Of a DNA stretch of 64,000 nucleotides, positions 1 to 64,000 are shown piece by piece. The notes below the pieces were generated by a model. That model had not been told where the DNA came from, did no database searches, and saw only the letters and a program-made list of their open reading frames with translations. The position numbers and the translations under genes were made by a program. Source of the DNA: Candidatus Heimdallarchaeota archaeon (GTDB lineage: Archaea > Asgardarchaeota > Heimdallarchaeia > Heimdallarchaeales > Heimdallarchaeaceae); NCBI GenBank assembly GCA_030603365.1, contig JAUVXV010000002.1, forward strand, positions 192,001-256,000, written 5' to 3'. Each line of letters starts with the position of its first letter. Position 1 is the stretch's first letter.

Positions 1-1155
1 TCCAAAAGCAATCTTTGCATAAATCCCAATTAAATTGAAAGAAATTCCTAATTCTTCTCTTCTTGATCTACTCAGAAGTTCATTAACAAAATCTTCTATT
101 TCTCGGAGAATTTCTTCTACTTCAAACTTGATAACAGACCTTGTTATTTCTGGTTTGTCGTCTTTGATATCTCCAACTAGTTTTGAGTTCTTGTATTGTG
201 TTGCAATTAGATTATTCAAAATCTGGTAAAATCTTGTTTCTAATAATAGCGATTTCTGTTGAATGAAAAAGCTTCTAATTGTATCTCCAAACTCAGGATC
301 ATTTATGTAAGGTTGAATTTCCGCCAATGCGCTACTATTTTCAATGTATGCCAGATTAAGCTGTTCAGTGATGTCTTCATTTGTGAATCGTACTCTCAGT
401 TGGTGTAATTGTGCTTTCAAAGAAAACAAAGAAGATTCAGAAGTTTTTATTCTTAAGAGCTCAAACGGTTCTTCCTCAATTTCCTTGAGATAATGATGCC
501 CTAGTCTAGCTTTTTCTATTGCGTCTTCAAATAATCCGCACCAATCCAAAAGATCTTCTTTGGAAATAACAGGGACTGTAACAAGGAAATTGTAAAGAGT
601 AAGTACCAACAATTGAGCATAATTGGTAGCTGATTTTACAATATTCAGCTTGTCAGTTTCAGATAGATTTAGCCGTAGAATGGAATCAAGTTGCATATAA
701 TCTATCAAAAAATTTAGATTCTGATTTTCTTTAGAGAGTAATTCACTGATTTTGTCTTTAGGAGGAAGCTTCCCATATTGAATTGTTCCTTCTAAAACAG
801 CATGAAGAGTATAATAGGGATTTAATCCTTTGAGTTTAGAAAAAAGATCAATAAATGCAGATAAAGCAGGATAAAGCATAAACTGTGAGCTGCAGTTTTC
901 TACTGCCTCCCACATTACTTTAATACTATACACAAGAAAATCAAAGTATTCTTTCTTGTAAACCCCAGATAATCGATATAAGCGCGAGATAAATGATTTG
1001 AAATGAGCAATTTTTGTGATGAATGAATCTACATCTACGTTTCTTTCTGAGAGAGTCAGAACTATCTCATCTACTTTACTTCGAACGAAATATATCATTT
1101 CTCTTGGTTGTAAACTTAAGAACTCATTTTGTTCTTGATCGAATGAATTGCTCAT
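1..1155 (-). CDS. Hypothetical helical protein, 3' end runs off the window (>=385 aa)
   Basis: Not in the ORF track. Read manually from ATG at 1155 (MSNSFDQEQNEFLSLQPREMIYFVRSKVDE...); open to base 1 with no stop. Confidence 0.8.
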   Translation of the reverse strand, partial: MSNSFDQEQNEFLSLQPREMIYFVRSKVDEIVLTLSERNVDVDSFITKIAHFKSFISRLYRLSGVYKKEYFDFLVYSIKVMWEAVENCSSQFMLYPALSAFIDLFSKLKGLNPYYTLHAVLEGTIQYGKLPPKDKISELLSKENQNLNFLIDYMQLDSILRLNLSETDKLNIVKSATNYAQLLVLTLYNFLVTVPVISKEDLLDWCGLFEDAIEKARLGHHYLKEIEEEPFELLRIKTSESSLFSLKAQLHQLRVRFTNEDITEQLNLAYIENSSALAEIQPYINDPEFGDTIRSFFIQQKSLLLETRFYQILNNLIATQYKNSKLVGDIKDDKPEITRSVIKFEVEEILREIEDFVNELLSRSRREELGISFNLIGIYAKIAFG

Positions 1156-1221
1156 TAATAACTAATGATTATGGAAACTGATAAAGGTGACGAAATTGTC
1201 AAAATTGAAAAAAAGAAAATG

Positions 1222-3039
1222 TTAGGCTAAATCTAACTTTTCTAGTTCTTCCTTGGTAGGATAACCAAGTTCATCCAAACCTCGTTTTTCGTAAAGCTTT
1301 GCTCTTGATTTAATAAAATCTTCATTATCGACAAAAGCAGTTTTACCTTCTGCTCGACCAGTAGGTAGAGGTTCTTCCATAAATCGTTTAGGAAGGTTAT
1401 CAAATTTAATTGGAGCTTTATCCCCAAATTCTCGAATATTGAACATTCTCTTCAGTATCCAAACTCTGCGAGCTACATTGATTAGCTCTTCCTCAGTAAC
1501 TTCCCTATCCCATACAGCTGACATAATGTCAACACAATCATCAAAACCTAAAGCTGGTTTGATACTATGTGTAAAGTGGCAGATGGAAAGACAATCTTTG
1601 ATAGTCTTGAGATCTTGTTGTTCAATCAAAGAATCTAGAACTTCAATCGCACTCTTATCAGGAACATCACTAGTAGTTGGCCATCCTCTCAAATGACTCG
1701 CACCAACAGCAGCTGTAGCATAACTGAGTCCTAAACCTAGTTTAGCTCGTGGATCCCAAGCTGCGAAAGGTAGTTTCTTAACATGAATAGCTAGATCCTC
1801 AATGTTCCAATGTTCAGCTGCTTGAGCTATTCCTTCAGCAAGAACATCACCTATATCCTTACGATAAGCTATCTTATCAATTAGTTCTAGAAATTTATCC
1901 ATATTTCCAAATTCGACATCATCAAATTCTGGTCCTTCGACTAATCCTTTCTCTTTGGCTTCCATGGTCATGGCTATTGCACTGCCAGTTGAGATAGTAT
2001 CTAGTCCTAGTTGGTTGCACAAGTAATTTGCATGAATAACAGCTTCAACATCATTTATCCCACAATTACCTCCAAGCATGGCAAGTGTTTCATATTCTGG
2101 TTTAGCAATTTCCTTTCTGTCTTTCTCAACCCAGTCAAAAACAGAAGCATCAAGAGTTTCACTGCAACCTATTGGACATTGAAAACATGGACGCCTGAAT
2201 CGTTTGTATTTCTCATCAAAAATTTCATGGCCAAGATTATCTACATCCTCAAATTCCCCTGATTGCCAATTACGAGTAGGGTAGTGATCAAGATTACTAG
2301 CTACTTGAACCAACCAGCTGGTTCCATGTTGATGGAGTAAATGACCATCATCCTTAGCATTTTTTGCTCGTTGAATAATATCTTTTCTAATATCAGCTAT
2401 TTGATCTTGATTGCCTTCTTTTGGACGAGAAGAACCTTTGACAGCTACAGCTTTAAGATTCTTTGAACCAAAAACTGCACCTAATCCTCCTCTTCCAGCA
2501 TTTCGAAAACCATCAGAAGTTGTACAAGCGAATTTTACAAGATTTTCCCCTGCAGGACCTATGGTCATTACTCTTACTTTTGGTTCTCTTTCTAACTCTC
2601 TAAGCAGTACTTCAGTTTCATAAACGAAGTAACCCCATAAATCGGTAGCATCCTTAATCTCAACTTTTTGATCTTTTATGGAGATATAGACTGGCTTAGA
2701 GGATTTACCTTCGATGATAATCAAATCGTAACCAGTAAATCTGATTTCTGGTCCGAAAAATCCTCCAGCATTACTATCCAAATACAAGCCTGTTAAAGGA
2801 CTCTTAGTCCCTATTGCATACCTGCCAGAAACAGGAATCTTTGAGCCTTGTAAAGGACCAGGAGCAATTATTATTTTATTTGCTGGTGAGAGAGGATCAA
2901 TATTAGGCTCTAACTCTTTATGCAAATAGTAAGTTATGAAACCTGTTCCTCCGATATAATCATAAATAACAGAATTCGGGATTTCTTCTGTTGAAACCGA
3001 TTTATCTGTTAGATTTATCCTTAGAAGCTTATTATTCAT
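1222..3039 (-). CDS. aor: Tungsten-containing aldehyde:ferredoxin oxidoreductase (AOR family)
   Basis: Motifs LRINLT, KSPLTG, IGPAGENLV, GRGGLGAVFGSKNLKA, CxxCPIGC, PEYET, GLDTISTG, ASHLR. Start set at ATG 3039 (MNNKLL) by comparison with the paralogue. Confidence 0.93.
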   Translation of the reverse strand: MNNKLLRINLTDKSVSTEEIPNSVIYDYIGGTGFITYYLHKELEPNIDPLSPANKIIIAPGPLQGSKIPVSGRYAIGTKSPLTGLYLDSNAGGFFGPEIRFTGYDLIIIEGKSSKPVYISIKDQKVEIKDATDLWGYFVYETEVLLRELEREPKVRVMTIGPAGENLVKFACTTSDGFRNAGRGGLGAVFGSKNLKAVAVKGSSRPKEGNQDQIADIRKDIIQRAKNAKDDGHLLHQHGTSWLVQVASNLDHYPTRNWQSGEFEDVDNLGHEIFDEKYKRFRRPCFQCPIGCSETLDASVFDWVEKDRKEIAKPEYETLAMLGGNCGINDVEAVIHANYLCNQLGLDTISTGSAIAMTMEAKEKGLVEGPEFDDVEFGNMDKFLELIDKIAYRKDIGDVLAEGIAQAAEHWNIEDLAIHVKKLPFAAWDPRAKLGLGLSYATAAVGASHLRGWPTTSDVPDKSAIEVLDSLIEQQDLKTIKDCLSICHFTHSIKPALGFDDCVDIMSAVWDREVTEEELINVARRVWILKRMFNIREFGDKAPIKFDNLPKRFMEEPLPTGRAEGKTAFVDNEDFIKSRAKLYEKRGLDELGYPTKEELEKLDLA

Positions 3040-3180
3040 GCGAGAAGAAAACAAGAAGATTTTTTAAAGGTTGTTTTTCAACAATTGAACATAATTAACT
3101 CCTCATGTAAGAAAAAGAAGGGATGAAGGTTTTGTTCATGTTATTACTTCTTTTCTATGTAGTTTCTGACAGCTGTTCCA

Positions 3181-4263
3181 TTATTTCTTTAACTTCTTCG
3201 AGATTATCCTTGGGAGAAATAATATAACTATGGGAAGAAGTAGAGTTAGTAAAATGATTTGTGGATATTCAGCTACTACAGGTTCTCCAAGAGGATATAA
3301 ATCAACAGCATCAGCTGAACCATCAATAGAATAAGCACCTGTTCCTGACCAATCTGACCAATAGTTACCCTCTTGTGTTGCAGTATCATACCAGGTATTA
3401 TTAATTCCATCATCATACGCTTGGGAAGTACCACCAAGATTATTATCTACAAAGGTATTATGGTGAATAAGATTATTTTCAGAATTGTATCTTAAGTATA
3501 CTCCATAGTCTTCATTTTCTTGTAGAAGATTGTAAGTAATGTAACAGAACTCTGAATCGCTAATATATATACCATGAGTGTTATTATTACAAGTATTGCT
3601 GGTAACAGTAGAACTACCAGAAGAGTAAAGTGCGATGCCCTCATAGTTGTTGTTGCTGCAAGTGTTGTTGGCAACAGTAGAACTCCTAGAATTGCCAATA
3701 AAGATGCCAGAACGACCCCTGTTATTGTTGCATGTGTTGTCAGTAACAGTAGAATTACTAGAATAGACAAGTTTGATGCCATCACTGTTGTTGTTGCATG
3801 TGTTGTTAGTAAAAGTAGAATTAGCAGAAGATTTTAAGTAAATGCCGCAATAATCGTTATTGCAGGACGTGCTGTTAGTGACAGTTGCTGTTCCATCAGC
3901 TGCATTATCGATATAAATTCCACAATCTAAAGCATCAACATAACAGTTGCGAATAATGAAATATTTAGTTGTATGTTCTATAGAAATCCCCTTACTCTCT
4001 GTTGTAGAAATATTATATCCTTCAATAATGTAAGGATCAGTTTCTATACCTGTTCCAGGAAAACCATAATCAGTGAAATTATCATCAGAGATTATTTCAA
4101 TGGCTTCATGGGGTGTTAAGGCTAGAAGAGAAGGATTTCTGATTTGGTCGTCTGTGATTGATAATGTAATATTAATTGAACTTTGGTTAATAGTAAAAAC
4201 CAGCAGTATAGAAACAATTATTCCTAAGATTGTTCTTCTCAAGAAGACATTACTTTTTTTCAT
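3181..4263 (-). CDS. Secreted parallel beta-helix (NosD/CASH-type) surface protein with C-terminal TM anchor
   Basis: Signal/TM N-terminus, GTGxxxDPYIIEGY motif, NNTCNNN repeats, GNYWSDW..DLYPL motif, C-terminal VAEYP-hydrophobic-KKLKK. Start probably ATG 4263. Confidence 0.85.
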   Translation of the reverse strand: MKKSNVFLRRTILGIIVSILLVFTINQSSINITLSITDDQIRNPSLLALTPHEAIEIISDDNFTDYGFPGTGIETDPYIIEGYNISTTESKGISIEHTTKYFIIRNCYVDALDCGIYIDNAADGTATVTNSTSCNNDYCGIYLKSSANSTFTNNTCNNNSDGIKLVYSSNSTVTDNTCNNNRGRSGIFIGNSRSSTVANNTCSNNNYEGIALYSSGSSTVTSNTCNNNTHGIYISDSEFCYITYNLLQENEDYGVYLRYNSENNLIHHNTFVDNNLGGTSQAYDDGINNTWYDTATQEGNYWSDWSGTGAYSIDGSADAVDLYPLGEPVVAEYPQIILLTLLLPIVILFLPRIISKKLKK

Positions 4264-4448
4264 TTTTTTACCTCGATCAATGTAACTATAATGATTGGCT
4301 TTTAATTGTAATAAACTTTGTCTAATCTTAGAGAAAAATAACAATTTTGTCGTAAAACTAAACCATTTCTAGAAAGCCTTATTTACTATAAAATGTATAC
4401 ATTATAATTTCAAATAGTTGAACTAAACTATTTGAGGTTTGAAAAGAG

Positions 4449-6482
4449 TTGATAAAAATGAACAAGAAAAAAAGAATAATAGTTATAAGTTTAAGCCTTC
4501 TTCTTATCGGTTTTCTACTAAGTATGGATTCTTTTAGCAGAGTTTATTCCTTGAATTCTCAAACAAATAATAATTTCCAAAACATTCTGAATTCATATGA
4601 TAAATCTTCATGGGTATGGAGTCAAGTAGATGTTATTTCGACGGATAGTACAAGCAATTCCCAGAATCCATCTTCTTTTGTAGATTCTTATGGGAATGTG
4701 CATGTAGCTTGGTGGGATTTTACTGATTATGCTGGGGCTGGACCAGATGCAGATGTTTTTTACAAAAAATGGGATTTTTCTTCTTCTTCCTGGACAGCAA
4801 CAGAAGTCGTCTCAACAGAAAGTACAAGTGATTCGCCCTATCCATCTCTTGCTGTTGATTCAACAGGAAATGTGCACATCGCTTGGGTAGATTTGACTAA
4901 TTATGCTGGTTGTGGAACTGATTTTGATATTTTCTATAAACACCGGAATGTAACAACTTCTCTTTGGACACCCACTGAAGTCATTTCTGTTGAAGGATCT
5001 AGTGGTGTAGGTCCTACCGCTCTTACTGTAGATCCTAAAGGTAATCCACACATTGTCTGGATTGAATCCTATGATTATCTAGGCTGTGGTACAGATGTTG
5101 ATGTTTTCTATAGAAGGTGGGATGACATTTCACAAACCTGGACAACTACTGAGGTTGTTTCCACTGAGAGTACTGATAGATCTATGGATCCTTCTATTGC
5201 TGCTGATTCCAAAGGGAATATTCATGTTGCTTGGCACGATTATACTGATTATGATGGTGCAGGAACAGATTATGACATTTTCTACAAATTATGGAATGTT
5301 ACTGCTGCTTCTTGGACAACTACTGAGGTTGTGTCTACTGAAAGTACAAGTAGTTCTAAGTATCAAAAACTTAAAGTTGATTCTATTGATAATGTGCATA
5401 TAGCGTGGGAAGATAGTACAGATTATGTGGGGAGTGGAACAGATACAGACATTTTCTATAAAAGCAAAGATGCTTCTTCAATGATATGGACAACTACTGA
5501 GGTTGTGTCTACTGAAAGTACAGGAAGTTCCAGAACCCCTTCCCTTTCTTGTGATTCAGGAAGTAATGCGTATATAACGTGGTATGATAGTACCAACTAT
5601 ACTAACTGTGGTACAGATTGGGACGTTTTCTACAAATACTGGGATTCTTATTCAATATCATGGACTGCAACAGAGGTCATTTCTTCTGAGAGCACAGGTT
5701 CTTCTGCGTACCCCTCTATTGTTGTCGATACAGCTGATAATGTCCACATTCTTTGGCATGATACTACTGATTATAATGGTTCTGGAACAGATTATGATGT
5801 TTTTTATCGAGTATTTTCTGGACCTCCTGTAAATCCTATTTTAGCATTTATCGTTCCTAATCCTAGCAAATCTGGTAATATAATCTTAGACTGGAATGAT
5901 GTTATAGGTGGAACAATATATCATGTTTATCGATCTTCTTCCTATATATGGTCTGTAGATGAATTGACACCTATAGCTTCAATTTCTCAAAGTTATTATA
6001 CAGATGTAATCAGTTCAGAAGGATTTTATTATTACTCTATAGTAGCAGAAAGTATAACTGGAGAAAAATCTTTTTCTAATTGCGAATATGTTGAAGTAAA
6101 ATTCTCAGAGCTGAAACCACCAATTTTAGCACCTATAATACCAAATCCTACAGAGAACAATGTTATAGCCCTAGATTGGGATGACGTGGAAGGAGCTATT
6201 CAATACTGTGTATTTCGTTCTACTTCCTTTATTTGGACAATAGAGGAGCTAACACCAATAGCATGTATTTCATCAAGTGATTATATAGACACATTACCGG
6301 ATCAGGGTTTCTACTACTACGTTGTTACTGCAAGCGATAGCATTTCTAATAGTACTTCTAATTGTCATTATGTTGAATACGAAGTCCCTCATATTCAAGA
6401 ATTTACAATTATTATTGGAGCAGTATTTGGTGTCATTGTAATTCTAGTAGGAATCAATAAACTGAAAAGAAAGAAACAATAA
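4449..6482 (+). CDS. Membrane-anchored surface protein: 7 tandem ~58-aa repeats (probable beta-propeller), 2 FN3/Ig-like domains, TM anchor
   Basis: Seven repeats WTTTEVVSTES..S..PS.AVDS.GNVHIAW.D.TDY.G.GTD.DIFYK; two LDWxDV..YxVYRS...YYYxVxA modules; C-terminal QEF-TM-KRKKQ. Confidence 0.8.
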   Translation: MIKMNKKKRIIVISLSLLLIGFLLSMDSFSRVYSLNSQTNNNFQNILNSYDKSSWVWSQVDVISTDSTSNSQNPSSFVDSYGNVHVAWWDFTDYAGAGPDADVFYKKWDFSSSSWTATEVVSTESTSDSPYPSLAVDSTGNVHIAWVDLTNYAGCGTDFDIFYKHRNVTTSLWTPTEVISVEGSSGVGPTALTVDPKGNPHIVWIESYDYLGCGTDVDVFYRRWDDISQTWTTTEVVSTESTDRSMDPSIAADSKGNIHVAWHDYTDYDGAGTDYDIFYKLWNVTAASWTTTEVVSTESTSSSKYQKLKVDSIDNVHIAWEDSTDYVGSGTDTDIFYKSKDASSMIWTTTEVVSTESTGSSRTPSLSCDSGSNAYITWYDSTNYTNCGTDWDVFYKYWDSYSISWTATEVISSESTGSSAYPSIVVDTADNVHILWHDTTDYNGSGTDYDVFYRVFSGPPVNPILAFIVPNPSKSGNIILDWNDVIGGTIYHVYRSSSYIWSVDELTPIASISQSYYTDVISSEGFYYYSIVAESITGEKSFSNCEYVEVKFSELKPPILAPIIPNPTENNVIALDWDDVEGAIQYCVFRSTSFIWTIEELTPIACISSSDYIDTLPDQGFYYYVVTASDSISNSTSNCHYVEYEVPHIQEFTIIIGAVFGVIVILVGINKLKRKKQ

Positions 6483-6803
6483 GATGAAGCTAAATTTCTT
6501 ATCTTTCCTTTCCTTTTTCTTTTTTACATTCTTCAGTGTTTTAGATTTAGAAAAGTTTAGAATTTTAAACTCCTTATCAATGAACAATAGATAGGTGTCT
6601 ACTAAATATAGAATTTTATCAATTGGGACGTTGATTGTGTTTTTTTCTTTTTTCAGCAAATTATTTCCCAATTGATAGTAATCTTTTTTGTTAAAGAGGA
6701 ATGTTTTGATGCAAATTGTGCTTATTTGTCAATAAAATTAATCTTTGTGAGAAAAAGGAAATACATGAAAATCTAGCTTAAATTGCTAGATTCCTTTTTT
6801 TCA

Positions 6804-8621
6804 TTAGTTTATATCTAATTTATCAATTTCTTGTTCAGTGGGAACTCCGTATTCATCTAGTCCTCGTTTTTCATATAACAATTGAAGTGATTTTTCAAAA
6901 TCCTCTTCGCTGACAAAAGCTTTACTTCCTTCCGCTCTACCTGAAGGTAAAGGTTCATTCATGAATCTATTGGGAAGAACATCATAATCAATTGGTTTGT
7001 AATTATCGAACTGGTTGATATTGAAAAGACGTTTAGTTATCCAGATTCTTTGGGCTATTTCCATCATCTCTTCTTTAGATACATCTCTGTCCCATAAGGC
7101 AGATAGTATTTTCTGTCTATCTTCAAATGAGAATCCTCCATCAATTACATAGGAGAAGGTACAAACTACTAGACAATCTATTAGAGATTTGTAATCCTGT
7201 TGTTCAATCAGGGAATCAATTACATCTAATGCGCTCTTATCTGGTACTTCAGCTGTCGCTGGCCATCCTCTCAAATGTGAAGCTCCAACAGCAGCTGTAG
7301 CATAACTCAGTCCAAGACCAAGTTTTCCTCTGGGATCCCAAGCAGCAAAAGGAAGTCCTTTGACATGTATGGCTAAGTTCTCTATTCCCCATTCTTCTGC
7401 AGCTTGAGCTACACCCTTAGCTAATACATTTCCGAATCCTTTTCTATATGCAATCATTTCAATGATTTCTAATAATTTCTCTCCGTTTCCGAATTTCACT
7501 CCTTCAAACTCTGGTCCTTTGAGTAAACCTTTCTCAACTGCTTCCATAGTCATTGCTATTGCACTTCCTGTTGATATTGTATCAAGTCCTAGTTGGTTGC
7601 AGAGATAGTTAGCATGAGAAATAATATCGTTATCACTAATTCCTACATTTCCTCCAAACATAGCAAGAGTTTCGTATTCAGGTCGAGCTATTTCTATCTT
7701 GTCTTCAGGAACCCAGTCAAAGTCTTTTGCATCCAAAGTAGATGAGCATCCTATTGGACAACCGTAACATGGTCTCTTAATTGCTGTATAAGCTTCTGCC
7801 ATATCAGGACCACCTATTTTTTTGTAATCTTCATATTCTCCTGATTGCCAATTACGTGTTGGATATTGGCTCATCTCATTAGCGAAACTAACAGCACTGC
7901 TAGTTCCGTAGGTAAACATTTCTGAACCAGAATCTTTTGCTTTCTTAGCTCTTGCCATTATATCTTTTCGAATCTCATCTATTTTCTCTTGATTTCCATT
8001 AGCAGGTTTTTCTGAACCTTTTACTGCTAAAGCTTTGAGATTCTTTGATCCAAAGACAGCTCCTAATCCTCCCCTGCCGGGATTGCGGTGACTATCAGCT
8101 GTTGGGCAAGATATAGCAACAAGATTTTCTCCAGCTGGACCAATACAAATAACCCTCATTCTGGGTTCGTTTTCATCTTCTTTTATCTTATCTTCAGTTT
8201 CATAAGAGAGTTTACCCCAAAGATGTTTTGCGTCCTTGATTTCAATGGCATCGTCTTTGATTGATACATAAACTGGATTAGATGATTTACCTTCCAGAAT
8301 AATAAGGTCATATCCTGCAAATCTGATTTCGGGTCCCAAAAATCCTCCTACATGACTATCTAGAAAATGGTTTGTGAGAGGACTCTTAGTACCTACTGCA
8401 TAACGTCCAGTGATTGGTATGCGTGTACCTGATGCTGGACCTGGTGCGATTATGATCTTATTTTCAGGTGATAAGGGATCAATTTTTTTCTGAAGTTCTT
8501 TGTATAGATAATATGAAATAAATCCAGTTCCACCTATATATTTCTTGTAAACGTCTTCTGGAATTTCTTCTTTTTTCATTGTTCTGTTTGAAAGATTTAT
8601 CCTTAGAAGTTTATTTCTCAT
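6804..8621 (-). CDS. aor: Tungsten-containing aldehyde:ferredoxin oxidoreductase (AOR family), second paralogue
   Basis: Same motif set as 1222-3039: CYGCPIGC, PEYET, GLDTISTG, ASHLRGWP. Confidence 0.93.
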   Translation of the reverse strand: MRNKLLRINLSNRTMKKEEIPEDVYKKYIGGTGFISYYLYKELQKKIDPLSPENKIIIAPGPASGTRIPITGRYAVGTKSPLTNHFLDSHVGGFLGPEIRFAGYDLIILEGKSSNPVYVSIKDDAIEIKDAKHLWGKLSYETEDKIKEDENEPRMRVICIGPAGENLVAISCPTADSHRNPGRGGLGAVFGSKNLKALAVKGSEKPANGNQEKIDEIRKDIMARAKKAKDSGSEMFTYGTSSAVSFANEMSQYPTRNWQSGEYEDYKKIGGPDMAEAYTAIKRPCYGCPIGCSSTLDAKDFDWVPEDKIEIARPEYETLAMFGGNVGISDNDIISHANYLCNQLGLDTISTGSAIAMTMEAVEKGLLKGPEFEGVKFGNGEKLLEIIEMIAYRKGFGNVLAKGVAQAAEEWGIENLAIHVKGLPFAAWDPRGKLGLGLSYATAAVGASHLRGWPATAEVPDKSALDVIDSLIEQQDYKSLIDCLVVCTFSYVIDGGFSFEDRQKILSALWDRDVSKEEMMEIAQRIWITKRLFNINQFDNYKPIDYDVLPNRFMNEPLPSGRAEGSKAFVSEEDFEKSLQLLYEKRGLDEYGVPTEQEIDKLDIN

Positions 8622-8739
8622 AGATTTCTTATCTATTACACGCTTTTAAGTATTATCAAGAAAAAAAAAGAAGGAGAGTTTTCACTCTCTTTCTATTTGT
8701 CATTTAAACAAGGTGAAATATTAGTTAGGTATTAGAACG

Positions 8740-9089
8740 CACGTTATGAAACTTGGTTAAACTTACCAGAAGGCGCCTAACCGTCGTTTAAGTGGGTCCC
8801 CTCACGTGCGTTGAGGGGAAGTTATGCAGATTTAGGTCTGCGATAGTTGGTGGAGCATCAGCACCGAGCTAGCTAGGCCCCCTGGTTCAAGGTAGATTTA
8901 CTGAGGGACAACCACTTGTGTAGTTGCGAACCAGATACATGCTGAAACGCACACCTTCTAACTTGCTATGTGTACTTTCATATATAAACTCGTAGAAAAA
9001 TCGCTCAGGGTTACTCGCTCCTGCTACTCTTTTTACCCGGGTAGAGAGCGTATGGCAAGATCAGTCAACTTTCCTGCTCTCAGTGGACG
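8740..9089. mobile_element. 350-bp non-coding, GC-rich, structured insertion flanked by an ACG direct repeat; non-autonomous element of unknown family
   Basis: ACG at 8737-8739 and 9090-9092; removal restores the host frame; many hairpins; no terminal inverted repeats; no credible ORF. Confidence 0.7.
8768..8959 (-). ncRNA. Putative ~190-nt structured RNA inside the insertion
   Basis: Minus-strand TTTATATA (8988-8981) lies ~22 nt upstream of AGAAGGUGU (8959-8951), which pairs with GCGCCUUCU (8776-8768). Internal stems: CUGGUUC/GAACCAG, GCAACUAC/GUGGUUGU, GCAGA/UCUGC, UCCCCUCA/UGAGGGGA. G-U pairs favour the minus strand. Confidence 0.5.
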
Positions 9090-9379
9090 ACGGTTCCAAG
9101 AAAACCATTTGTCGTACCATCAATATTCCATAGAATACCAAACAGTTTCATTCCTTCAAAATCCTCAAAGCCTTGTAATGTAAACATCCCATAAAGCATT
9201 CCACCTACTTTCTTAGCCATGATAGTTCCAGTGAAATATCCTGATAGATCTCCCCATGTGATGTAAAACCAAGTTTGTCCATTGACTACAAGAACTCCTG
9301 TTGCTAGGTCTATTTTAGCATTGAACAATGATTTTGTCCATCCAGTTATTATATCGTCTCCAATAGTTCCACCTAATAA

Positions 9380-10157
9380 GTGCATAGACCAGTAATCTTT
9401 GATATGAAGTATGTGGAACCTGCAATTACTACACATGGATATTCCATAGTTAACGATATTCCGTTTACTGCTAATGTTTCTGACACTTTAGTAAAATCAT
9501 GTGGCCCTTTTGTGCTTGATACTTTTAATGTCGCAGAACAGACAATAAAGCTTATTCCCAATCCTTACTGGAATAATATCACCGCATCAAGCGGAGAAGA
9601 TGCTAAATTAGAAGAATTACAATTACACTATATCCCAGATATAAATGAGGCATTATCAAAACTAGTCAATGATGAAGTTGATATTGTAACAGATGAAGTA
9701 TGGAGACTTAAACCATTCACTCAGAATTTAAACATAACCTATCTAAATAGTTTAGCTGGGATAAGTGGACTAATTCTTAACACGAATATTCTCAATCAAA
9801 TTGAAGTAAATATGCTTCACCCAATAATTGGAACAGGTGAACTAACTCCAGAAGGAACAGCTGAGGCAGCACTTAACATAAGAAAAGCTATTAGTCATGC
9901 AATTCCCCGACAAACTATCATTGATAATGAATTTGATGGTATAGGAACTCCTAGTATTTCTCCAGTTCCTGATTCATGTGCAGGATTTGATTCAAGTCTA
10001 ACTCCTTATATTTATGACATAGATTTAGCAAAATCATATCTTGAACTAGCAGAATATACTAGTGAGAAAGCATCATTTAGTGGTTATATCATTAATTGTA
10101 TTTAGTTTACTAGGATTATCTAGTATAGTATCCCTTATACGAAAAAGGAAGAAATAA
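9380..10157 (+). pseudogene. C-terminal fragment of an ABC peptide/nickel solute-binding protein (family 5), 5'-truncated and frameshifted
   Basis: GPF..., NPYW, IRKAISHAIPRQTII, YDIDLAKSYLE motifs; N-terminal half and signal peptide are absent. After ~10085 another frame encodes VISLIVFSLLGLSSIVSLIRKRKK* (TM anchor, stop 10155-10157). Confidence 0.75.
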
Positions 10158-10242
10158 ACTCTGATTTCCTCTTTTTTTCTCTTCTATTCAAAATTGTATT
10201 TAGACGAAAATTAAAAATAGTTCAAGATTTCTTATTACTTAG

Positions 10243-10539
10243 ATGATTTACGAAACCGTTGCCCCTTGTAAGAAGAAGAAGGGATTTGAAGGTATCCCGG
10301 AAGAGTTTCATGAAGTTCCTTTAGGGGACCTGAAGAATGAGCTCCTTCATAATCTTAAATCTTACAAATTATTGCGTGAAACTAGAGTTATGCTAATCTT
10401 TCTTGATGACGAAAAAGGCAATAAAATTTCCATCTATCCTTCTTGTCGTGTTTTTGTTCATGGAGATATACAAGAAGATGAAGCGAAAGAGATTATCAAC
10501 AAAATCGGTAAATCAATAGAGAAAATTACTGCTTCTTAG
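10243..10539 (+). CDS. Small hypothetical protein (98 aa)
   Basis: Clean ORF with normal composition, filling the gap between neighbouring genes. Confidence 0.7.
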   Translation: MIYETVAPCKKKKGFEGIPEEFHEVPLGDLKNELLHNLKSYKLLRETRVMLIFLDDEKGNKISIYPSCRVFVHGDIQEDEAKEIINKIGKSIEKITAS

Positions 10540-10597
10540 AAACTTTTTTCTTTAAATTGCAAAAATATTAAATATTCAATCTGTTTTAATTACATCT

Positions 10598-11392
10598 GTG
10601 CAAGGCGGAATACACCTCTTATCTGGACTCTTACTAGCTAGTTTAACTAAGAGAAAAGAGTTCAAGTTAGGTGCTGTATTTGGGGCAATTTTACCTGATA
10701 TAGATATTGTAGTTTCTGCAATTGTATATATAATTACTAGAGATAGAGACTTAGCTATAGCAATCCACAGATCTCTAACCCACAGTTTATTATTCATGAT
10801 TTTAGTTCCTTTGATTATCTTATCCATTAGTTTTATTCCGTATGTTAAGAGGAAATACAAGTATGATTTTGTAGGTCTTGCTCTTGGATTATTTGCAGGT
10901 ATAACCATACACATTTTTCTGGATATGCTCTACCTATATGGTGTTTATTTACTATGGCCTTTCAGCAATCAAATGGTTGGCTTTCCGATTGTTCCATTTG
11001 AGAGCTTTAATGAGTTCTTACCAAGAGATATGTTTAAACTAAAACTCTTACAAACTACTGACTTTTACACTGATATTTTCTTTTTTTATGTGCCAATGAT
11101 TTATTTAGCCTACAAAATGGACTTACTTAAAGGAGTTAGACAGCTTTTCATCATTTACACTGTTATCAGTTTTATCACCATAACAGCCTTTTTTGGTTTA
11201 ATGTATAATTATAATATTTCTTATGAAAACCATGTTATTTATCTCTATATTCCAGGAACATTCTTCTTACTTTTTTCAGTAATATCACCTATTTTATTTC
11301 GGAATGTTATTCGGGAATTCAAAATGAATGTCTGGGAGATGTGTATTGTTGTATCCTTGATAGTATTTTCTCAAATACTCTTTTACATTTAA
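10598..11392 (+). CDS. Membrane-bound metal-dependent hydrolase (YdjM/DUF457-like)
   Basis: N-terminal H, LPDID, HRSLTHS, HIFLD motifs; multiple TM helices. Confidence 0.85.
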   Translation: MQGGIHLLSGLLLASLTKRKEFKLGAVFGAILPDIDIVVSAIVYIITRDRDLAIAIHRSLTHSLLFMILVPLIILSISFIPYVKRKYKYDFVGLALGLFAGITIHIFLDMLYLYGVYLLWPFSNQMVGFPIVPFESFNEFLPRDMFKLKLLQTTDFYTDIFFFYVPMIYLAYKMDLLKGVRQLFIIYTVISFITITAFFGLMYNYNISYENHVIYLYIPGTFFLLFSVISPILFRNVIREFKMNVWEMCIVVSLIVFSQILFYI

Positions 11393-11395
11393 CTT

Positions 11396-13030
11396 TTAAA
11401 AGTAGTCTTCAATCTTTAATTCTGTAAGAAGTAAGAAAATATCATCCTTAACTAAGGTCTTACTTACAATTTCCATTAATTTGTTAACAACTTTTTCAGG
11501 TACTACTCGTTTATCAGATATCATTAATTCTTTGAAGATGTTAACTAATCCTTCTAAGATTTCTGGATCAGTTGACACATACAAAATTGTTTTGATAAAT
11601 TGTTTCACATCACTTGGAATAAGATGTCGAGTTGTAATCAGCTCTGAATAAGTCAAAAGTATTTGTTCTATAACACCTATATCTTTGTGAAGTTTCAAAC
11701 AATCTACAAATGTTTCAGCAAAGTCCAAAGTGAATTTTTCTGGATTGTTTAAGATTATACTCTCTACAATGTTATATGCTCTAAAAGCCAAGAATGGATG
11801 ATAGGATTTTAGAGTTATATCTCCCAATGTTCTTAAGATTATCAAAATTAGATCAGTATCTAAAGGCATGAAAGTGTATTTCTCAATGTTTTGAAGAGCA
11901 GTATAACAGATGTTCTCTTCTTTTGTATTCAGTACAACTTTCATGATAACTTTTATTGAGGTTTCAACAACTTCTGGGTTTGATTGGAGAATAACTTGAG
12001 TAAATAGCTCAATTGCTGTTGTTCTAACATTTTTTGTATGATGCGACTTAAGGATTTTAATTATTCTCTGAACATTGAGGTCAGAGAGATTGTTGCGAAT
12101 AATAATTGCTTCAAGAGCTTTAAGTCCCATTTCTCTTAACATATCTTCATAAGTAGCTCGAACAACACCTATGATAAGATCAACTAGAAAAGGAATTTTC
12201 TCTTCTCTTGTCAGAACCAAATCAGGATAAGCACACATAGCAATTTCTCTTATTTTTTGATCATATGAGAATGTTAGTAGTTTCACTATATCATTTGTAT
12301 ATTGATTTAATTTTGCTAATGTTTTCCTTTTAACTATTATTTCCTCGAGGCATTTAAACGCAGTAATCCTCATTTCAAAATCTTCAGACGCTTTGAACAA
12401 CATAATATATGCTTCAGCGATTCCGAAATAGGGTGTATATTTGTCAATATTTGTTATTATATTATTAAGGCAGCCAATAGCAGTAAGTCTCTCAGTTTCT
12501 TCTGTACTTACCCTAAGAATTTCTCCTATTCCGATTGCGACATCTCTCCCCATGTCTGGATTGTCAATAGGGAGTAGAAGTATGGAATTTATCAGAGTCT
12601 TTACATTAGGTTGTTTTTTGAGATAACGATCTTTGTCTACTGCCCTAAACAATTGACGTAGTTCGATTGAATCCTTTAGATTATATTTTTCTTTTTTCAT
12701 TCCTTTACGGATTATTTCAAATTCCTTTGACAGATTGAATAAATCACTACCTAAAGTCGGATCTATATCTTTACCTTCTGATTTCAATTCTTCAACTATT
12801 CCTTCATCAAAATCTTCTGAAGTGATTAAGGATGCAAGAGCTTGAGAAGCCGCATCTCTTACTTTGGGATTAGGATCCTGCAATTGAGCATTTAGCAGAG
12901 CTTCTAAAGCTTTTGAGTGACGAAAATTAGCAAGAATATAAGCAGCTCTTTCTCTTTGTAAAGGTATAGAGCTATATTTTAGCTGCTTAATTAAAGCAAA
13001 CATATCAGAAGAATCTGTATCATCACTCAT
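11396..13030 (-). CDS. HEAT/ARM-repeat alpha-solenoid protein
   Basis: PBS-lyase HEAT motif (RERAAYIL...QDPNPKVRDAASQAL), then many ~38-aa helical repeats (RLTAIGCL, RITAFKCL, REIAMCAY, REMGLKAL, RTTAIELF). Start probably ATG 13030. Confidence 0.8.
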   Translation of the reverse strand: MSDDTDSSDMFALIKQLKYSSIPLQRERAAYILANFRHSKALEALLNAQLQDPNPKVRDAASQALASLITSEDFDEGIVEELKSEGKDIDPTLGSDLFNLSKEFEIIRKGMKKEKYNLKDSIELRQLFRAVDKDRYLKKQPNVKTLINSILLLPIDNPDMGRDVAIGIGEILRVSTEETERLTAIGCLNNIITNIDKYTPYFGIAEAYIMLFKASEDFEMRITAFKCLEEIIVKRKTLAKLNQYTNDIVKLLTFSYDQKIREIAMCAYPDLVLTREEKIPFLVDLIIGVVRATYEDMLREMGLKALEAIIIRNNLSDLNVQRIIKILKSHHTKNVRTTAIELFTQVILQSNPEVVETSIKVIMKVVLNTKEENICYTALQNIEKYTFMPLDTDLILIILRTLGDITLKSYHPFLAFRAYNIVESIILNNPEKFTLDFAETFVDCLKLHKDIGVIEQILLTYSELITTRHLIPSDVKQFIKTILYVSTDPEILEGLVNIFKELMISDKRVVPEKVVNKLMEIVSKTLVKDDIFLLLTELKIEDYF

Positions 13031-13137
13031 GGTATAAGCTTTACTAGTTACTAGACTATATGAAGGTTTTTTTGTGGTTAGCTGAACCAATTTGTTCTAG
13101 CATAAAGTCTTTAAAACTGGAGTTTTCCACAAAAATA

Positions 13138-14133
13138 ATGAATGTACTTTTAATGGGCAACTTATCTGAAGAAGACAAGACAGCTGCTAAGAACATCATT
13201 GATAAATCTACGATTCTAACCTTTTTCCAGGATCTGAATGAAGATGAAAAAGAAGAATCATTAACCAAAGCTGAGATAGTTGTTGGAGGTAGTCTTTCTG
13301 ATGAACAATTGTCAAAAGCTAAGAAACTAAAAATGCAGCAAATCTTTGGAACAGGAGTTAATAGACACAATTTACAGTTTTTCAAGGAGAATGGAATAAT
13401 ACTCTGCAATTCTCATGCACATTCTTTTATCATAGCAGAACATGGTTTTTCAATGCTTGTTGCAGCGTCAAAGAATCTTCTAACAAGTGATCAATTACTA
13501 CGTCAGGGAATTTGGGATCCTCAAAGAGGAACTTCTGTAACTCTTTTCAATAAAACAATACTCTTCTTAGGATTTGGTGAAATTGCTAAGAATTTCAAAA
13601 AATTCTGTAAACCTTTTGATATGCGATACATAGCACTAAAGAGATCAGAAACATGTGATGATCCAGAAGTTACGGTGTTCTTACCTGATAAGAAGAAAGA
13701 GGCTATAGAACAAGCTGATTTCATATTCAATAGTCTCCCTTTAACACCTAAATCAACTGATTTTCTAGATGCAGAGGATTTCATGGTGATGAAGCCTGAT
13801 ACAATAATTGTTAATGTTGGAAGAGGTGCAACTATAAACGATAAAGCATTATATGATGCACTAAAGGACAGAAAAATCAGAGGAGCAGCTATTGATGTCT
13901 GGTACGATTATCCCGATAGAAGAGGTGGAGGAGAACAAGAACAACAACCAAACCCCTGCTATCCATCATCATATCCTTTTCAAGAATTAGATAATATCAT
14001 CATGAGTGCTCATCGAGCATGGGTAACTGACCTTTCTTTTATGGACCTAAGAAAAGAACTCTTTCTGAACGTTAACAGGTTCATCAAAAGAGAGCAGGTG
14101 AAAAATATTGTAAATCTTGAGGAAGGATACTAA
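13138..14133 (+). CDS. D-isomer-specific 2-hydroxyacid dehydrogenase
   Basis: GFGEIA Rossmann motif, LPLT, NVGRG, AAIDVW, SAH. Start probably ATG 13138. Confidence 0.9.
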   Translation: MNVLLMGNLSEEDKTAAKNIIDKSTILTFFQDLNEDEKEESLTKAEIVVGGSLSDEQLSKAKKLKMQQIFGTGVNRHNLQFFKENGIILCNSHAHSFIIAEHGFSMLVAASKNLLTSDQLLRQGIWDPQRGTSVTLFNKTILFLGFGEIAKNFKKFCKPFDMRYIALKRSETCDDPEVTVFLPDKKKEAIEQADFIFNSLPLTPKSTDFLDAEDFMVMKPDTIIVNVGRGATINDKALYDALKDRKIRGAAIDVWYDYPDRRGGGEQEQQPNPCYPSSYPFQELDNIIMSAHRAWVTDLSFMDLRKELFLNVNRFIKREQVKNIVNLEEGY

Positions 14134-15038
14134 GTTGCAGATTCTTCTTGTACATTATTTTCTACTATATCCTTTTCATTTTTAATTTCTTCAGTTTTGG
14201 ATTCAGTTAGTTGAACTAAATCTCTTTTCTTCTGAATTCTATTTGATACAATTGTAGCAACTACAAACATCAAAATCAAAACACCAAAAATGATGTAGAA
14301 TATAAGATTAAAGTTTCCAGCTGCTGTATCCAATTGTTCAGGAGTAAGATTGTGAATATCAATCCAACCTGGAGCAGTGACCATTTGATAACCGATTACA
14401 GCATAGAAAATTGCTCTAGGAATAGAACCAATAAAAGTTGCAAGATTATACATCTTCCACTTTATATTAGATATCCCAGCTGCATAAGAGATGGGATCGA
14501 ACATAATGACTGGTATGGCTCTTCCTGTAATAATCGCCCATATACCCCATTTCTCGATCCAGAGATCCATTGCAAAAACAAATTTATCAGCTATTTTCAC
14601 ATATTCTCCCGTAGCTTCTAGAATAGGTCTTCCACCTTTATTTGCGATATAGTATGTAACGACTCCACTTAAAACTGAACCAACAACACCTACTGCAACT
14701 CCTAACACAACACCCCATGCTCCTAACCAGGACCCATATAACATACCTCCTGCAAGCAGAACTAATTCTGAGGGAATAGGTACAATCAAACTTTGTACTA
14801 TCATTAAAACTAAGAACAAAAGAATCGACCAATATCCTATAGCTTCAAGTGGTAAGAGAAAATAATCGCGTACTAGTTCAAACAAGAAAGTCTTTTTTAC
14901 AAAAGATACGATCAGAACTGCAATAGAAACGAGTACTAACAGAGAGAAGAGTATTACCATCAAGATTCTCTTTTTCGTCCATTCTATTTTCTTTCTTCCA
15001 GCTTCTGTTAAAAGCTTAGTTTCTTCAGTTTTGTCCAA
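14130..15038 (-). CDS. DedA/TVP38 (VTT domain) membrane protein
   Basis: QSLIVPIPSELVLLAGG, GRAIPVIMFDPISYAAG, ATFIGSIP. GAGGT SD-like site before the TTG start. Confidence 0.9.
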   Translation of the reverse strand: MDKTEETKLLTEAGRKKIEWTKKRILMVILFSLLVLVSIAVLIVSFVKKTFLFELVRDYFLLPLEAIGYWSILLFLVLMIVQSLIVPIPSELVLLAGGMLYGSWLGAWGVVLGVAVGVVGSVLSGVVTYYIANKGGRPILEATGEYVKIADKFVFAMDLWIEKWGIWAIITGRAIPVIMFDPISYAAGISNIKWKMYNLATFIGSIPRAIFYAVIGYQMVTAPGWIDIHNLTPEQLDTAAGNFNLIFYIIFGVLILMFVVATIVSNRIQKKRDLVQLTESKTEEIKNEKDIVENNVQEESAT

Positions 15039-15339
15039 GTTAATAACCTCTGGGTGTGGTGAGTATCAGTCTTCTACCTTTCTTGGTCTTCCAAGTTTCA
15101 TAACTATTTAAATGTTTCAAATGAAAGCCAATTGGAGTAAGAATGCATTTCTTAAAGATTAAGAATTTCATTCTCATTCGTGTAAAAATATAAATATAGG
15201 CAAGTATTGAATTATCCAGTTAGAAGCCTTAACATCTGAAGAATGCTTTCTCACAATAAGCTTTTAAATTTGTTTAAAAAAAGAGTTAAGTAAACAAGTC
15301 AGCAATGAACTTATAAATGTTAGAATATTGGGAAGTCTA

Positions 15340-18300
15340 ATGAAGTTTAGGAATAGAATAACGTTATTTGTATTATTATTTTCATTTGTAACTAGTTCTT
15401 TGATTATTCAAACAGGTTCATATGCTTTAGAAGATGGAGTAAATGAAGATCTTTTTCTACTTACTGAAAGAACAGATGAGGAAACAGATATAGAGACGAG
15501 AATAATTTTTGATAATTTTAGCAACTTTCACTTCTTTGCTAAGATAGTTTACGAAAATGACACTTTCAAAATAATCCATGTGGTTAATGATGAAACGACA
15601 TTAATAATAGTAGACGAATATCCCTTAGATTTCTTCGAAGTGTTTGCAGTAGAAGATGGGGTCGTTTTATTCTATTCATATCATGCGTTTTATGATATCA
15701 CTTTCTTCCATATGTACACTTGGACGCCAGAAGAAGGAGGATATGATTTTGAGGTTTACCAATACAATTCAAGAGCTAACTATCCACGCATTAGGGTATT
15801 TCCAGATGGACTTAGACATTTTGATTTATTTCTCATATTCATAGCTAATTATCCGCCAACTTCAGAAAATGCGTATACGAAATATCAACATTATAGAGTA
15901 TTCAGAGATAATGTAACAACAAACCTTTGGTATACTGATGAAGATTTTGTAGAAGTTTGGTCTACTGAAGAAGAATTCGATTATATGATGGATATGCATT
16001 ATGCTGATGGTATGGTGTATACAGGATATCAATATATATTTCAAGGAAATCCTGACCATTTTTATATAACAACGGTTGCCAATAGCTCAACTGGTATATC
16101 AAATATCACCAATGTTATGTTGTTAAATGAAGGAAGGTTTGATCCTAGATTTTTCGTTACGAAGGACGGAATGTTCAATCTTGTTTTAGCTAGAAATTCA
16201 AAATTGTATACAATCAGATATGGAGTTAATGATACTACATCCTTTTCAAACTTCACAGAAACAGATATCGGGATTTTCAACTATGATAGTTTCATCGTTG
16301 AAGAAAAAGATAACTATACTGAGTATATTTTCAATTCAGAGCCGTATCTTGAGTATGATGAGTTCTTTGTTGGTGAAAAATTAAAGTCAACTATTTCCAT
16401 TATAAGAGACAATTATACAGGTATTTTTGAGCTGGAACAATTTGACATCTATAATGTTCCAAATAATAAGAATATCCATTCATTTACCTCACTGGAAACA
16501 GACGATGGAGATCGTATATACACACATTCTACATCATTAGAGGAAGAAGAGGTAGAAGAAGCTACAATCTCTGAAGAGAAACTTATTGGATTTTATGTTT
16601 CGAATACAATTGATTTAGGAGTATTTTTTGAACTGCATGTCTCACAAATAGAGATTGTTGGATCTTTGAATTTGTTCTGGCATTCTGCAGGAATTTATCT
16701 AGTTGTTTTTATTGGTTTGATAGGAATTACGATATTGGTCTTTAGAAGGAGAGTCAAGTTAATGTTCATAAACGCGAAAGCATTTTTGACTAGACCATTC
16801 TATGAAGGTAAATCCAAATTTCTACTGGTTTTAACTAATTTATGGTATTTATTATTCAATTCGCTTTCAGCGATTTATACACTATTTAAAACGAATAAAA
16901 AACGGCATATGATGAACCTTATTGGTATGACAGTTCTTGCCGTTATCATAATAACTAGTACTACCGTTTATAGTTCTAAGCAAGGAGTTTTACTTGATGA
17001 GTATTCTTCTAGAATTGACCTACTCAACTCTGGGATTCCTAGTATGACTTTTACCTTGAATTATGACACAGGAGGTTTTGGGGCTCGAAATCCATTATTA
17101 AAGAATTTTGAACAACTTGCTTTAGGAGAAGTTTTAACAGAATTTTATGTGAATTATCCAAATTTAGCTAGTATAATATCCGATTACGAATATATGACAA
17201 CATTTTATGTAACATTAGACAATCCTGAGATTCCTGGTTTAAATTACGTCAATGCAAATTATATAAGTTTGTCAGAGAACTATTCCACAATCATCAGTGA
17301 AAATCTAGTCTCCGGAAGAATGCCTACAAGCAAAGGAGAAATACTAATAGGTCAGGACTTATTAGGTAATGCCAACCTAAATATTACTTTAGGAGGAAAT
17401 TTCACGCTTTGGGGTTCTCAAGTTAACGTCTATAATACTGAAACTGGAGACACTAATGTTTCATTAGAAGTAGTGGGAGTATATGTACCCCCCTCAGGAG
17501 CAAATTATAGCAGAATTTGGAATGAATACAATCTTCCACTAGATGCAATATCAAGTCTCGATGGATTTTTTTCAACAATATTAGGATGTGGCGAGCTGGC
17601 TTGGCAGAATTTGGAAGATCTTTATCCGTATTATATGTTTGTTTCCACTGTTATACAGTTTATCTACGACTTTAGTGACCTTTCACCTAATCAGCTAACC
17701 CTTCTTAGTCAAGAGAATGAGGAGTTAAAAGGTCGTCCAGATACATTCTTCAGTTTTGAACCAACTTATCGCAATTCAAAATGGGATTATTCAGGAGAAA
17801 TATCAGATATGCTTGACATATTAGAACCAAATCTAAATTCATCTGTTTTCTTGTTCTTTACTCTTGCAATGCCCATAATCTATTTAGCAATGTTTCTGAT
17901 CTCTGAGACTAATGAATTATATACTCAAAGTCTAGAACAGGAAATCGAGATATTCCAATCTAAGGGAGTAAAATCAACGCGGATTGCAGTTAATTATATA
18001 TCATTGAAAGTTGTGGAATCTGTAATTGCTACGGCAATAGGATTTGGAATTTCAGTAGCACTAGCACCTGCTCTTCTGAGAATAGATTCGTTTATATCGT
18101 TTAATAATCCATCATCATCTTTGCAGTTCGCTGGAGTAGGTGTAGCTGTTGCTTTTACTATTCTTGGTTTAGTGTTTATAGCAACTCCTAAAATATGGCG
18201 TATGTCCAAAACTAAAAGGGTTAGATTCCAGAAAACACCACAAAGAATTGCTAGTTTATTCAAGCAGATCAGATTACCTCCAATACTTCTTATTGTGGGA

Positions 18301-19722
18301 GGAGGATTAATGGCTTGGGGATCTCTTGCACTATTTCAGCTTCTATTCCAAAGTATTGGAGGAACAGCTAGCACATCCATTTTAATGGTGTTCATCTACC
18401 TAGCAGGTTTTGGAGTTTTACTAATATTCTTAGGTTTAGGTTTACTGTTAAAAGATTTGTTTTCAATTTTAATGATAGCGATCAGCAAAATTTCGTGGAA
18501 TATTAGAAAAAGTTTAGGAACATTCAGTTTAGTTGAAATAAGATCAGATATTAAATTATTCAAGAATATTTACTTAGCATTTCTACTTATTGTGGGAATA
18601 ACACTACCATCTATAATAAGCCCTACTACTTTACAGCTTAATTTTGAAAAAGATGTCTACTTCTATAATGGTGCAGATTTATATATCAATAATTGGATGA
18701 ATTTCAATGAGTCAGTACTTCTACCCCTAGTACAAAATATAACTGGAGTTGAAAATACAGCTTTTGTTAGAGAAATAGAAGGAGCTGTTGTCAATTATGA
18801 TGCTGTTCAAGTATATCTAATTCAGAATACGACGGAATATTTAGCAACGTCTTATCGACCACCCAGACGGATGTTCAAAGATTGGGATAATCAGATAACC
18901 AAATTGAGCGAAAACACTTCAATGATGGCAACCTACATCTTCAATAAAGAGTTTGCAGAAAATGAGGATACATTTACATTTACTGAGGTTATTCCTCCAA
19001 TGGATATAACATTCAGTATCACTGGTGAATTTGATTATATACCTATTTTCTATACTGTAGGAAAATATGTTCCTGGAGAGACAAGCCGAATAGCAGCGGT
19101 TCTTATGACTGAAGCAAACTATGCATTGATAAAACCGATTATTCATCCCGGTCATTCAGGAGAGAATATAAACGATAGACTACTTATCAAAGTGGCTAAG
19201 GGATTTGATCACATAGCTGTCAAACACCAAATAGAAGAGGAATTAGGAATAAGTGTCAAATCTTCAGAAGAAGATATTGAAACAACTAAATTTGAAAGTT
19301 TCCCATTCTATAATATAATCTCAGCTGAATTTGTGTTATCAATTTTAATCTGTTTAATAGCGATTGTATTTATTAGTATAAGTAATCCATTAAAGATTCT
19401 TCAACAAAGAACAAACAAGAATGACAGACTAAAGAAAATGGGAATATCAACGAAGCGTATAATACAGCTAACGATGACAGAAACGTTTATGGCAGGAGTA
19501 CTACCAGGAATGATTATAGGAACAGGAGCAGCGTTCGGTCTGATTTCACTCTTCCTGATGGTAATAAAGAATTACTTCTATTCAGGAATTAATTTCTTAA
19601 TAGATTTCAATTTAGGAGCGATGATTATAGCGTATATCATCGCGCCAGTGCTGTTCATGTCAATATTCTACTTCTCGATGAAAGCGAATTATGCAAAATA
19701 TATGCCAAGGAACCTGGAGTGA
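15340..19722 (+). CDS. Giant MacB/FtsX-type ABC permease with a large extra N-terminal extracellular domain
   Basis: Signal peptide, ~420-aa soluble domain, TM, then two FtsX modules (SGRMP, EQEIEIFQSKG, GADL, LKKMGIS). Confidence 0.85.
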   Translation: MKFRNRITLFVLLFSFVTSSLIIQTGSYALEDGVNEDLFLLTERTDEETDIETRIIFDNFSNFHFFAKIVYENDTFKIIHVVNDETTLIIVDEYPLDFFEVFAVEDGVVLFYSYHAFYDITFFHMYTWTPEEGGYDFEVYQYNSRANYPRIRVFPDGLRHFDLFLIFIANYPPTSENAYTKYQHYRVFRDNVTTNLWYTDEDFVEVWSTEEEFDYMMDMHYADGMVYTGYQYIFQGNPDHFYITTVANSSTGISNITNVMLLNEGRFDPRFFVTKDGMFNLVLARNSKLYTIRYGVNDTTSFSNFTETDIGIFNYDSFIVEEKDNYTEYIFNSEPYLEYDEFFVGEKLKSTISIIRDNYTGIFELEQFDIYNVPNNKNIHSFTSLETDDGDRIYTHSTSLEEEEVEEATISEEKLIGFYVSNTIDLGVFFELHVSQIEIVGSLNLFWHSAGIYLVVFIGLIGITILVFRRRVKLMFINAKAFLTRPFYEGKSKFLLVLTNLWYLLFNSLSAIYTLFKTNKKRHMMNLIGMTVLAVIIITSTTVYSSKQGVLLDEYSSRIDLLNSGIPSMTFTLNYDTGGFGARNPLLKNFEQLALGEVLTEFYVNYPNLASIISDYEYMTTFYVTLDNPEIPGLNYVNANYISLSENYSTIISENLVSGRMPTSKGEILIGQDLLGNANLNITLGGNFTLWGSQVNVYNTETGDTNVSLEVVGVYVPPSGANYSRIWNEYNLPLDAISSLDGFFSTILGCGELAWQNLEDLYPYYMFVSTVIQFIYDFSDLSPNQLTLLSQENEELKGRPDTFFSFEPTYRNSKWDYSGEISDMLDILEPNLNSSVFLFFTLAMPIIYLAMFLISETNELYTQSLEQEIEIFQSKGVKSTRIAVNYISLKVVESVIATAIGFGISVALAPALLRIDSFISFNNPSSSLQFAGVGVAVAFTILGLVFIATPKIWRMSKTKRVRFQKTPQRIASLFKQIRLPPILLIVGGGLMAWGSLALFQLLFQSIGGTASTSILMVFIYLAGFGVLLIFLGLGLLLKDLFSILMIAISKISWNIRKSLGTFSLVEIRSDIKLFKNIYLAFLLIVGITLPSIISPTTLQLNFEKDVYFYNGADLYINNWMNFNESVLLPLVQNITGVENTAFVREIEGAVVNYDAVQVYLIQNTTEYLATSYRPPRRMFKDWDNQITKLSENTSMMATYIFNKEFAENEDTFTFTEVIPPMDITFSITGEFDYIPIFYTVGKYVPGETSRIAAVLMTEANYALIKPIIHPGHSGENINDRLLIKVAKGFDHIAVKHQIEEELGISVKSSEEDIETTKFESFPFYNIISAEFVLSILICLIAIVFISISNPLKILQQRTNKNDRLKKMGISTKRIIQLTMTETFMAGVLPGMIIGTGAAFGLISLFLMVIKNYFYSGINFLIDFNLGAMIIAYIIAPVLFMSIFYFSMKANYAKYMPRNLE

Positions 19723-19728
19723 TGAGAA

Positions 19729-21468
19729 ATGATTAGATGTTTAGACTTAATAAAAATATATCACGACAAAGTGACAGATTATAAGGTTTCAGCCCTTAGA
19801 GGGCTAGATTTGGATGTAGCTGATGGAGAATTAGTGTCCATTATTGGTCCTTCAGGAGCTGGAAAAACCACTCTGATCAATTTGCTATCTGGAACAGATG
19901 TTCCAACTGGTGGACTAATCTTAATTGGTGGAGTACAGATTGACAGATTAAATGAGAAAGAAAGGAGAAAATTCAGATACGAAAGAATAGGACTGGTTAA
20001 TCAATTCACAAGTAGAAACCTATTCTCAAATCTTACTGCGAAAGATAATCTGCTAATGCCTATGAAAATGAAACACACTCCAAGAGAAATCGCAAAGAAA
20101 GAGATGGAAGAACTCCTAACTTTATTTAACCTTCAACATGTCAAGATCAACAGAGCAGCAAAACTGAGTGGAGGAGAATCAATGAGATTATCAGTAGCTA
20201 TTGCTTTAGCTAGGCAACCAGAGTTTGTTTTGGCTGATGAACCCACTGGTCAGCTCGATAGTACAAATACATTTGAAATAATTGATACTTTGAAGGAAGT
20301 AAATGAAGAATTAGGGACAACCATGGTAATTGTAACTCATGATGTGAGATACAGGAATGCATTCAGAAAAAGTTTCCTTATTCGTGATGGAAGATTGGTT
20401 GGAGTAGGTTATGAATCAGATAAATCTCAAATGGATTTCTTAAAGGATGCTTCTGTTTTAAACACTGTTTATATAGATGCTTCCAATTTCATCCAAATCC
20501 CTGAAAAAATCAAATCATCAGCTGCTTTAAGAGATGTTGCTGAATTTGAGGTTCATCCTTCGAAAAAACTTGCCATGATGTGGAATCCTGATCTTGTAAC
20601 TAAAGAAGAAGTATTCAATATTCTTCAGCAATCTCCTGAGGAATATAAGGAAACTGTGGACGAGATTTCTTTTGATGATATTGATTATCTTTTCGATAGA
20701 GAATTCAAACCTAACCCCAAAGCCAAAACTCTAGTTAAAATTAAAGAGGTTCATAGAGGTTACAGGATATTCGGTAAAAATTATCCAGTTATCAAAGGTG
20801 TTGACTTAGAAATTAAGAAGGGTGATTTTATCTTCATGTCTGGACCTTCAGGTGTAGGAAAAACTACTTTACTCAATTTAATAGCTGGTTTACTCAAACC
20901 TGATGAAGGAGAGTTAACGATTGATGGATTCAAAATCAGTCATGGAGATGATACATCTGTTTCAGATTTCAGATTAGCTAATATTTCCTATATCACTCAA
21001 TATCATAGTTTATTCGAACCGATAGAGCTGAGAGATAACTTATTGATTCCTTATCTATTCCAAGGTAAAGATTATGATCCTAGATTAGGTGAAGAGGTAG
21101 CTAAACAATGCCATATTCAACACAAACTTGATTCTTACCCAGATGAACTGAGTGCAGGAGAAAAACAAAGAGCAACATTAGCGTTAGCTCTTACCAGACA
21201 AACTCAGGTTCTACTAGCAGATGAACCTACAGCTAACATGGATTCAGATTTAGCTCGAACTCTGATGGATGTCCTAATAGATGCTGTTGAACAGAACGAG
21301 GTTACCTTCATCATGTGCTCTCATGATTTATCTCTACTACGTCCTGGATTTAGACACATAAGATTAACAGATGGTAAAATCACAGAAGATTCAAGAATAA
21401 CTAAGAATTCTCTAAAGAAAATCTTGAAAGAATATCTGCAGATTCAAGAAGAAAACAATAATAAATAA
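19729..21468 (+). CDS. ABC ATPase with two fused LolD-like NBDs
   Basis: NBD1 GPSGAGKTT/LSGGE/LADEPTG/TH; NBD2 GPSGVGKTT/LSAGE/LADEPTA/SH. Confidence 0.92.
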   Translation: MIRCLDLIKIYHDKVTDYKVSALRGLDLDVADGELVSIIGPSGAGKTTLINLLSGTDVPTGGLILIGGVQIDRLNEKERRKFRYERIGLVNQFTSRNLFSNLTAKDNLLMPMKMKHTPREIAKKEMEELLTLFNLQHVKINRAAKLSGGESMRLSVAIALARQPEFVLADEPTGQLDSTNTFEIIDTLKEVNEELGTTMVIVTHDVRYRNAFRKSFLIRDGRLVGVGYESDKSQMDFLKDASVLNTVYIDASNFIQIPEKIKSSAALRDVAEFEVHPSKKLAMMWNPDLVTKEEVFNILQQSPEEYKETVDEISFDDIDYLFDREFKPNPKAKTLVKIKEVHRGYRIFGKNYPVIKGVDLEIKKGDFIFMSGPSGVGKTTLLNLIAGLLKPDEGELTIDGFKISHGDDTSVSDFRLANISYITQYHSLFEPIELRDNLLIPYLFQGKDYDPRLGEEVAKQCHIQHKLDSYPDELSAGEKQRATLALALTRQTQVLLADEPTANMDSDLARTLMDVLIDAVEQNEVTFIMCSHDLSLLRPGFRHIRLTDGKITEDSRITKNSLKKILKEYLQIQEENNNK

Positions 21469-21546
21469 TCTCTTCTTCCTCTTTTTTTATTATCAATCTT
21501 CGGAAAAGTTAAAATGAGATAACATTTTTCTTTTAATGATAATAAC

Positions 21547-23088
21547 ATGAAACACTACTTAGCTGCATCTTTCACTCTGAGTGGTCCTCTACCAGATGAA
21601 AGCGCCGAAGACATAAAAGAATTCTTTACTCAATTTACTGAGAATACACAACAAGCTAGAAAAGATGGAGAATTTGCAATAACCAACATTAATACAGCTG
21701 ATAATCAACTAAGCTTAGTTATAGCATCCATTAATTCTCTCCCTCCTCATGTAGCTATCCTTAGAATTCGAAAACAATTAGCTGAAGCTATTGGTAAAAA
21801 GTATAGAGTCGGATTAAGAGGATTTACTTTTACTAAGTATACTATTGAAACAGAAATTGAACAGGAACCTCTCAAAGAATTTACACTTCCTTTAACCAAG
21901 AAAATTGAATTCAGCAAGAAAGAAGACAAATTCTTTGCTAAAATCGAAATTGACCCTGAAATTTCTGAAGATTTTGTAGAAAAAGGAACTATCGAGCGTA
22001 TAGTTCGTAGAGTCAATGATAAAGCAGTAAAACAGCACTATGGAGCAAAGAAAGAACATCATGAGATAGTTTGGTCAAGTGAGGAAAAAGAACTATTTAC
22101 AGACGATAATCCAACAACCCTAATGCAAGATGCTAATTGGATCCAAAGAACAAATTATCGAAATCAGTGGATTCTATCACCAACAATAACAAAACTTGCT
22201 GAAGCTTTGAAACAAATTATGGTAGATTACATTTACAAACCATTAGAATTTGAACAAATGATGATTCCAAAACTTGTTGACTGGTCTATTTGGCTTAGAT
22301 CAGAACACGCAGAAGGGCTCTATCAAGGTGGTTTTGAACCTTACTTCGTTGTGCAACCCAAAGATCCAACCCCTGAGTATTTTGAGGAAATAGCTGATTA
22401 TATTACTATTACAAAAACAATCCCAACTGAAAAAATAGGAGAAAAAGTAACAGCACCTATTGGAGGGTTATCATATGCTCAATGTCCTCCATTTTGGGCT
22501 TGGTTACAGGGAAAAACACTTACTAAAAGCAGCCTTCCAATTAAGATCTATGATTGGAGTGGTCCTACATATAGGTATGAAGCAGGATCTGCTTATGGTT
22601 TTGAAAGAGTTGATGAGCTCCACCGTATTGAAACCTTATTTATAGGTTCTCCAAAACAAACTAAGAAGATAGGAACTGCTGTTAGAGATAAAATGAGAAT
22701 AATATTCAATGAAGTACTTGATCTTGAATTAAGAGAAGCACAAGTCACGCCATGGTGGTTACAACAATCAGCAACTGAACAAAAAATGGATAGATCAACA
22801 GACCTTGTTGGAACAGTTGATTTCGAAGCTTATATGCCTTATCGTGGGTCAAGAGATGAAAGTGAATGGCTTGAAATTCAAAATGTTTCGATTATTGGTA
22901 CAAAATATCCTAAAGGTTTCTCCGTAAAAGCTGAAGGAAATATTGAGTTATGGTCAGGCTGTTGTGGTGGATCTTTTGAAAGGTTTCTCACAGCATTCAT
23001 TTCTCAGAAAGGACTAAACCAGAAGAACTGGCCTGAGACTTTTCTGAAATATGTTGATAAACTACCAAAGCCAATTAAATTTCACTAA
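21547..23088 (+). CDS. serS: Seryl-tRNA synthetase, methanogen (type-2, Zn-dependent) form
   Basis: YAQCPPFW, DWSGPTYRYE, ERVDELHRIE, WLEIQN, WSGCCG motifs and a long N-terminal domain, as in type-2 SerRS. Confidence 0.9.
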   Translation: MKHYLAASFTLSGPLPDESAEDIKEFFTQFTENTQQARKDGEFAITNINTADNQLSLVIASINSLPPHVAILRIRKQLAEAIGKKYRVGLRGFTFTKYTIETEIEQEPLKEFTLPLTKKIEFSKKEDKFFAKIEIDPEISEDFVEKGTIERIVRRVNDKAVKQHYGAKKEHHEIVWSSEEKELFTDDNPTTLMQDANWIQRTNYRNQWILSPTITKLAEALKQIMVDYIYKPLEFEQMMIPKLVDWSIWLRSEHAEGLYQGGFEPYFVVQPKDPTPEYFEEIADYITITKTIPTEKIGEKVTAPIGGLSYAQCPPFWAWLQGKTLTKSSLPIKIYDWSGPTYRYEAGSAYGFERVDELHRIETLFIGSPKQTKKIGTAVRDKMRIIFNEVLDLELREAQVTPWWLQQSATEQKMDRSTDLVGTVDFEAYMPYRGSRDESEWLEIQNVSIIGTKYPKGFSVKAEGNIELWSGCCGGSFERFLTAFISQKGLNQKNWPETFLKYVDKLPKPIKFH

Positions 23089-23863
23089 AATTATTTAACT
23101 TCTGTTTGAAATAGATATTTTGAGCATTAGTTTTCTTTTCATTTATTTTCTGTGCAACAGTAAGGATAGCATTTGATGATTTTTCCAAATTACAAACCTT
23201 GAAACCATTAATTATTAGGTATAATCTCAATTCATCCTCAGTAAAAGCTCGAAGAGTGATTTCATCATCAAAAGATGTTTTCTGTTCTTCTTCTATTATT
23301 TCATAATGAGATTTCCATTTCCAAGTCCAACCATGTTCTAAATCAAAAGATGTTTCGCTTAATCTGAGATACTTTCTATTATCATATTGAGACTTATGTT
23401 GAGATTCTTCTCTGAAATCTGTAAAAATCACAGATGCATCAAAATTATCAAATATTAACCATCCTTCATGATTTAAAACTTCATGAATTGAATTCAAAGC
23501 AAACATTACATCATGATTAGTAGTCATGTGAGTAAAAGTTCTTCCTGTAACAACAACTGCATCATAGGTTTCATTTAACTCCAGATGTCGCATATCACCT
23601 CTGATAAAATTCCCTTTTGGCACATATTCCTTCGAGAGCTCAATCATCTCTTTCGAAATATCTAGGCCAGTATAGTTGTATTTATTCTCAATGAATAATT
23701 TAGCCATATTTCCGCTCCCACTGCCTATTTCAAGAATTTTCTTAGCTTTAATCTTTGAAAGATATTTATCATAAATCTTGAATTCTTCCTCATAATCGAA
23801 TATTGTTTGATACATCTCATGATATGCACGAGCATATTCAGAGTAAATCTTGAAAATCTTCAT
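23075..23863 (-). CDS. Class I SAM-dependent methyltransferase
   Basis: ILEIGSGSG motif I, GLDIS, GDMR. Confidence 0.9.
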   Translation of the reverse strand: MKIFKIYSEYARAYHEMYQTIFDYEEEFKIYDKYLSKIKAKKILEIGSGSGNMAKLFIENKYNYTGLDISKEMIELSKEYVPKGNFIRGDMRHLELNETYDAVVVTGRTFTHMTTNHDVMFALNSIHEVLNHEGWLIFDNFDASVIFTDFREESQHKSQYDNRKYLRLSETSFDLEHGWTWKWKSHYEIIEEEQKTSFDDEITLRAFTEDELRLYLIINGFKVCNLEKSSNAILTVAQKINEKKTNAQNIYFKQKLNNFSEI

Positions 23864-23971
23864 GATATACTTGCATAAAAGTACCCATATAAGTTTCTTT
23901 CTCGAATTGAGTTAATTTTCAAAAAGGTTCATATGTCTTCTCTGATAAAGTATTATTCTAGGTAACTCGCA

Positions 23972-24550
23972 ATGAAAACTAAAACCTCCTTCATTCTTAG
24001 TTCTTCATTTGTCTTTCTTATGATTTTATTATTGAGCAGTTCTACTAGTTATACCTGCTCAACAGAACTTTCTGAAGATTCAGTACATAACTTTGTAATT
24101 CCTACAAATGAACCATTGGATGAAACAATACTTGAAATCACAAAAATAGAGACATACCCATCACCAGCAATATTGAATCAGCCACTTTTCGTCAATATCA
24201 CTGTAAAGAATAGTGGTCAATTCACTATGGCAGAAATTAAAAATGTAAAGGCGGAAGCTGATGTAAATATAAGCCAAGACGTACTTGTGTTAGAGGGTTC
24301 AATTACCGGTCTTGAGCCTGGACAGCAACAAATAGCTAGGTTTAATCTTACTTTCCTTGAAATAGGTGTAGCAAATGTTACTTTTACAATTTCAACTGAT
24401 AATACTCAAGCTGTTTCTAAATCTGTATTAGTAGAAGTAATTGATGATGGAAATACAGCAACTTTATCCTTAAGACAAATTTCAATGATACTTAGTCTAT
24501 TACCAGTCTTTCTAATTCTCAAATTCAGAAAAAAGAAAAGAATCAGATAA
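23972..24550 (+). CDS. Secreted CARDB/Ig-like domain protein with C-terminal TM anchor
   Basis: Signal peptide, VNITVKNSG...GLEPG, C-terminal hydrophobic helix followed by RKKKRIR. Confidence 0.75.
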   Translation: MKTKTSFILSSSFVFLMILLLSSSTSYTCSTELSEDSVHNFVIPTNEPLDETILEITKIETYPSPAILNQPLFVNITVKNSGQFTMAEIKNVKAEADVNISQDVLVLEGSITGLEPGQQQIARFNLTFLEIGVANVTFTISTDNTQAVSKSVLVEVIDDGNTATLSLRQISMILSLLPVFLILKFRKKKRIR

Positions 24551-24581
24551 CTTTAAATTTGCTTAATTTTCCGAAAATACA

Positions 24582-25604
24582 ATGATAGACTTACGTTCTG
24601 ATACTTTTACTCTTCCATCCAAAGAGATGATGGAATCTATTATGAATGCGAAATTGGGTGATGATGTCTGGGAAGAGGACCCAACAGTAATTGAACTAGA
24701 AGCCCTTATAGCTAAAAAATTAGGTAAAGAAGCAGGATTGTTAGTAACTAGCGGAACGCAAGGAAATTTGGTTTCACATATGACACATCTTGCTAGAGGG
24801 GATGGAGTAGTTTTAGAAAAAGAGAGTCATATTAATTTGTATGAAGTTGGAGGGGTTTCTCAAGTATCAGGAGCTTATCCAATGATAGTTAATGGTGAAA
24901 ATGGATTAATGGATCCAAAGGACATAGAATCTATTTTCACAACTCCTTATAATGTTCACAAAGTTATTCCAAGATTACTTTGTCTTGAAAACACTCACAA
25001 CAGGGGTGGTGGAAGAATAATTCCAAAGGATAACATTGATACTTTGTCAAAAATAGCTAATGAGAATGGTGGATCAGTTCATCTAGATGGAGCTAGATTA
25101 TTTAATGCTGCAGTTGCTACTGGCATATCTGCAGCTAAACTTGCTGAGAAGGTAGATAGTGTTCAAATATGTTTGAGTAAAGGTTTAGGTTGTCCTATTG
25201 GCTCATTGATTGTAGGAACAGAAGATTTTATTTTTAAATCTAGAAGAAATAGAAAGATTGTCGGGGGCGGAATGAGGCAAGCAGGAATAATTGCAGCACC
25301 AGGGATCTATGCGTTGACTAATATGATTGATCGTTTAGCTGAGGACCATAATCATGCTAAAATGCTTGGTAAAGCATTAGAAGAGATTCAAAACTTCAAT
25401 GTTAAGCCGTATGATACTAATATCGTCATAGTAGATACTACAGAAAGCAAGTTATCAGCTGGAGATGTAGCTGATAAACTAGAGAAAAAAGGTATTCTAG
25501 TAACTTTTATGGAAGATCAGCTGTTTAGAATGGTTACATACTTTGGCATAACAAAAGAAGACGTAGAATCTGTGATTAGCTCAATTTTTGAAGTTTTGAA
25601 ATGA
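24582..25604 (+). CDS. ltaE: Low-specificity L-threonine aldolase
   Basis: MIDLRSDT, GDDV, SGTQGN, ENTHN, HLDGARLFNA, CLSKGLG (PLP lysine), GGGMRQAG. Confidence 0.95.
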   Translation: MIDLRSDTFTLPSKEMMESIMNAKLGDDVWEEDPTVIELEALIAKKLGKEAGLLVTSGTQGNLVSHMTHLARGDGVVLEKESHINLYEVGGVSQVSGAYPMIVNGENGLMDPKDIESIFTTPYNVHKVIPRLLCLENTHNRGGGRIIPKDNIDTLSKIANENGGSVHLDGARLFNAAVATGISAAKLAEKVDSVQICLSKGLGCPIGSLIVGTEDFIFKSRRNRKIVGGGMRQAGIIAAPGIYALTNMIDRLAEDHNHAKMLGKALEEIQNFNVKPYDTNIVIVDTTESKLSAGDVADKLEKKGILVTFMEDQLFRMVTYFGITKEDVESVISSIFEVLK

Positions 25605-25688
25605 TAACTATCAGTTTTTTTTAAAATTTTTAAATTGATAATTTTGAGGAATATCATAGACTTTTTATATTTCTTTTTTGGAGTTTAC

Positions 25689-26531
25689 ATGATACATGTG
25701 TCAATTGATGATTATCTAGATGGTCTCTTATCTGGTAGTTCTGAAACCTCTAAGAAAGCCATTATGAAGCTTACCAAATTGATTGAAAATTTCGGTGCGA
25801 TAATGGTTAAATCAACCGAGAGGATGGAGGATTATATGAATGTATTAGATTCAAGAATAAATGCGGTTGAAAGAGCGTTAGGCGTAGCTTCAGCAGCAGC
25901 AGCAGCAGCACCAGCAGCAGCAGCAGCAGCACCAGCAGCAGCACCAGCAGCAGCACAATCAGCACCTTCCCTCGAAGGAGCTAATCCTGGTTCAGTAGGC
26001 GCACCAAATCTTTCTGCAGCACCAAGTGGAGGAGCTCCAGATTTAAGTGCAATGCCAGCACCTGCAGGAGCTCAGGGTTCAACTGGTGGAGGTATTAGTA
26101 GTGATGATTTAATGAAAGCAGCAGCTGGTTTACAGAAAGCTCCTGAACAAACTGCAGCAGCTGGAGCACCAGGAGATCCAGATGGAGCACCAGCTACTTT
26201 CAGTCCTTTTGGTGTTAGTGCAAATGATATTCAAGGTATACGAGCAGGGTTAACTAAAGTAGACCCTGATGAACATAGGAAAGAAAGAGCAGCAGCAGCA
26301 GGAGAATCTGAGTCAATGCCCGCATCCTTTGCACTTAACATGGAAGTTAAAGATGCTTTAGCTAAACGAGCTTCTCGAATTTCAGAAGCCGATGATGAAG
26401 AAAAAGAATTCGGACCATCTGATGCACCATCAACTCCAGCTAGATCAACAAAACAAATGAAAGAAGCCTTACAAGGTGAGTTAAGAGACGCTTTTAGCAG
26501 TCTTCTTGAGAGCGATACAAACGAAGATTAA
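25689..26531 (+). CDS. Hypothetical protein: N-terminal coiled coil, Ala/Pro/Gly-rich linker, WH2-like motifs and C-terminal amphipathic helices
   Basis: GGAG SD-like site before ATG 25689; architecture read from the translation (see findings). Confidence 0.75.
   Translation: MIHVSIDDYLDGLLSGSSETSKKAIMKLTKLIENFGAIMVKSTERMEDYMNVLDSRINAVERALGVASAAAAAAPAAAAAAPAAAPAAAQSAPSLEGANPGSVGAPNLSAAPSGGAPDLSAMPAPAGAQGSTGGGISSDDLMKAAAGLQKAPEQTAAAGAPGDPDGAPATFSPFGVSANDIQGIRAGLTKVDPDEHRKERAAAAGESESMPASFALNMEVKDALAKRASRISEADDEEKEFGPSDAPSTPARSTKQMKEALQGELRDAFSSLLESDTNED
25891..25956 (+). repeat. In-frame (GCA)n/CCA microsatellite encoding AAAAAAPAAAAAAPAAAPAAA
   Basis: cagcagcagcagcagcagcaccagcagcagcagcagcagcaccagcagcagcaccagcagcagca, seen directly. 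Confidence 0.9.
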
Positions 26532-26622
26532 CGACACTCTTATTTCTTATTAAATTATTCAAAAAAACAATTCACATTATATAAAACATTTTACATTTCA
26601 ATAATTTACAAGGTAATTAGTA

Positions 26623-28722
26623 ATGACAAACGACATTAAACAATACTTAGAATACATCATGAAAATTAAGCCAAACATTAAACTTAGCAAAATTTATCAG
26701 ACAATTTATGATGATTGCAGGGAATTTGTGAAAATAAGTAACGATCCCTATTTTACATGTAAGAATACAAACATTTCGAATATTTTCGATATCTCTTGGG
26801 TGGGATTAACTGAAAATTTCTCTGAAGTTTCAGAATATTATTTATTTGATTTATACTGGCTAGATGCCATCAATTTCGAGGTATTTAGAACAGTTATTCA
26901 AGAACTAGAGAAGAATATGATTCTGGAAAACGAACTCCTAGTATACGCTTTTTGGCTATACTCAAAGAAGAGAAAAATCATTTTCAACTACTTTAGCTTT
27001 CTGGAATTTACCAAAAAGCTAGGAGTAAAACCATTGGGTTTCTCTGATTTCTTTAAATTTACAAAAAAGAATATTTCTAATATCACTTTATCAGAACAGG
27101 AAATCTATGTGGGTAATGAGATTGATAGAATTCTAAAAAATCTTCAAACCAGATCTCAATATTTGGAAGAGATTGCTAGTTCAGTTTCTCCAAAATATTA
27201 TCGATACCTAGATTTCCTAATTGATCAAAATCTGCTGAATGAACTATCCTATCACTATTCAAAACATCAAAGTTCGGAAATTAAGCTTGAAAAGAAAACT
27301 TCAATGGCTGAATTCCAGAAGAAGATTGAGAAGAAGTACAAAGAAAACGAATTCCCTACTGTACCTACTGTTGTAGATCCAATATTACAAAAACATCTTT
27401 CGAAAATCGATGCAAAAGCAGTTTCTATGGAGAAATTAGCTAAACTTCCAAATGAAATAATAAAAGAATTTGCGACCATCCGTGCTTATTCTAGCCCTTC
27501 TGTTGCCCAAAAGATTAGGATAACTTTCCTCGGAGGAGGGAATATAGGTAATATGGGTATCTTAATTCAACATGACAACAACGCAATCGTGATAGATTAT
27601 GGTATGAGTGTAGCTAATGGCTCAATCCCTCGTTGGCATCCAGCACTAAAATATGTTAAAGCAGTTCTTGTCACTCATGCACATTTAGACCATACTGGAG
27701 CACTTCCTTATCTTATTACTCCTGAAAATGGTAAAAGATGGTATGCAACACAGTCAACAAAAATGCTGACTGAGCGATTGTTAAATTCAACAACTTCTAT
27801 TTTGAGGATGAATGGAATAACAAAGAAAAAAGCATCACCCTTACAGTCTGCATATCTTAATAAATCAAACATAATTAACCTATTCAATGTTTTTAACCCA
27901 ATTAAACCTAAAAAGACAATTGAAGTAAGTCCTGGCTTTGAAGTTACACCTTATCCTGCATCACATATCTTTGGCAGCTGTGGGTACAAAATAGATGTTT
28001 TTGGGAAAAGTATCTTCTTCACAGGTGATTTTTCATTAGATTCTAGTGAATTATTTAAAGGTGCAAACTTCCCTACTGATAGCGATGTAACTATTTTTGA
28101 TGGAACCTATTATAATCGTCAAACAACTTTTGCTGACCCTAATACTGTGATTCTTCAAGCTTCTGAAAGTTGCGATAAACTCATTATTCCTGCATTCTCA
28201 GTAGGTAGAACTCAAGAAATGATTAAACGATTGGAAAGATTAAGAATTTCAACCAAGAAGAATATTATAACTACTGGAATGGCTGGGGAAGTTTCCAAAA
28301 TTATGGGAATTAAAGCTAAATATGATATTGAGAAAAGTGTCTCTCCAGATAAATTCAAGGAGAATGATATCGTAGTAACTGGTCATGGAATGTTACAAGG
28401 AGGAACCGCAAGAAATCTATTAGATGCTACAAAAGACGAGAGAGATACTGGAGTTCTGTTATGTGGTTACCAAGCTCCTAATACTGTAGGATTTGCTCTG
28501 CAAAATTCTCTACCTGTTGCTAAACAGAGATATCATCAAAAAATCTTTTCTGCTCATATCAGCGGCCATACAAACTCACAAGGGTTGAATGATTTTATTG
28601 CCAATCTCGAAGGCAAGAAAATAATGGTACATACTCCTGATGACTCTGTTGTTAGAAAAGAACACAAAAATGTTCTAATCCCTGGCTATAACAAGGAAGT
28701 TGTTATAAGAAATCAAGTTTAG
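26623..28722 (+). CDS. Metallo-beta-lactamase/beta-CASP ribonuclease (CPSF73-like) with ~300-aa N-terminal extension
   Basis: FLGG..IG, DYG, THAHLDHTG, ASHIFGS, FTGD, PAFSVGRTQE, GYQAPNTVG, SGH, VH. Confidence 0.88.
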   Translation: MTNDIKQYLEYIMKIKPNIKLSKIYQTIYDDCREFVKISNDPYFTCKNTNISNIFDISWVGLTENFSEVSEYYLFDLYWLDAINFEVFRTVIQELEKNMILENELLVYAFWLYSKKRKIIFNYFSFLEFTKKLGVKPLGFSDFFKFTKKNISNITLSEQEIYVGNEIDRILKNLQTRSQYLEEIASSVSPKYYRYLDFLIDQNLLNELSYHYSKHQSSEIKLEKKTSMAEFQKKIEKKYKENEFPTVPTVVDPILQKHLSKIDAKAVSMEKLAKLPNEIIKEFATIRAYSSPSVAQKIRITFLGGGNIGNMGILIQHDNNAIVIDYGMSVANGSIPRWHPALKYVKAVLVTHAHLDHTGALPYLITPENGKRWYATQSTKMLTERLLNSTTSILRMNGITKKKASPLQSAYLNKSNIINLFNVFNPIKPKKTIEVSPGFEVTPYPASHIFGSCGYKIDVFGKSIFFTGDFSLDSSELFKGANFPTDSDVTIFDGTYYNRQTTFADPNTVILQASESCDKLIIPAFSVGRTQEMIKRLERLRISTKKNIITTGMAGEVSKIMGIKAKYDIEKSVSPDKFKENDIVVTGHGMLQGGTARNLLDATKDERDTGVLLCGYQAPNTVGFALQNSLPVAKQRYHQKIFSAHISGHTNSQGLNDFIANLEGKKIMVHTPDDSVVRKEHKNVLIPGYNKEVVIRNQV

Positions 28723-29098
28723 AAGAATAGAATGATAATTTGATTTTCTCATGTTGGCATAGTGGGGGTTTCTGTGTTTATAGAGAGAAAACAAGAAAAA
28801 CTTCTGATTTCTGCAATTTATATAAGTAAGAAGGAAAAAAAAACTGATAAATGCTTGGTGATAGTAACAGTCAACGAAGCTGGATATGGATATGGTTTCC
28901 TAAAAGAGGATAGTGAACGAGGAAGGTGAGAAAAGCTAAGTATGGAATAGAAACAAGATTTTAGGGAGAATTTATGAAATTTAGAGAACAAAAAAAAGAG
29001 AACTAAAGGGTATTAAGAAAAGTATCCACTCAAATAATCTAAGTTCTAATTTTATTTATAAACTGGAAAAAAAAAAGATTAGAGGAGAGAAGGTAAGT

Positions 29099-30721
29099 TT
29101 ATTCTTTCCTCCGTTTTTGAACGATCAGAACAACAACAAACGAGAATAGAATACTGAACGAAAAGAAAAGCAGAGAGAGAGTCTGGAACTCAGGAACAAC
29201 GGGAGAGGATACAGTAAAAGAGTAGTATAAACCATTGTTGTCCTCAGTAGCTTCGTTATGTTCAGGACAATTGTCAGTAGCTGTGATGTAATAACTAATA
29301 ACAGTATCAACGGTAAAAGGACCAATGGGTACTTGGTACGTAGAACCAGTTGAAAGAGTCATAGAAACAACTACCCATCCACCAGCATTTATACGATAAT
29401 GGAGCATGACAGAATCAATGCCGGAAGAGTCAGTAATTGTTGCAGAGATGGTGATGGCACTGGAGTTTGTGGGGGGAAATGGACTGTGAGTGACGTTTTC
29501 GATACGTGGAGGAGTTTGAGGATATTCAGAAGGATAAGGATCAAAGGAAGTACTACTCCCATCAATAGAATAAGTGGTACTTCCGTCCCAATCTGACCAA
29601 TAGTTGCCACTTGATGATAATTGATCAAACCATTGATTATCAACGCCATCATCATAAGCTTGTGAAGGACCACCAAAATTGTTGTTATCAAAAATATTTC
29701 CGTAGATAAGGTTGGTAAATGATAGAATCGAGATACGAACGCTATAAGCACCATTATCATGTAAAAAGTTGTCAGTAATGAAAGTATAACTTGATTGGCT
29801 TAGAAAGATACCATAGATGGTATTGTTGCTACAATTATTCGCACTTACAGAATTATCACTAGAAGAAAGAAGACCGATACCAGCCTGGGTGTTGTAGCTA
29901 CACGTATTCGAAATTAAAGAATTATTAGTACTACCAGAAGAACCAAGCAAAATACCATAGTGGCTGTTGTAGCTACACGTATTCGAAATTAAAGAATTAT
30001 TAGTAGTACTAGCACCAAGACGGATACCATAGGTGTTGTTTGTACACGTGTTCGCACTTACAGAATTATAACTAGAAGAATAAAGACGGATACCACCATA
30101 GGTGTTGTTTGTACACGTGTTCGCACTTACAGAATTATTAGTACTAAAATCAAGACTGATACCATAGTCAATGTTGTTTGTACACGTGTTCGCACTTACA
30201 GAATTATTATCACTAGAAGAAAGCTGGATACCTTTGTAGTTGTTTGTACACGTGTTCGCACTTACAGAATTATTATCACTAGAAGAAAGCTGGATACCAA
30301 AGTTGTTATTGCTTGTACAAGTATTGTTCAGTATTGTTGCCGTACCATCAGCGATGCTGTCTATATGAATACCAACAAGGTTTGCGTCGACATAACAGTT
30401 ATGAATAACGAAATATTTCGTTGTGCTAGCAATATAAATACCTTTATCACTCGTTGTTGTAATATTATACCCTTCGATCACATAGGGATCTACAACAGTC
30501 CCTGTTCCAGGAAAACTGCTAAAACCGCTATCATCAGTGATGCTTATTGCGCTGTGTGGGGTAAGAGCTGAGACGAATAGTGGAGTAGATTTAGAGTTTT
30601 TTTGCGCATAAGTAGTTACTAGAGAAGAAATCAAGAGTACACTTAGCAAAATTATCGTTCTAGAGAACTTTGTTTTCTTGTTTTTTACTATTTTCATAAT
30701 TAACCATCTAACCAAAGTCAT
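29099..30721 (-). CDS. Secreted parallel beta-helix (NosD/CASH) + Ig-like surface protein with PEF-CTERM-like anchor
   Basis: GTGTVVDPYVIEGY, NNSVSANTCTNN repeats, GNYWSDW, ISATITDSSG Ig domain, VVPEF-TM-KRRKE. Start may be ATG 30697. Confidence 0.85.
   Translation of the reverse strand: MTLVRWLIMKIVKNKKTKFSRTIILLSVLLISSLVTTYAQKNSKSTPLFVSALTPHSAISITDDSGFSSFPGTGTVVDPYVIEGYNITTTSDKGIYIASTTKYFVIHNCYVDANLVGIHIDSIADGTATILNNTCTSNNNFGIQLSSSDNNSVSANTCTNNYKGIQLSSSDNNSVSANTCTNNIDYGISLDFSTNNSVSANTCTNNTYGGIRLYSSSYNSVSANTCTNNTYGIRLGASTTNNSLISNTCSYNSHYGILLGSSGSTNNSLISNTCSYNTQAGIGLLSSSDNSVSANNCSNNTIYGIFLSQSSYTFITDNFLHDNGAYSVRISILSFTNLIYGNIFDNNNFGGPSQAYDDGVDNQWFDQLSSSGNYWSDWDGSTTYSIDGSSTSFDPYPSEYPQTPPRIENVTHSPFPPTNSSAITISATITDSSGIDSVMLHYRINAGGWVVVSMTLSTGSTYQVPIGPFTVDTVISYYITATDNCPEHNEATEDNNGLYYSFTVSSPVVPEFQTLSLLFFSFSILFSFVVVLIVQKRRKE
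29891..30298. repeat. Intragenic tandem repeats of beta-helix coils
   Basis: 35-bp GTTGTTTGTACACGTGTTCGCACTTACAGAATTAT at 30035, 30104, 30173 and 30239 (periods 69, 69, 66); 40-bp GTTGTAGCTACACG...ATTAGTA at 29891 and 29966 (period 75). Confidence 0.9.
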
Positions 30722-31013
30722 GTAATAAAACGTGAAACAATATATAACCTTTGTGCCTTTTTTGTTCTTATTTTTTTGCTGTTTAACTAATGTAGCAAAG
30801 AGTATCTTTTGAAGGATTCTAGCTATGCCCCAAATTCCTGGTGATCCTCAGGGACACCCTCTACACGATGAAAAGCGGGTCGTAAGTATCCGTTCTATAA
30901 GCTGTGAGTGGTGAAATAGGGTATGTGGTTTATCTTCTCATAGTAAGCTATTCAGCGATGAAACTCTAGCAAAGATGGTGTTATATGACTAGATGACAGA
31001 ATCAAATCATGGA

Positions 31014-32339
31014 TTATTTTCCCAAACCTATACCATAATAGATGACTCCTTCTGCTCTCATTTTTGCAGGATCAAAGAAGCGTCTACCATCTATTAGAAT
31101 AGGTGTTTTCATTGATTCAGCAAAAATTTTAGGGGTTAGAAGTGCAAACTTTTTCCATTCAGTAACAAGGATACATGCATCTGCATCTTCTAAAGCTTCT
31201 GCAGGATCTTTCACGAAATGAAGATTTGAGTGATCAAGATATCCTTTTGCATTTTCTATAGCAATAGGATCAGTTGCATAGATTATTGCATCTTTATCTA
31301 ATAAGTGGTTTATAATAGGGATTGATACCGCATCTCTCATATCATCAGTATCTGGTTTAAAAGCTAATCCAAGGATAACAATTTTCTTTCCTTCAAATGA
31401 TCTATCTTCTAATGCACTTTTTAATATCTCAACAGCCCTTAGAGGTTGTTTCTTATTTGCCGCAATTGTAGATTCAAGTAGCTTGGAAGGAACACCTACT
31501 TCTTTAGACTGATGATAGAGTGCGCTAATATCTTTAGGAAAACATGATCCACCCCAACCGAGACCAGCTCTAAGAAACTTATCTGAAATACGATGATCTA
31601 GACCCATTCCTTTCGCAACATCTTGTATGTCACTTCCAATCTTCTCTGTTATGTTTGCTATTTCATTTATGAAAGAAATTTTCATAGCAAGAAACGAATT
31701 AGAAGTTATCTTGATCATTTCTGCTGTTGTGGGATCTACTTCTAGAATTGGGGAATCAAAATCCTCAAAGACAGTTCTTATACTCTTGATTGATCTTTCA
31801 TCTATCCCTCCTATTACTATTCTATCTGGATTCAAGAAATCTTCAACAGCAACTCCTTCTCTAAGAAATTCAGGGTTAAAACCAAGACCAAAATCTTCTC
31901 CACTTTCCTTTCCACTAGTTTCTTCTAAAATTGGTTTAATCAGATTTAATGTAGTTCCTGGAGAACATGTACTTTTAATCACAACCACTTTATAATCATC
32001 AGATTCTTTCAATGCTAAACCGACATTTTTTGTAGCTTCTTCTAAATATGTATAGTCAAAGATTGCTTCATCTTTAGACGGAGTACCAACACAGATAATG
32101 ATAAGTTCAGACAGCATAACTGCATCTTTTGCATTCAAGGTAGCTTTTAGCTTTTTCTTTGGAACTAGTTCTTTGAGTAATTCATCAAGTCCTTCTTCAT
32201 AGATTGGAGCTATTCCTTCATTAATTTTTGAGACTTTTTCTTCAATTACATCAACACAAATAACATCGTGTCCTTTACTAGCGAAACAAGCACCAGTGAC
32301 AAGTCCTACATATCCTGTACCGATTATAGCTATTTTCAT
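31014..32339 (-). CDS. ugd: UDP-glucose/GDP-mannose 6-dehydrogenase
   Basis: IGTGYVGL, CVGTP, KST, NPEFLREG, GGSCFPKD, GLAFKPDTDDMR, DGR. Confidence 0.95.
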   Translation of the reverse strand: MKIAIIGTGYVGLVTGACFASKGHDVICVDVIEEKVSKINEGIAPIYEEGLDELLKELVPKKKLKATLNAKDAVMLSELIIICVGTPSKDEAIFDYTYLEEATKNVGLALKESDDYKVVVIKSTCSPGTTLNLIKPILEETSGKESGEDFGLGFNPEFLREGVAVEDFLNPDRIVIGGIDERSIKSIRTVFEDFDSPILEVDPTTAEMIKITSNSFLAMKISFINEIANITEKIGSDIQDVAKGMGLDHRISDKFLRAGLGWGGSCFPKDISALYHQSKEVGVPSKLLESTIAANKKQPLRAVEILKSALEDRSFEGKKIVILGLAFKPDTDDMRDAVSIPIINHLLDKDAIIYATDPIAIENAKGYLDHSNLHFVKDPAEALEDADACILVTEWKKFALLTPKIFAESMKTPILIDGRRFFDPAKMRAEGVIYYGIGLGK

Positions 32340-32449
32340 TTTCGTCAATCAAAGATTGCTTATCAGATTATAATAACATTTGTCCAGAAGTTGTCCAGAA
32401 GCTTGCTCATCCCAAAAAGTTATGAAGAACAAAAAAGAGTATTCCATCA

Positions 32450-33760
32450 ATGTCAGTTTACAGGTCAATAGCAGATCAGGTTCACAAATATATCGATATT
32501 TATGAGAAAAATATAATCGATATTGTTGATACGTCTATTTTTCAGCGTCTTAGACGTATTATTCAGTTGGGTGGTGTGTCCATTTCCTATCCATCAGCTA
32601 CTCACAGTAGATTCATACACAGTTTAGGAGCTCATCATGTTGCTAATCGAATTGGCAATTTTCTGAATAAAAAACACCCAAACATATTAACTCAGGATGA
32701 TCTTAGAAAAGTTAGTTTAACTGCACTTATTCATGATATAGGGCATGGTCCATTTTCACATATGTTTGAAGACACTATACGTTTACTCTGTAAAAATTCG
32801 AACAATGAGACATGTAGCGATAAATATGAAGCATTCTTAAGACATGAAAACATCTCTGAGCAAATCGTTATGGATGATGAATCAGAGATAGCTCAGATAT
32901 TAGAAAGAGAAGGTTATAATCGGAAACAACTTGGAAGTATGATCCAAGGAAGAAGTATAGAAGATAAACCATTTAACAATCAGATAATCAATTCTCAATT
33001 AGATGCAGATTCATTAGATTATTTGATGAGAGATTCTGTGGCAACAGGTGTTTCATTTGGATTATATAATCTTGAACGTTTATTTGACATGATGGAGTTA
33101 ACTGATGACGGAACTATAATCATCAGAGAGAAAGGGATTCAATCTGTTGAACAAGTAGTTATAGCTCTTTATATGCAGTTTAGCAGAGTTTACTTCCATA
33201 AAACAGTTAGGTGTTATGAGTATATGCTAAAATTATTCATTTCACAAGTTTTACAGATGTTAGAAGAAGGTAAGAAACTTGAAGTTTTACCATTTATAAA
33301 GGAGTTCTCAGATAAGCCCTATTGGAAAACGCTGATGACTTTAACTGATGATATAATTTATACACAACTTCACTACTCTGCTCAAAAAGAAGAAAATAGT
33401 CCTTTTATCAAGAAATTAGCTAACGAAATATTGAAACGTAATCTATACAAAAGTATTCCATTAACTGAAGAAATGGCTTCACAAGTTTTGGAAAATAAAG
33501 ATAAAATTAACTTCATTGTTAGAAAGTATGACTATCCTATTGTCAGTTGGGATATTGATCAATTCAGTAGCAGATATTATACTCATTATGATGAAACCAA
33601 TAGAAATGCTATCATGATAAAGATGAAAGGTGGACAACTGAAACAGCTTTCAGAGGTATCTGATGTAGTTGCTAGTCTAACAAAACCGAAGTACAATAAT
33701 CTCTTAATCTTTCCAGCTCCTTGTAGAGAAGAAATTACAAAATTGGTTAAAGAGATATAG
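32450..33760 (+). CDS. HD-superfamily phosphohydrolase, SAMHD1-like dNTP triphosphohydrolase family
   Basis: FQRLRRIIQLG, HSRFIHSLG, HDIGHGPFSH, DADSLDYLMRD, VYFHK. Confidence 0.9.
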   Translation: MSVYRSIADQVHKYIDIYEKNIIDIVDTSIFQRLRRIIQLGGVSISYPSATHSRFIHSLGAHHVANRIGNFLNKKHPNILTQDDLRKVSLTALIHDIGHGPFSHMFEDTIRLLCKNSNNETCSDKYEAFLRHENISEQIVMDDESEIAQILEREGYNRKQLGSMIQGRSIEDKPFNNQIINSQLDADSLDYLMRDSVATGVSFGLYNLERLFDMMELTDDGTIIIREKGIQSVEQVVIALYMQFSRVYFHKTVRCYEYMLKLFISQVLQMLEEGKKLEVLPFIKEFSDKPYWKTLMTLTDDIIYTQLHYSAQKEENSPFIKKLANEILKRNLYKSIPLTEEMASQVLENKDKINFIVRKYDYPIVSWDIDQFSSRYYTHYDETNRNAIMIKMKGGQLKQLSEVSDVVASLTKPKYNNLLIFPAPCREEITKLVKEI

Positions 33761-33785
33761 GAAAAAGAAGAAAAAGAAGAAAAGG

Positions 33786-36512
33786 TTAGTATTGATAATC
33801 GTCTTCGTTTCTAGAATCTGATTGATCTTGAACATCATCATAACTGGTAGTTGGTTTTTCTTCAAACTGCTTTTCTTGTTGAGAATATACAGGTTTAGAT
33901 ATAGTACGAGGAGTTTCAGTTATTGCTAGCTCATTCCTAATGATTCTGGGTTCCTTTTGATTAGACTCTACTACATTTTTGTATTTCCTAGTCATATCTT
34001 TTAGACCACAGTTCTTACAATAAGGATACTTGGTTTTGGTTATGTCACCGCAATATGGACATCTACGTAATTTTCTCAAAATGCGGAGTGAAAACTGTTT
34101 CCATAGTATAACCCAAACAATACCCAATGAACCTAAAATTTTTACAACATCAGATTGAAAAGCAATTTCTAACCAATAATAGAGCCTTTCCAGTGATTTC
34201 AGAGGAACAGTATAGATTTCAAAACTTAGCACATGTAGAGACATTCCGGGTATATCAACCGTTACTTCAACCAAAACAGTTTCTCCAGCTTTCAAGTAAT
34301 CTTTGTCTATGATTATTGTGGAAGGTAGTTCAAATTTTGTATTTCCTGTTGAATTTTGGAATGTAACATTATCAATAGTTAATGTAGCTGGTACATTGAA
34401 TAATGGTGCTTCGATTCTCGTATCCACATCTAAGTAGATGGTCAAATCATCACCTTCTTTACCTTCAGGAGCAGGATTCAAATCTAGAACTAACTCATTA
34501 AGTTTGATTGTTACATCTTTCTCTATAGTTCTAAGAAGATATCCAGGTTTAGAAGCTTCGATAAAGAATGTAGTGTTAAAACTAGTAGCACTTTCATCTG
34601 CAAGATCATAGAATAACATTAATTCTTGAATAGGTATGAATACCGTGGCATAACCGCCAGCATCTGTAAATTCACTAATAGTAAAGCCAGCTAAACGTAC
34701 TATTACTTCAGCACTAGCAATCCCAGATCCAGTTTCATCCTCACATGTAATAGTCAACACTAAACCTGAATCTACAAGTTGAGTGATTTCTGGATTTGTA
34801 GGCTCTGTTGAAATATGAATTATCTTTACAAAGGTAAGTAGCAGGTTATAATCAAACACTAAGAAGTTAGCGAATTTGATTTGAAGTAATAGGAAATGAT
34901 CACCACCTTCTGTTGAGGTGAAATTCACTTTTACTTTTTGACTTGTTTGTAGTTGAATTCCATCAAGTGATGTTGTATTCATTCTGTAGTTTTGTGGATA
35001 AAAGATGGAAGCTATAGTATTGGAGGTAATATCAAATTCAAAGTTGAACGTAAAGGATTTGTTACTTGATCTGAATATAGAGGTTGTTTCAGGAATATCT
35101 ATAAACCAATCACAAACCATTGCTTGATTAGGTATTAGTATAGTTGGTCTTACTAACATTGTAAATAATGGATAAAATTTCATCATCATTGTAATGGCTT
35201 GATAATTTACAATATGTGGATTACTGTGGGGTATATCATAAATCAGATCTAACTGAGCCCCAGATTCAGTTATACCTGCTTGGAAGTATTCTGGTGCAAT
35301 AAATGTACTATCCAATATACTTTGAAATAGATTATTAATTTCAATGAATGAAGGAGTTAAGCCTGTCATCTCTAGTTTCAATCTTTTGAATTCTATGGAA
35401 TGAGAAAGATACAAACTGTTTTCATATGTAAGTGCTGTTTCAGCTAAGCTTAAGGAAAGGAGGTTGAACTTTGTGTGTAACAAATTTGTTATGGAACTTC
35501 TGAAATATTCTTTCAAAGTTGTTTCTCCCATATCTGTCCAGTTGAAATAGTTATCACTTACACCGAGATTGCCTTGGGTATGTTCATATTTACTTATCTG
35601 CATTAATGCAGTATTCATGTAGATATTTCCTTGAAGATCAGCTTCGTCATATTCAGCAGAAGCTATTGCGTCTGATGATCTGTAAAGAAAACCGAAATCA
35701 CCAGAAGGTAAGGTAAAAGTTTGATTAGCATTTGTTCTATAAGTATCTACAACAAGTTTTGCTTGGTTATAGTATGTTGAAGTCATATTTGAAGCATAAT
35801 TAGCCATAGAGAATAAACCAGTAGCTCTTGCAGAACTGTGATAAGGTGGACCTACAATAACCTCATATTGAGATTGAGTCAACTCTAAAGTCGAGAATAT
35901 TGAATTTGATGGTGTATCATAAAATAGTGTTGTCAAGTTAGTAAATAGTTTGTTTGCATAGCTTCTGATAACAGCAGCTGTAAAGACATCTCCATCAACT
36001 TCAAGTGCTTGTGCCAATCTGTTGTACATAATTACTAACAAGAAATTTTCATCTGCGTTAAATTCGTAATGTGTTATTCGGTTTTCACCTCTTATGTAGG
36101 TTCCATTTACATCAAGTTTCATGGATGATGAAGCAATTATAGCTTTAGTAATTAAATCAGGATCTCCTGTAATAAAGAAAAGATCAATACTTGTTAGTAC
36201 CAATTGAACAGCAGTAAGATCCCAAATCCTGTTACTTGGAATTTCAAGGAAAGGAAAAATGGTTCCTATTTCAAAGTAAATCCCAGTAGCAAATTCTATA
36301 CCTACACTGTCAAAATAATTTGCTACATAGCTTTCATTGGAGGGAGGTGGAGGAAGCAATTTAGGAGGGGTGCTATTAGTAGTATTCTTGTCTATATCTG
36401 TTTCAGTTTCTGTTATTACATATTCAACACCTATATTTTGGTTTGGTATTAAAGGAACAAACAGAAGAGAAATTATTATACTTAAAAATACTAAATTCTT
36501 TTTTGAATTCAT
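33786..36512 (-). CDS. Large single-pass membrane protein with helical and Ig-like ectodomains and a cytoplasmic zinc ribbon
   Basis: Signal peptide, ~770-aa ectodomain, TM (ILGSLGIVWVILW), RCPYCG-x9-CKNCG, acidic tail. Confidence 0.8.
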   Translation of the reverse strand: MNSKKNLVFLSIIISLLFVPLIPNQNIGVEYVITETETDIDKNTTNSTPPKLLPPPPSNESYVANYFDSVGIEFATGIYFEIGTIFPFLEIPSNRIWDLTAVQLVLTSIDLFFITGDPDLITKAIIASSSMKLDVNGTYIRGENRITHYEFNADENFLLVIMYNRLAQALEVDGDVFTAAVIRSYANKLFTNLTTLFYDTPSNSIFSTLELTQSQYEVIVGPPYHSSARATGLFSMANYASNMTSTYYNQAKLVVDTYRTNANQTFTLPSGDFGFLYRSSDAIASAEYDEADLQGNIYMNTALMQISKYEHTQGNLGVSDNYFNWTDMGETTLKEYFRSSITNLLHTKFNLLSLSLAETALTYENSLYLSHSIEFKRLKLEMTGLTPSFIEINNLFQSILDSTFIAPEYFQAGITESGAQLDLIYDIPHSNPHIVNYQAITMMMKFYPLFTMLVRPTILIPNQAMVCDWFIDIPETTSIFRSSNKSFTFNFEFDITSNTIASIFYPQNYRMNTTSLDGIQLQTSQKVKVNFTSTEGGDHFLLLQIKFANFLVFDYNLLLTFVKIIHISTEPTNPEITQLVDSGLVLTITCEDETGSGIASAEVIVRLAGFTISEFTDAGGYATVFIPIQELMLFYDLADESATSFNTTFFIEASKPGYLLRTIEKDVTIKLNELVLDLNPAPEGKEGDDLTIYLDVDTRIEAPLFNVPATLTIDNVTFQNSTGNTKFELPSTIIIDKDYLKAGETVLVEVTVDIPGMSLHVLSFEIYTVPLKSLERLYYWLEIAFQSDVVKILGSLGIVWVILWKQFSLRILRKLRRCPYCGDITKTKYPYCKNCGLKDMTRKYKNVVESNQKEPRIIRNELAITETPRTISKPVYSQQEKQFEEKPTTSYDDVQDQSDSRNEDDYQY

Positions 36513-36613
36513 AATTTCTAATTTGTTAATTATCTAAAAAAAACCTTCGCTAAAGGCTATGGAATTGTTTCTCTTTTAGAGAGTGTAAGAAGTGATTATA
36601 CTGTAAAAAAGGG

Positions 36614-38368
36614 TTATTTCTTTTTACCTTTTCTTCTCTTCTTTTTTTCCTCAATTTGGAGATATTCCATCACAATTTCCTTCAAATCACCTTTTGTTAT
36701 TCTTCTATCATCCTCCACTTGACCATCTAACAGTTTTATGTGTCTGAAACCAGGTCGAAGTAAAGTTAGATCATGAGAACATGTTATTATTGTTGAATTG
36801 TTAATTCTAACTGTATCCATCAGCATATCCATCACGCTTCTTGCTAAATCTGTGTCAAGATTTGCTGTTGGTTCATCAGCTAGAATCACACTTGTTCTCC
36901 TATTAAGTGCAGTTGCTAGCGCTGCTCTTTGTTTCTCCCCTTCAGATAATTCACCAGGGTAAGAATCAAGTTTATGATCAATGAAGCATTCTTTAGCAAC
37001 AGATAGACTGTATTCCTTGTCAAATTTCTGACGCGAGAAAAGATAAGGTATTGTGAAATTATCCTTAATCTGTAATGGTCCAAATAGGTTATTATGTTGA
37101 GTTATGTAAGCTATATTTTTTAGTCTGAATAGAGACGTTTCTTTTTCTGAAGATTCATTCACTGCAAAGCCTTCAACTTTAATCTGACCTTTTTCAGGTT
37201 TGATCAAACCAGCAATAAGATTGAGTAAGGTAGTCTTACCAACCCCAGAAGGTCCAGAAATAAAGATAAAATCCCCTTTATTGAAATTGATATTCAAATT
37301 TGAAATTACTTCGTTATAACCAGCTCTTGATTGATATCCCTTTGTTAGACCCTTAATTCTAATGAATGGTTTAGTTTTTTCAGGGGGGATAAATTCTCTA
37401 CTTAGTAGTTTTTCTACTTCCTCCATAGAAACTTGTTCAATTTCAGTATCTGATTCTTCTAAAGGATTTGAAATAATATCTAGAATTTTATCACGAGTAA
37501 TTGCATCTGGATTCCAAAATATACCTAATTTTTTCGAAGGATGGATATCAAATTCAACAACTTCTCCTAAAGCTGTTACTGCCTTAATTTCATCTGGAAT
37601 ACGAACAAAATTAGATGCATCCAAATATGATTTATTCACTTCTGAGGAATGCATCAAGAACTCTAATTCGTCTTTTCCAATATCCGTACCAATTCCAGCT
37701 AACCGTCCATCACGAATTACAAAACTTTTCTCAAATACATTCCTGTATCTAATATCATGAGTGACAACGAGAATTGTTTTTCCCATAGCTCGGTTAATCT
37801 GTTTGATTGTCTCAATCATATCTTGAGTATTCTTGGAATCTAATTGTCCTGTAGGCTCATCAGCTAGAAGGATATCAGGATTTTTAGCTAACGCGACGCC
37901 CATTGAGAGTCTCATTGCTTCTCCTCCAGATAATTTTTCTACCTTATTGTTTTCCACATGCTGCAAATTAAGTATCTTAAGAAGCTCATTTGCTTCCTTA
38001 TGGGATTGTTCTTTGGGTAAGAAAAACAGTTTTTTAGGAACGAGGAGATTCTGCTTAACAGAAAGATGTGGAAAAAGATTCTGTGTGGTAAATTGGTTGA
38101 TAATTCCTATGTGATAGAATCTGAATTCCCGTCTCTCGAATTCATCAAGTTCAGTGAAATCATGACCATTGATTAACAATTTGCCACTTGTAGGTAACTC
38201 TATTCCAGATAGAATCCTGACAAGAGTAGTTTTTCCAGCTCCAGAAGGTCCTATAATTGAGACAAGTTCTCCTTCTTTAACCTTTAAATCCATGCCCCTT
38301 AGGGCTGCTACCTTGTAATCAGTTGATTTATCATGATATACTTTTATTAGATCGGTACATGTTATCAT
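36614..38368 (-). CDS. ABC ATPase with two fused LolD-like NBDs (paralogue of 19729-21468)
   Basis: GPSGAGKTT/LSGGE/LADEP and GPSGVGKTT/LSEGE/LADEP. Start set at MITCTDL to match the paralogue's MIRCLDL. Confidence 0.92.
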   Translation of the reverse strand: MITCTDLIKVYHDKSTDYKVAALRGMDLKVKEGELVSIIGPSGAGKTTLVRILSGIELPTSGKLLINGHDFTELDEFERREFRFYHIGIINQFTTQNLFPHLSVKQNLLVPKKLFFLPKEQSHKEANELLKILNLQHVENNKVEKLSGGEAMRLSMGVALAKNPDILLADEPTGQLDSKNTQDMIETIKQINRAMGKTILVVTHDIRYRNVFEKSFVIRDGRLAGIGTDIGKDELEFLMHSSEVNKSYLDASNFVRIPDEIKAVTALGEVVEFDIHPSKKLGIFWNPDAITRDKILDIISNPLEESDTEIEQVSMEEVEKLLSREFIPPEKTKPFIRIKGLTKGYQSRAGYNEVISNLNINFNKGDFIFISGPSGVGKTTLLNLIAGLIKPEKGQIKVEGFAVNESSEKETSLFRLKNIAYITQHNNLFGPLQIKDNFTIPYLFSRQKFDKEYSLSVAKECFIDHKLDSYPGELSEGEKQRAALATALNRRTSVILADEPTANLDTDLARSVMDMLMDTVRINNSTIITCSHDLTLLRPGFRHIKLLDGQVEDDRRITKGDLKEIVMEYLQIEEKKKRRKGKKK

Positions 38369-38373
38369 TTTTA

Positions 38374-41300
38374 TCACTCCAAATTTTTAGGTCTGTATTT
38401 AGCAAAATTGTATTTCATTGCCAAGAAAAATATCGTGTAGAACACTACTGGTATTGCTAAGAATATTATCAACATTACTTGATAAGGGAAGTGCATTTGG
38501 AAGGGTAGTCCTCCTTGAACAGCAGGTGATTCTATGAATAACCAGTTGAATAATGATAGGAGACCATATCCTGCCGCTCCACCCAGAGCTAATCCTAGAA
38601 CTATACACGAAACAAACAGTTCTAATGCTGATAAGAATATTATTCGATTCGTTGGTATTCCTATTTTCTTAAGAATGTCATGTTTTACAAGCCTTCTCTG
38701 AAGAATTTTTAGAGGATTACTAAGACTTGTAAATGCTACTGCAGCTAAGCAAATTAAAATTCCAAAAACAAATTCAGCTACAAGTACTGAATAGAATGGG
38801 AAGAAAGTAAATAATGCGAGATCACTATTAGTCTCCATTGTATCAACTTCTACTCCCAAGTCTTGACGGAGTGTATCTGCAAATTTCTCTTGATTAACGC
38901 TATTCTTAACGTTGATCAGTAATCTTTGAAGAGTAACCTCATTTAAAGTTAATATACCCGAGATATACTCAAAATTATCTTGTGACATCACTATACCAAA
39001 ATGAGTATAAGGATAGGGTTCGGGATAATAGACATCATATGAGACTCCATAAGGCTCTGATCCAAACCGTTCTGATCCGTAATCATAAAAAATGGGGAAA
39101 TAATCAAATCCTCTTTTTATTGAGAATGGAATAACAATAGGATCCACTCCAGTATCATTTATGAAGCTAAATTGATTTTGTCCGCCAGCAACATAATCCT
39201 TGAATGTATTCGAAGTTAACATGCTAGTATTTTCTCTTAATTCATAGATAGATTGTTCCCAATTCCTAAATAGATATTCAGGAGGTTGGAAGGCCGTTTT
39301 GAGGTAATCTACCGTGTCATTTACTATTAAGAAGTCAATAGGATAATCTCTGTAATTGGCATTCAGTTGTGTTATATTAGTATAACTTACTATCTCGCTA
39401 TAATTACTAAAACTTGATAGTATTGTATCATTGTAATCGTCCCAATTGGTGATTATCAAGTCACTTCCACCATAGAAATAAGTTTCAGTGTTTATCTTAT
39501 CTTGAATCAAGAGTGGTGTTATCGTAAAAGGTATGAGTAATCCCACTAAAATGACATATGTCAGGAAAGTGTTATTGAATAACTTGATATCAGATCTAAC
39601 TTCTACTAGAGAGAAAGTGAATAGATTCTTTCGTAATGACCAGAAAACTTTACTGATAGCAATCATGAAAATCTTATGAACTTCTCTGAGGAGAAGGCCT
39701 AATCCTAAAAGACTAATCATTACACCAATGCCAATAATGTAGATATAAATTGTCAATAAAGCGAGACTTGAACTATCTATTATATTTAAGTAACTAGATT
39801 CTATCAACCACCAACCTAGACCTATGAAACCTGCTCCAAAACCAGTTATTAAAATATAAGGCAATTTTATGGTTTTCATAAGATGAACAAATTTCTTTGG
39901 TGGTTTTTCAACTTCTTTTTTAGTTGTTGATAATTTAATGATTCTAGGTACTGAGATGATGATAAGTAATAAAAGAGTTATACCCATTGCTGCAGGAGCA
40001 GTAGCTAGTTGAATAGAAGTGAATACTGACTTAAACGTTATGAATTTGTCAATTTTAAGTAGAGGTGGGAGGATAATTAAATTTACTCCCAATCCTAGAA
40101 ATGTTGCTGCGAGAGCTTCAAAGAATTTCATTGTAGAGTAGATAAATGTTATCATCCCCGTAGATACTCCTTTTGAGCTCAGAATCCTAATCTCTTGCTC
40201 AAAACTAGAACTGAAGATTTCATTGACTTCAAATGTTACAAACAGAGCCAAATACAGTATTGGTATCGATAAAAATACAATTATGAACTGAGTCATTTGC
40301 ATGAATGAACCTATTCCAGAGAACACATATTGAAGTTCATTCTGAATATACCAATAGCTGTTAGGTGCAAAATTAAAGCTATAAGGGCTTTTTCCAACAA
40401 TATCTTGTATTTCTTCCAATAATATGTTTAGACGATCAGTATCCATTTGAGAAAAGTCGTATAAAAACTGAATTTGACTATACAGATTAAGATTATAGGA
40501 AGTGACATTTTCAAGATTTGTCAAATATGATGATGTGAATGTTAACATTGTTGGAATTCTATAATAAGAAGATGTTAAGTCGGTTAATGGGTCTGAAGGA
40601 AGTGAGTATTTATTGCAAATGTTGGTTAGAAGGTTTTCTGATGGATCTTGATAAATTCCTACTACAGTAAAATTAGCTTTACTGAAGTCAGTAGGATAAA
40701 ATACTTCATAAAAAGAAGTTGCATTGAAACTCAAAGTATCGTTTATCTCAACTGCATATTCGTCTATGAAAGATGAAGCAACAATTACTTCATTATTATC
40801 TATTGGGAGTCTACCTTCTGTTAGCAGTTCTTCAATCACTACTGAATAGTTGTCATTTAATCCGTAATAACTTACACCTAGGGGATATGAGTATGCATCT
40901 GTGAAATTTAGATTCATTAGAGGAATGTTCATCGTATAATAAACCCCTGTAATGATACTCCTCAAGACTGACGTTTTGGTATTCAGAGAATGAAAGATTT
41001 CAGAAAAAGCATATTCAGTTATATTCAAGTTAAATCCTTCATCTCCTAAACTAGATAAATCGCTTAGAATCAAGTTATATGATGCAGATAAATCATCATC
41101 ATTATAGAGATCAGCTGATTCTACATAGTTTATTATTAGGGAGGTTCGCTTTGAATCAAATAGGGTTGTACTGGTAACTATAATAGTTGAAAGAATGGTT
41201 AAACCCAATAAACTAATAATCAATCTTCTTTTGTTTGCTTTCCATAATATCATAATTAATGATGAAGAATTTTTTACAAACAACCAGAGATTGACAGCAA

Positions 41301-42777
41301 CCAATTTGCTTTTCTTTGCATTTGGAATAATTGGTCTTAGGAGGTATCGAATCATTTTCTTGATTCCACGATTAATCCGTTTTCTGAATATCACATACAA
41401 TATTGATAAAACAATAATAGGTGAAATAACAGTATACCAGTATTTTATCCAGAAATATGCAAACGAAGAGTAACTTTTGATTCCATAGAGAAAGGGAGTG
41501 GTAGGTAGATTTAATGTTAAATCAGTATACACTTTCCAAGCAAAAACATATTCGGAAAGGAATTTCATATTGTCAAAACTTTGTGATTCTAGAATCACAG
41601 AATAACCAATTGAGTAAGACCCATTTTCAATAATATCATAGTTTACAGAACCAAACTGATACAAATATGGATAATCTTCTAACTCAACAACCCTCTGATA
41701 CATAGAGATATTGTCATCAACAATAATATTGAGTGTGAGTGTTTTCACTTTTCGATCAGGATTATAATAGTAATAGTAAGGTGCATCTTCTAACCAATAA
41801 TATCCAAAATCCTGATAGACGAGATAAGTTGTATTAGTATACGAGAATACATCAAAATATCCATAAAAATAATAAGAATTGAAATTAAATTGTTTGAAAG
41901 AAGAAGGAGTAATAGATTCGTTTATTGAAAACTTAGTTGTATACAGTATTCCATAGGAAACATAGGAAAAATAGAATTTTCCATCTGAACATACAGATAG
42001 TTGAGATGAAAACCAAACATCATCTATCTCATAAACTGTAGAATTGTAAAACCCTTGATCTGTTACACCAACTATAGATAAAGTGGTGCTATCATAATAT
42101 CTAGAAGTTTCATTATAATTATACTTCTTAAACATCATAAATGCTTGATCATCTAGTACAAAAACATCATATTCATCTCCCCAGAAAGGGACTTCAATAG
42201 ATTTTTCGACACTTGTTCCGTTAAAGAAAATTCTTACATGATGAAGTACTACATCAGGAGGCTCCTCATAGTAGTCTACATTAAGTGTCATTAAATGTAT
42301 ACTATTTTCACTCATGAAAATCTTGGGATAGAAGTAGTATTCAGATGAATTGTAAATAGTTGATGATGAATGTTCTAAATCATTCCACATATATAGTTTT
42401 ACAACATTACGATATATTTGACTTTCAAGAGAATATACTAAAACTATATTTTCGTCGATTCTATATGCTTCAAATATCGAACTTGCAGATCGTCCAGTTT
42501 CCACTGTTATTAAAATATCTTCTAAAATATGTAGTATTACAAATGATCCATTGAAATAGTTGATTTGAAGGAAGAAATGAACTCTACTTACATTATCTAT
42601 GATAGATGCAGATCTTATATAAGATATTTCCTCAGTGCCGTATTCCATTATGATGAAGGGATCATCAGTTGTAGATTCAGAAAAAGCTGATCCTCTTTGT
42701 ACTGTGGTTAATAATAAAGATGTAGTAATTAATATTACAGCTAAAGCAACAATAAATTTCTTTCTTCCTTTATACAT
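38374..42777 (-). CDS. Giant MacB/FtsX-type ABC permease (paralogue of 15340-19722)
   Basis: Same architecture: EGRLP, EQEIRILSSKG, EVRSDIKLF, SNPLKILQ; ends KYRPKNLE versus KYMPRNLE. Confidence 0.85.
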   Translation of the reverse strand: MYKGRKKFIVALAVILITTSLLLTTVQRGSAFSESTTDDPFIIMEYGTEEISYIRSASIIDNVSRVHFFLQINYFNGSFVILHILEDILITVETGRSASSIFEAYRIDENIVLVYSLESQIYRNVVKLYMWNDLEHSSSTIYNSSEYYFYPKIFMSENSIHLMTLNVDYYEEPPDVVLHHVRIFFNGTSVEKSIEVPFWGDEYDVFVLDDQAFMMFKKYNYNETSRYYDSTTLSIVGVTDQGFYNSTVYEIDDVWFSSQLSVCSDGKFYFSYVSYGILYTTKFSINESITPSSFKQFNFNSYYFYGYFDVFSYTNTTYLVYQDFGYYWLEDAPYYYYYNPDRKVKTLTLNIIVDDNISMYQRVVELEDYPYLYQFGSVNYDIIENGSYSIGYSVILESQSFDNMKFLSEYVFAWKVYTDLTLNLPTTPFLYGIKSYSSFAYFWIKYWYTVISPIIVLSILYVIFRKRINRGIKKMIRYLLRPIIPNAKKSKLVAVNLWLFVKNSSSLIMILWKANKRRLIISLLGLTILSTIIVTSTTLFDSKRTSLIINYVESADLYNDDDLSASYNLILSDLSSLGDEGFNLNITEYAFSEIFHSLNTKTSVLRSIITGVYYTMNIPLMNLNFTDAYSYPLGVSYYGLNDNYSVVIEELLTEGRLPIDNNEVIVASSFIDEYAVEINDTLSFNATSFYEVFYPTDFSKANFTVVGIYQDPSENLLTNICNKYSLPSDPLTDLTSSYYRIPTMLTFTSSYLTNLENVTSYNLNLYSQIQFLYDFSQMDTDRLNILLEEIQDIVGKSPYSFNFAPNSYWYIQNELQYVFSGIGSFMQMTQFIIVFLSIPILYLALFVTFEVNEIFSSSFEQEIRILSSKGVSTGMITFIYSTMKFFEALAATFLGLGVNLIILPPLLKIDKFITFKSVFTSIQLATAPAAMGITLLLLIIISVPRIIKLSTTKKEVEKPPKKFVHLMKTIKLPYILITGFGAGFIGLGWWLIESSYLNIIDSSSLALLTIYIYIIGIGVMISLLGLGLLLREVHKIFMIAISKVFWSLRKNLFTFSLVEVRSDIKLFNNTFLTYVILVGLLIPFTITPLLIQDKINTETYFYGGSDLIITNWDDYNDTILSSFSNYSEIVSYTNITQLNANYRDYPIDFLIVNDTVDYLKTAFQPPEYLFRNWEQSIYELRENTSMLTSNTFKDYVAGGQNQFSFINDTGVDPIVIPFSIKRGFDYFPIFYDYGSERFGSEPYGVSYDVYYPEPYPYTHFGIVMSQDNFEYISGILTLNEVTLQRLLINVKNSVNQEKFADTLRQDLGVEVDTMETNSDLALFTFFPFYSVLVAEFVFGILICLAAVAFTSLSNPLKILQRRLVKHDILKKIGIPTNRIIFLSALELFVSCIVLGLALGGAAGYGLLSLFNWLFIESPAVQGGLPFQMHFPYQVMLIIFLAIPVVFYTIFFLAMKYNFAKYRPKNLE

Positions 42778-42872
42778 AAACTACCACTTGTATATCTATT
42801 TGTTACTCAATTATAAAGTAATTCTAAAAAGAATACTTGTGTATTGATTAACACAAATTCGATAATGGCAAA

Positions 42873-43751
42873 TTAGAACATTAATGGCCATGGAGCATTG
42901 AATAGAAACCAATAAGCATAGTTACTAAAGAAGAATAATGCGAAAAACAGTCCTGTTAATAGAATTGGGACTAGTATGAAGATTATTGTTTCTTTGAACT
43001 TTCTATAGTATTCTGATTCTTTTATTTTTATTTCTTCTGAAGAGAATAGAGTTTTGAACAGCAAAACTAGAACTATTGAACCATAGTAGACCGAGAAGAA
43101 TAAATGGAGGATATATTTCAAATGGTCTTTCCAAACGAATGAATTTTTGATTTTTCTTATTGTCAAAAAAGCAGTCAAAGCTAAAATTACAGCTATTATT
43201 AGATATACTACAACTAAAATAGTAAATGTTTGAGCATGTTCAGTTCCTAAATTATATGAGAACCAGAATTTATCACCGGAAAAAAGATAATACCAAGGGA
43301 GAGATGTTAAACTAAAATCATATTTAATGTACTGAAAGAATATTGCTCCTCTTACATCTGTAGTTAAGAGATGTGTTGAATAACGAAGAAGAATCAATAC
43401 TGTATTTACTACAAAAGCTATGATTGTTGCTATTTGCATGAGGAATGACAGCATATATTCTCTGTCTGATTTTTCCTTTAGTACATATAGCCATGTTACA
43501 TTAAATATATACGAAATAACTAAAACGAAGAAACCTGCTGATATTAGAAAGAAAAGCGTTTGTAAAGCTGATTGCCAGACTGACTCAAATTCTACAAAGA
43601 AACCACCAACTAATGAAAGAGAACCTAGAATTAGACTTAAAACGAAGAGCCATGTTTTTTCATACCATCTTCTATTCATTTCTTTTATTTCTGCTACTAA
43701 TTCTTCTGTGTTAGTCTCCTCAACTTCTGCAGATTCTGCTTTTTCAGTCAT
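42873..43751 (-). CDS. Hypothetical multi-pass membrane protein
   Basis: About 6 hydrophobic segments; no motif recognised. Confidence 0.75.
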   Translation of the reverse strand: MTEKAESAEVEETNTEELVAEIKEMNRRWYEKTWLFVLSLILGSLSLVGGFFVEFESVWQSALQTLFFLISAGFFVLVISYIFNVTWLYVLKEKSDREYMLSFLMQIATIIAFVVNTVLILLRYSTHLLTTDVRGAIFFQYIKYDFSLTSLPWYYLFSGDKFWFSYNLGTEHAQTFTILVVVYLIIAVILALTAFLTIRKIKNSFVWKDHLKYILHLFFSVYYGSIVLVLLFKTLFSSEEIKIKESEYYRKFKETIIFILVPILLTGLFFALFFFSNYAYWFLFNAPWPLMF

Positions 43752-43853
43752 TAATGAAATTAGTTTGGGAAACGATAATAAATCTATCGAACAAACCAGA
43801 AAGATTCTATTAGAAAGGAAATTGTTAAAATCTTAAAGATACTTACAAATTCA

Positions 43854-44894
43854 ATGGAAGTTGATTATTCAGTATTTGGAGTGCTTAACTTTGAACAACT
43901 AGAGAAGTTCTCCAAAAGGTTCAGTATCAATCCAAAAGATATCAGAGCTAATTTCGATGGATGGAGGAAATTAGTTCTTTATTCAGAGGACAGGGTGTTT
44001 ATTTTTCCTCGTGACCCTAGAGGAGTAGAATGGTTAGAAACAGAAATTTCTGCTTATGAGTTTCTAAATAAATATAGTGATCTTCCAATTCCAAAATTAA
44101 AAGAAAGGATTTCCGATTCTGAAATATCTTATTATGAATTTGCAGAAGTTTCTAGATTGAAGGGAGTACCTTATTCGAAACTTGAAGACAATATTAGTGA
44201 ACAAAATGTTACAGAATTACAAGTCAATTTAGCTAACTTGTTTTCACTATGGCATAATATTTCTATCCAAGAAATTCCCTCAAAGATAGCAAAAAGACAA
44301 ATTTTCGATCCAAGTCTGTATGAATTTGAAATCAAGTTACTGGATTCAACTTCTACTGTAGAAGCATTTGACTATGTCTATCAAAAGATAATTGATTATT
44401 CTAAACAACACTATATCCAACATTCTATACTACTAGAAGAATCGACTAGAAAGAATTGGGAGAAAATTATTTTAGAAATTGTTTCATTAAATTCCATACT
44501 ACTCCATGGTGATATTCATGAAGATCAAATTCTGGTTAAATCAGAAGAAAATATGAAGATAACTGGCATACTAGACTGGGAAACAGTATGGATAGGAAAT
44601 CCGATATGGGAGTTTAATTTCTTTGAATGGGGGTTCGGGATATGGAAATGGTGGGAGAATTTTTCTGATATTCGAAGAGTAATATGGAAAGAATATCTAG
44701 AAAAAAGGAACCTTAAACTAGCAACGTTGGAAGGATTAAATCTAATTTATACAATCTTTGAATTTCTGAGAGTTCTAAAATCAAATACAAGTTTACAAAA
44801 ACTAATTGGCAAAGATAAAGAAGAATCTGCAAGAAAATGTGTTGAGAGATTAGTAAAAATAACAGAAAAAATAAAAGACGAAAACGAAGGATGA
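43854..44894 (+). CDS. Aminoglycoside phosphotransferase/choline kinase-like (APH family) kinase
   Basis: Brenner motif LLHGDIHEDQI and ILDWE. Confidence 0.85.
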   Translation: MEVDYSVFGVLNFEQLEKFSKRFSINPKDIRANFDGWRKLVLYSEDRVFIFPRDPRGVEWLETEISAYEFLNKYSDLPIPKLKERISDSEISYYEFAEVSRLKGVPYSKLEDNISEQNVTELQVNLANLFSLWHNISIQEIPSKIAKRQIFDPSLYEFEIKLLDSTSTVEAFDYVYQKIIDYSKQHYIQHSILLEESTRKNWEKIILEIVSLNSILLHGDIHEDQILVKSEENMKITGILDWETVWIGNPIWEFNFFEWGFGIWKWWENFSDIRRVIWKEYLEKRNLKLATLEGLNLIYTIFEFLRVLKSNTSLQKLIGKDKEESARKCVERLVKITEKIKDENEG

Positions 44895-44908
44895 CCTGGT
44901 CCTCCCAT

Positions 44909-46933
44909 TCATCCTCTCTTCTTCTTCATCTGTTTTACTTCATCTTTCTTTCCTGTTTTCTTCTTCTCTTTGAAATGCTGATTCATTTGCTTTTTATCAG
45001 GCCTTCCACCAGTTCCTCCTCCCATCACACTTGGTCCGCCTGCTCCTGCATGAGTAGGTACTTTCATTGGTTTCTTTTGAATTTCTTCATCGATTGTTTC
45101 AGGATCTAAATCATCTATAGAGAGATCAATATCACCAAGTCCCTGATGAACATAGTAAGTATTGTACAAATCTGCATAGATACCATCAAGTTCCATCAGT
45201 TCATCATGAGAACCAAATTCCATAAGCTTGCCCTGTTCAAGCACTACTATTCTATCTGCATCTTTTATTGTAGAGAGTCTATGCGCAATCACAAATGTTG
45301 TTCTCCCTTTGAAGAGTTCCCTTTGAGCAGCTTGAACAAGAGATTCAGTATAGGCATCCAATCTACTAGTTGCTTCATCTAGAACGAGTATTCTTGGATC
45401 AGCTAGCATAGTTCGAGCTACTGTTATTATTTGTCTTTGTCCAGCTGATAGTTTCTTTCCACCTTCAACTACTATAGTGTCATAACCTTGTGGAAGAGCT
45501 TCAATAAACTCATCAGCATTGATTCTTTTACTTATAGTATATACATCTTCTCTAGTAGCAGAAGGTGCCCCATATAGGATGTTTTCCATTACAGTTCCAT
45601 TGAACAGAAATGGTTCCTGTGTAACTAAACCGATTGCGTTTCTTAACGAAGATTGTTTAACATCACGAATATCCTGTGTTCCTATCTTAATAGAACCTTC
45701 ATTTACATCATAGAATCTTGTCAGAAGGGATGAAAATAGTGTTGTTTTACCAGCTCCTGTATGACCTACACAAGCAACCATTTCTCCAGCCTTAGCTGTG
45801 AATGAAACATCTTTAAGAACATAAGTATCATCAATATAAGCAAAACCTACATTTTCGAAATGAACGTTATCATCTACATCTTGTAGCTCTGCAGCATCAA
45901 TTTTGTCTGCAATTGCGGGTTTGGCTTCAAAAATATCTATGATCCTGTCCATTGCTCCTAAAGCTGATTCTAATTGAGGAAACATCATGGATAACATAAC
46001 CATTGGGAAAAGGAAAGATTGAGATAACTGAATAGCTGTATAAATATCTCCTAACGGAATTCCTGTAGTTTGATTAATCCAACCACTAGCATAGATAATA
46101 GCTATGAACAAACCATAACTTAGAGCTGTCATTGTGGGATGCATAAACATCATCAAGAACCCAAACTGTCTGGAGTATTTGTAGTGTTGATAGTTAAGTT
46201 CTCGTAACTCTGTTGCTAGTTCTTCTTCTCTGTTAAATGATTTAGCTACTGCTATCCCTTCAAGTCCTTCTGCCATCTTTCCTGAAACTACACCAAAAGC
46301 TCTTCTTGTTCTTAGAACTATTTTTCGAGCAAAGAAGCTTAGAATTTTTGCCATTAAGAAAGCAAAAGGAACAGCTGCTAAGGTAATCACTCCAATTATC
46401 CAATTAGTTACCATCAACCAGACAAAAGAACCTACTATTACCAACACTTGAGAAATAACAGCAGCTGATAGCAGTAAACCTGTCGCTAGTTCTCCAGTAT
46501 CTGCAGTTACTCTAGCTGTAATGTTTCCTGATTGTTCATTTTTCAGATAAGACATATCTGAATAACTTAGTTTTTCATAGAGATCATACCTAACCTCGTG
46601 AAGCATTTTTGCATTCATTTTTGCTTGAATTCTTGTGGATAGAGAGTTTAGAATCCAACCGAAAAGTGTCAATGAGAAAAATGTTATAGTCAGTCCTATC
46701 AGCAAACTAGTTGCACTTGGGCTCTCAGTTAGAACATTAATCCCACCACCAATGACTATTGGATTTATGACAGACAAGAGAGAATAGACAATAGAAATAG
46801 ATACAACAAGAATTATAGGTTTAATGTATCTTCGAATATACTTCCATAAGCTACCAAGTAGAATCTTTGTCGACCTTGCTCGATCATACTTATCCTGTTC
46901 AAAAGCTCGACCGGGACCTCTACCGTGACTCAT
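44909..46933 (-). CDS. ABC exporter half-transporter (TMD+NBD), consensus Walker B/H-loop subunit
   Basis: 6 TM, GHTGAGKTT, LSAGQRQ, LDEATS, IAHRL. Confidence 0.92.
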   Translation of the reverse strand: MSHGRGPGRAFEQDKYDRARSTKILLGSLWKYIRRYIKPIILVVSISIVYSLLSVINPIVIGGGINVLTESPSATSLLIGLTITFFSLTLFGWILNSLSTRIQAKMNAKMLHEVRYDLYEKLSYSDMSYLKNEQSGNITARVTADTGELATGLLLSAAVISQVLVIVGSFVWLMVTNWIIGVITLAAVPFAFLMAKILSFFARKIVLRTRRAFGVVSGKMAEGLEGIAVAKSFNREEELATELRELNYQHYKYSRQFGFLMMFMHPTMTALSYGLFIAIIYASGWINQTTGIPLGDIYTAIQLSQSFLFPMVMLSMMFPQLESALGAMDRIIDIFEAKPAIADKIDAAELQDVDDNVHFENVGFAYIDDTYVLKDVSFTAKAGEMVACVGHTGAGKTTLFSSLLTRFYDVNEGSIKIGTQDIRDVKQSSLRNAIGLVTQEPFLFNGTVMENILYGAPSATREDVYTISKRINADEFIEALPQGYDTIVVEGGKKLSAGQRQIITVARTMLADPRILVLDEATSRLDAYTESLVQAAQRELFKGRTTFVIAHRLSTIKDADRIVVLEQGKLMEFGSHDELMELDGIYADLYNTYYVHQGLGDIDLSIDDLDPETIDEEIQKKPMKVPTHAGAGGPSVMGGGTGGRPDKKQMNQHFKEKKKTGKKDEVKQMKKKRG

Positions 46934-48870
46934 TAATCTCTACCTCCTTCAATAGAAACTGTATCTGAACAAACATTATCCCCCTCCGCTATTGGTAAGT
47001 GTTGGCACATAAATTGATAATCAGAGCATCGTTTTATCAGCTCAGAATGGCTACCTATATCTACCACTTCACCTCTTTTCATTAGAATTATCAGATCAGC
47101 TGAAACTAGAGTAGTAAGTCTTTGAGTAACAACAATACTAGTTCTACCTTTCATTAGCTCTTCCATTGCATATCTAAGTCGTAATTCTGTTTTGATATCT
47201 ACTGCACTGGTACTATCATCAAGAAGCAACAAACTTGGGTTAGATAATAACGCTCTCGCAATCGCTATCCTCTGCCTTTGTCCACCAGATAATGTAACAC
47301 CTCTCTCACCAATAGTGGTTTGATTTCCTTCTCGTAAAGAATCTATGAATGGTGCTATTTGTGCTCTTTCTGTAGCAATTCTAATCTCTTCATCAGTTGC
47401 AGTTGGTCTAGCAAAAGCAATGTTTGCTCTGATAGTATCTGAGAATAAGAATATATCTTGTTCAACCATCGTTACATTTGATCTTACGTAACTGGTATGC
47501 ATGTCTTTTATATTTGTACCATCAATTTTGATATCTCCTTCAGATGCGTCATATAATCGTAATAGCAGTTTGAGTATTGTTGATTTTCCAGAACCTGGAC
47601 CACCAATGAGAGCTACTCTTGCACCTGATGGAATTGAGAATGATACATCTCTCAGGACTAATTTCTCAGTTCCTGGATATGCAAAATTCACTTTATCAAA
47701 AACTACAGCTCTATTCCAATCACCTTCGATAGGATTGTTAGGTTGTTTAAGAGGATCTTTGAAATCCATTAAATTCCAAAGCCTAGTTGAGTTTTGTAAA
47801 CCAGCTTGAAGCATTATAAGACGTTGTGGAATCATGAAATTCTGTCTATTGAGATTGAGTAATAATGTTAAGATAGATAGCATTATACCAATGCTATTAT
47901 ACCGACCAATTACAATACTGTAAATTCCAAATGCAAAGGCACCAGCTGTTACAACAATGGAGATTACAGCTGGCCAATAAAATGCACTCAAGTATCCTTC
48001 CCTTCTCATATCATCCGCATATTCCAAACTAACCTCATTGAATTTCGCTATCTCCTTATCATGATTGTCAAAAGATCGAACAACATCTACCCCTTTGAAC
48101 ATTTCTTGTGATATAGAGGAAAGCTTTCCTAAATCAGTTGCAAGCTTTTGTCGAATTGGTCCAACTTTTGCAGCGTAAAACCACGCAATTATCAGATATA
48201 ATAAGAAGGAAAATAAAAATACAACTCCAATTATCCAATCATAAGTCCAAAGTAAAGCAGTTGTAATTATAATAGTCATTACTGAACCCAATAAGTTCCT
48301 AATCGCAGGATGGTAAGCCATTCTGACTTGGTTAATCTCATTCATTCCCATAGAGAGAATGACACCAGAATCATTTACATCAAAGAAAGCCATTGAATGA
48401 TCCTGAACTACTTCATAGAATTCTTGTCTCATATCCCTTTGAACCCTGAAAGAGGTATCAGCCCAGATGTAAATGTTTGCACTAAGAGTTATCCAAGCAA
48501 CTAGTACATAAATAATCATCCAAGTTATCGCTCTAGTAAAATCAGGAGTGAATAAGATTAAGCTACTGCCTTCAGATATGGCAGCAATATCTACAACATT
48601 AACAGAAAGGAATTCAGTTAGTTTTAGTGAAAGATTTCTTTGAATTATTCCTAAAACATCTCCTACCATAGCTAATGTTTTGGTTGTGGAGAAAGTGCTG
48701 ACACCCAGAAGAATCGCTGCTAATAGATATCGTAAAGGAAAGCGAGTGAACCCTGACCAAAACCATTTTCTGGAAGTTTTGTATTTCTTTAAAATCGTAC
48801 TCCGAATGTCTATTCCATAGTTGTTTGTTTTTTGTCCTTTTTCATGTGTAGTTGTTGCCAATTTAATCAA
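46933..48870 (-). CDS. ABC exporter half-transporter (TMD+NBD), degenerate subunit of a TM287/288-type heterodimer
   Basis: GGPGSGKST, LSGGQRQR, LLDDSTS (catalytic E->D), VTQRL (H->Q). Confidence 0.92.
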   Translation of the reverse strand: MIKLATTTHEKGQKTNNYGIDIRSTILKKYKTSRKWFWSGFTRFPLRYLLAAILLGVSTFSTTKTLAMVGDVLGIIQRNLSLKLTEFLSVNVVDIAAISEGSSLILFTPDFTRAITWMIIYVLVAWITLSANIYIWADTSFRVQRDMRQEFYEVVQDHSMAFFDVNDSGVILSMGMNEINQVRMAYHPAIRNLLGSVMTIIITTALLWTYDWIIGVVFLFSFLLYLIIAWFYAAKVGPIRQKLATDLGKLSSISQEMFKGVDVVRSFDNHDKEIAKFNEVSLEYADDMRREGYLSAFYWPAVISIVVTAGAFAFGIYSIVIGRYNSIGIMLSILTLLLNLNRQNFMIPQRLIMLQAGLQNSTRLWNLMDFKDPLKQPNNPIEGDWNRAVVFDKVNFAYPGTEKLVLRDVSFSIPSGARVALIGGPGSGKSTILKLLLRLYDASEGDIKIDGTNIKDMHTSYVRSNVTMVEQDIFLFSDTIRANIAFARPTATDEEIRIATERAQIAPFIDSLREGNQTTIGERGVTLSGGQRQRIAIARALLSNPSLLLLDDSTSAVDIKTELRLRYAMEELMKGRTSIVVTQRLTTLVSADLIILMKRGEVVDIGSHSELIKRCSDYQFMCQHLPIAEGDNVCSDTVSIEGGRD

Positions 48871-49825
48871 GCTCCTCTAATATCTTTGTAATAGATTCTT
48901 TATGTTCTGTTAATTTTGTTTTAAGAAATTCCTTAGCTAAATTCCTCTCTTCCTTGGATTCAATTCTATCTAGATGCTCCTTAATCAGATTAGGATGTCT
49001 GATTAAGAAACGAAAACTTGGTAGAGGTAGACCATATTCCATATACATTCTTGCGAATGGTCTTCCATGATGCTTACCTCGATGAAGCATGATTTCTTTC
49101 CTCATTTCAGGAGGAACATCCTCAGCAAGATTTCTGAAAATTCTTCCAAAGGGATTGAAAATCATTGGTTGCTTCTTCCCTTTCTTGACCATGAAATGTT
49201 TTTCCTCAACGTGGAAAACAAAACCTGTTAAATCTATAAGAGACATTAATGCTTTGGATAAAGTTACCCTACCTACATCTGTTATTTCATAGATTTTCTT
49301 GATTCTATCTCCATCAGAATCTTTTCTAACATACTTAATAAGACCATTTTTCTCTAAAGACTCAATAGTGGGATAAATACCACTTATGTTACTCCAGATG
49401 GTTGTAGTTTTCTTTATTTCTTGAGCAGTTAACTCTAATTCTTCAATGATTTCAGTAAGATATTCAATATCTTTGTTGATTCTAGCTTTGTTTTTTCTAG
49501 TAAGTAAATTTTGAATGTGAGGATTATATTTGAAAATAGAACAGTTTTCTATGTCATTCTCAATAGAATTCTTTTTGGCCTCATATTCTGTACTTTCTTT
49601 ATCCACTGTTGTACTTAATTTATCGAGATCATGAAGAACGCTTAGATGATTATGAATAAAATCAACACCTTTTCTACGATTTTCAAACAGAATATCAGAG
49701 GCTTTAGAACGTATTTCATATGCATGAGAACCATCAGGGGAACGTGCTAAATGAATTAAAATAGCAATTTCACCTAATTTCCTTGCAAGCTTCTCCTCGT
49801 ATTTATTAGTTAAATCTTGAGCCAT
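48863..49825 (-). CDS. PadR-like winged-helix regulator with large internal helical insertion
   Basis: ILIHLARSPDGSHAYEIR ... SGIYPTIESLEKNGLI ... KKIYEITDVGR. Start probably ATG 49825. Confidence 0.78.
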   Translation of the reverse strand: MAQDLTNKYEEKLARKLGEIAILIHLARSPDGSHAYEIRSKASDILFENRRKGVDFIHNHLSVLHDLDKLSTTVDKESTEYEAKKNSIENDIENCSIFKYNPHIQNLLTRKNKARINKDIEYLTEIIEELELTAQEIKKTTTIWSNISGIYPTIESLEKNGLIKYVRKDSDGDRIKKIYEITDVGRVTLSKALMSLIDLTGFVFHVEEKHFMVKKGKKQPMIFNPFGRIFRNLAEDVPPEMRKEIMLHRGKHHGRPFARMYMEYGLPLPSFRFLIRHPNLIKEHLDRIESKEERNLAKEFLKTKLTEHKESITKILEELD

Positions 49826-49884
49826 TTTTTCTTTCACCAATGGAAATTTCACACACAGTATTATATACATATTATAATTTTTAT

Positions 49885-49906
49885 AATATTCTGTTTTTAG
49901 AATATT
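49885..49906. promoter_or_regulatory. Palindromic operator AATATTC-N8-GAATATT (copy 2)
   Basis: AATATTC TGTTTTTA GAATATT, 60 bp upstream of the 49825 start; same half-sites and spacing as the 53123 copy. Confidence 0.6.
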
Positions 49907-50006
49907 AATAAATCTTACTATTTGACAATACGATGAATTAATCATTCTGCACGCATAATGCTTAAAAAAATTAAAAAAAGAGAATAGAAATAATCTTCAA
50001 AGGAGT

Positions 50007-50972
50007 TTATAGCTTCTTCAATAATTTATCAATCATTTTTCTTCGGTCTAACAGCCTTTTCCTTATGAAGGATTTCAGAAAATTCCTATCTTCTTCAGAA
50101 TCAGTAGCATCTAGGTGATCTTCTAGCAGATCTGGATGATTAACAAGAAAGTTCAGTTTAGGATAGGTTATTCCTTGTTCCATCACAGTAAAAATATAAG
50201 GCATTTCTTGGGGCTTATTTCTAAAAGAATCAAGTTTCTTCTTAAATTCGGGGGTTAAATCATCAGTTAGGGTCACAAGAATCTTTCTGAGAGGAAGCAG
50301 CCTAGATGGTAAGATTCCTTCAGATTGATGAATAGTTTTGTTTGTTTCAGTTTCAAAGATGAATGAAGATATATCCAAGAGTGAAGACATAACTCTGGAA
50401 AGTGATTTTCGCCCAATGTCTGTAATTATATAGATTTTCTTCAGCCTACCACCTTCTGGATCTTCTTTCATCATTTCAATTAAACCATTTTTCTCAAGCG
50501 AATCAATTGCGGGATATATCCCTGAAACATTGCTCCAAATAACTGAAGTTTCTATTATATCTATAGTTGAAATCGCTATATCTGCGATCAAATCTCTTGT
50601 GTATTCTATGTCCTCTTTACTAAGTGTGTAGTTTTCTGAAAGAATTTGTTGAAATCGTACATTATGTTTTAAAATGAGAAAATTATCAATTTCTTCTTTT
50701 ATTTCTTTCCTCTTTTCTTTAAAGTCTGAAGAATCAGTATTATATTGCGAAAGGAGTTCATTCAGCTCATTGAGTACTTTTAGATGCTTTTGAATTAAAA
50801 CTGCCTCTTGATTTTTTTTCTCAAAGAAAATTTCTGATGCTTTTTGACGCATTTCATAAGCATGCGAACCTTCTGGAGATTTAGCTAGATGTAAGAGAAT
50901 AGCTACTTCACCTAATTTTCTTATGAATTTTTCCTCATACTTTTCAATTACTGCATCTGAATCAGTACTCAT
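50007..50972 (-). CDS. PadR-like winged-helix regulator with large internal insertion (paralogue of the adjacent gene)
   Basis: ILLHLAKSPEGSHAYEMR ... SGIYPAIDSLEKNGLI ... KKIYIITDIGR. Confidence 0.78.
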   Translation of the reverse strand: MSTDSDAVIEKYEEKFIRKLGEVAILLHLAKSPEGSHAYEMRQKASEIFFEKKNQEAVLIQKHLKVLNELNELLSQYNTDSSDFKEKRKEIKEEIDNFLILKHNVRFQQILSENYTLSKEDIEYTRDLIADIAISTIDIIETSVIWSNVSGIYPAIDSLEKNGLIEMMKEDPEGGRLKKIYIITDIGRKSLSRVMSSLLDISSFIFETETNKTIHQSEGILPSRLLPLRKILVTLTDDLTPEFKKKLDSFRNKPQEMPYIFTVMEQGITYPKLNFLVNHPDLLEDHLDATDSEEDRNFLKSFIRKRLLDRRKMIDKLLKKL

Positions 50973-50986
50973 TTTCACACCTTGTC

Positions 50987-51763
50987 TCAATCATTGTTTC
51001 TGAATGGATTTAGCCTATCTCTGGTAATCTCACCATCTGTAATCATAACATCTCTAGAAGAGAATTCTGCTAGTTTAGGATCGTGAGAAACAGCTAATAT
51101 GGTAGTTCCTTTTTCTTTATTTATTTTCCTAAGAAGTTCAAGAACTTCTCCACCTGTTTGAGAGTCTAGATTTCCTGTTGGTTCATCCGCTAGAACTATA
51201 GGTGGTTCATTGATCAATGCTCTACAAATAGCAACTCGCTGCTTCTGTCCTCCAGAAAGTTCAGTAGGTTTATGATGCATACGGTCTTCTAAACCAGCGA
51301 TTTTCATCAGCTCGTTAGCTCTTGCTTTATCTTCCTTACTTATACCATAAGGTAAGAGAGGTAAGAGAACATTATCACGAGCAGAGAGTGTATCGATTAG
51401 AAAGATATCCTGAAAAACAAATCCTATCTTGTTCTTTCGGATAGTACTTAGCTTACGTTGATTCATCTGTGTAATTTCTGTTCCATCGATGAAAACTTCT
51501 CCACTAGTTGATGATGCCATGCACCCAAGTATTGTGAGGAGAGTACTTTTTCCACTTCCACTTGGACCCATTATTGTGATGAATTCTCCTCTTTCAACTT
51601 TGAAATTTACACCTCGTAAAGCTTGAACTTCAGCTGGAGAACCCTCAAAGAATTTTCTCCACAAATCTTTAATTTCAATAATAAGATCAGTAGAATCTTT
51701 TATTACTTCGCTTGCAATTTTAAGATGTTTCTGTGTTTCGTCTGTACTTACCATCATAATCAC
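50987..51763 (-). CDS. LolD/MacB-type ABC ATPase
   Basis: [32 protein letters not shown]. Confidence 0.93.
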
Positions 51764-53095
51764 CTAACTTCCTTGTAAAACCTCCATAGGTTTAACAGAA
51801 CTTGCTCTAATTCCAGGATAAAGTCCGCCCAATATCCCTATTCCTACTGCGATGGCTATAGCTGTGAAGAATATTCCTGGAGTTATTACAGCAGAAAATG
51901 GCATTCCACCAGCTGCTGTTGAAGCCATCAATCTTTCAAGACCTTTTATAGACAAGAAGGAGAATATAATTCCAACTAACGATCCGGCTATACCTAGTGT
52001 AATGCTTTCAATTAATACTGAGTAGAGAATGTGACCTTCTTTCCAGCCTGTAGCTTTTAAAATAGCAAATTCTTTAGATCTTCCTTCGACTCCAACTAGT
52101 TGTGCTATTATTACACCCATACTACCAGAAATTACTACTATTATGGTAACAACGCTTATCACTATATCCTGAGTTGCCATTAAATCATCCATTGTTTCAA
52201 GTGCTGAAGCTAAGGATAATGAGGCAAATTTCATTTCTGGATATTGAATTTCCAGGTAAGCTATTAGTTCATCTATAAACTTGTTGACATCTTCTGAATT
52301 ATCAATTGATGTACGTACTGCAACAACATTGGGATTATCGATTCCAAAATGAGTGGGATCTAAACCAAAGGGAGTATAATGAAACATATAGTTCATTGTA
52401 TCGTTTCGCAACAGTTCAAATAGAACATTGTTAGTCACATTAATTGGCACATAGATATCATATCCTGTTACCATTATGGACTGTTGGATTCCACCAACAT
52501 CAGCTGATGTTATACCAACGATTTCTAAATCATAAGTGTAAGTTGTGTTAACCGAAATTGAAAATGTTTTTCCTATGTCAAATACCTCTGAATTATTTTC
52601 AAAGAGTGCATAAGGAATGATACATTCATCTTGATTGAATTCGAAATAACTTGACTCTTCAGTCAATTCCTCCAATTCAGAGTAAATCTCAGTGAAATCA
52701 TCTAAATCTTCTATCCCCCTAATGTTAATCCCCATAGGCGTTCCAAATACTGTCGTACCTAATATATCCGTATAGTTGTTAACCGTAGCTGGTAAAATCT
52801 GCTCAGTTGCTACTGCAGAAATTGCTGAGCTATTTTCAAAATTCATTATAGTGTCTGTGATATTAGCTGGTAACTGAGAGGCATACGTAAAGGGTGTATC
52901 CTTCTCCTGTAACTGAAAAGTTCCAACTAATTCACTAAAAATATCGTTGAAAGTTTCATCCATTCCAGTTGTAAAAGCATTAATTGTAACTTGCATGGTA
53001 ATAGCTATAGTAATACCTGTAATTGCAAGAATGGCAACGATCTTTCTTCTAAACGCGTTTTTAAACGCAAACCATGTAACTTTTCCAATCTTCAT
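51764..53095 (-). CDS. MacB/FtsX-family ABC permease
   Basis: N-terminal TM, extracytoplasmic domain, RSKEFAILKATGW, GGLYPGIRAS..P.EVL. Confidence 0.92.
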   Translation of the reverse strand: MKIGKVTWFAFKNAFRRKIVAILAITGITIAITMQVTINAFTTGMDETFNDIFSELVGTFQLQEKDTPFTYASQLPANITDTIMNFENSSAISAVATEQILPATVNNYTDILGTTVFGTPMGINIRGIEDLDDFTEIYSELEELTEESSYFEFNQDECIIPYALFENNSEVFDIGKTFSISVNTTYTYDLEIVGITSADVGGIQQSIMVTGYDIYVPINVTNNVLFELLRNDTMNYMFHYTPFGLDPTHFGIDNPNVVAVRTSIDNSEDVNKFIDELIAYLEIQYPEMKFASLSLASALETMDDLMATQDIVISVVTIIVVISGSMGVIIAQLVGVEGRSKEFAILKATGWKEGHILYSVLIESITLGIAGSLVGIIFSFLSIKGLERLMASTAAGGMPFSAVITPGIFFTAIAIAVGIGILGGLYPGIRASSVKPMEVLQGS

Positions 53096-53121
53096 ATAAT
53101 TAACCTCTTGTTCAGAATCGG

Positions 53122-53145
53122 CAATATTCAGATTTCTGAATATTG
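53122..53145. promoter_or_regulatory. Perfect 11-2-11 palindrome (operator) just downstream of a TATA box
   Basis: CAATATTCAGA TT TCTGAATATTG. The minus-strand TTTTATATA at 53167-53159 places the expected TSS inside the palindrome. Confidence 0.7.
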
Positions 53146-53196
53146 GTAAAAATGAACATATATAAAAGTAACTATTTGCAAAAGAACAAAGAGTGA

Positions 53197-54822
53197 TTAA
53201 TCTTCAAGCATATACTTGTAAGTGTATTCTTTTGGAGGAGTGAAACTTTCTTTAATAGTTCTTGCTGAAATCCACCTTAACAGATTCAAGTAACTACCAG
53301 CTTTGTCATTAGTCCCAGAAGATCTTGCACCACCAAAGGGTTGCTGACCTACAACAGCCCCAGTAGGTTTTGAATTAATGTAGAAATTGCCTGCAGCATT
53401 TCTTAAAGCCTTATTTGCCAGATCTATAGCATGTCTATCTTTAGCAAAAATTGATCCAGTTAATGCATAAGGGGATGTATTATCACACAATTCTAGTGTT
53501 TCATTGAATGTTTCATCTTGATAGATATAGATAGTCAGAACAGGTCCAAAAATTTCTTCTTCCATTGTTTTAAACTTGGGATTTGAAGTTACAATTGTAG
53601 TTGGTTCAATGAAATATCCATTTGAGTTGTCATAATTCCCTCCAGTAATAATTTCTGCTTCCTCTGAGTTCTTAGCAAAGTCTATGAATTTGGTAATGTT
53701 ATTGAAAGCTGGTTGATCGATTACTGCGTTGATGAAAGTTGAAAAATCTTCAACATCACCTTGCTTAATCTCATCTGTAGCTTTTACTAATTTGGTCTTC
53801 ACTCTTTCCCACATACTCTCTGGGATATAGGCTCTACTAGCGGCTGAACATTTCTGTCCTTGAAATTCAAAAGCACCCCGAATTAAAGCTGTAGATACTT
53901 CATCTACATCTGCAGAATTATGAACAAAGACAAAATCTTTACCTCCTGTTTCTCCAACAATTCTTGGGTAGGTACGGTATTTTGCAATATTTTCACCAAC
54001 CTTTTTCCACATCCATTGAAAGGTTCCTGTTGCACCAGTAAAATGAACTCCTGCTAAATCAGGATGATCCAATACTTGTTTTCCTATTAATGATCCTTGG
54101 CCTGGAACAAAATTAATTACACCACCTGGCAATCCTGCATCCATCAAAATTTGCATAATATAATAAGCAGGATAGACAGCTGATGATGCAGGTTTCCACA
54201 CTACTGTATTCCCCATAAGAGCTGGAGAAGTAGGGAGGTTACCAGCAATTGAGATGAAATTAAAAGGTGTGACTGCAAAAACAAATCCTTCTAATGGTCT
54301 GTACTCCAACCTATTCCACTGACCTTCTGGTGAGCTCGGTTGTTGAGAATATATTTGAGTCATGTAATTAGCATTAAATCTTAAGAAATCTATCATCTCA
54401 ACTACATCAACTTCAGCTTGGTAAACATTCTTGCTAATACCTAACATAGTAGATGCATTCATTATTTGTCTATAGGGACCAGCCATCAAATTAGCTGCTT
54501 TCAAGAAAATCGCTGCTCTGTTAGACCAGTGAAAAGATTCCCATTTTTCCTTAGCATTTAAAGCAGACTCGATAGCTGAATCTACTTCTTCACGACCTGC
54601 TTTGTTAAAATCAGCTAGAATATACTGATGATTATGAGGAGGAACACAAGTTCCTTTATTGTCAGTTAAAATTTCCATACCATCAATTATGAGAGGTATT
54701 TCGAATCTCTCTCGTATGAAATCTAATGCTTTCTTCAAATCTTTTCTTTCTTTACTTCCAGGAAGATAACCTAGAATCTTCTCATTCTTAGGTTCTGGAA
54801 CCTGAAAAATACCATCTTTCAA
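53197..54822 (-). CDS. pruA: L-glutamate gamma-semialdehyde (P5C) dehydrogenase
   Basis: EYRPLEGFVFAVTPFNF, FTG, GETGGKDF, QGQKCSAASR, EEIFGP, AAGNFYIN, GQQPFGGARSSGTNDKAGS. Confidence 0.95.
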   Translation of the reverse strand: MKDGIFQVPEPKNEKILGYLPGSKERKDLKKALDFIRERFEIPLIIDGMEILTDNKGTCVPPHNHQYILADFNKAGREEVDSAIESALNAKEKWESFHWSNRAAIFLKAANLMAGPYRQIMNASTMLGISKNVYQAEVDVVEMIDFLRFNANYMTQIYSQQPSSPEGQWNRLEYRPLEGFVFAVTPFNFISIAGNLPTSPALMGNTVVWKPASSAVYPAYYIMQILMDAGLPGGVINFVPGQGSLIGKQVLDHPDLAGVHFTGATGTFQWMWKKVGENIAKYRTYPRIVGETGGKDFVFVHNSADVDEVSTALIRGAFEFQGQKCSAASRAYIPESMWERVKTKLVKATDEIKQGDVEDFSTFINAVIDQPAFNNITKFIDFAKNSEEAEIITGGNYDNSNGYFIEPTTIVTSNPKFKTMEEEIFGPVLTIYIYQDETFNETLELCDNTSPYALTGSIFAKDRHAIDLANKALRNAAGNFYINSKPTGAVVGQQPFGGARSSGTNDKAGSYLNLLRWISARTIKESFTPPKEYTYKYMLED

Positions 54823-54922
54823 AGTAATATCACCTGATAAAATAATTCTAATTCACACTAGGTGATTTTTTCTTTTTATATCATTGGGAATAACAAAAAA
54901 ATGAATTACGAAGAATATGTGT

Positions 54923-55708
54923 TTACTCCTCGTCAGGTAAATACCTTTCTTCTTCTTTAGCAAGTTTCACCATATCTTTGTAGGCTTCTTTCACTTTATC
55001 ATCTTCACCAATAAATAGAAAATGTAATGACCCTTCTCCTGTTCCAACTCCACTTGAACCGATCTGGAAAACATTAACTTCTGGGTAAAGTAAATCAAAT
55101 GCTTCAAATTCAGTAAAAACTTCTCCAGGTATAGGCATAATACCTATTGGATATCCCATCGAATATTCTGGGTCTATAGTTTTATTTCCCAAAATCTGCG
55201 ACAATTCCCAAACACTATCATCTATCGATCGGGAAATGCTAATTGGAATAATTATACTTATTCCACGAGCTATTGCTGTAGGCAAGAAAGCTCCGACTGT
55301 CCCCCCTACAGGATGAGCCATATAAACTCCTGCTATACCATCAGCTCCAAGAGCGTTACCACCTTTAATAATAACATCTTCTGGTTGAAATTCATCTATA
55401 GTTTCTCTGAGGTTGTTAATTTCAACTTTCTTCCCTTTATCTAGAACAACCTCTTTCAACCTTTTTTCTACTTTGAGACCACCAAGTCTAAACAACTTTT
55501 CTTTATCCCCGGTAACCTGTCCAGCAACATAATGTGACTTATTAAATTCTTCATCTAATAATTCTTCTAAGATGTAAGCTGTTGTTGATCCTCTAGAGAT
55601 GAAAATTTTGTTGTTTTCTAATGCTTCTTTTATCTCAGGATGTTCCATAAGACCTTTAGCAATAAGCCTTTTACATTCAGTGTGAGTTAAAACTACTAAT
55701 GCGCGCAT
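54923..55708 (-). CDS. Conserved hypothetical alpha/beta protein
   Basis: LTxxExKRLIAKG, GSTT, IKGGNAL, GGTVG, GVGTGEG; function unclear. Confidence 0.75.
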   Translation of the reverse strand: MRALVVLTHTECKRLIAKGLMEHPEIKEALENNKIFISRGSTTAYILEELLDEEFNKSHYVAGQVTGDKEKLFRLGGLKVEKRLKEVVLDKGKKVEINNLRETIDEFQPEDVIIKGGNALGADGIAGVYMAHPVGGTVGAFLPTAIARGISIIIPISISRSIDDSVWELSQILGNKTIDPEYSMGYPIGIMPIPGEVFTEFEAFDLLYPEVNVFQIGSSGVGTGEGSLHFLFIGEDDKVKEAYKDMVKLAKEEERYLPDEE

Positions 55709-55771
55709 AAGATTCCAGTATAAGACAAAAATAAAAATGTTTTCTAGAAAAATAAGAAGGAGAGAAGAAGA

Positions 55772-58700
55772 TCATTTTTTGTTTAGATATTCTTCTATGT
55801 TAGTTTGAGCAAATGGTGCTATTGAAGCCAGATCTTCTGTTAAGATATAGAGCACATTCAGTGTTATTTCTTCTTGAGGTTCCAATTTTATTTTCTTTGT
55901 CTGACATCCTAAAGTTGCGTAGGAGTAGTTAGGAGTATATGGTGAAATTTGAGTATAGTACTTATTTGAAAGGATTACTGAACCAATAATATAATCGTGT
56001 TTAGCATTTTTATAGGCGACCCATTTAGCATGAGTATCATGGTGACTCCCAACATAAGACTGATGTTCATTTAAGTTAAATTTCATAACTTTTCCACCTG
56101 ATTCAACATAATATTCATCGTCTGGTCCACCTGTGGTTTTAACAGAAATGTCAATTATTGAATCAAACCGTTTGATAGCAGAGGAATGATTCTTTATGAT
56201 TTGTTGATGTAACAGAAAGGGAGAATCAGGTAAGGTTAGGTAATGATTGGTCACTTGTAGTCCTTTCAAACTTGGTGCATACTCGATAATATTAGATTGG
56301 AATCCTATTCCTTCCCATGCATTCTCTTTAATAATGAATGCTTTAAATTTCAATCTATTATAATCATGGTCTTTCCATTGGTTCAAAACATTAATTCCAC
56401 CCCCTATTCCACCGTAGAATTCATTAGTCCAAACAAAGGGAACAACCTTTGGGAAGAAAGATTTTAGGTAATTGCTATCATTATCTATGCATAATTCAAA
56501 GATTTGTCCTCTATGTTCTGAACTTCCTTTAAATCTGAGAAAACCATTATCCACTTCATAATAGCTTTTTTCATCTTGTTGCTCTTCTTTGATTGTTATA
56601 TTTTTGGATTCATCAAAAACACCTATAGCAATAGAATTCTCATAAACCGCAGATAAAGTGTTAAAAACCATTTTTCCTGAATATAGTCTTCTTGTTAGAG
56701 GTTCAATTTCAAACTTCAACAACAATGAAGATGTCCTTGTTTTATCAATTGTCTTTTCTTCAGGTTTGATTATTAAATTATTAAAATCTAGCTGAATACT
56801 CCCCTTCATCTCAGATTCTTTGAATGTGTTGATTTTCACAAACATCTCTTTAGATCCCTTTTTTAGTACGATCCCTTTACTCCTATATTCTGATGTTTCA
56901 GTGGGATATAGTCCAACAGTCTTTAATTCATCTAATTCCCTCATTAAAGCAAGTTCAGTATCTGGAGTGTTGAGATACTTCTCTCTCCACTTCTGTTGTA
57001 CTTGTTGCCAAGAATCTGTAAAACAAAACCAGATTTTAGAGGTCTCAAATGACTGCTTGGTCTTTAAATCAGGTACTTTTTCTTCAATACTGTTGCCATA
57101 TATTTTATCAGCTTTTGTAAGGTCATATAAGCAACCGATGTAGCCCTCTAAATATTTTTGACAATTCCATCCTTCCTGAAAATCTGAAGGTTTATTTGGA
57201 TGATCTATTTGTATTTCAGGAAAATTGAATTCCTTTATACCTTCTTTTAAATGAAGGATATATTTCTCGAACCTGCTACCTCTCCACCACCAATACTCAG
57301 TTTTTGCTCCTAAATTATCTACTAGATCCTGAGAAGTATTTTCTATATTGAAATAAATTCCAAAAGGAGAATCATCATTTGGAACAAAGAATTTTCTTGT
57401 AAATTTAATTCCTGGTTTACTGTCTGAAAATGCGCTAGAATGTAACCATAAACCATCCTCGGCTATATTGATAGTGTGATCTAATTGTTTGGTATAAAAT
57501 TCGCTTCCCTCGGTGTCGAAAGGATAACCAAGAACCATGTTATAACCATCTCTCTTAAGATTTCTATTTTTATCAATTACAGTTAACCTATTTTCTTTAA
57601 CATTGTAACCCTTATAGAAACTTAGTCGAATATCTCTATTTTCAAGAAAAACTTCTTCACCAATTTCATAGCTCAAGGCTTTGTTCTTATCAAAAATGAT
57701 TATAGGTAATTTTCTGGATATAATCACAGTTCCATCTGGTTGTGAAACTGTGATATCGAAGTAGTCAACCATAGAAGGAGTTTTTCCAACCTTCAGTGGA
57801 ATTTTCAATAAAGAATCGTATTTAGATACTAGGATATTGAAAATTGATTCCTCAAAAGAGAGTAAATCACTACCTACTACTTCCACTAAAATGTCTTCCT
57901 TATCAACACCTGTAAAGTTTTGAATTTCAATCGGAAGAATTATCTCAGAGTCTGGTTTAGTGATAAAATTCTTTGGATATGTTAGAACATCGATAGCATT
58001 CTTGGGTATTTTTCCGAGCGTAATTGGAAAAGTAGATTCATTTACTATAATTTCGAACTTAATTTCGTGAGTACTAAAAGCCTGTGGGTGAGTTTTAATA
58101 TCAAGTTCATCTGTACCAGAGATAAAAGAACCAGTATAGTTAATCACTTTTTCTTCATTTGGTTCAAGTGCCAAGTTAGCTTGTTTTTCTCCAGAAAAAA
58201 TAATATCAGAAGTTGCTGAAACAGATAAAGAAATAGAGAGTTTTTCCAACCCATTATTCTTTAACTTCAATTCAATAGGAAATTCCTCTACGCCGATAAA
58301 AGCTTGAGAATCTGGAGTTCTTGCTTGAATATGAAGATTGACGTTATCATTTTTCATATGGAATCCACTTATTCTACCGATAGTTCTGTCGATCCAGACA
58401 TTAAGAGAATCACCTTGTTCAGTTTCAAAGAAATACTCATAGACCGCCATCTTTTCATCAAAAGTTTCATCCATTTCTTGATCTGTAACTGGTTTAAAAA
58501 TCTCATACCAACCATTCTGTGTGAAAAATTCCTTAAAGAATGGATGATTGAGTATTTGAGGGATGTAATTAACCATGTAAACATCTGTTCCTGGACGCCA
58601 TTTGTATCCTTGACGTCTATATAAAGGAAAAGCTTTGAGATTTCCACTCCAAGTATGAAGACCAATAAATCTGCAATTTTTCTCTAACGCAAATTGAGTT

Positions 58701-59065
58701 CCTTTCAGTAGGAGGGCTTTACCATATTTTTGCCCTTGATATTCAGGATCAACACCAAGAATTCCAACATAATATGAATCTACTATATCCCAGCTTCGAC
58801 TGCATAGACATACACCTACCATCTTGGACGGATCATCTTCAGCATCAACAACGAATAATGGTTCGAAGATTTGATCTTTGTATCTGTCTTCTGCCCATTC
58901 TTCAGTGAAGATAAATGATCCTCCAAAACCACCTGGCCAGGAATCTGAGTCTTTAAACGAATTAAAGCATCTTGCTAAGGCTGCATAATCATGTTTTTCT
59001 GGTTTCATAGTCCTTACAAGCTTGGTCTTTTCATCTTGGGGAAAAGGTATCATAAGATAGACCAT
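55772..59065 (-). CDS. Large protein with N-terminal GNAT acetyltransferase domain and multiple beta-rich domains
   Basis: LGVDPEYQGQKYGKALL (acetyl-CoA motif A), HTWSGNLKAFPLYRRQGY. Confidence 0.85.
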   Translation of the reverse strand: MVYLMIPFPQDEKTKLVRTMKPEKHDYAALARCFNSFKDSDSWPGGFGGSFIFTEEWAEDRYKDQIFEPLFVVDAEDDPSKMVGVCLCSRSWDIVDSYYVGILGVDPEYQGQKYGKALLLKGTQFALEKNCRFIGLHTWSGNLKAFPLYRRQGYKWRPGTDVYMVNYIPQILNHPFFKEFFTQNGWYEIFKPVTDQEMDETFDEKMAVYEYFFETEQGDSLNVWIDRTIGRISGFHMKNDNVNLHIQARTPDSQAFIGVEEFPIELKLKNNGLEKLSISLSVSATSDIIFSGEKQANLALEPNEEKVINYTGSFISGTDELDIKTHPQAFSTHEIKFEIIVNESTFPITLGKIPKNAIDVLTYPKNFITKPDSEIILPIEIQNFTGVDKEDILVEVVGSDLLSFEESIFNILVSKYDSLLKIPLKVGKTPSMVDYFDITVSQPDGTVIISRKLPIIIFDKNKALSYEIGEEVFLENRDIRLSFYKGYNVKENRLTVIDKNRNLKRDGYNMVLGYPFDTEGSEFYTKQLDHTINIAEDGLWLHSSAFSDSKPGIKFTRKFFVPNDDSPFGIYFNIENTSQDLVDNLGAKTEYWWWRGSRFEKYILHLKEGIKEFNFPEIQIDHPNKPSDFQEGWNCQKYLEGYIGCLYDLTKADKIYGNSIEEKVPDLKTKQSFETSKIWFCFTDSWQQVQQKWREKYLNTPDTELALMRELDELKTVGLYPTETSEYRSKGIVLKKGSKEMFVKINTFKESEMKGSIQLDFNNLIIKPEEKTIDKTRTSSLLLKFEIEPLTRRLYSGKMVFNTLSAVYENSIAIGVFDESKNITIKEEQQDEKSYYEVDNGFLRFKGSSEHRGQIFELCIDNDSNYLKSFFPKVVPFVWTNEFYGGIGGGINVLNQWKDHDYNRLKFKAFIIKENAWEGIGFQSNIIEYAPSLKGLQVTNHYLTLPDSPFLLHQQIIKNHSSAIKRFDSIIDISVKTTGGPDDEYYVESGGKVMKFNLNEHQSYVGSHHDTHAKWVAYKNAKHDYIIGSVILSNKYYTQISPYTPNYSYATLGCQTKKIKLEPQEEITLNVLYILTEDLASIAPFAQTNIEEYLNKK

Positions 59066-59368
59066 GCAAAAAAAAGGTTATGAGTTTTATCATCTGCGTT
59101 TTTTTCGAATGGTTAAAATATTCGTATAAAATATGCCTGAAAATTATGTAATTTTCAGTGAAGGAATAGAAAAAGATTATATAGAATTTCTTTCAGGAAC
59201 AATAGCAAAAATTATAGTAGCTGATAAGGAAGTAAATTTAGTAAACAAGGAAGAATAACACTAGTTGATAAATTCACTTCAACTTATTTTGATGTGATTA
59301 AAAAGACGTCAAAACCTATATTAATCATGAATGCATAGCATGTTTAATTTAGAAATGAAGTGATATAA

Positions 59369-59827
59369 TTGAATAAAAAACTAGTAATATCATTGGTTTC
59401 AATTTTCTCAATTTTCTTTATCATGAATACTGCTATTGCTCATACACCATCATCTATATCTATGGATTACAATTACTCCAGCAATGTCTTAGAGTTTAGA
59501 GTGAATCATGCCGTTAGTGATGTCAACACTCACTATATAGAGTTGATTGAAATTTTTGTAAACGATGTTTTCAACCAATCACGACCCTATACTTCACAAA
59601 CTACAACTTCCTATCATGAAGATACATTTACAGTACCAGCAGACATAGGTGATGTAATTAAACTGGTAGCATACTGCAACGTAGCAGGTTCTTTGACAGA
59701 TGAAATAGTTATTGAAGACCCAAATGGAAATGGCACTGGAACAGAAAAAACTTCAGCAGAATCAGTACTGATTGTTTCTCTTGCTTTAGCAATAGGATTT
59801 ATTCTAATGAGAAGAAGAAAATTTTAA
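59369..59827 (+). CDS. Secreted, membrane-anchored desulfoferrodoxin/superoxide-reductase-like Ig-fold protein
   Basis: Signal peptide AIA|HTP, NHAV...HYIELIEI, AYCNVAG, C-terminal TM + RRRKF. Confidence 0.6.
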   Translation: MNKKLVISLVSIFSIFFIMNTAIAHTPSSISMDYNYSSNVLEFRVNHAVSDVNTHYIELIEIFVNDVFNQSRPYTSQTTTSYHEDTFTVPADIGDVIKLVAYCNVAGSLTDEIVIEDPNGNGTGTEKTSAESVLIVSLALAIGFILMRRRKF

Positions 59828-59916
59828 ACTGTTTTCCTTTTTTTCCATTTTTTGTGACATACTTTTTAATATTCTTATAATTATTATTATTCTGAAAGAA
59901 ATTAATCGGTGCTGAA

Positions 59917-60369
59917 GTGACTGTAAACAGATCAATTATCCGAAAGAACTCTAATATTCCTGCAAAACCTCCTTTGCTACGTTTTACAATTGTTGATTTA
60001 AGTGGTTTAGCTGTTTTTCATCGTTCTTTTATTACTGAGGTGATGGATGAGTTACTCTTCAGTGGTTTTAGTGCCGCAATGATTGCATTTTCTAGAGAAT
60101 TAGGTTCAGAGCTATACTGTATTCAAATGGAAGGAGTAAATTACTATTTCAGAACGAAAGAAGATTTTATCCTTGTCGTGGGGATGTATCCTCGTGTAAG
60201 ACCATCCAGTGCGAAGAGATTTCTAAGATTGATATATGAGATAGTGAATTGGGAAGAACTTGATGGATATCTCAACAAAGCAACCTATTTCCAAACTGAT
60301 GAATTTATGGAAAAAGTTGAACAAGTAATCTTAGATTTTCAGATAAGGTTTAAACATCTTATAAGGTGA
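59917..60369 (+). CDS. Longin-like domain protein (eukaryotic signature protein type)
   Basis: FTIVDLSGLAVFHRSF - DELLFSGFSAAMIAFSREL - beta hairpin - FILVVG - helix, the pattern of longin folds. Confidence 0.7.
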   Translation: MTVNRSIIRKNSNIPAKPPLLRFTIVDLSGLAVFHRSFITEVMDELLFSGFSAAMIAFSRELGSELYCIQMEGVNYYFRTKEDFILVVGMYPRVRPSSAKRFLRLIYEIVNWEELDGYLNKATYFQTDEFMEKVEQVILDFQIRFKHLIR

Positions 60370-60390
60370 ATTACTAATTTATTGAAATGG

Positions 60391-61245
60391 CTAATTATCC
60401 AGGTATGCGGTTTCTAAGGCTTCAATATATTCTTTAGGAATTATTCTAGATTCTATAAAAGTCCAGAAACTAGGATCTCTTCTTTCCATGGAAGGAGGAG
60501 AAACATATCGTCTCAATAAGAAGTACAAAACATCTTTAAGAGAAGCAAAAGCTATTCCCCAATCTTCATCAAGAATAGCCTTCTTAGAATCAATAACTTC
60601 TGTCCATTCCTTTTCTAGATTTAGATGCTCAAAAATAGTGATAACTATTTTATAAAGTGCCATAACTTTGGACTTCTCAATAGGTTTATGCAATTCAGGA
60701 TAATCTTTGAGTCGATGTGAAATAGGTAAATTGTTGTCAAAATTATTTTCGAACTGAGAGAGGAGTGTTATATTTTCTTCGTAAGCTTTCTTTGCCCACT
60801 CAGCTTCAGGAGGTTTTCCTAACATCTTAATGTATATCCTATCTTCAGTTTTCCAGCTCCATTCTTTGCAAATCTGAGCATTATTTTGAATAAATTGATC
60901 TTTTTCATACCACACTTTGCAGCTACTTAGAAATGAAAGAAACAACGATTTTTGATAAATATCACTTAGACTGGAAACTTCTTTCTTCAAAGTCTCCAAC
61001 ATGTATTCCTGAGTATGTGTCCAGATATCCAGATTCTTACCTTCGACATTTAGCTTTTTATTTTGAACAAGGGTAGGTTGGTTGTTCTTTATCAGAATTA
61101 TATCGATATCACTTTTTTCTTTCGCTCTTTCTTCTGCCCAAGAACCTACTAGAATGGCAGCATCAGTCTTTTCATCTATTAAATTGTCCAATACCCAGTA
61201 TTTGATTTTTTTGAGAATTTGCGAGTTGGAATTTTTCTCTTCCAT
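60391..61245 (-). CDS. Pol-beta-superfamily nucleotidyltransferase domain protein
   Basis: LVGSWA...SDIDII...LDIW. Confidence 0.8.
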   Translation of the reverse strand: MEEKNSNSQILKKIKYWVLDNLIDEKTDAAILVGSWAEERAKEKSDIDIILIKNNQPTLVQNKKLNVEGKNLDIWTHTQEYMLETLKKEVSSLSDIYQKSLFLSFLSSCKVWYEKDQFIQNNAQICKEWSWKTEDRIYIKMLGKPPEAEWAKKAYEENITLLSQFENNFDNNLPISHRLKDYPELHKPIEKSKVMALYKIVITIFEHLNLEKEWTEVIDSKKAILDEDWGIAFASLKDVLYFLLRRYVSPPSMERRDPSFWTFIESRIIPKEYIEALETAYLDN

Positions 61246-61290
61246 CCTATAAAAATCTTCAAACTAGAATATTAGTGTATCTGAAAAATG

Positions 61291-62274
61291 TCATTTTTTT
61301 TGTTTTTTATTTTCCATATAGTATGGAGACTTGCAAATCAAGATCTTTCTGACAATAGGTCGGAAAATAGTGATGATAAATCGAAGAAGCCTTGTATTTT
61401 TCTTTATTTCATCTAAATAATCATCAAAAGAGAGAGTTTGGTAATTTAATAATTTCTGTGATTCCTTGGTATCTAACCACCCAGTATAATACCAATCATC
61501 CTTACTTCTTGGATTTTTGAATACTTCCTCAGGCAACATTTTCACTCCTAAAACCCCCAACATCTCCCTAATGAACTCCCTATTAGTATATTGAGATTTT
61601 TCTCCTCCTCCAAGTAATAGTACTTTGTTAATAGCTTCAATGGATACTGTCTTTGCAATTGCTTCTCCTATGTCTTTAGTATGTGCAAATTCGATTTTTT
61701 GATCCATTGGGATATTATACAGCAGAGAAAGATTGTTTTTCAAAACTGAAAGAGATGGAACAGCTGTTATTCTTAGAATTATCCAAGGAAGATCACTTTC
61801 TTGAATAGCTTTTTCAGCTTCTGCTTTATTTCTTGAATATTCATCTGAAGGTTTGATTGGATGTTCAGCATTCCTAGGTTCAGAAGAAGGGTGGAGTGGA
61901 CCATAAATAGAGATTGAACTTGGAAAAATAATCCTAGGGGATTTTTCTATGGACATTGCTGCTTTAACAATATTCTTTGTTCCTTCTACATTTATTTCAT
62001 AAGCTATCCGTGGGTTTGTATCTGTAAATGGAGGAGTCACTCCCGCAAAATGGATAATACAGTCTTGGTTTTTCACAGCTTCAACAACTATTTCCTCATC
62101 TGTAACAGATCCCCAAAGACTATGTAACTTACCAAGCTTAGCAAATTTCTTAGAGATTTTTCTTGTATTGGAAGATAAAATGTCTAGAGTTGTAATTTCG
62201 TGTTCATTTGCAACTAGTGCTTCTAAAGTACTATAGCCCAAATTTCCAAAAGCGCCAGTTACTAGAACTTTCAT
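61291..62274 (-). CDS. NAD-dependent epimerase/dehydratase (extended SDR)
   Basis: MKVLVTGAFGNLG, IIHFAG, SS, YSRNK. Start at ATG 62274; the longer ORF overlaps the divergent gene. Confidence 0.9.
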   Translation of the reverse strand: MKVLVTGAFGNLGYSTLEALVANEHEITTLDILSSNTRKISKKFAKLGKLHSLWGSVTDEEIVVEAVKNQDCIIHFAGVTPPFTDTNPRIAYEINVEGTKNIVKAAMSIEKSPRIIFPSSISIYGPLHPSSEPRNAEHPIKPSDEYSRNKAEAEKAIQESDLPWIILRITAVPSLSVLKNNLSLLYNIPMDQKIEFAHTKDIGEAIAKTVSIEAINKVLLLGGGEKSQYTNREFIREMLGVLGVKMLPEEVFKNPRSKDDWYYTGWLDTKESQKLLNYQTLSFDDYLDEIKKNTRLLRFIITIFRPIVRKILICKSPYYMENKKQKK

Positions 62275-62427
62275 AGGTGTAAGAATTGAAATATATTGAT
62301 TAATATTTTGTAGTGTTGTCAAGCTCGTAATATATATAAGTGCATGAAGACGCACACCCGTACAGAGAATGTTGTTTTCACACAGATTGGTGTTGACTTT
62401 GTCACAGTACTGTACTAAAGTTACCAA

Positions 62428-62826
62428 GTGATAATGATGGAAGAAAGTAAGAGAGAAAGCATCGAGAAAATAAGAACTGCCATTCATAACTATGTGGAAG
62501 GAGTCATCAATTTTGATTTCGTTAAGGCAAAGGAAACATGGCACTCTCATAGTGTAAAACAATACTACAATTCATTTCAAGACAAATTAGAGAAAATAAC
62601 TATGATTCAATCCAGACCAGATGGAAAGCAAAAAGGAGAGATAAAACAGACAGCAGAAATCAAAGAAGTAGATGCAACAGGAGATGCTGCTATAGTAAAA
62701 CTAGAATGGGATCAAGAAAGAGATGATACTAGAATCAAATTCATAGATTATATTTCATTATTGAAGATTAAAATCGAATGGAAAATTGTAGCTAAGATAT
62801 TCAATGTAGAGAAAATCTCCATGTAG
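62428..62826 (+). CDS. NTF2-like (lumazine-binding-2/SnoaL) protein
   Basis: I..AI.NY.EG, GDAAIVK, DYISLLK...WKIVAK. Confidence 0.85.
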   Translation: MIMMEESKRESIEKIRTAIHNYVEGVINFDFVKAKETWHSHSVKQYYNSFQDKLEKITMIQSRPDGKQKGEIKQTAEIKEVDATGDAAIVKLEWDQERDDTRIKFIDYISLLKIKIEWKIVAKIFNVEKISM

Positions 62827-62834
62827 AGAGAAAG

Positions 62835-63683
62835 GTGATAAAAATGTTTATTGGAGAAAATGAAGAGATAGAGGAAATTGAGAAAACAATTCAGTGGTAT
62901 GATGAAGCGTTTAATGAGTGGAATATAGAAAAGTTGACAAAAGCATTTCATTATGATTCAATGGTTTATTGGTTTATTCCTGAAGATGATAGATTTTACA
63001 AAGGTTCTTGTTATCGATGGATTATAGGGTTCTTAGAAAATCAAAAGGACAATCCAGAAATTAACTATTATGTCAATGTTGAGAGTATATATCAGACAGG
63101 CTCAGTAGCTTATTCTAGAGTGAGATTTCTAATAGATGATCCTGACGATCCTCGAGACACAACAGATTATCTCACTCTTATGAAATTTGGAGAAGATTGG
63201 CAAGTTGTTAACAAATCAGGCCATACAATCCCGCTTTCAGCTGAAGAGTTACTGGAAAGAGTAATGAATGATACAGAAATCCCTTGCAATGATTCAGGAG
63301 AAATTAAAGCTATAGAAACTGCTCTAAAGACATATGCAGACGCATTTCATGAATGGGATCTTGAAAAGATAAAAACCACATTTCATCCCGACATGAGATT
63401 TAATTCAGTTGATAAAGAAACAGAGGAATTTAAGAATCAATTCAGATCATATCCAGTTTGGAATGAGATACTAACCAATCACAGAGCAGATGGAATAAAG
63501 TTTGAAATAGAAGTAAAACACATAGATCAAAGAGGTACAGCAGCTGTAGCGGTTATGTACTGGAAAGCTTTTACTCCTAAAGGAATAAGCCACACAACAG
63601 ATTTCCTGACGCTTCTCAAAGTAAATGGAAAATGGGTTGTTGTAAATAAGTCATGTGATTTTGATTTTGAAGAGAAAAACTGA
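62835..63683 (+). CDS. Tandem NTF2-like (lumazine-binding-2) domain protein
   Basis: Two repeats ending DYLTLMKFGEDWQVVNKS and DFLTLLKVNGKWVVVNKS. Confidence 0.85.
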   Translation: MIKMFIGENEEIEEIEKTIQWYDEAFNEWNIEKLTKAFHYDSMVYWFIPEDDRFYKGSCYRWIIGFLENQKDNPEINYYVNVESIYQTGSVAYSRVRFLIDDPDDPRDTTDYLTLMKFGEDWQVVNKSGHTIPLSAEELLERVMNDTEIPCNDSGEIKAIETALKTYADAFHEWDLEKIKTTFHPDMRFNSVDKETEEFKNQFRSYPVWNEILTNHRADGIKFEIEVKHIDQRGTAAVAVMYWKAFTPKGISHTTDFLTLLKVNGKWVVVNKSCDFDFEEKN

Positions 63684-63834
63684 TTATTTCTGGTTTTCTT
63701 CTTTTTCATTATTTCTTTTTACCTCAAGGGCAAGTTTGAAAAACCTTGATTATCTTTATTATTTGCTTAGATAGATTTTAGTTTCTAAAAAGAAGAGAAT
63801 AGTAGTTCCTCTGCTTCTTAGGTAGGGGTTAGAA

Positions 63835-64000
63835 ATGTCTGGAGAAAAAGTATACCAAGAGATTCTTGAGCTGCTGGACAGCATCAGAACAATTGTAGAA
63901 AATACCAACTGGAGAGATTATTCTGAAACAAGAGTAAGAATTCTAGTTTCTCAAAGAGTTGATGAGTTAAAGCACATTCTTGGTGAGATTCCTGACGATT
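63835..64000 (+). CDS. Hypothetical protein, 5' part only
   Basis: ATG 63835 after a GGGG SD-like site; MSGEKVYQEILELLDSIRTIVEN..., open to the window end. Confidence 0.55.
   Translation, partial: MSGEKVYQEILELLDSIRTIVENTNWRDYSETRVRILVSQRVDELKHILGEIPDD

Follow-up and report, generated by a model that had tools for sequence, protein, structure and literature searches.

In the window, the 64,000-nt stretch of DNA analysed here, a 353-bp insertion interrupts a host gene at its last codons, in sense orientation. The sense strand of the element is the minus strand of the window, as fixed by residual tnpB codons on that strand; its left end (LE) lies at 9092 and its right end (RE) at 8737. The features at the insertion site are as follows.

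8740–9092, minus strand: gene-less insertion of 353 bp, very probably an IS607-family derivative; coincides with a precise gap in the orthologous locus of the sister genome G018
8737–8739, minus strand: right-end copy of a 3-bp core (CGT in element sense, ACG on the plus strand); the same triplet occurs at the LE and in the empty site
9090–9094, minus strand: target motif ACCGT in element sense, with host bases at 9093–9094; seen in the G018 empty site and at 24 of 25 left-end junctions
9093–9416, minus strand: host gene fragment lacking its 5' part, corresponding to residues 57–165 of the 168-aa homologues in a secreted-protein family
8717–8736, minus strand: host flank and putative guide of an omega RNA, by the TnpB/omega-RNA architecture (bioRxiv 10.1101/2023.11.20.567912)

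An earlier note on this DNA had delimited the segment as 350 bp (8740–9089) plus one ACG triplet, and had predicted that its removal restores a host C-terminus GTVLIPN*. Both proposals were borne out. At the G018 locus both flanks align with the window around a single exact 353-bp gap, which supplies the uninterrupted allele that the note had suggested looking for. Homologues of the host protein terminate in ..TLLIPN* or ..TVLIHN*, and the displaced last host codons (LIPN*) lie at 8721–8736. The note's description of a GC-rich element with neither terminal inverted repeats (TIRs) nor a transposase was equally accurate: the G+C content of the insertion is 49–53% versus 26–40% in the flanks, a tip-to-tip comparison found no terminal inverted repeat, and none of its ORFs is related to a transposase.

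Two side observations concern the host locus itself. A 241-aa piece of a family-5 solute-binding protein (9380–10105, plus strand; Pfam positions 106–282 of 368) abuts the 5'-truncated host gene (here 9093–9436, minus strand) near ~9400, which suggests an older rearrangement or deletion breakpoint beside the insertion. In G018 (contig 365, L063), the uninterrupted host orthologue carries an in-frame TGA for the window Trp (..HIKDY*SMHLL..), which points to a sequencing error or to a gene that is a pseudogene in G018 as well.

Insertion boundaries and target motif

The boundary of the insertion can be slid within the 3-bp ACG found at both ends (8737–8739 and 9090–9092). Written in element sense, the empty site of G018 reads GGAAC-CGT-CCTAATAC and the occupied site of the window GGAAC-CGT-(element)-CGT-TCTAATAC, the sole base difference between them being a synonymous change in a Val codon. 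The CGT core is thus present at both element ends and once in the G018 target, with no target-site duplication. This is the outcome expected of a serine-recombinase crossover within a short identical core, and the 3 bp are presumed to be the crossover region of the serine transposase. A core variant, ACA (TGT in element sense), is found at RE and LE together in all three copies that carry it.

The two bases AC that precede the core at the LE (GT at 9093–9094) were constant in 24 of 25 LE junctions, and the next base was variable. The AC pair is already present in the G018 empty site and therefore belongs to the host; its constancy indicates that the element inserts at ACCGT. By analogy with related systems, we presume that ACCGT also serves as the TAM (plus core) of the TnpB-like protein described below. 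Across the 3.65 Mb of the genome G000, ACCGT and its complement total only 1302 occurrences, about one third of a rough expectation from base composition. A second empty site was found for another copy (C1), unoccupied in relatives, with divergence too great for base-precise boundaries.

The earlier note had centred on two internal 9-mers, each an exact reverse complement of one junction of the insertion. This was confirmed for both: ACGTGCGTT (8804–8812) is the exact reverse complement of 8736–8744, and AACCGTCGT (8779–8787) that of 9087–9095. Each match is expected about 0.001 times by chance (0.0012 and 0.0014 exact interior matches, respectively), and the words appeared in 32 and 50 of 20000 shuffles. 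The junctions that the 9-mers mirror extend into host sequence, and here the note was right in part. The outermost host bases, 8736 and 9095, vary freely among copies, but the GT at 9093–9094 is not arbitrary, being part of the target motif.

Copies and autonomous relatives

Four contig ends in the element's own genome carry stretches of the insertion, namely its first 177 nt and its last 139 nt, a sign that the assembly is interrupted within additional copies. Its first 85 nt recur at five more sites; of these, three are 2.7-kb elements (G000: contig 14, 340819–343551, L009; contig 16, 51276–53990, L010, and 152732–155460, L011). Each of these full-length copies has two ORFs, on the strand opposite to the plus strand of the window. 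The 85-nt right end of the insertion is 92–95% identical in the three, and a left end of ~45 nt is also common to them; the last 43 nt of the insertion are 81% identical to the LE of the contig-14 copy.

The shorter ORF (197 aa) contains MerR HTH and Resolvase domains (Pfam) and matches the NCBIfam equivalog transpos_IS607 (E 2e-49; 167.5 bits against a cutoff of 110). No IS110-type DEDD enzyme was found among the proteins of the full-length copies with Pfam or NCBIfam. The earlier note had suggested a search for further copies and for longer versions with a recombinase ORF; both exist, and the recombinase of the three 2.7-kb copies is an IS607 serine transposase (TnpA).

Gene-less copies fall into length classes of 257, 324–366 and 397–412 bp. 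Sister genomes also contain elements of ~2.1–2.3 kb (L056, L042, L052, L059 and L053) with tnpB present and tnpA absent, in which nothing separates the left end from the tnpB promoter block. These tnpB-only elements are likely the direct ancestors of the gene-less form.

A search with the RE turned up copies with other flanks within the element's own genome and across 21 of 24 sister genomes, frequently by the dozen, whereas 16 genomes belonging to other genera in this order had none. When a 22-nt RE word was compared with species-representative genomes, each of the 72 exact matches came from a MAG titled Candidatus Heimdallarchaeota or as an unnamed archaeon. Among the genomes searched, only one genus of Heimdallarchaeota has the element family. 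On metagenome contigs from cold seeps and sediments, RE depth was 20–100 times that of the flanks, and unrelated sequence (loose ends) starts at 8736/8737 and at 9095. Logan contigs from four metagenome runs yielded no contig bridging an empty site and no excision joint, and a circle-junction pattern (CAGT-N5-ACGCACGTTATGAAAC) had no match in JGI metagenome contigs.

The TnpB-like protein

The second ORF of the full-length copies encodes a TnpB-like protein of 622–650 aa, in which RuvC-I begins only ~430 aa in. The 622-aa form was matched to Cas12f/TnpB (PDB 8hr5) with E 3.5e-6 over RuvC-II, the zinc ribbon and RuvC-III, and the motifs GVDIN, IERL, a CxxC zinc ribbon and ..NAAxNIA are recognizable. 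Pfam and NCBIfam matches remained below family cutoffs. The RuvC-III motif is NTH-x-NAA, in which His takes the place of the usual Asp and x varies between D, F, K, I, S and A across the genus's intact copies. The scores below cutoff, the His substitution and the variable next residue together make cleavage by this protein uncertain. Asp-to-His TnpB clades have been described and are thought to be active (PMC10691335).

The insertion in the window keeps the last nine tnpB codons (FPSTHVRGP) and nothing more of either gene.

Right end and predicted omega-RNA scaffold

The RE is strongly conserved in every copy, full-length and gene-less alike. Lying on the tnpB strand, the conserved 85–90 nt extend over the stop codon of tnpB and the end of the element, and comprise the following features.

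8737–8826, minus strand: RE and omega-RNA core scaffold, 85–90 nt; 73 distinct copies with a mean column identity of 82%
8788–8820, minus strand: tnpB 3' remnant, last codons FPSTHVRGPT plus stop; 9 of 9 residues identical to the C-terminus of the C16 full-length copy
8798–8818, minus strand: nexus hairpin CCCCUCA/UGAGGGG with a 7-nt loop, ACGCACG; 98% of cells paired; overlaps the last tnpB codons
8805–8810, minus strand: predicted pseudoknot strand 1, the nexus loop and core of the 8804–8812 9-mer; pairs with 8738–8743
8738–8743, minus strand: predicted pseudoknot strand 2, the 3' end of the scaffold and last bases of the element; variants here are each matched by a loop change
8755–8782, minus strand: omega-RNA stem-loop 2, helix GGUUAG/UUAACC around a small variable hairpin; supported by covariation

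The first 9-mer, ACGTGCGTT, occupies the loop of an 8-bp hairpin, TCCCCTCA/TGAGGGGA (8797–8819). To assess covariation, pairs were counted on the element-sense strand of 73 distinct right ends, gathered from this and 21 sister genomes. The loop ACGCACG was paired with the terminal CGUGCG(U) in 93% of cells, and five of the seven pairs showed changes on both sides. Element end and loop varied in matched fashion (end given first, then loop): ACACACG occurs with CGTGTGT, ACGTACG with CGTACGT, ATGCACG with CGTGCAT and ACGCTCG with CGAGCGT, and one additional pair shifts from G-C to A-U. One-sided changes produce G.U pairs on the minus strand, where the plus strand would have A.C mismatches. None of 500 shuffles reached the covariation observed for nexus hairpin, pseudoknot and stem-loop 2 together, and the signal collapsed when partner columns were slid as a control. 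The outermost element pair, 8737/8811, is kept in only 44 of the 73 copies.

In TnpB and Cas12 guide RNAs the nexus loop pairs with the 3' end of the scaffold just before the guide; in IS607, the ends needed are of 40 and 60 bp, with a core dinucleotide and short inverted motifs (bioRxiv 10.1101/2023.11.20.567912). Read against this architecture, the complement between hairpin loop and left junction is, on the evidence of the sequence comparisons, a minus-strand TnpB omega-RNA pseudoknot, an intramolecular pairing predicted not to read host DNA. Since the nexus hairpin is almost invariant, we infer the pseudoknot topology, rather than a nested alternative, by analogy. The earlier note had taken this 9-mer for a guide reading the junction. 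What it covaries with is the element's own last bases; the single host base of the match, 8736, shows no covariation. A second AACGCAC word (8946–8952, compared with 8806–8812), close to where the RNA is predicted to begin, could act as a competitor for the nexus loop; it lacks conservation in other copies and is probably due to chance.

The second 9-mer lies in stem-loop 2, whose helix pairs 8777–8782 with 8755–8760. As RNA, the word reads ACGACGGUU (8787–8779) and supplies GGUU to the 5' strand of this helix. Pairing was retained in 96.8% of cells across the 73 right ends, with changes on both sides in three of six pairs, and 38 copies carry G.U pairs compatible with the minus strand only. 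The word itself is nearly invariant across copies, and the LE tip past ACGGT varies (CGTCC, GAGTG, TAGCA and others). A full 9/9 match occurs only where the LE ends in GGACGACGGT, namely in the window, in the contig-14 copy and in three copies of relatives, and no covariation between the word and the left-end tip was detected among the copies. With an invariant word and a variable tip, the match amounts to the five-base target motif plus a subfamily coincidence. The proposal that this 9-mer is a guide reading the right junction was not supported; its GGTT belongs to a covarying stem. At the DNA level, it may act as a TnpA-bound inverted copy of the LE junction. A helix proposed by RNAalifold (UUAAAC/GUUUAA) was rejected, having no compensatory change and shuffles that scored as well.

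Left end, probable promoter block and interior

On the minus strand, the element consists of an LE of ~40 bp, a promoter block, an interior of ~135 nt, the last tnpB codons and the RE of 85–90 nt. The parts upstream of the RE are listed here.

9053–9092, minus strand: left end, reading on the plus strand TGGCAAGAT..CAGT-N5-ACG; 43-nt match to the LE of the contig-14 copy
8974–9001, minus strand: promoter-like block with TTTATATA (8981–8988, minus strand); common to the region upstream of tnpB
8881–8935, minus strand: interior RNA domain of 55 nt with an outer helix UCUGGUUC/GAACCAGG; seven pairs changed on both sides

The LE motif, the promoter block, the 55-nt domain and the RE are common to the gene-less copies. 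A motif of the CTTGCCA/TGGCAAG type lies ~30–40 bp from each tip and is inverted between LE and RE. The block GATTTTCTACGAGTTTATATA is found ~75 nt upstream of the tnpB ATG, both in full-length copies and in the 2.1-kb tnpB-only elements; from this position it is probably an archaeal promoter, pointing toward the RE.

The outer helix of the interior domain encloses an inner hairpin and a conserved single strand, UCCCUCAGU, and its G.U pairs fit the minus strand only. Single-sequence folding was unremarkable (z-scores of –0.2 and –1.6), comparative analysis alone being informative. The interior (8822–8960) showed no homology to the 3' part of tnpB, and blastx, blastn and nhmmer comparisons with the full-length copies returned only the promoter block and a weak 15-nt tnpB match (E ~0.6–0.8). 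This suggests that, upstream of the nexus, the gene-less form may have an RNA unlike the parental omega RNA. An Rfam scan of 7500–10500 on both strands, at E up to 1, detected no intron, housekeeping RNA, RAGATH-type or other family. The known RNA or intron identity that the earlier note thought Rfam might reveal was not forthcoming.

In the middle of tnpB, ~1.1 kb from the RE (about 1615–1645 of L009), a hairpin is followed by UCCCUCAGUUAGU (codons ..SVPQLV..), and the equivalent place in L010, L011, L056, L042, L059 and L053 has it too. It resembles the hairpin of the interior domain followed by UCCCUCAGU (window 8900–8915); the likeness could be due to homology, convergence or chance.

Alternative readings

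The exact internal complements of both junctions, improbable by chance, in an element with neither TIRs nor duplication had led the earlier note to propose a non-autonomous relative of IS110/IS1111, whose internal bridge or seek RNA would read donor and target junctions through the two 9-mers. This kinship did not hold up. The genes of the autonomous relatives specify an IS607 serine recombinase and a TnpB-like protein, with no IS110-type DEDD enzyme, and the internal words ignore the flanks: the first complement covaries with the terminal bases of the element rather than with host flanks, while the second is nearly invariant and has only the ACGGT target motif in common with most left ends. 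We consider a bridge-RNA element extremely improbable. A self-splicing intron or IStron-like RNA that cuts itself out of the host transcript, with its splice sites specified by the 9-mers as internal guides, would account for the sense orientation inside a host ORF and for the conserved structured RNA, and some IS607/IS605 elements do carry group I introns with splice sites coinciding with the transposon ends. However, no group I, group II or other Rfam family was matched at E up to 1, the full-length copies leave no room for an intron between LE and tnpA, and the RNA pairings observed match those of an omega RNA. Covariation is absent from the 'exon' bases, and the host gene is a 5'-truncated fragment, so that nothing would select for splicing. 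The note's suggestion of a new intron-like RNA is thus highly improbable as well.

A third possibility is that the complementary words are double-stranded DNA sites, inverted motifs bound by TnpA, and not RNA pairings at all. IS607 ends do contain short inverted motifs required for excision, the second 9-mer is an inverted repeat of the left-end junction, and the CTTGCCA-type motif is inverted between LE and RE. Against this, loop and terminus show five kinds of coordinated double change, a hallmark of base pairing; one-sided changes giving G.U pairs on a single strand also indicate pairing, and complementary variation would not be expected of a duplicated protein site. We regard this reading as unlikely overall, though less so for the second 9-mer.

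Proposed identity and mechanism

The insertion is very probably a gene-less (MITE-like) derivative of the IS607 family, abundant in one Heimdallarchaeota genus, that has retained the omega-RNA scaffold. It is an already known kind of element, neither a bridge-RNA element nor an intron. In layout it looks like a tnpB-only unit after deletion of the gene, with a promoter placed before a structured RNA of ~220 nt that ends at the guide position. The broader proposal of the earlier note, a non-autonomous RNA-guided element mobilised in trans, survives in part: the element is mobile, gene-less and TIR-less, has a short core and belongs to a guide-RNA family, but the internal segments are not guides. 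By analogy with the TnpB/omega-RNA architecture, the actual guide would be the host flank beyond 8737.

Drawing on the same analogy, mobilisation would proceed in trans. A transposase gene usable in this way lies elsewhere in the same genome, and the TnpA serine transposase of a full-length copy (e.g. on contig 14) would recognise both ends of the gene-less element. TnpA would excise it as a circle, giving the circle junction GGACGACGCACG and the donor joint GGAACCGT-TCTAATACC, and the circle would insert at ACCGT by crossover within the common CG(T) core, with no duplication. The RE would double as omega-RNA scaffold, its nexus loop forming the pseudoknot with CGUGCG(U), alongside the second stem-loop. 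If transcription, possibly from the promoter-like block, continued beyond 8737, the host flank would become part of the RNA as its guide, and this would direct the TnpB-like protein, if it is an active nuclease, to an emptied ACCGT site.

More tentatively, the gene-less element might be a stand-alone guide-RNA gene with its own promoter that parasitises or modulates the His-variant TnpB-like protein in trans, a possibility we hold to be doubtful. If true, the ~220-nt RNA would join the parental omega core to a covarying 5' domain (8881–8935) that is not part of the tnpB 3' region, and could, for example, secure its own homing or act as a decoy.

The assignment turns what appeared to be a new RNA-guided or self-splicing class into a known kind of element, and allows several similar-looking calls of 'structured orphan RNA' in these genomes to be struck off. 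It also provides a cleanly delimited IS607 system in Heimdall-group archaea, with ends, CG(T) core, ACCGT motif and an omega-RNA core whose pseudoknot and stem-loop are backed by compensatory changes among natural copies. IS607 TnpBs are reportedly linked to the origin of the eukaryotic Fanzor nucleases, which makes such a system in this group relevant. As a natural 'minimal' omega-RNA cassette for an unusual TnpB-like protein of 620–650 aa, the element offers a practical starting point for biochemistry.

Comparison with known systems

Bridge RNAs have two loops that read target and donor, and work with a DEDD recombinase. Like IS110/IS1111 elements, the insertion has no TIRs, recombines at a short core and encodes a structured non-coding RNA. 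It differs in that its complement forms an intramolecular pseudoknot, the enzyme of its relatives is a serine recombinase and the guide would lie outside the element. With IStrons, which combine a group I intron with IS605 or IS607, it has in common the sense orientation in a host gene and an RNA structure overlapping the ends; unlike in IStrons, no intron core was found with Rfam on either strand.

In PATEs, a Y1 transposase recognises subterminal hairpins and moves the element in single-stranded form. The window element resembles PATEs and gene-less IS200/IS605 derivatives in being short, ORF-less and multicopy, in its presumed mobilisation in trans and in keeping a guide-RNA scaffold at the RE. 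Its ends, in contrast, are those of a serine-recombinase element.

The closest likeness is to IS607, as in the Clostridium botulinum CboIStron and Helicobacter pylori IS607. The transposase of the relatives joins a MerR-type HTH to a resolvase domain, TIRs and duplication are absent, and a short core is present in both ends and in the target, with the target motif abutting the left end. The ends are of ~40–60 bp with short inverted motifs, here candidate TnpA-binding sites, and the tnpB stop and the right end fall within the omega RNA, whose pseudoknot, predicted in the present case, sits just before the guide. Core and target are CG(T) in ACCGT here versus GG in TGGG for the C. botulinum IS607 (bioRxiv 10.1101/2023.11.20.567912). 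Unlike CboIStron, the present element contains no group I intron, and unlike IS607 elements with tnpA and tnpB, the copy in the window has lost both genes. The system as a whole stands apart from known IS607 elements in its omega RNA, which has no Rfam match, in the TnpB-like protein associated with it (~620–650 aa, with His for Asp in RuvC-III) and in its Heimdall-group archaeal host.
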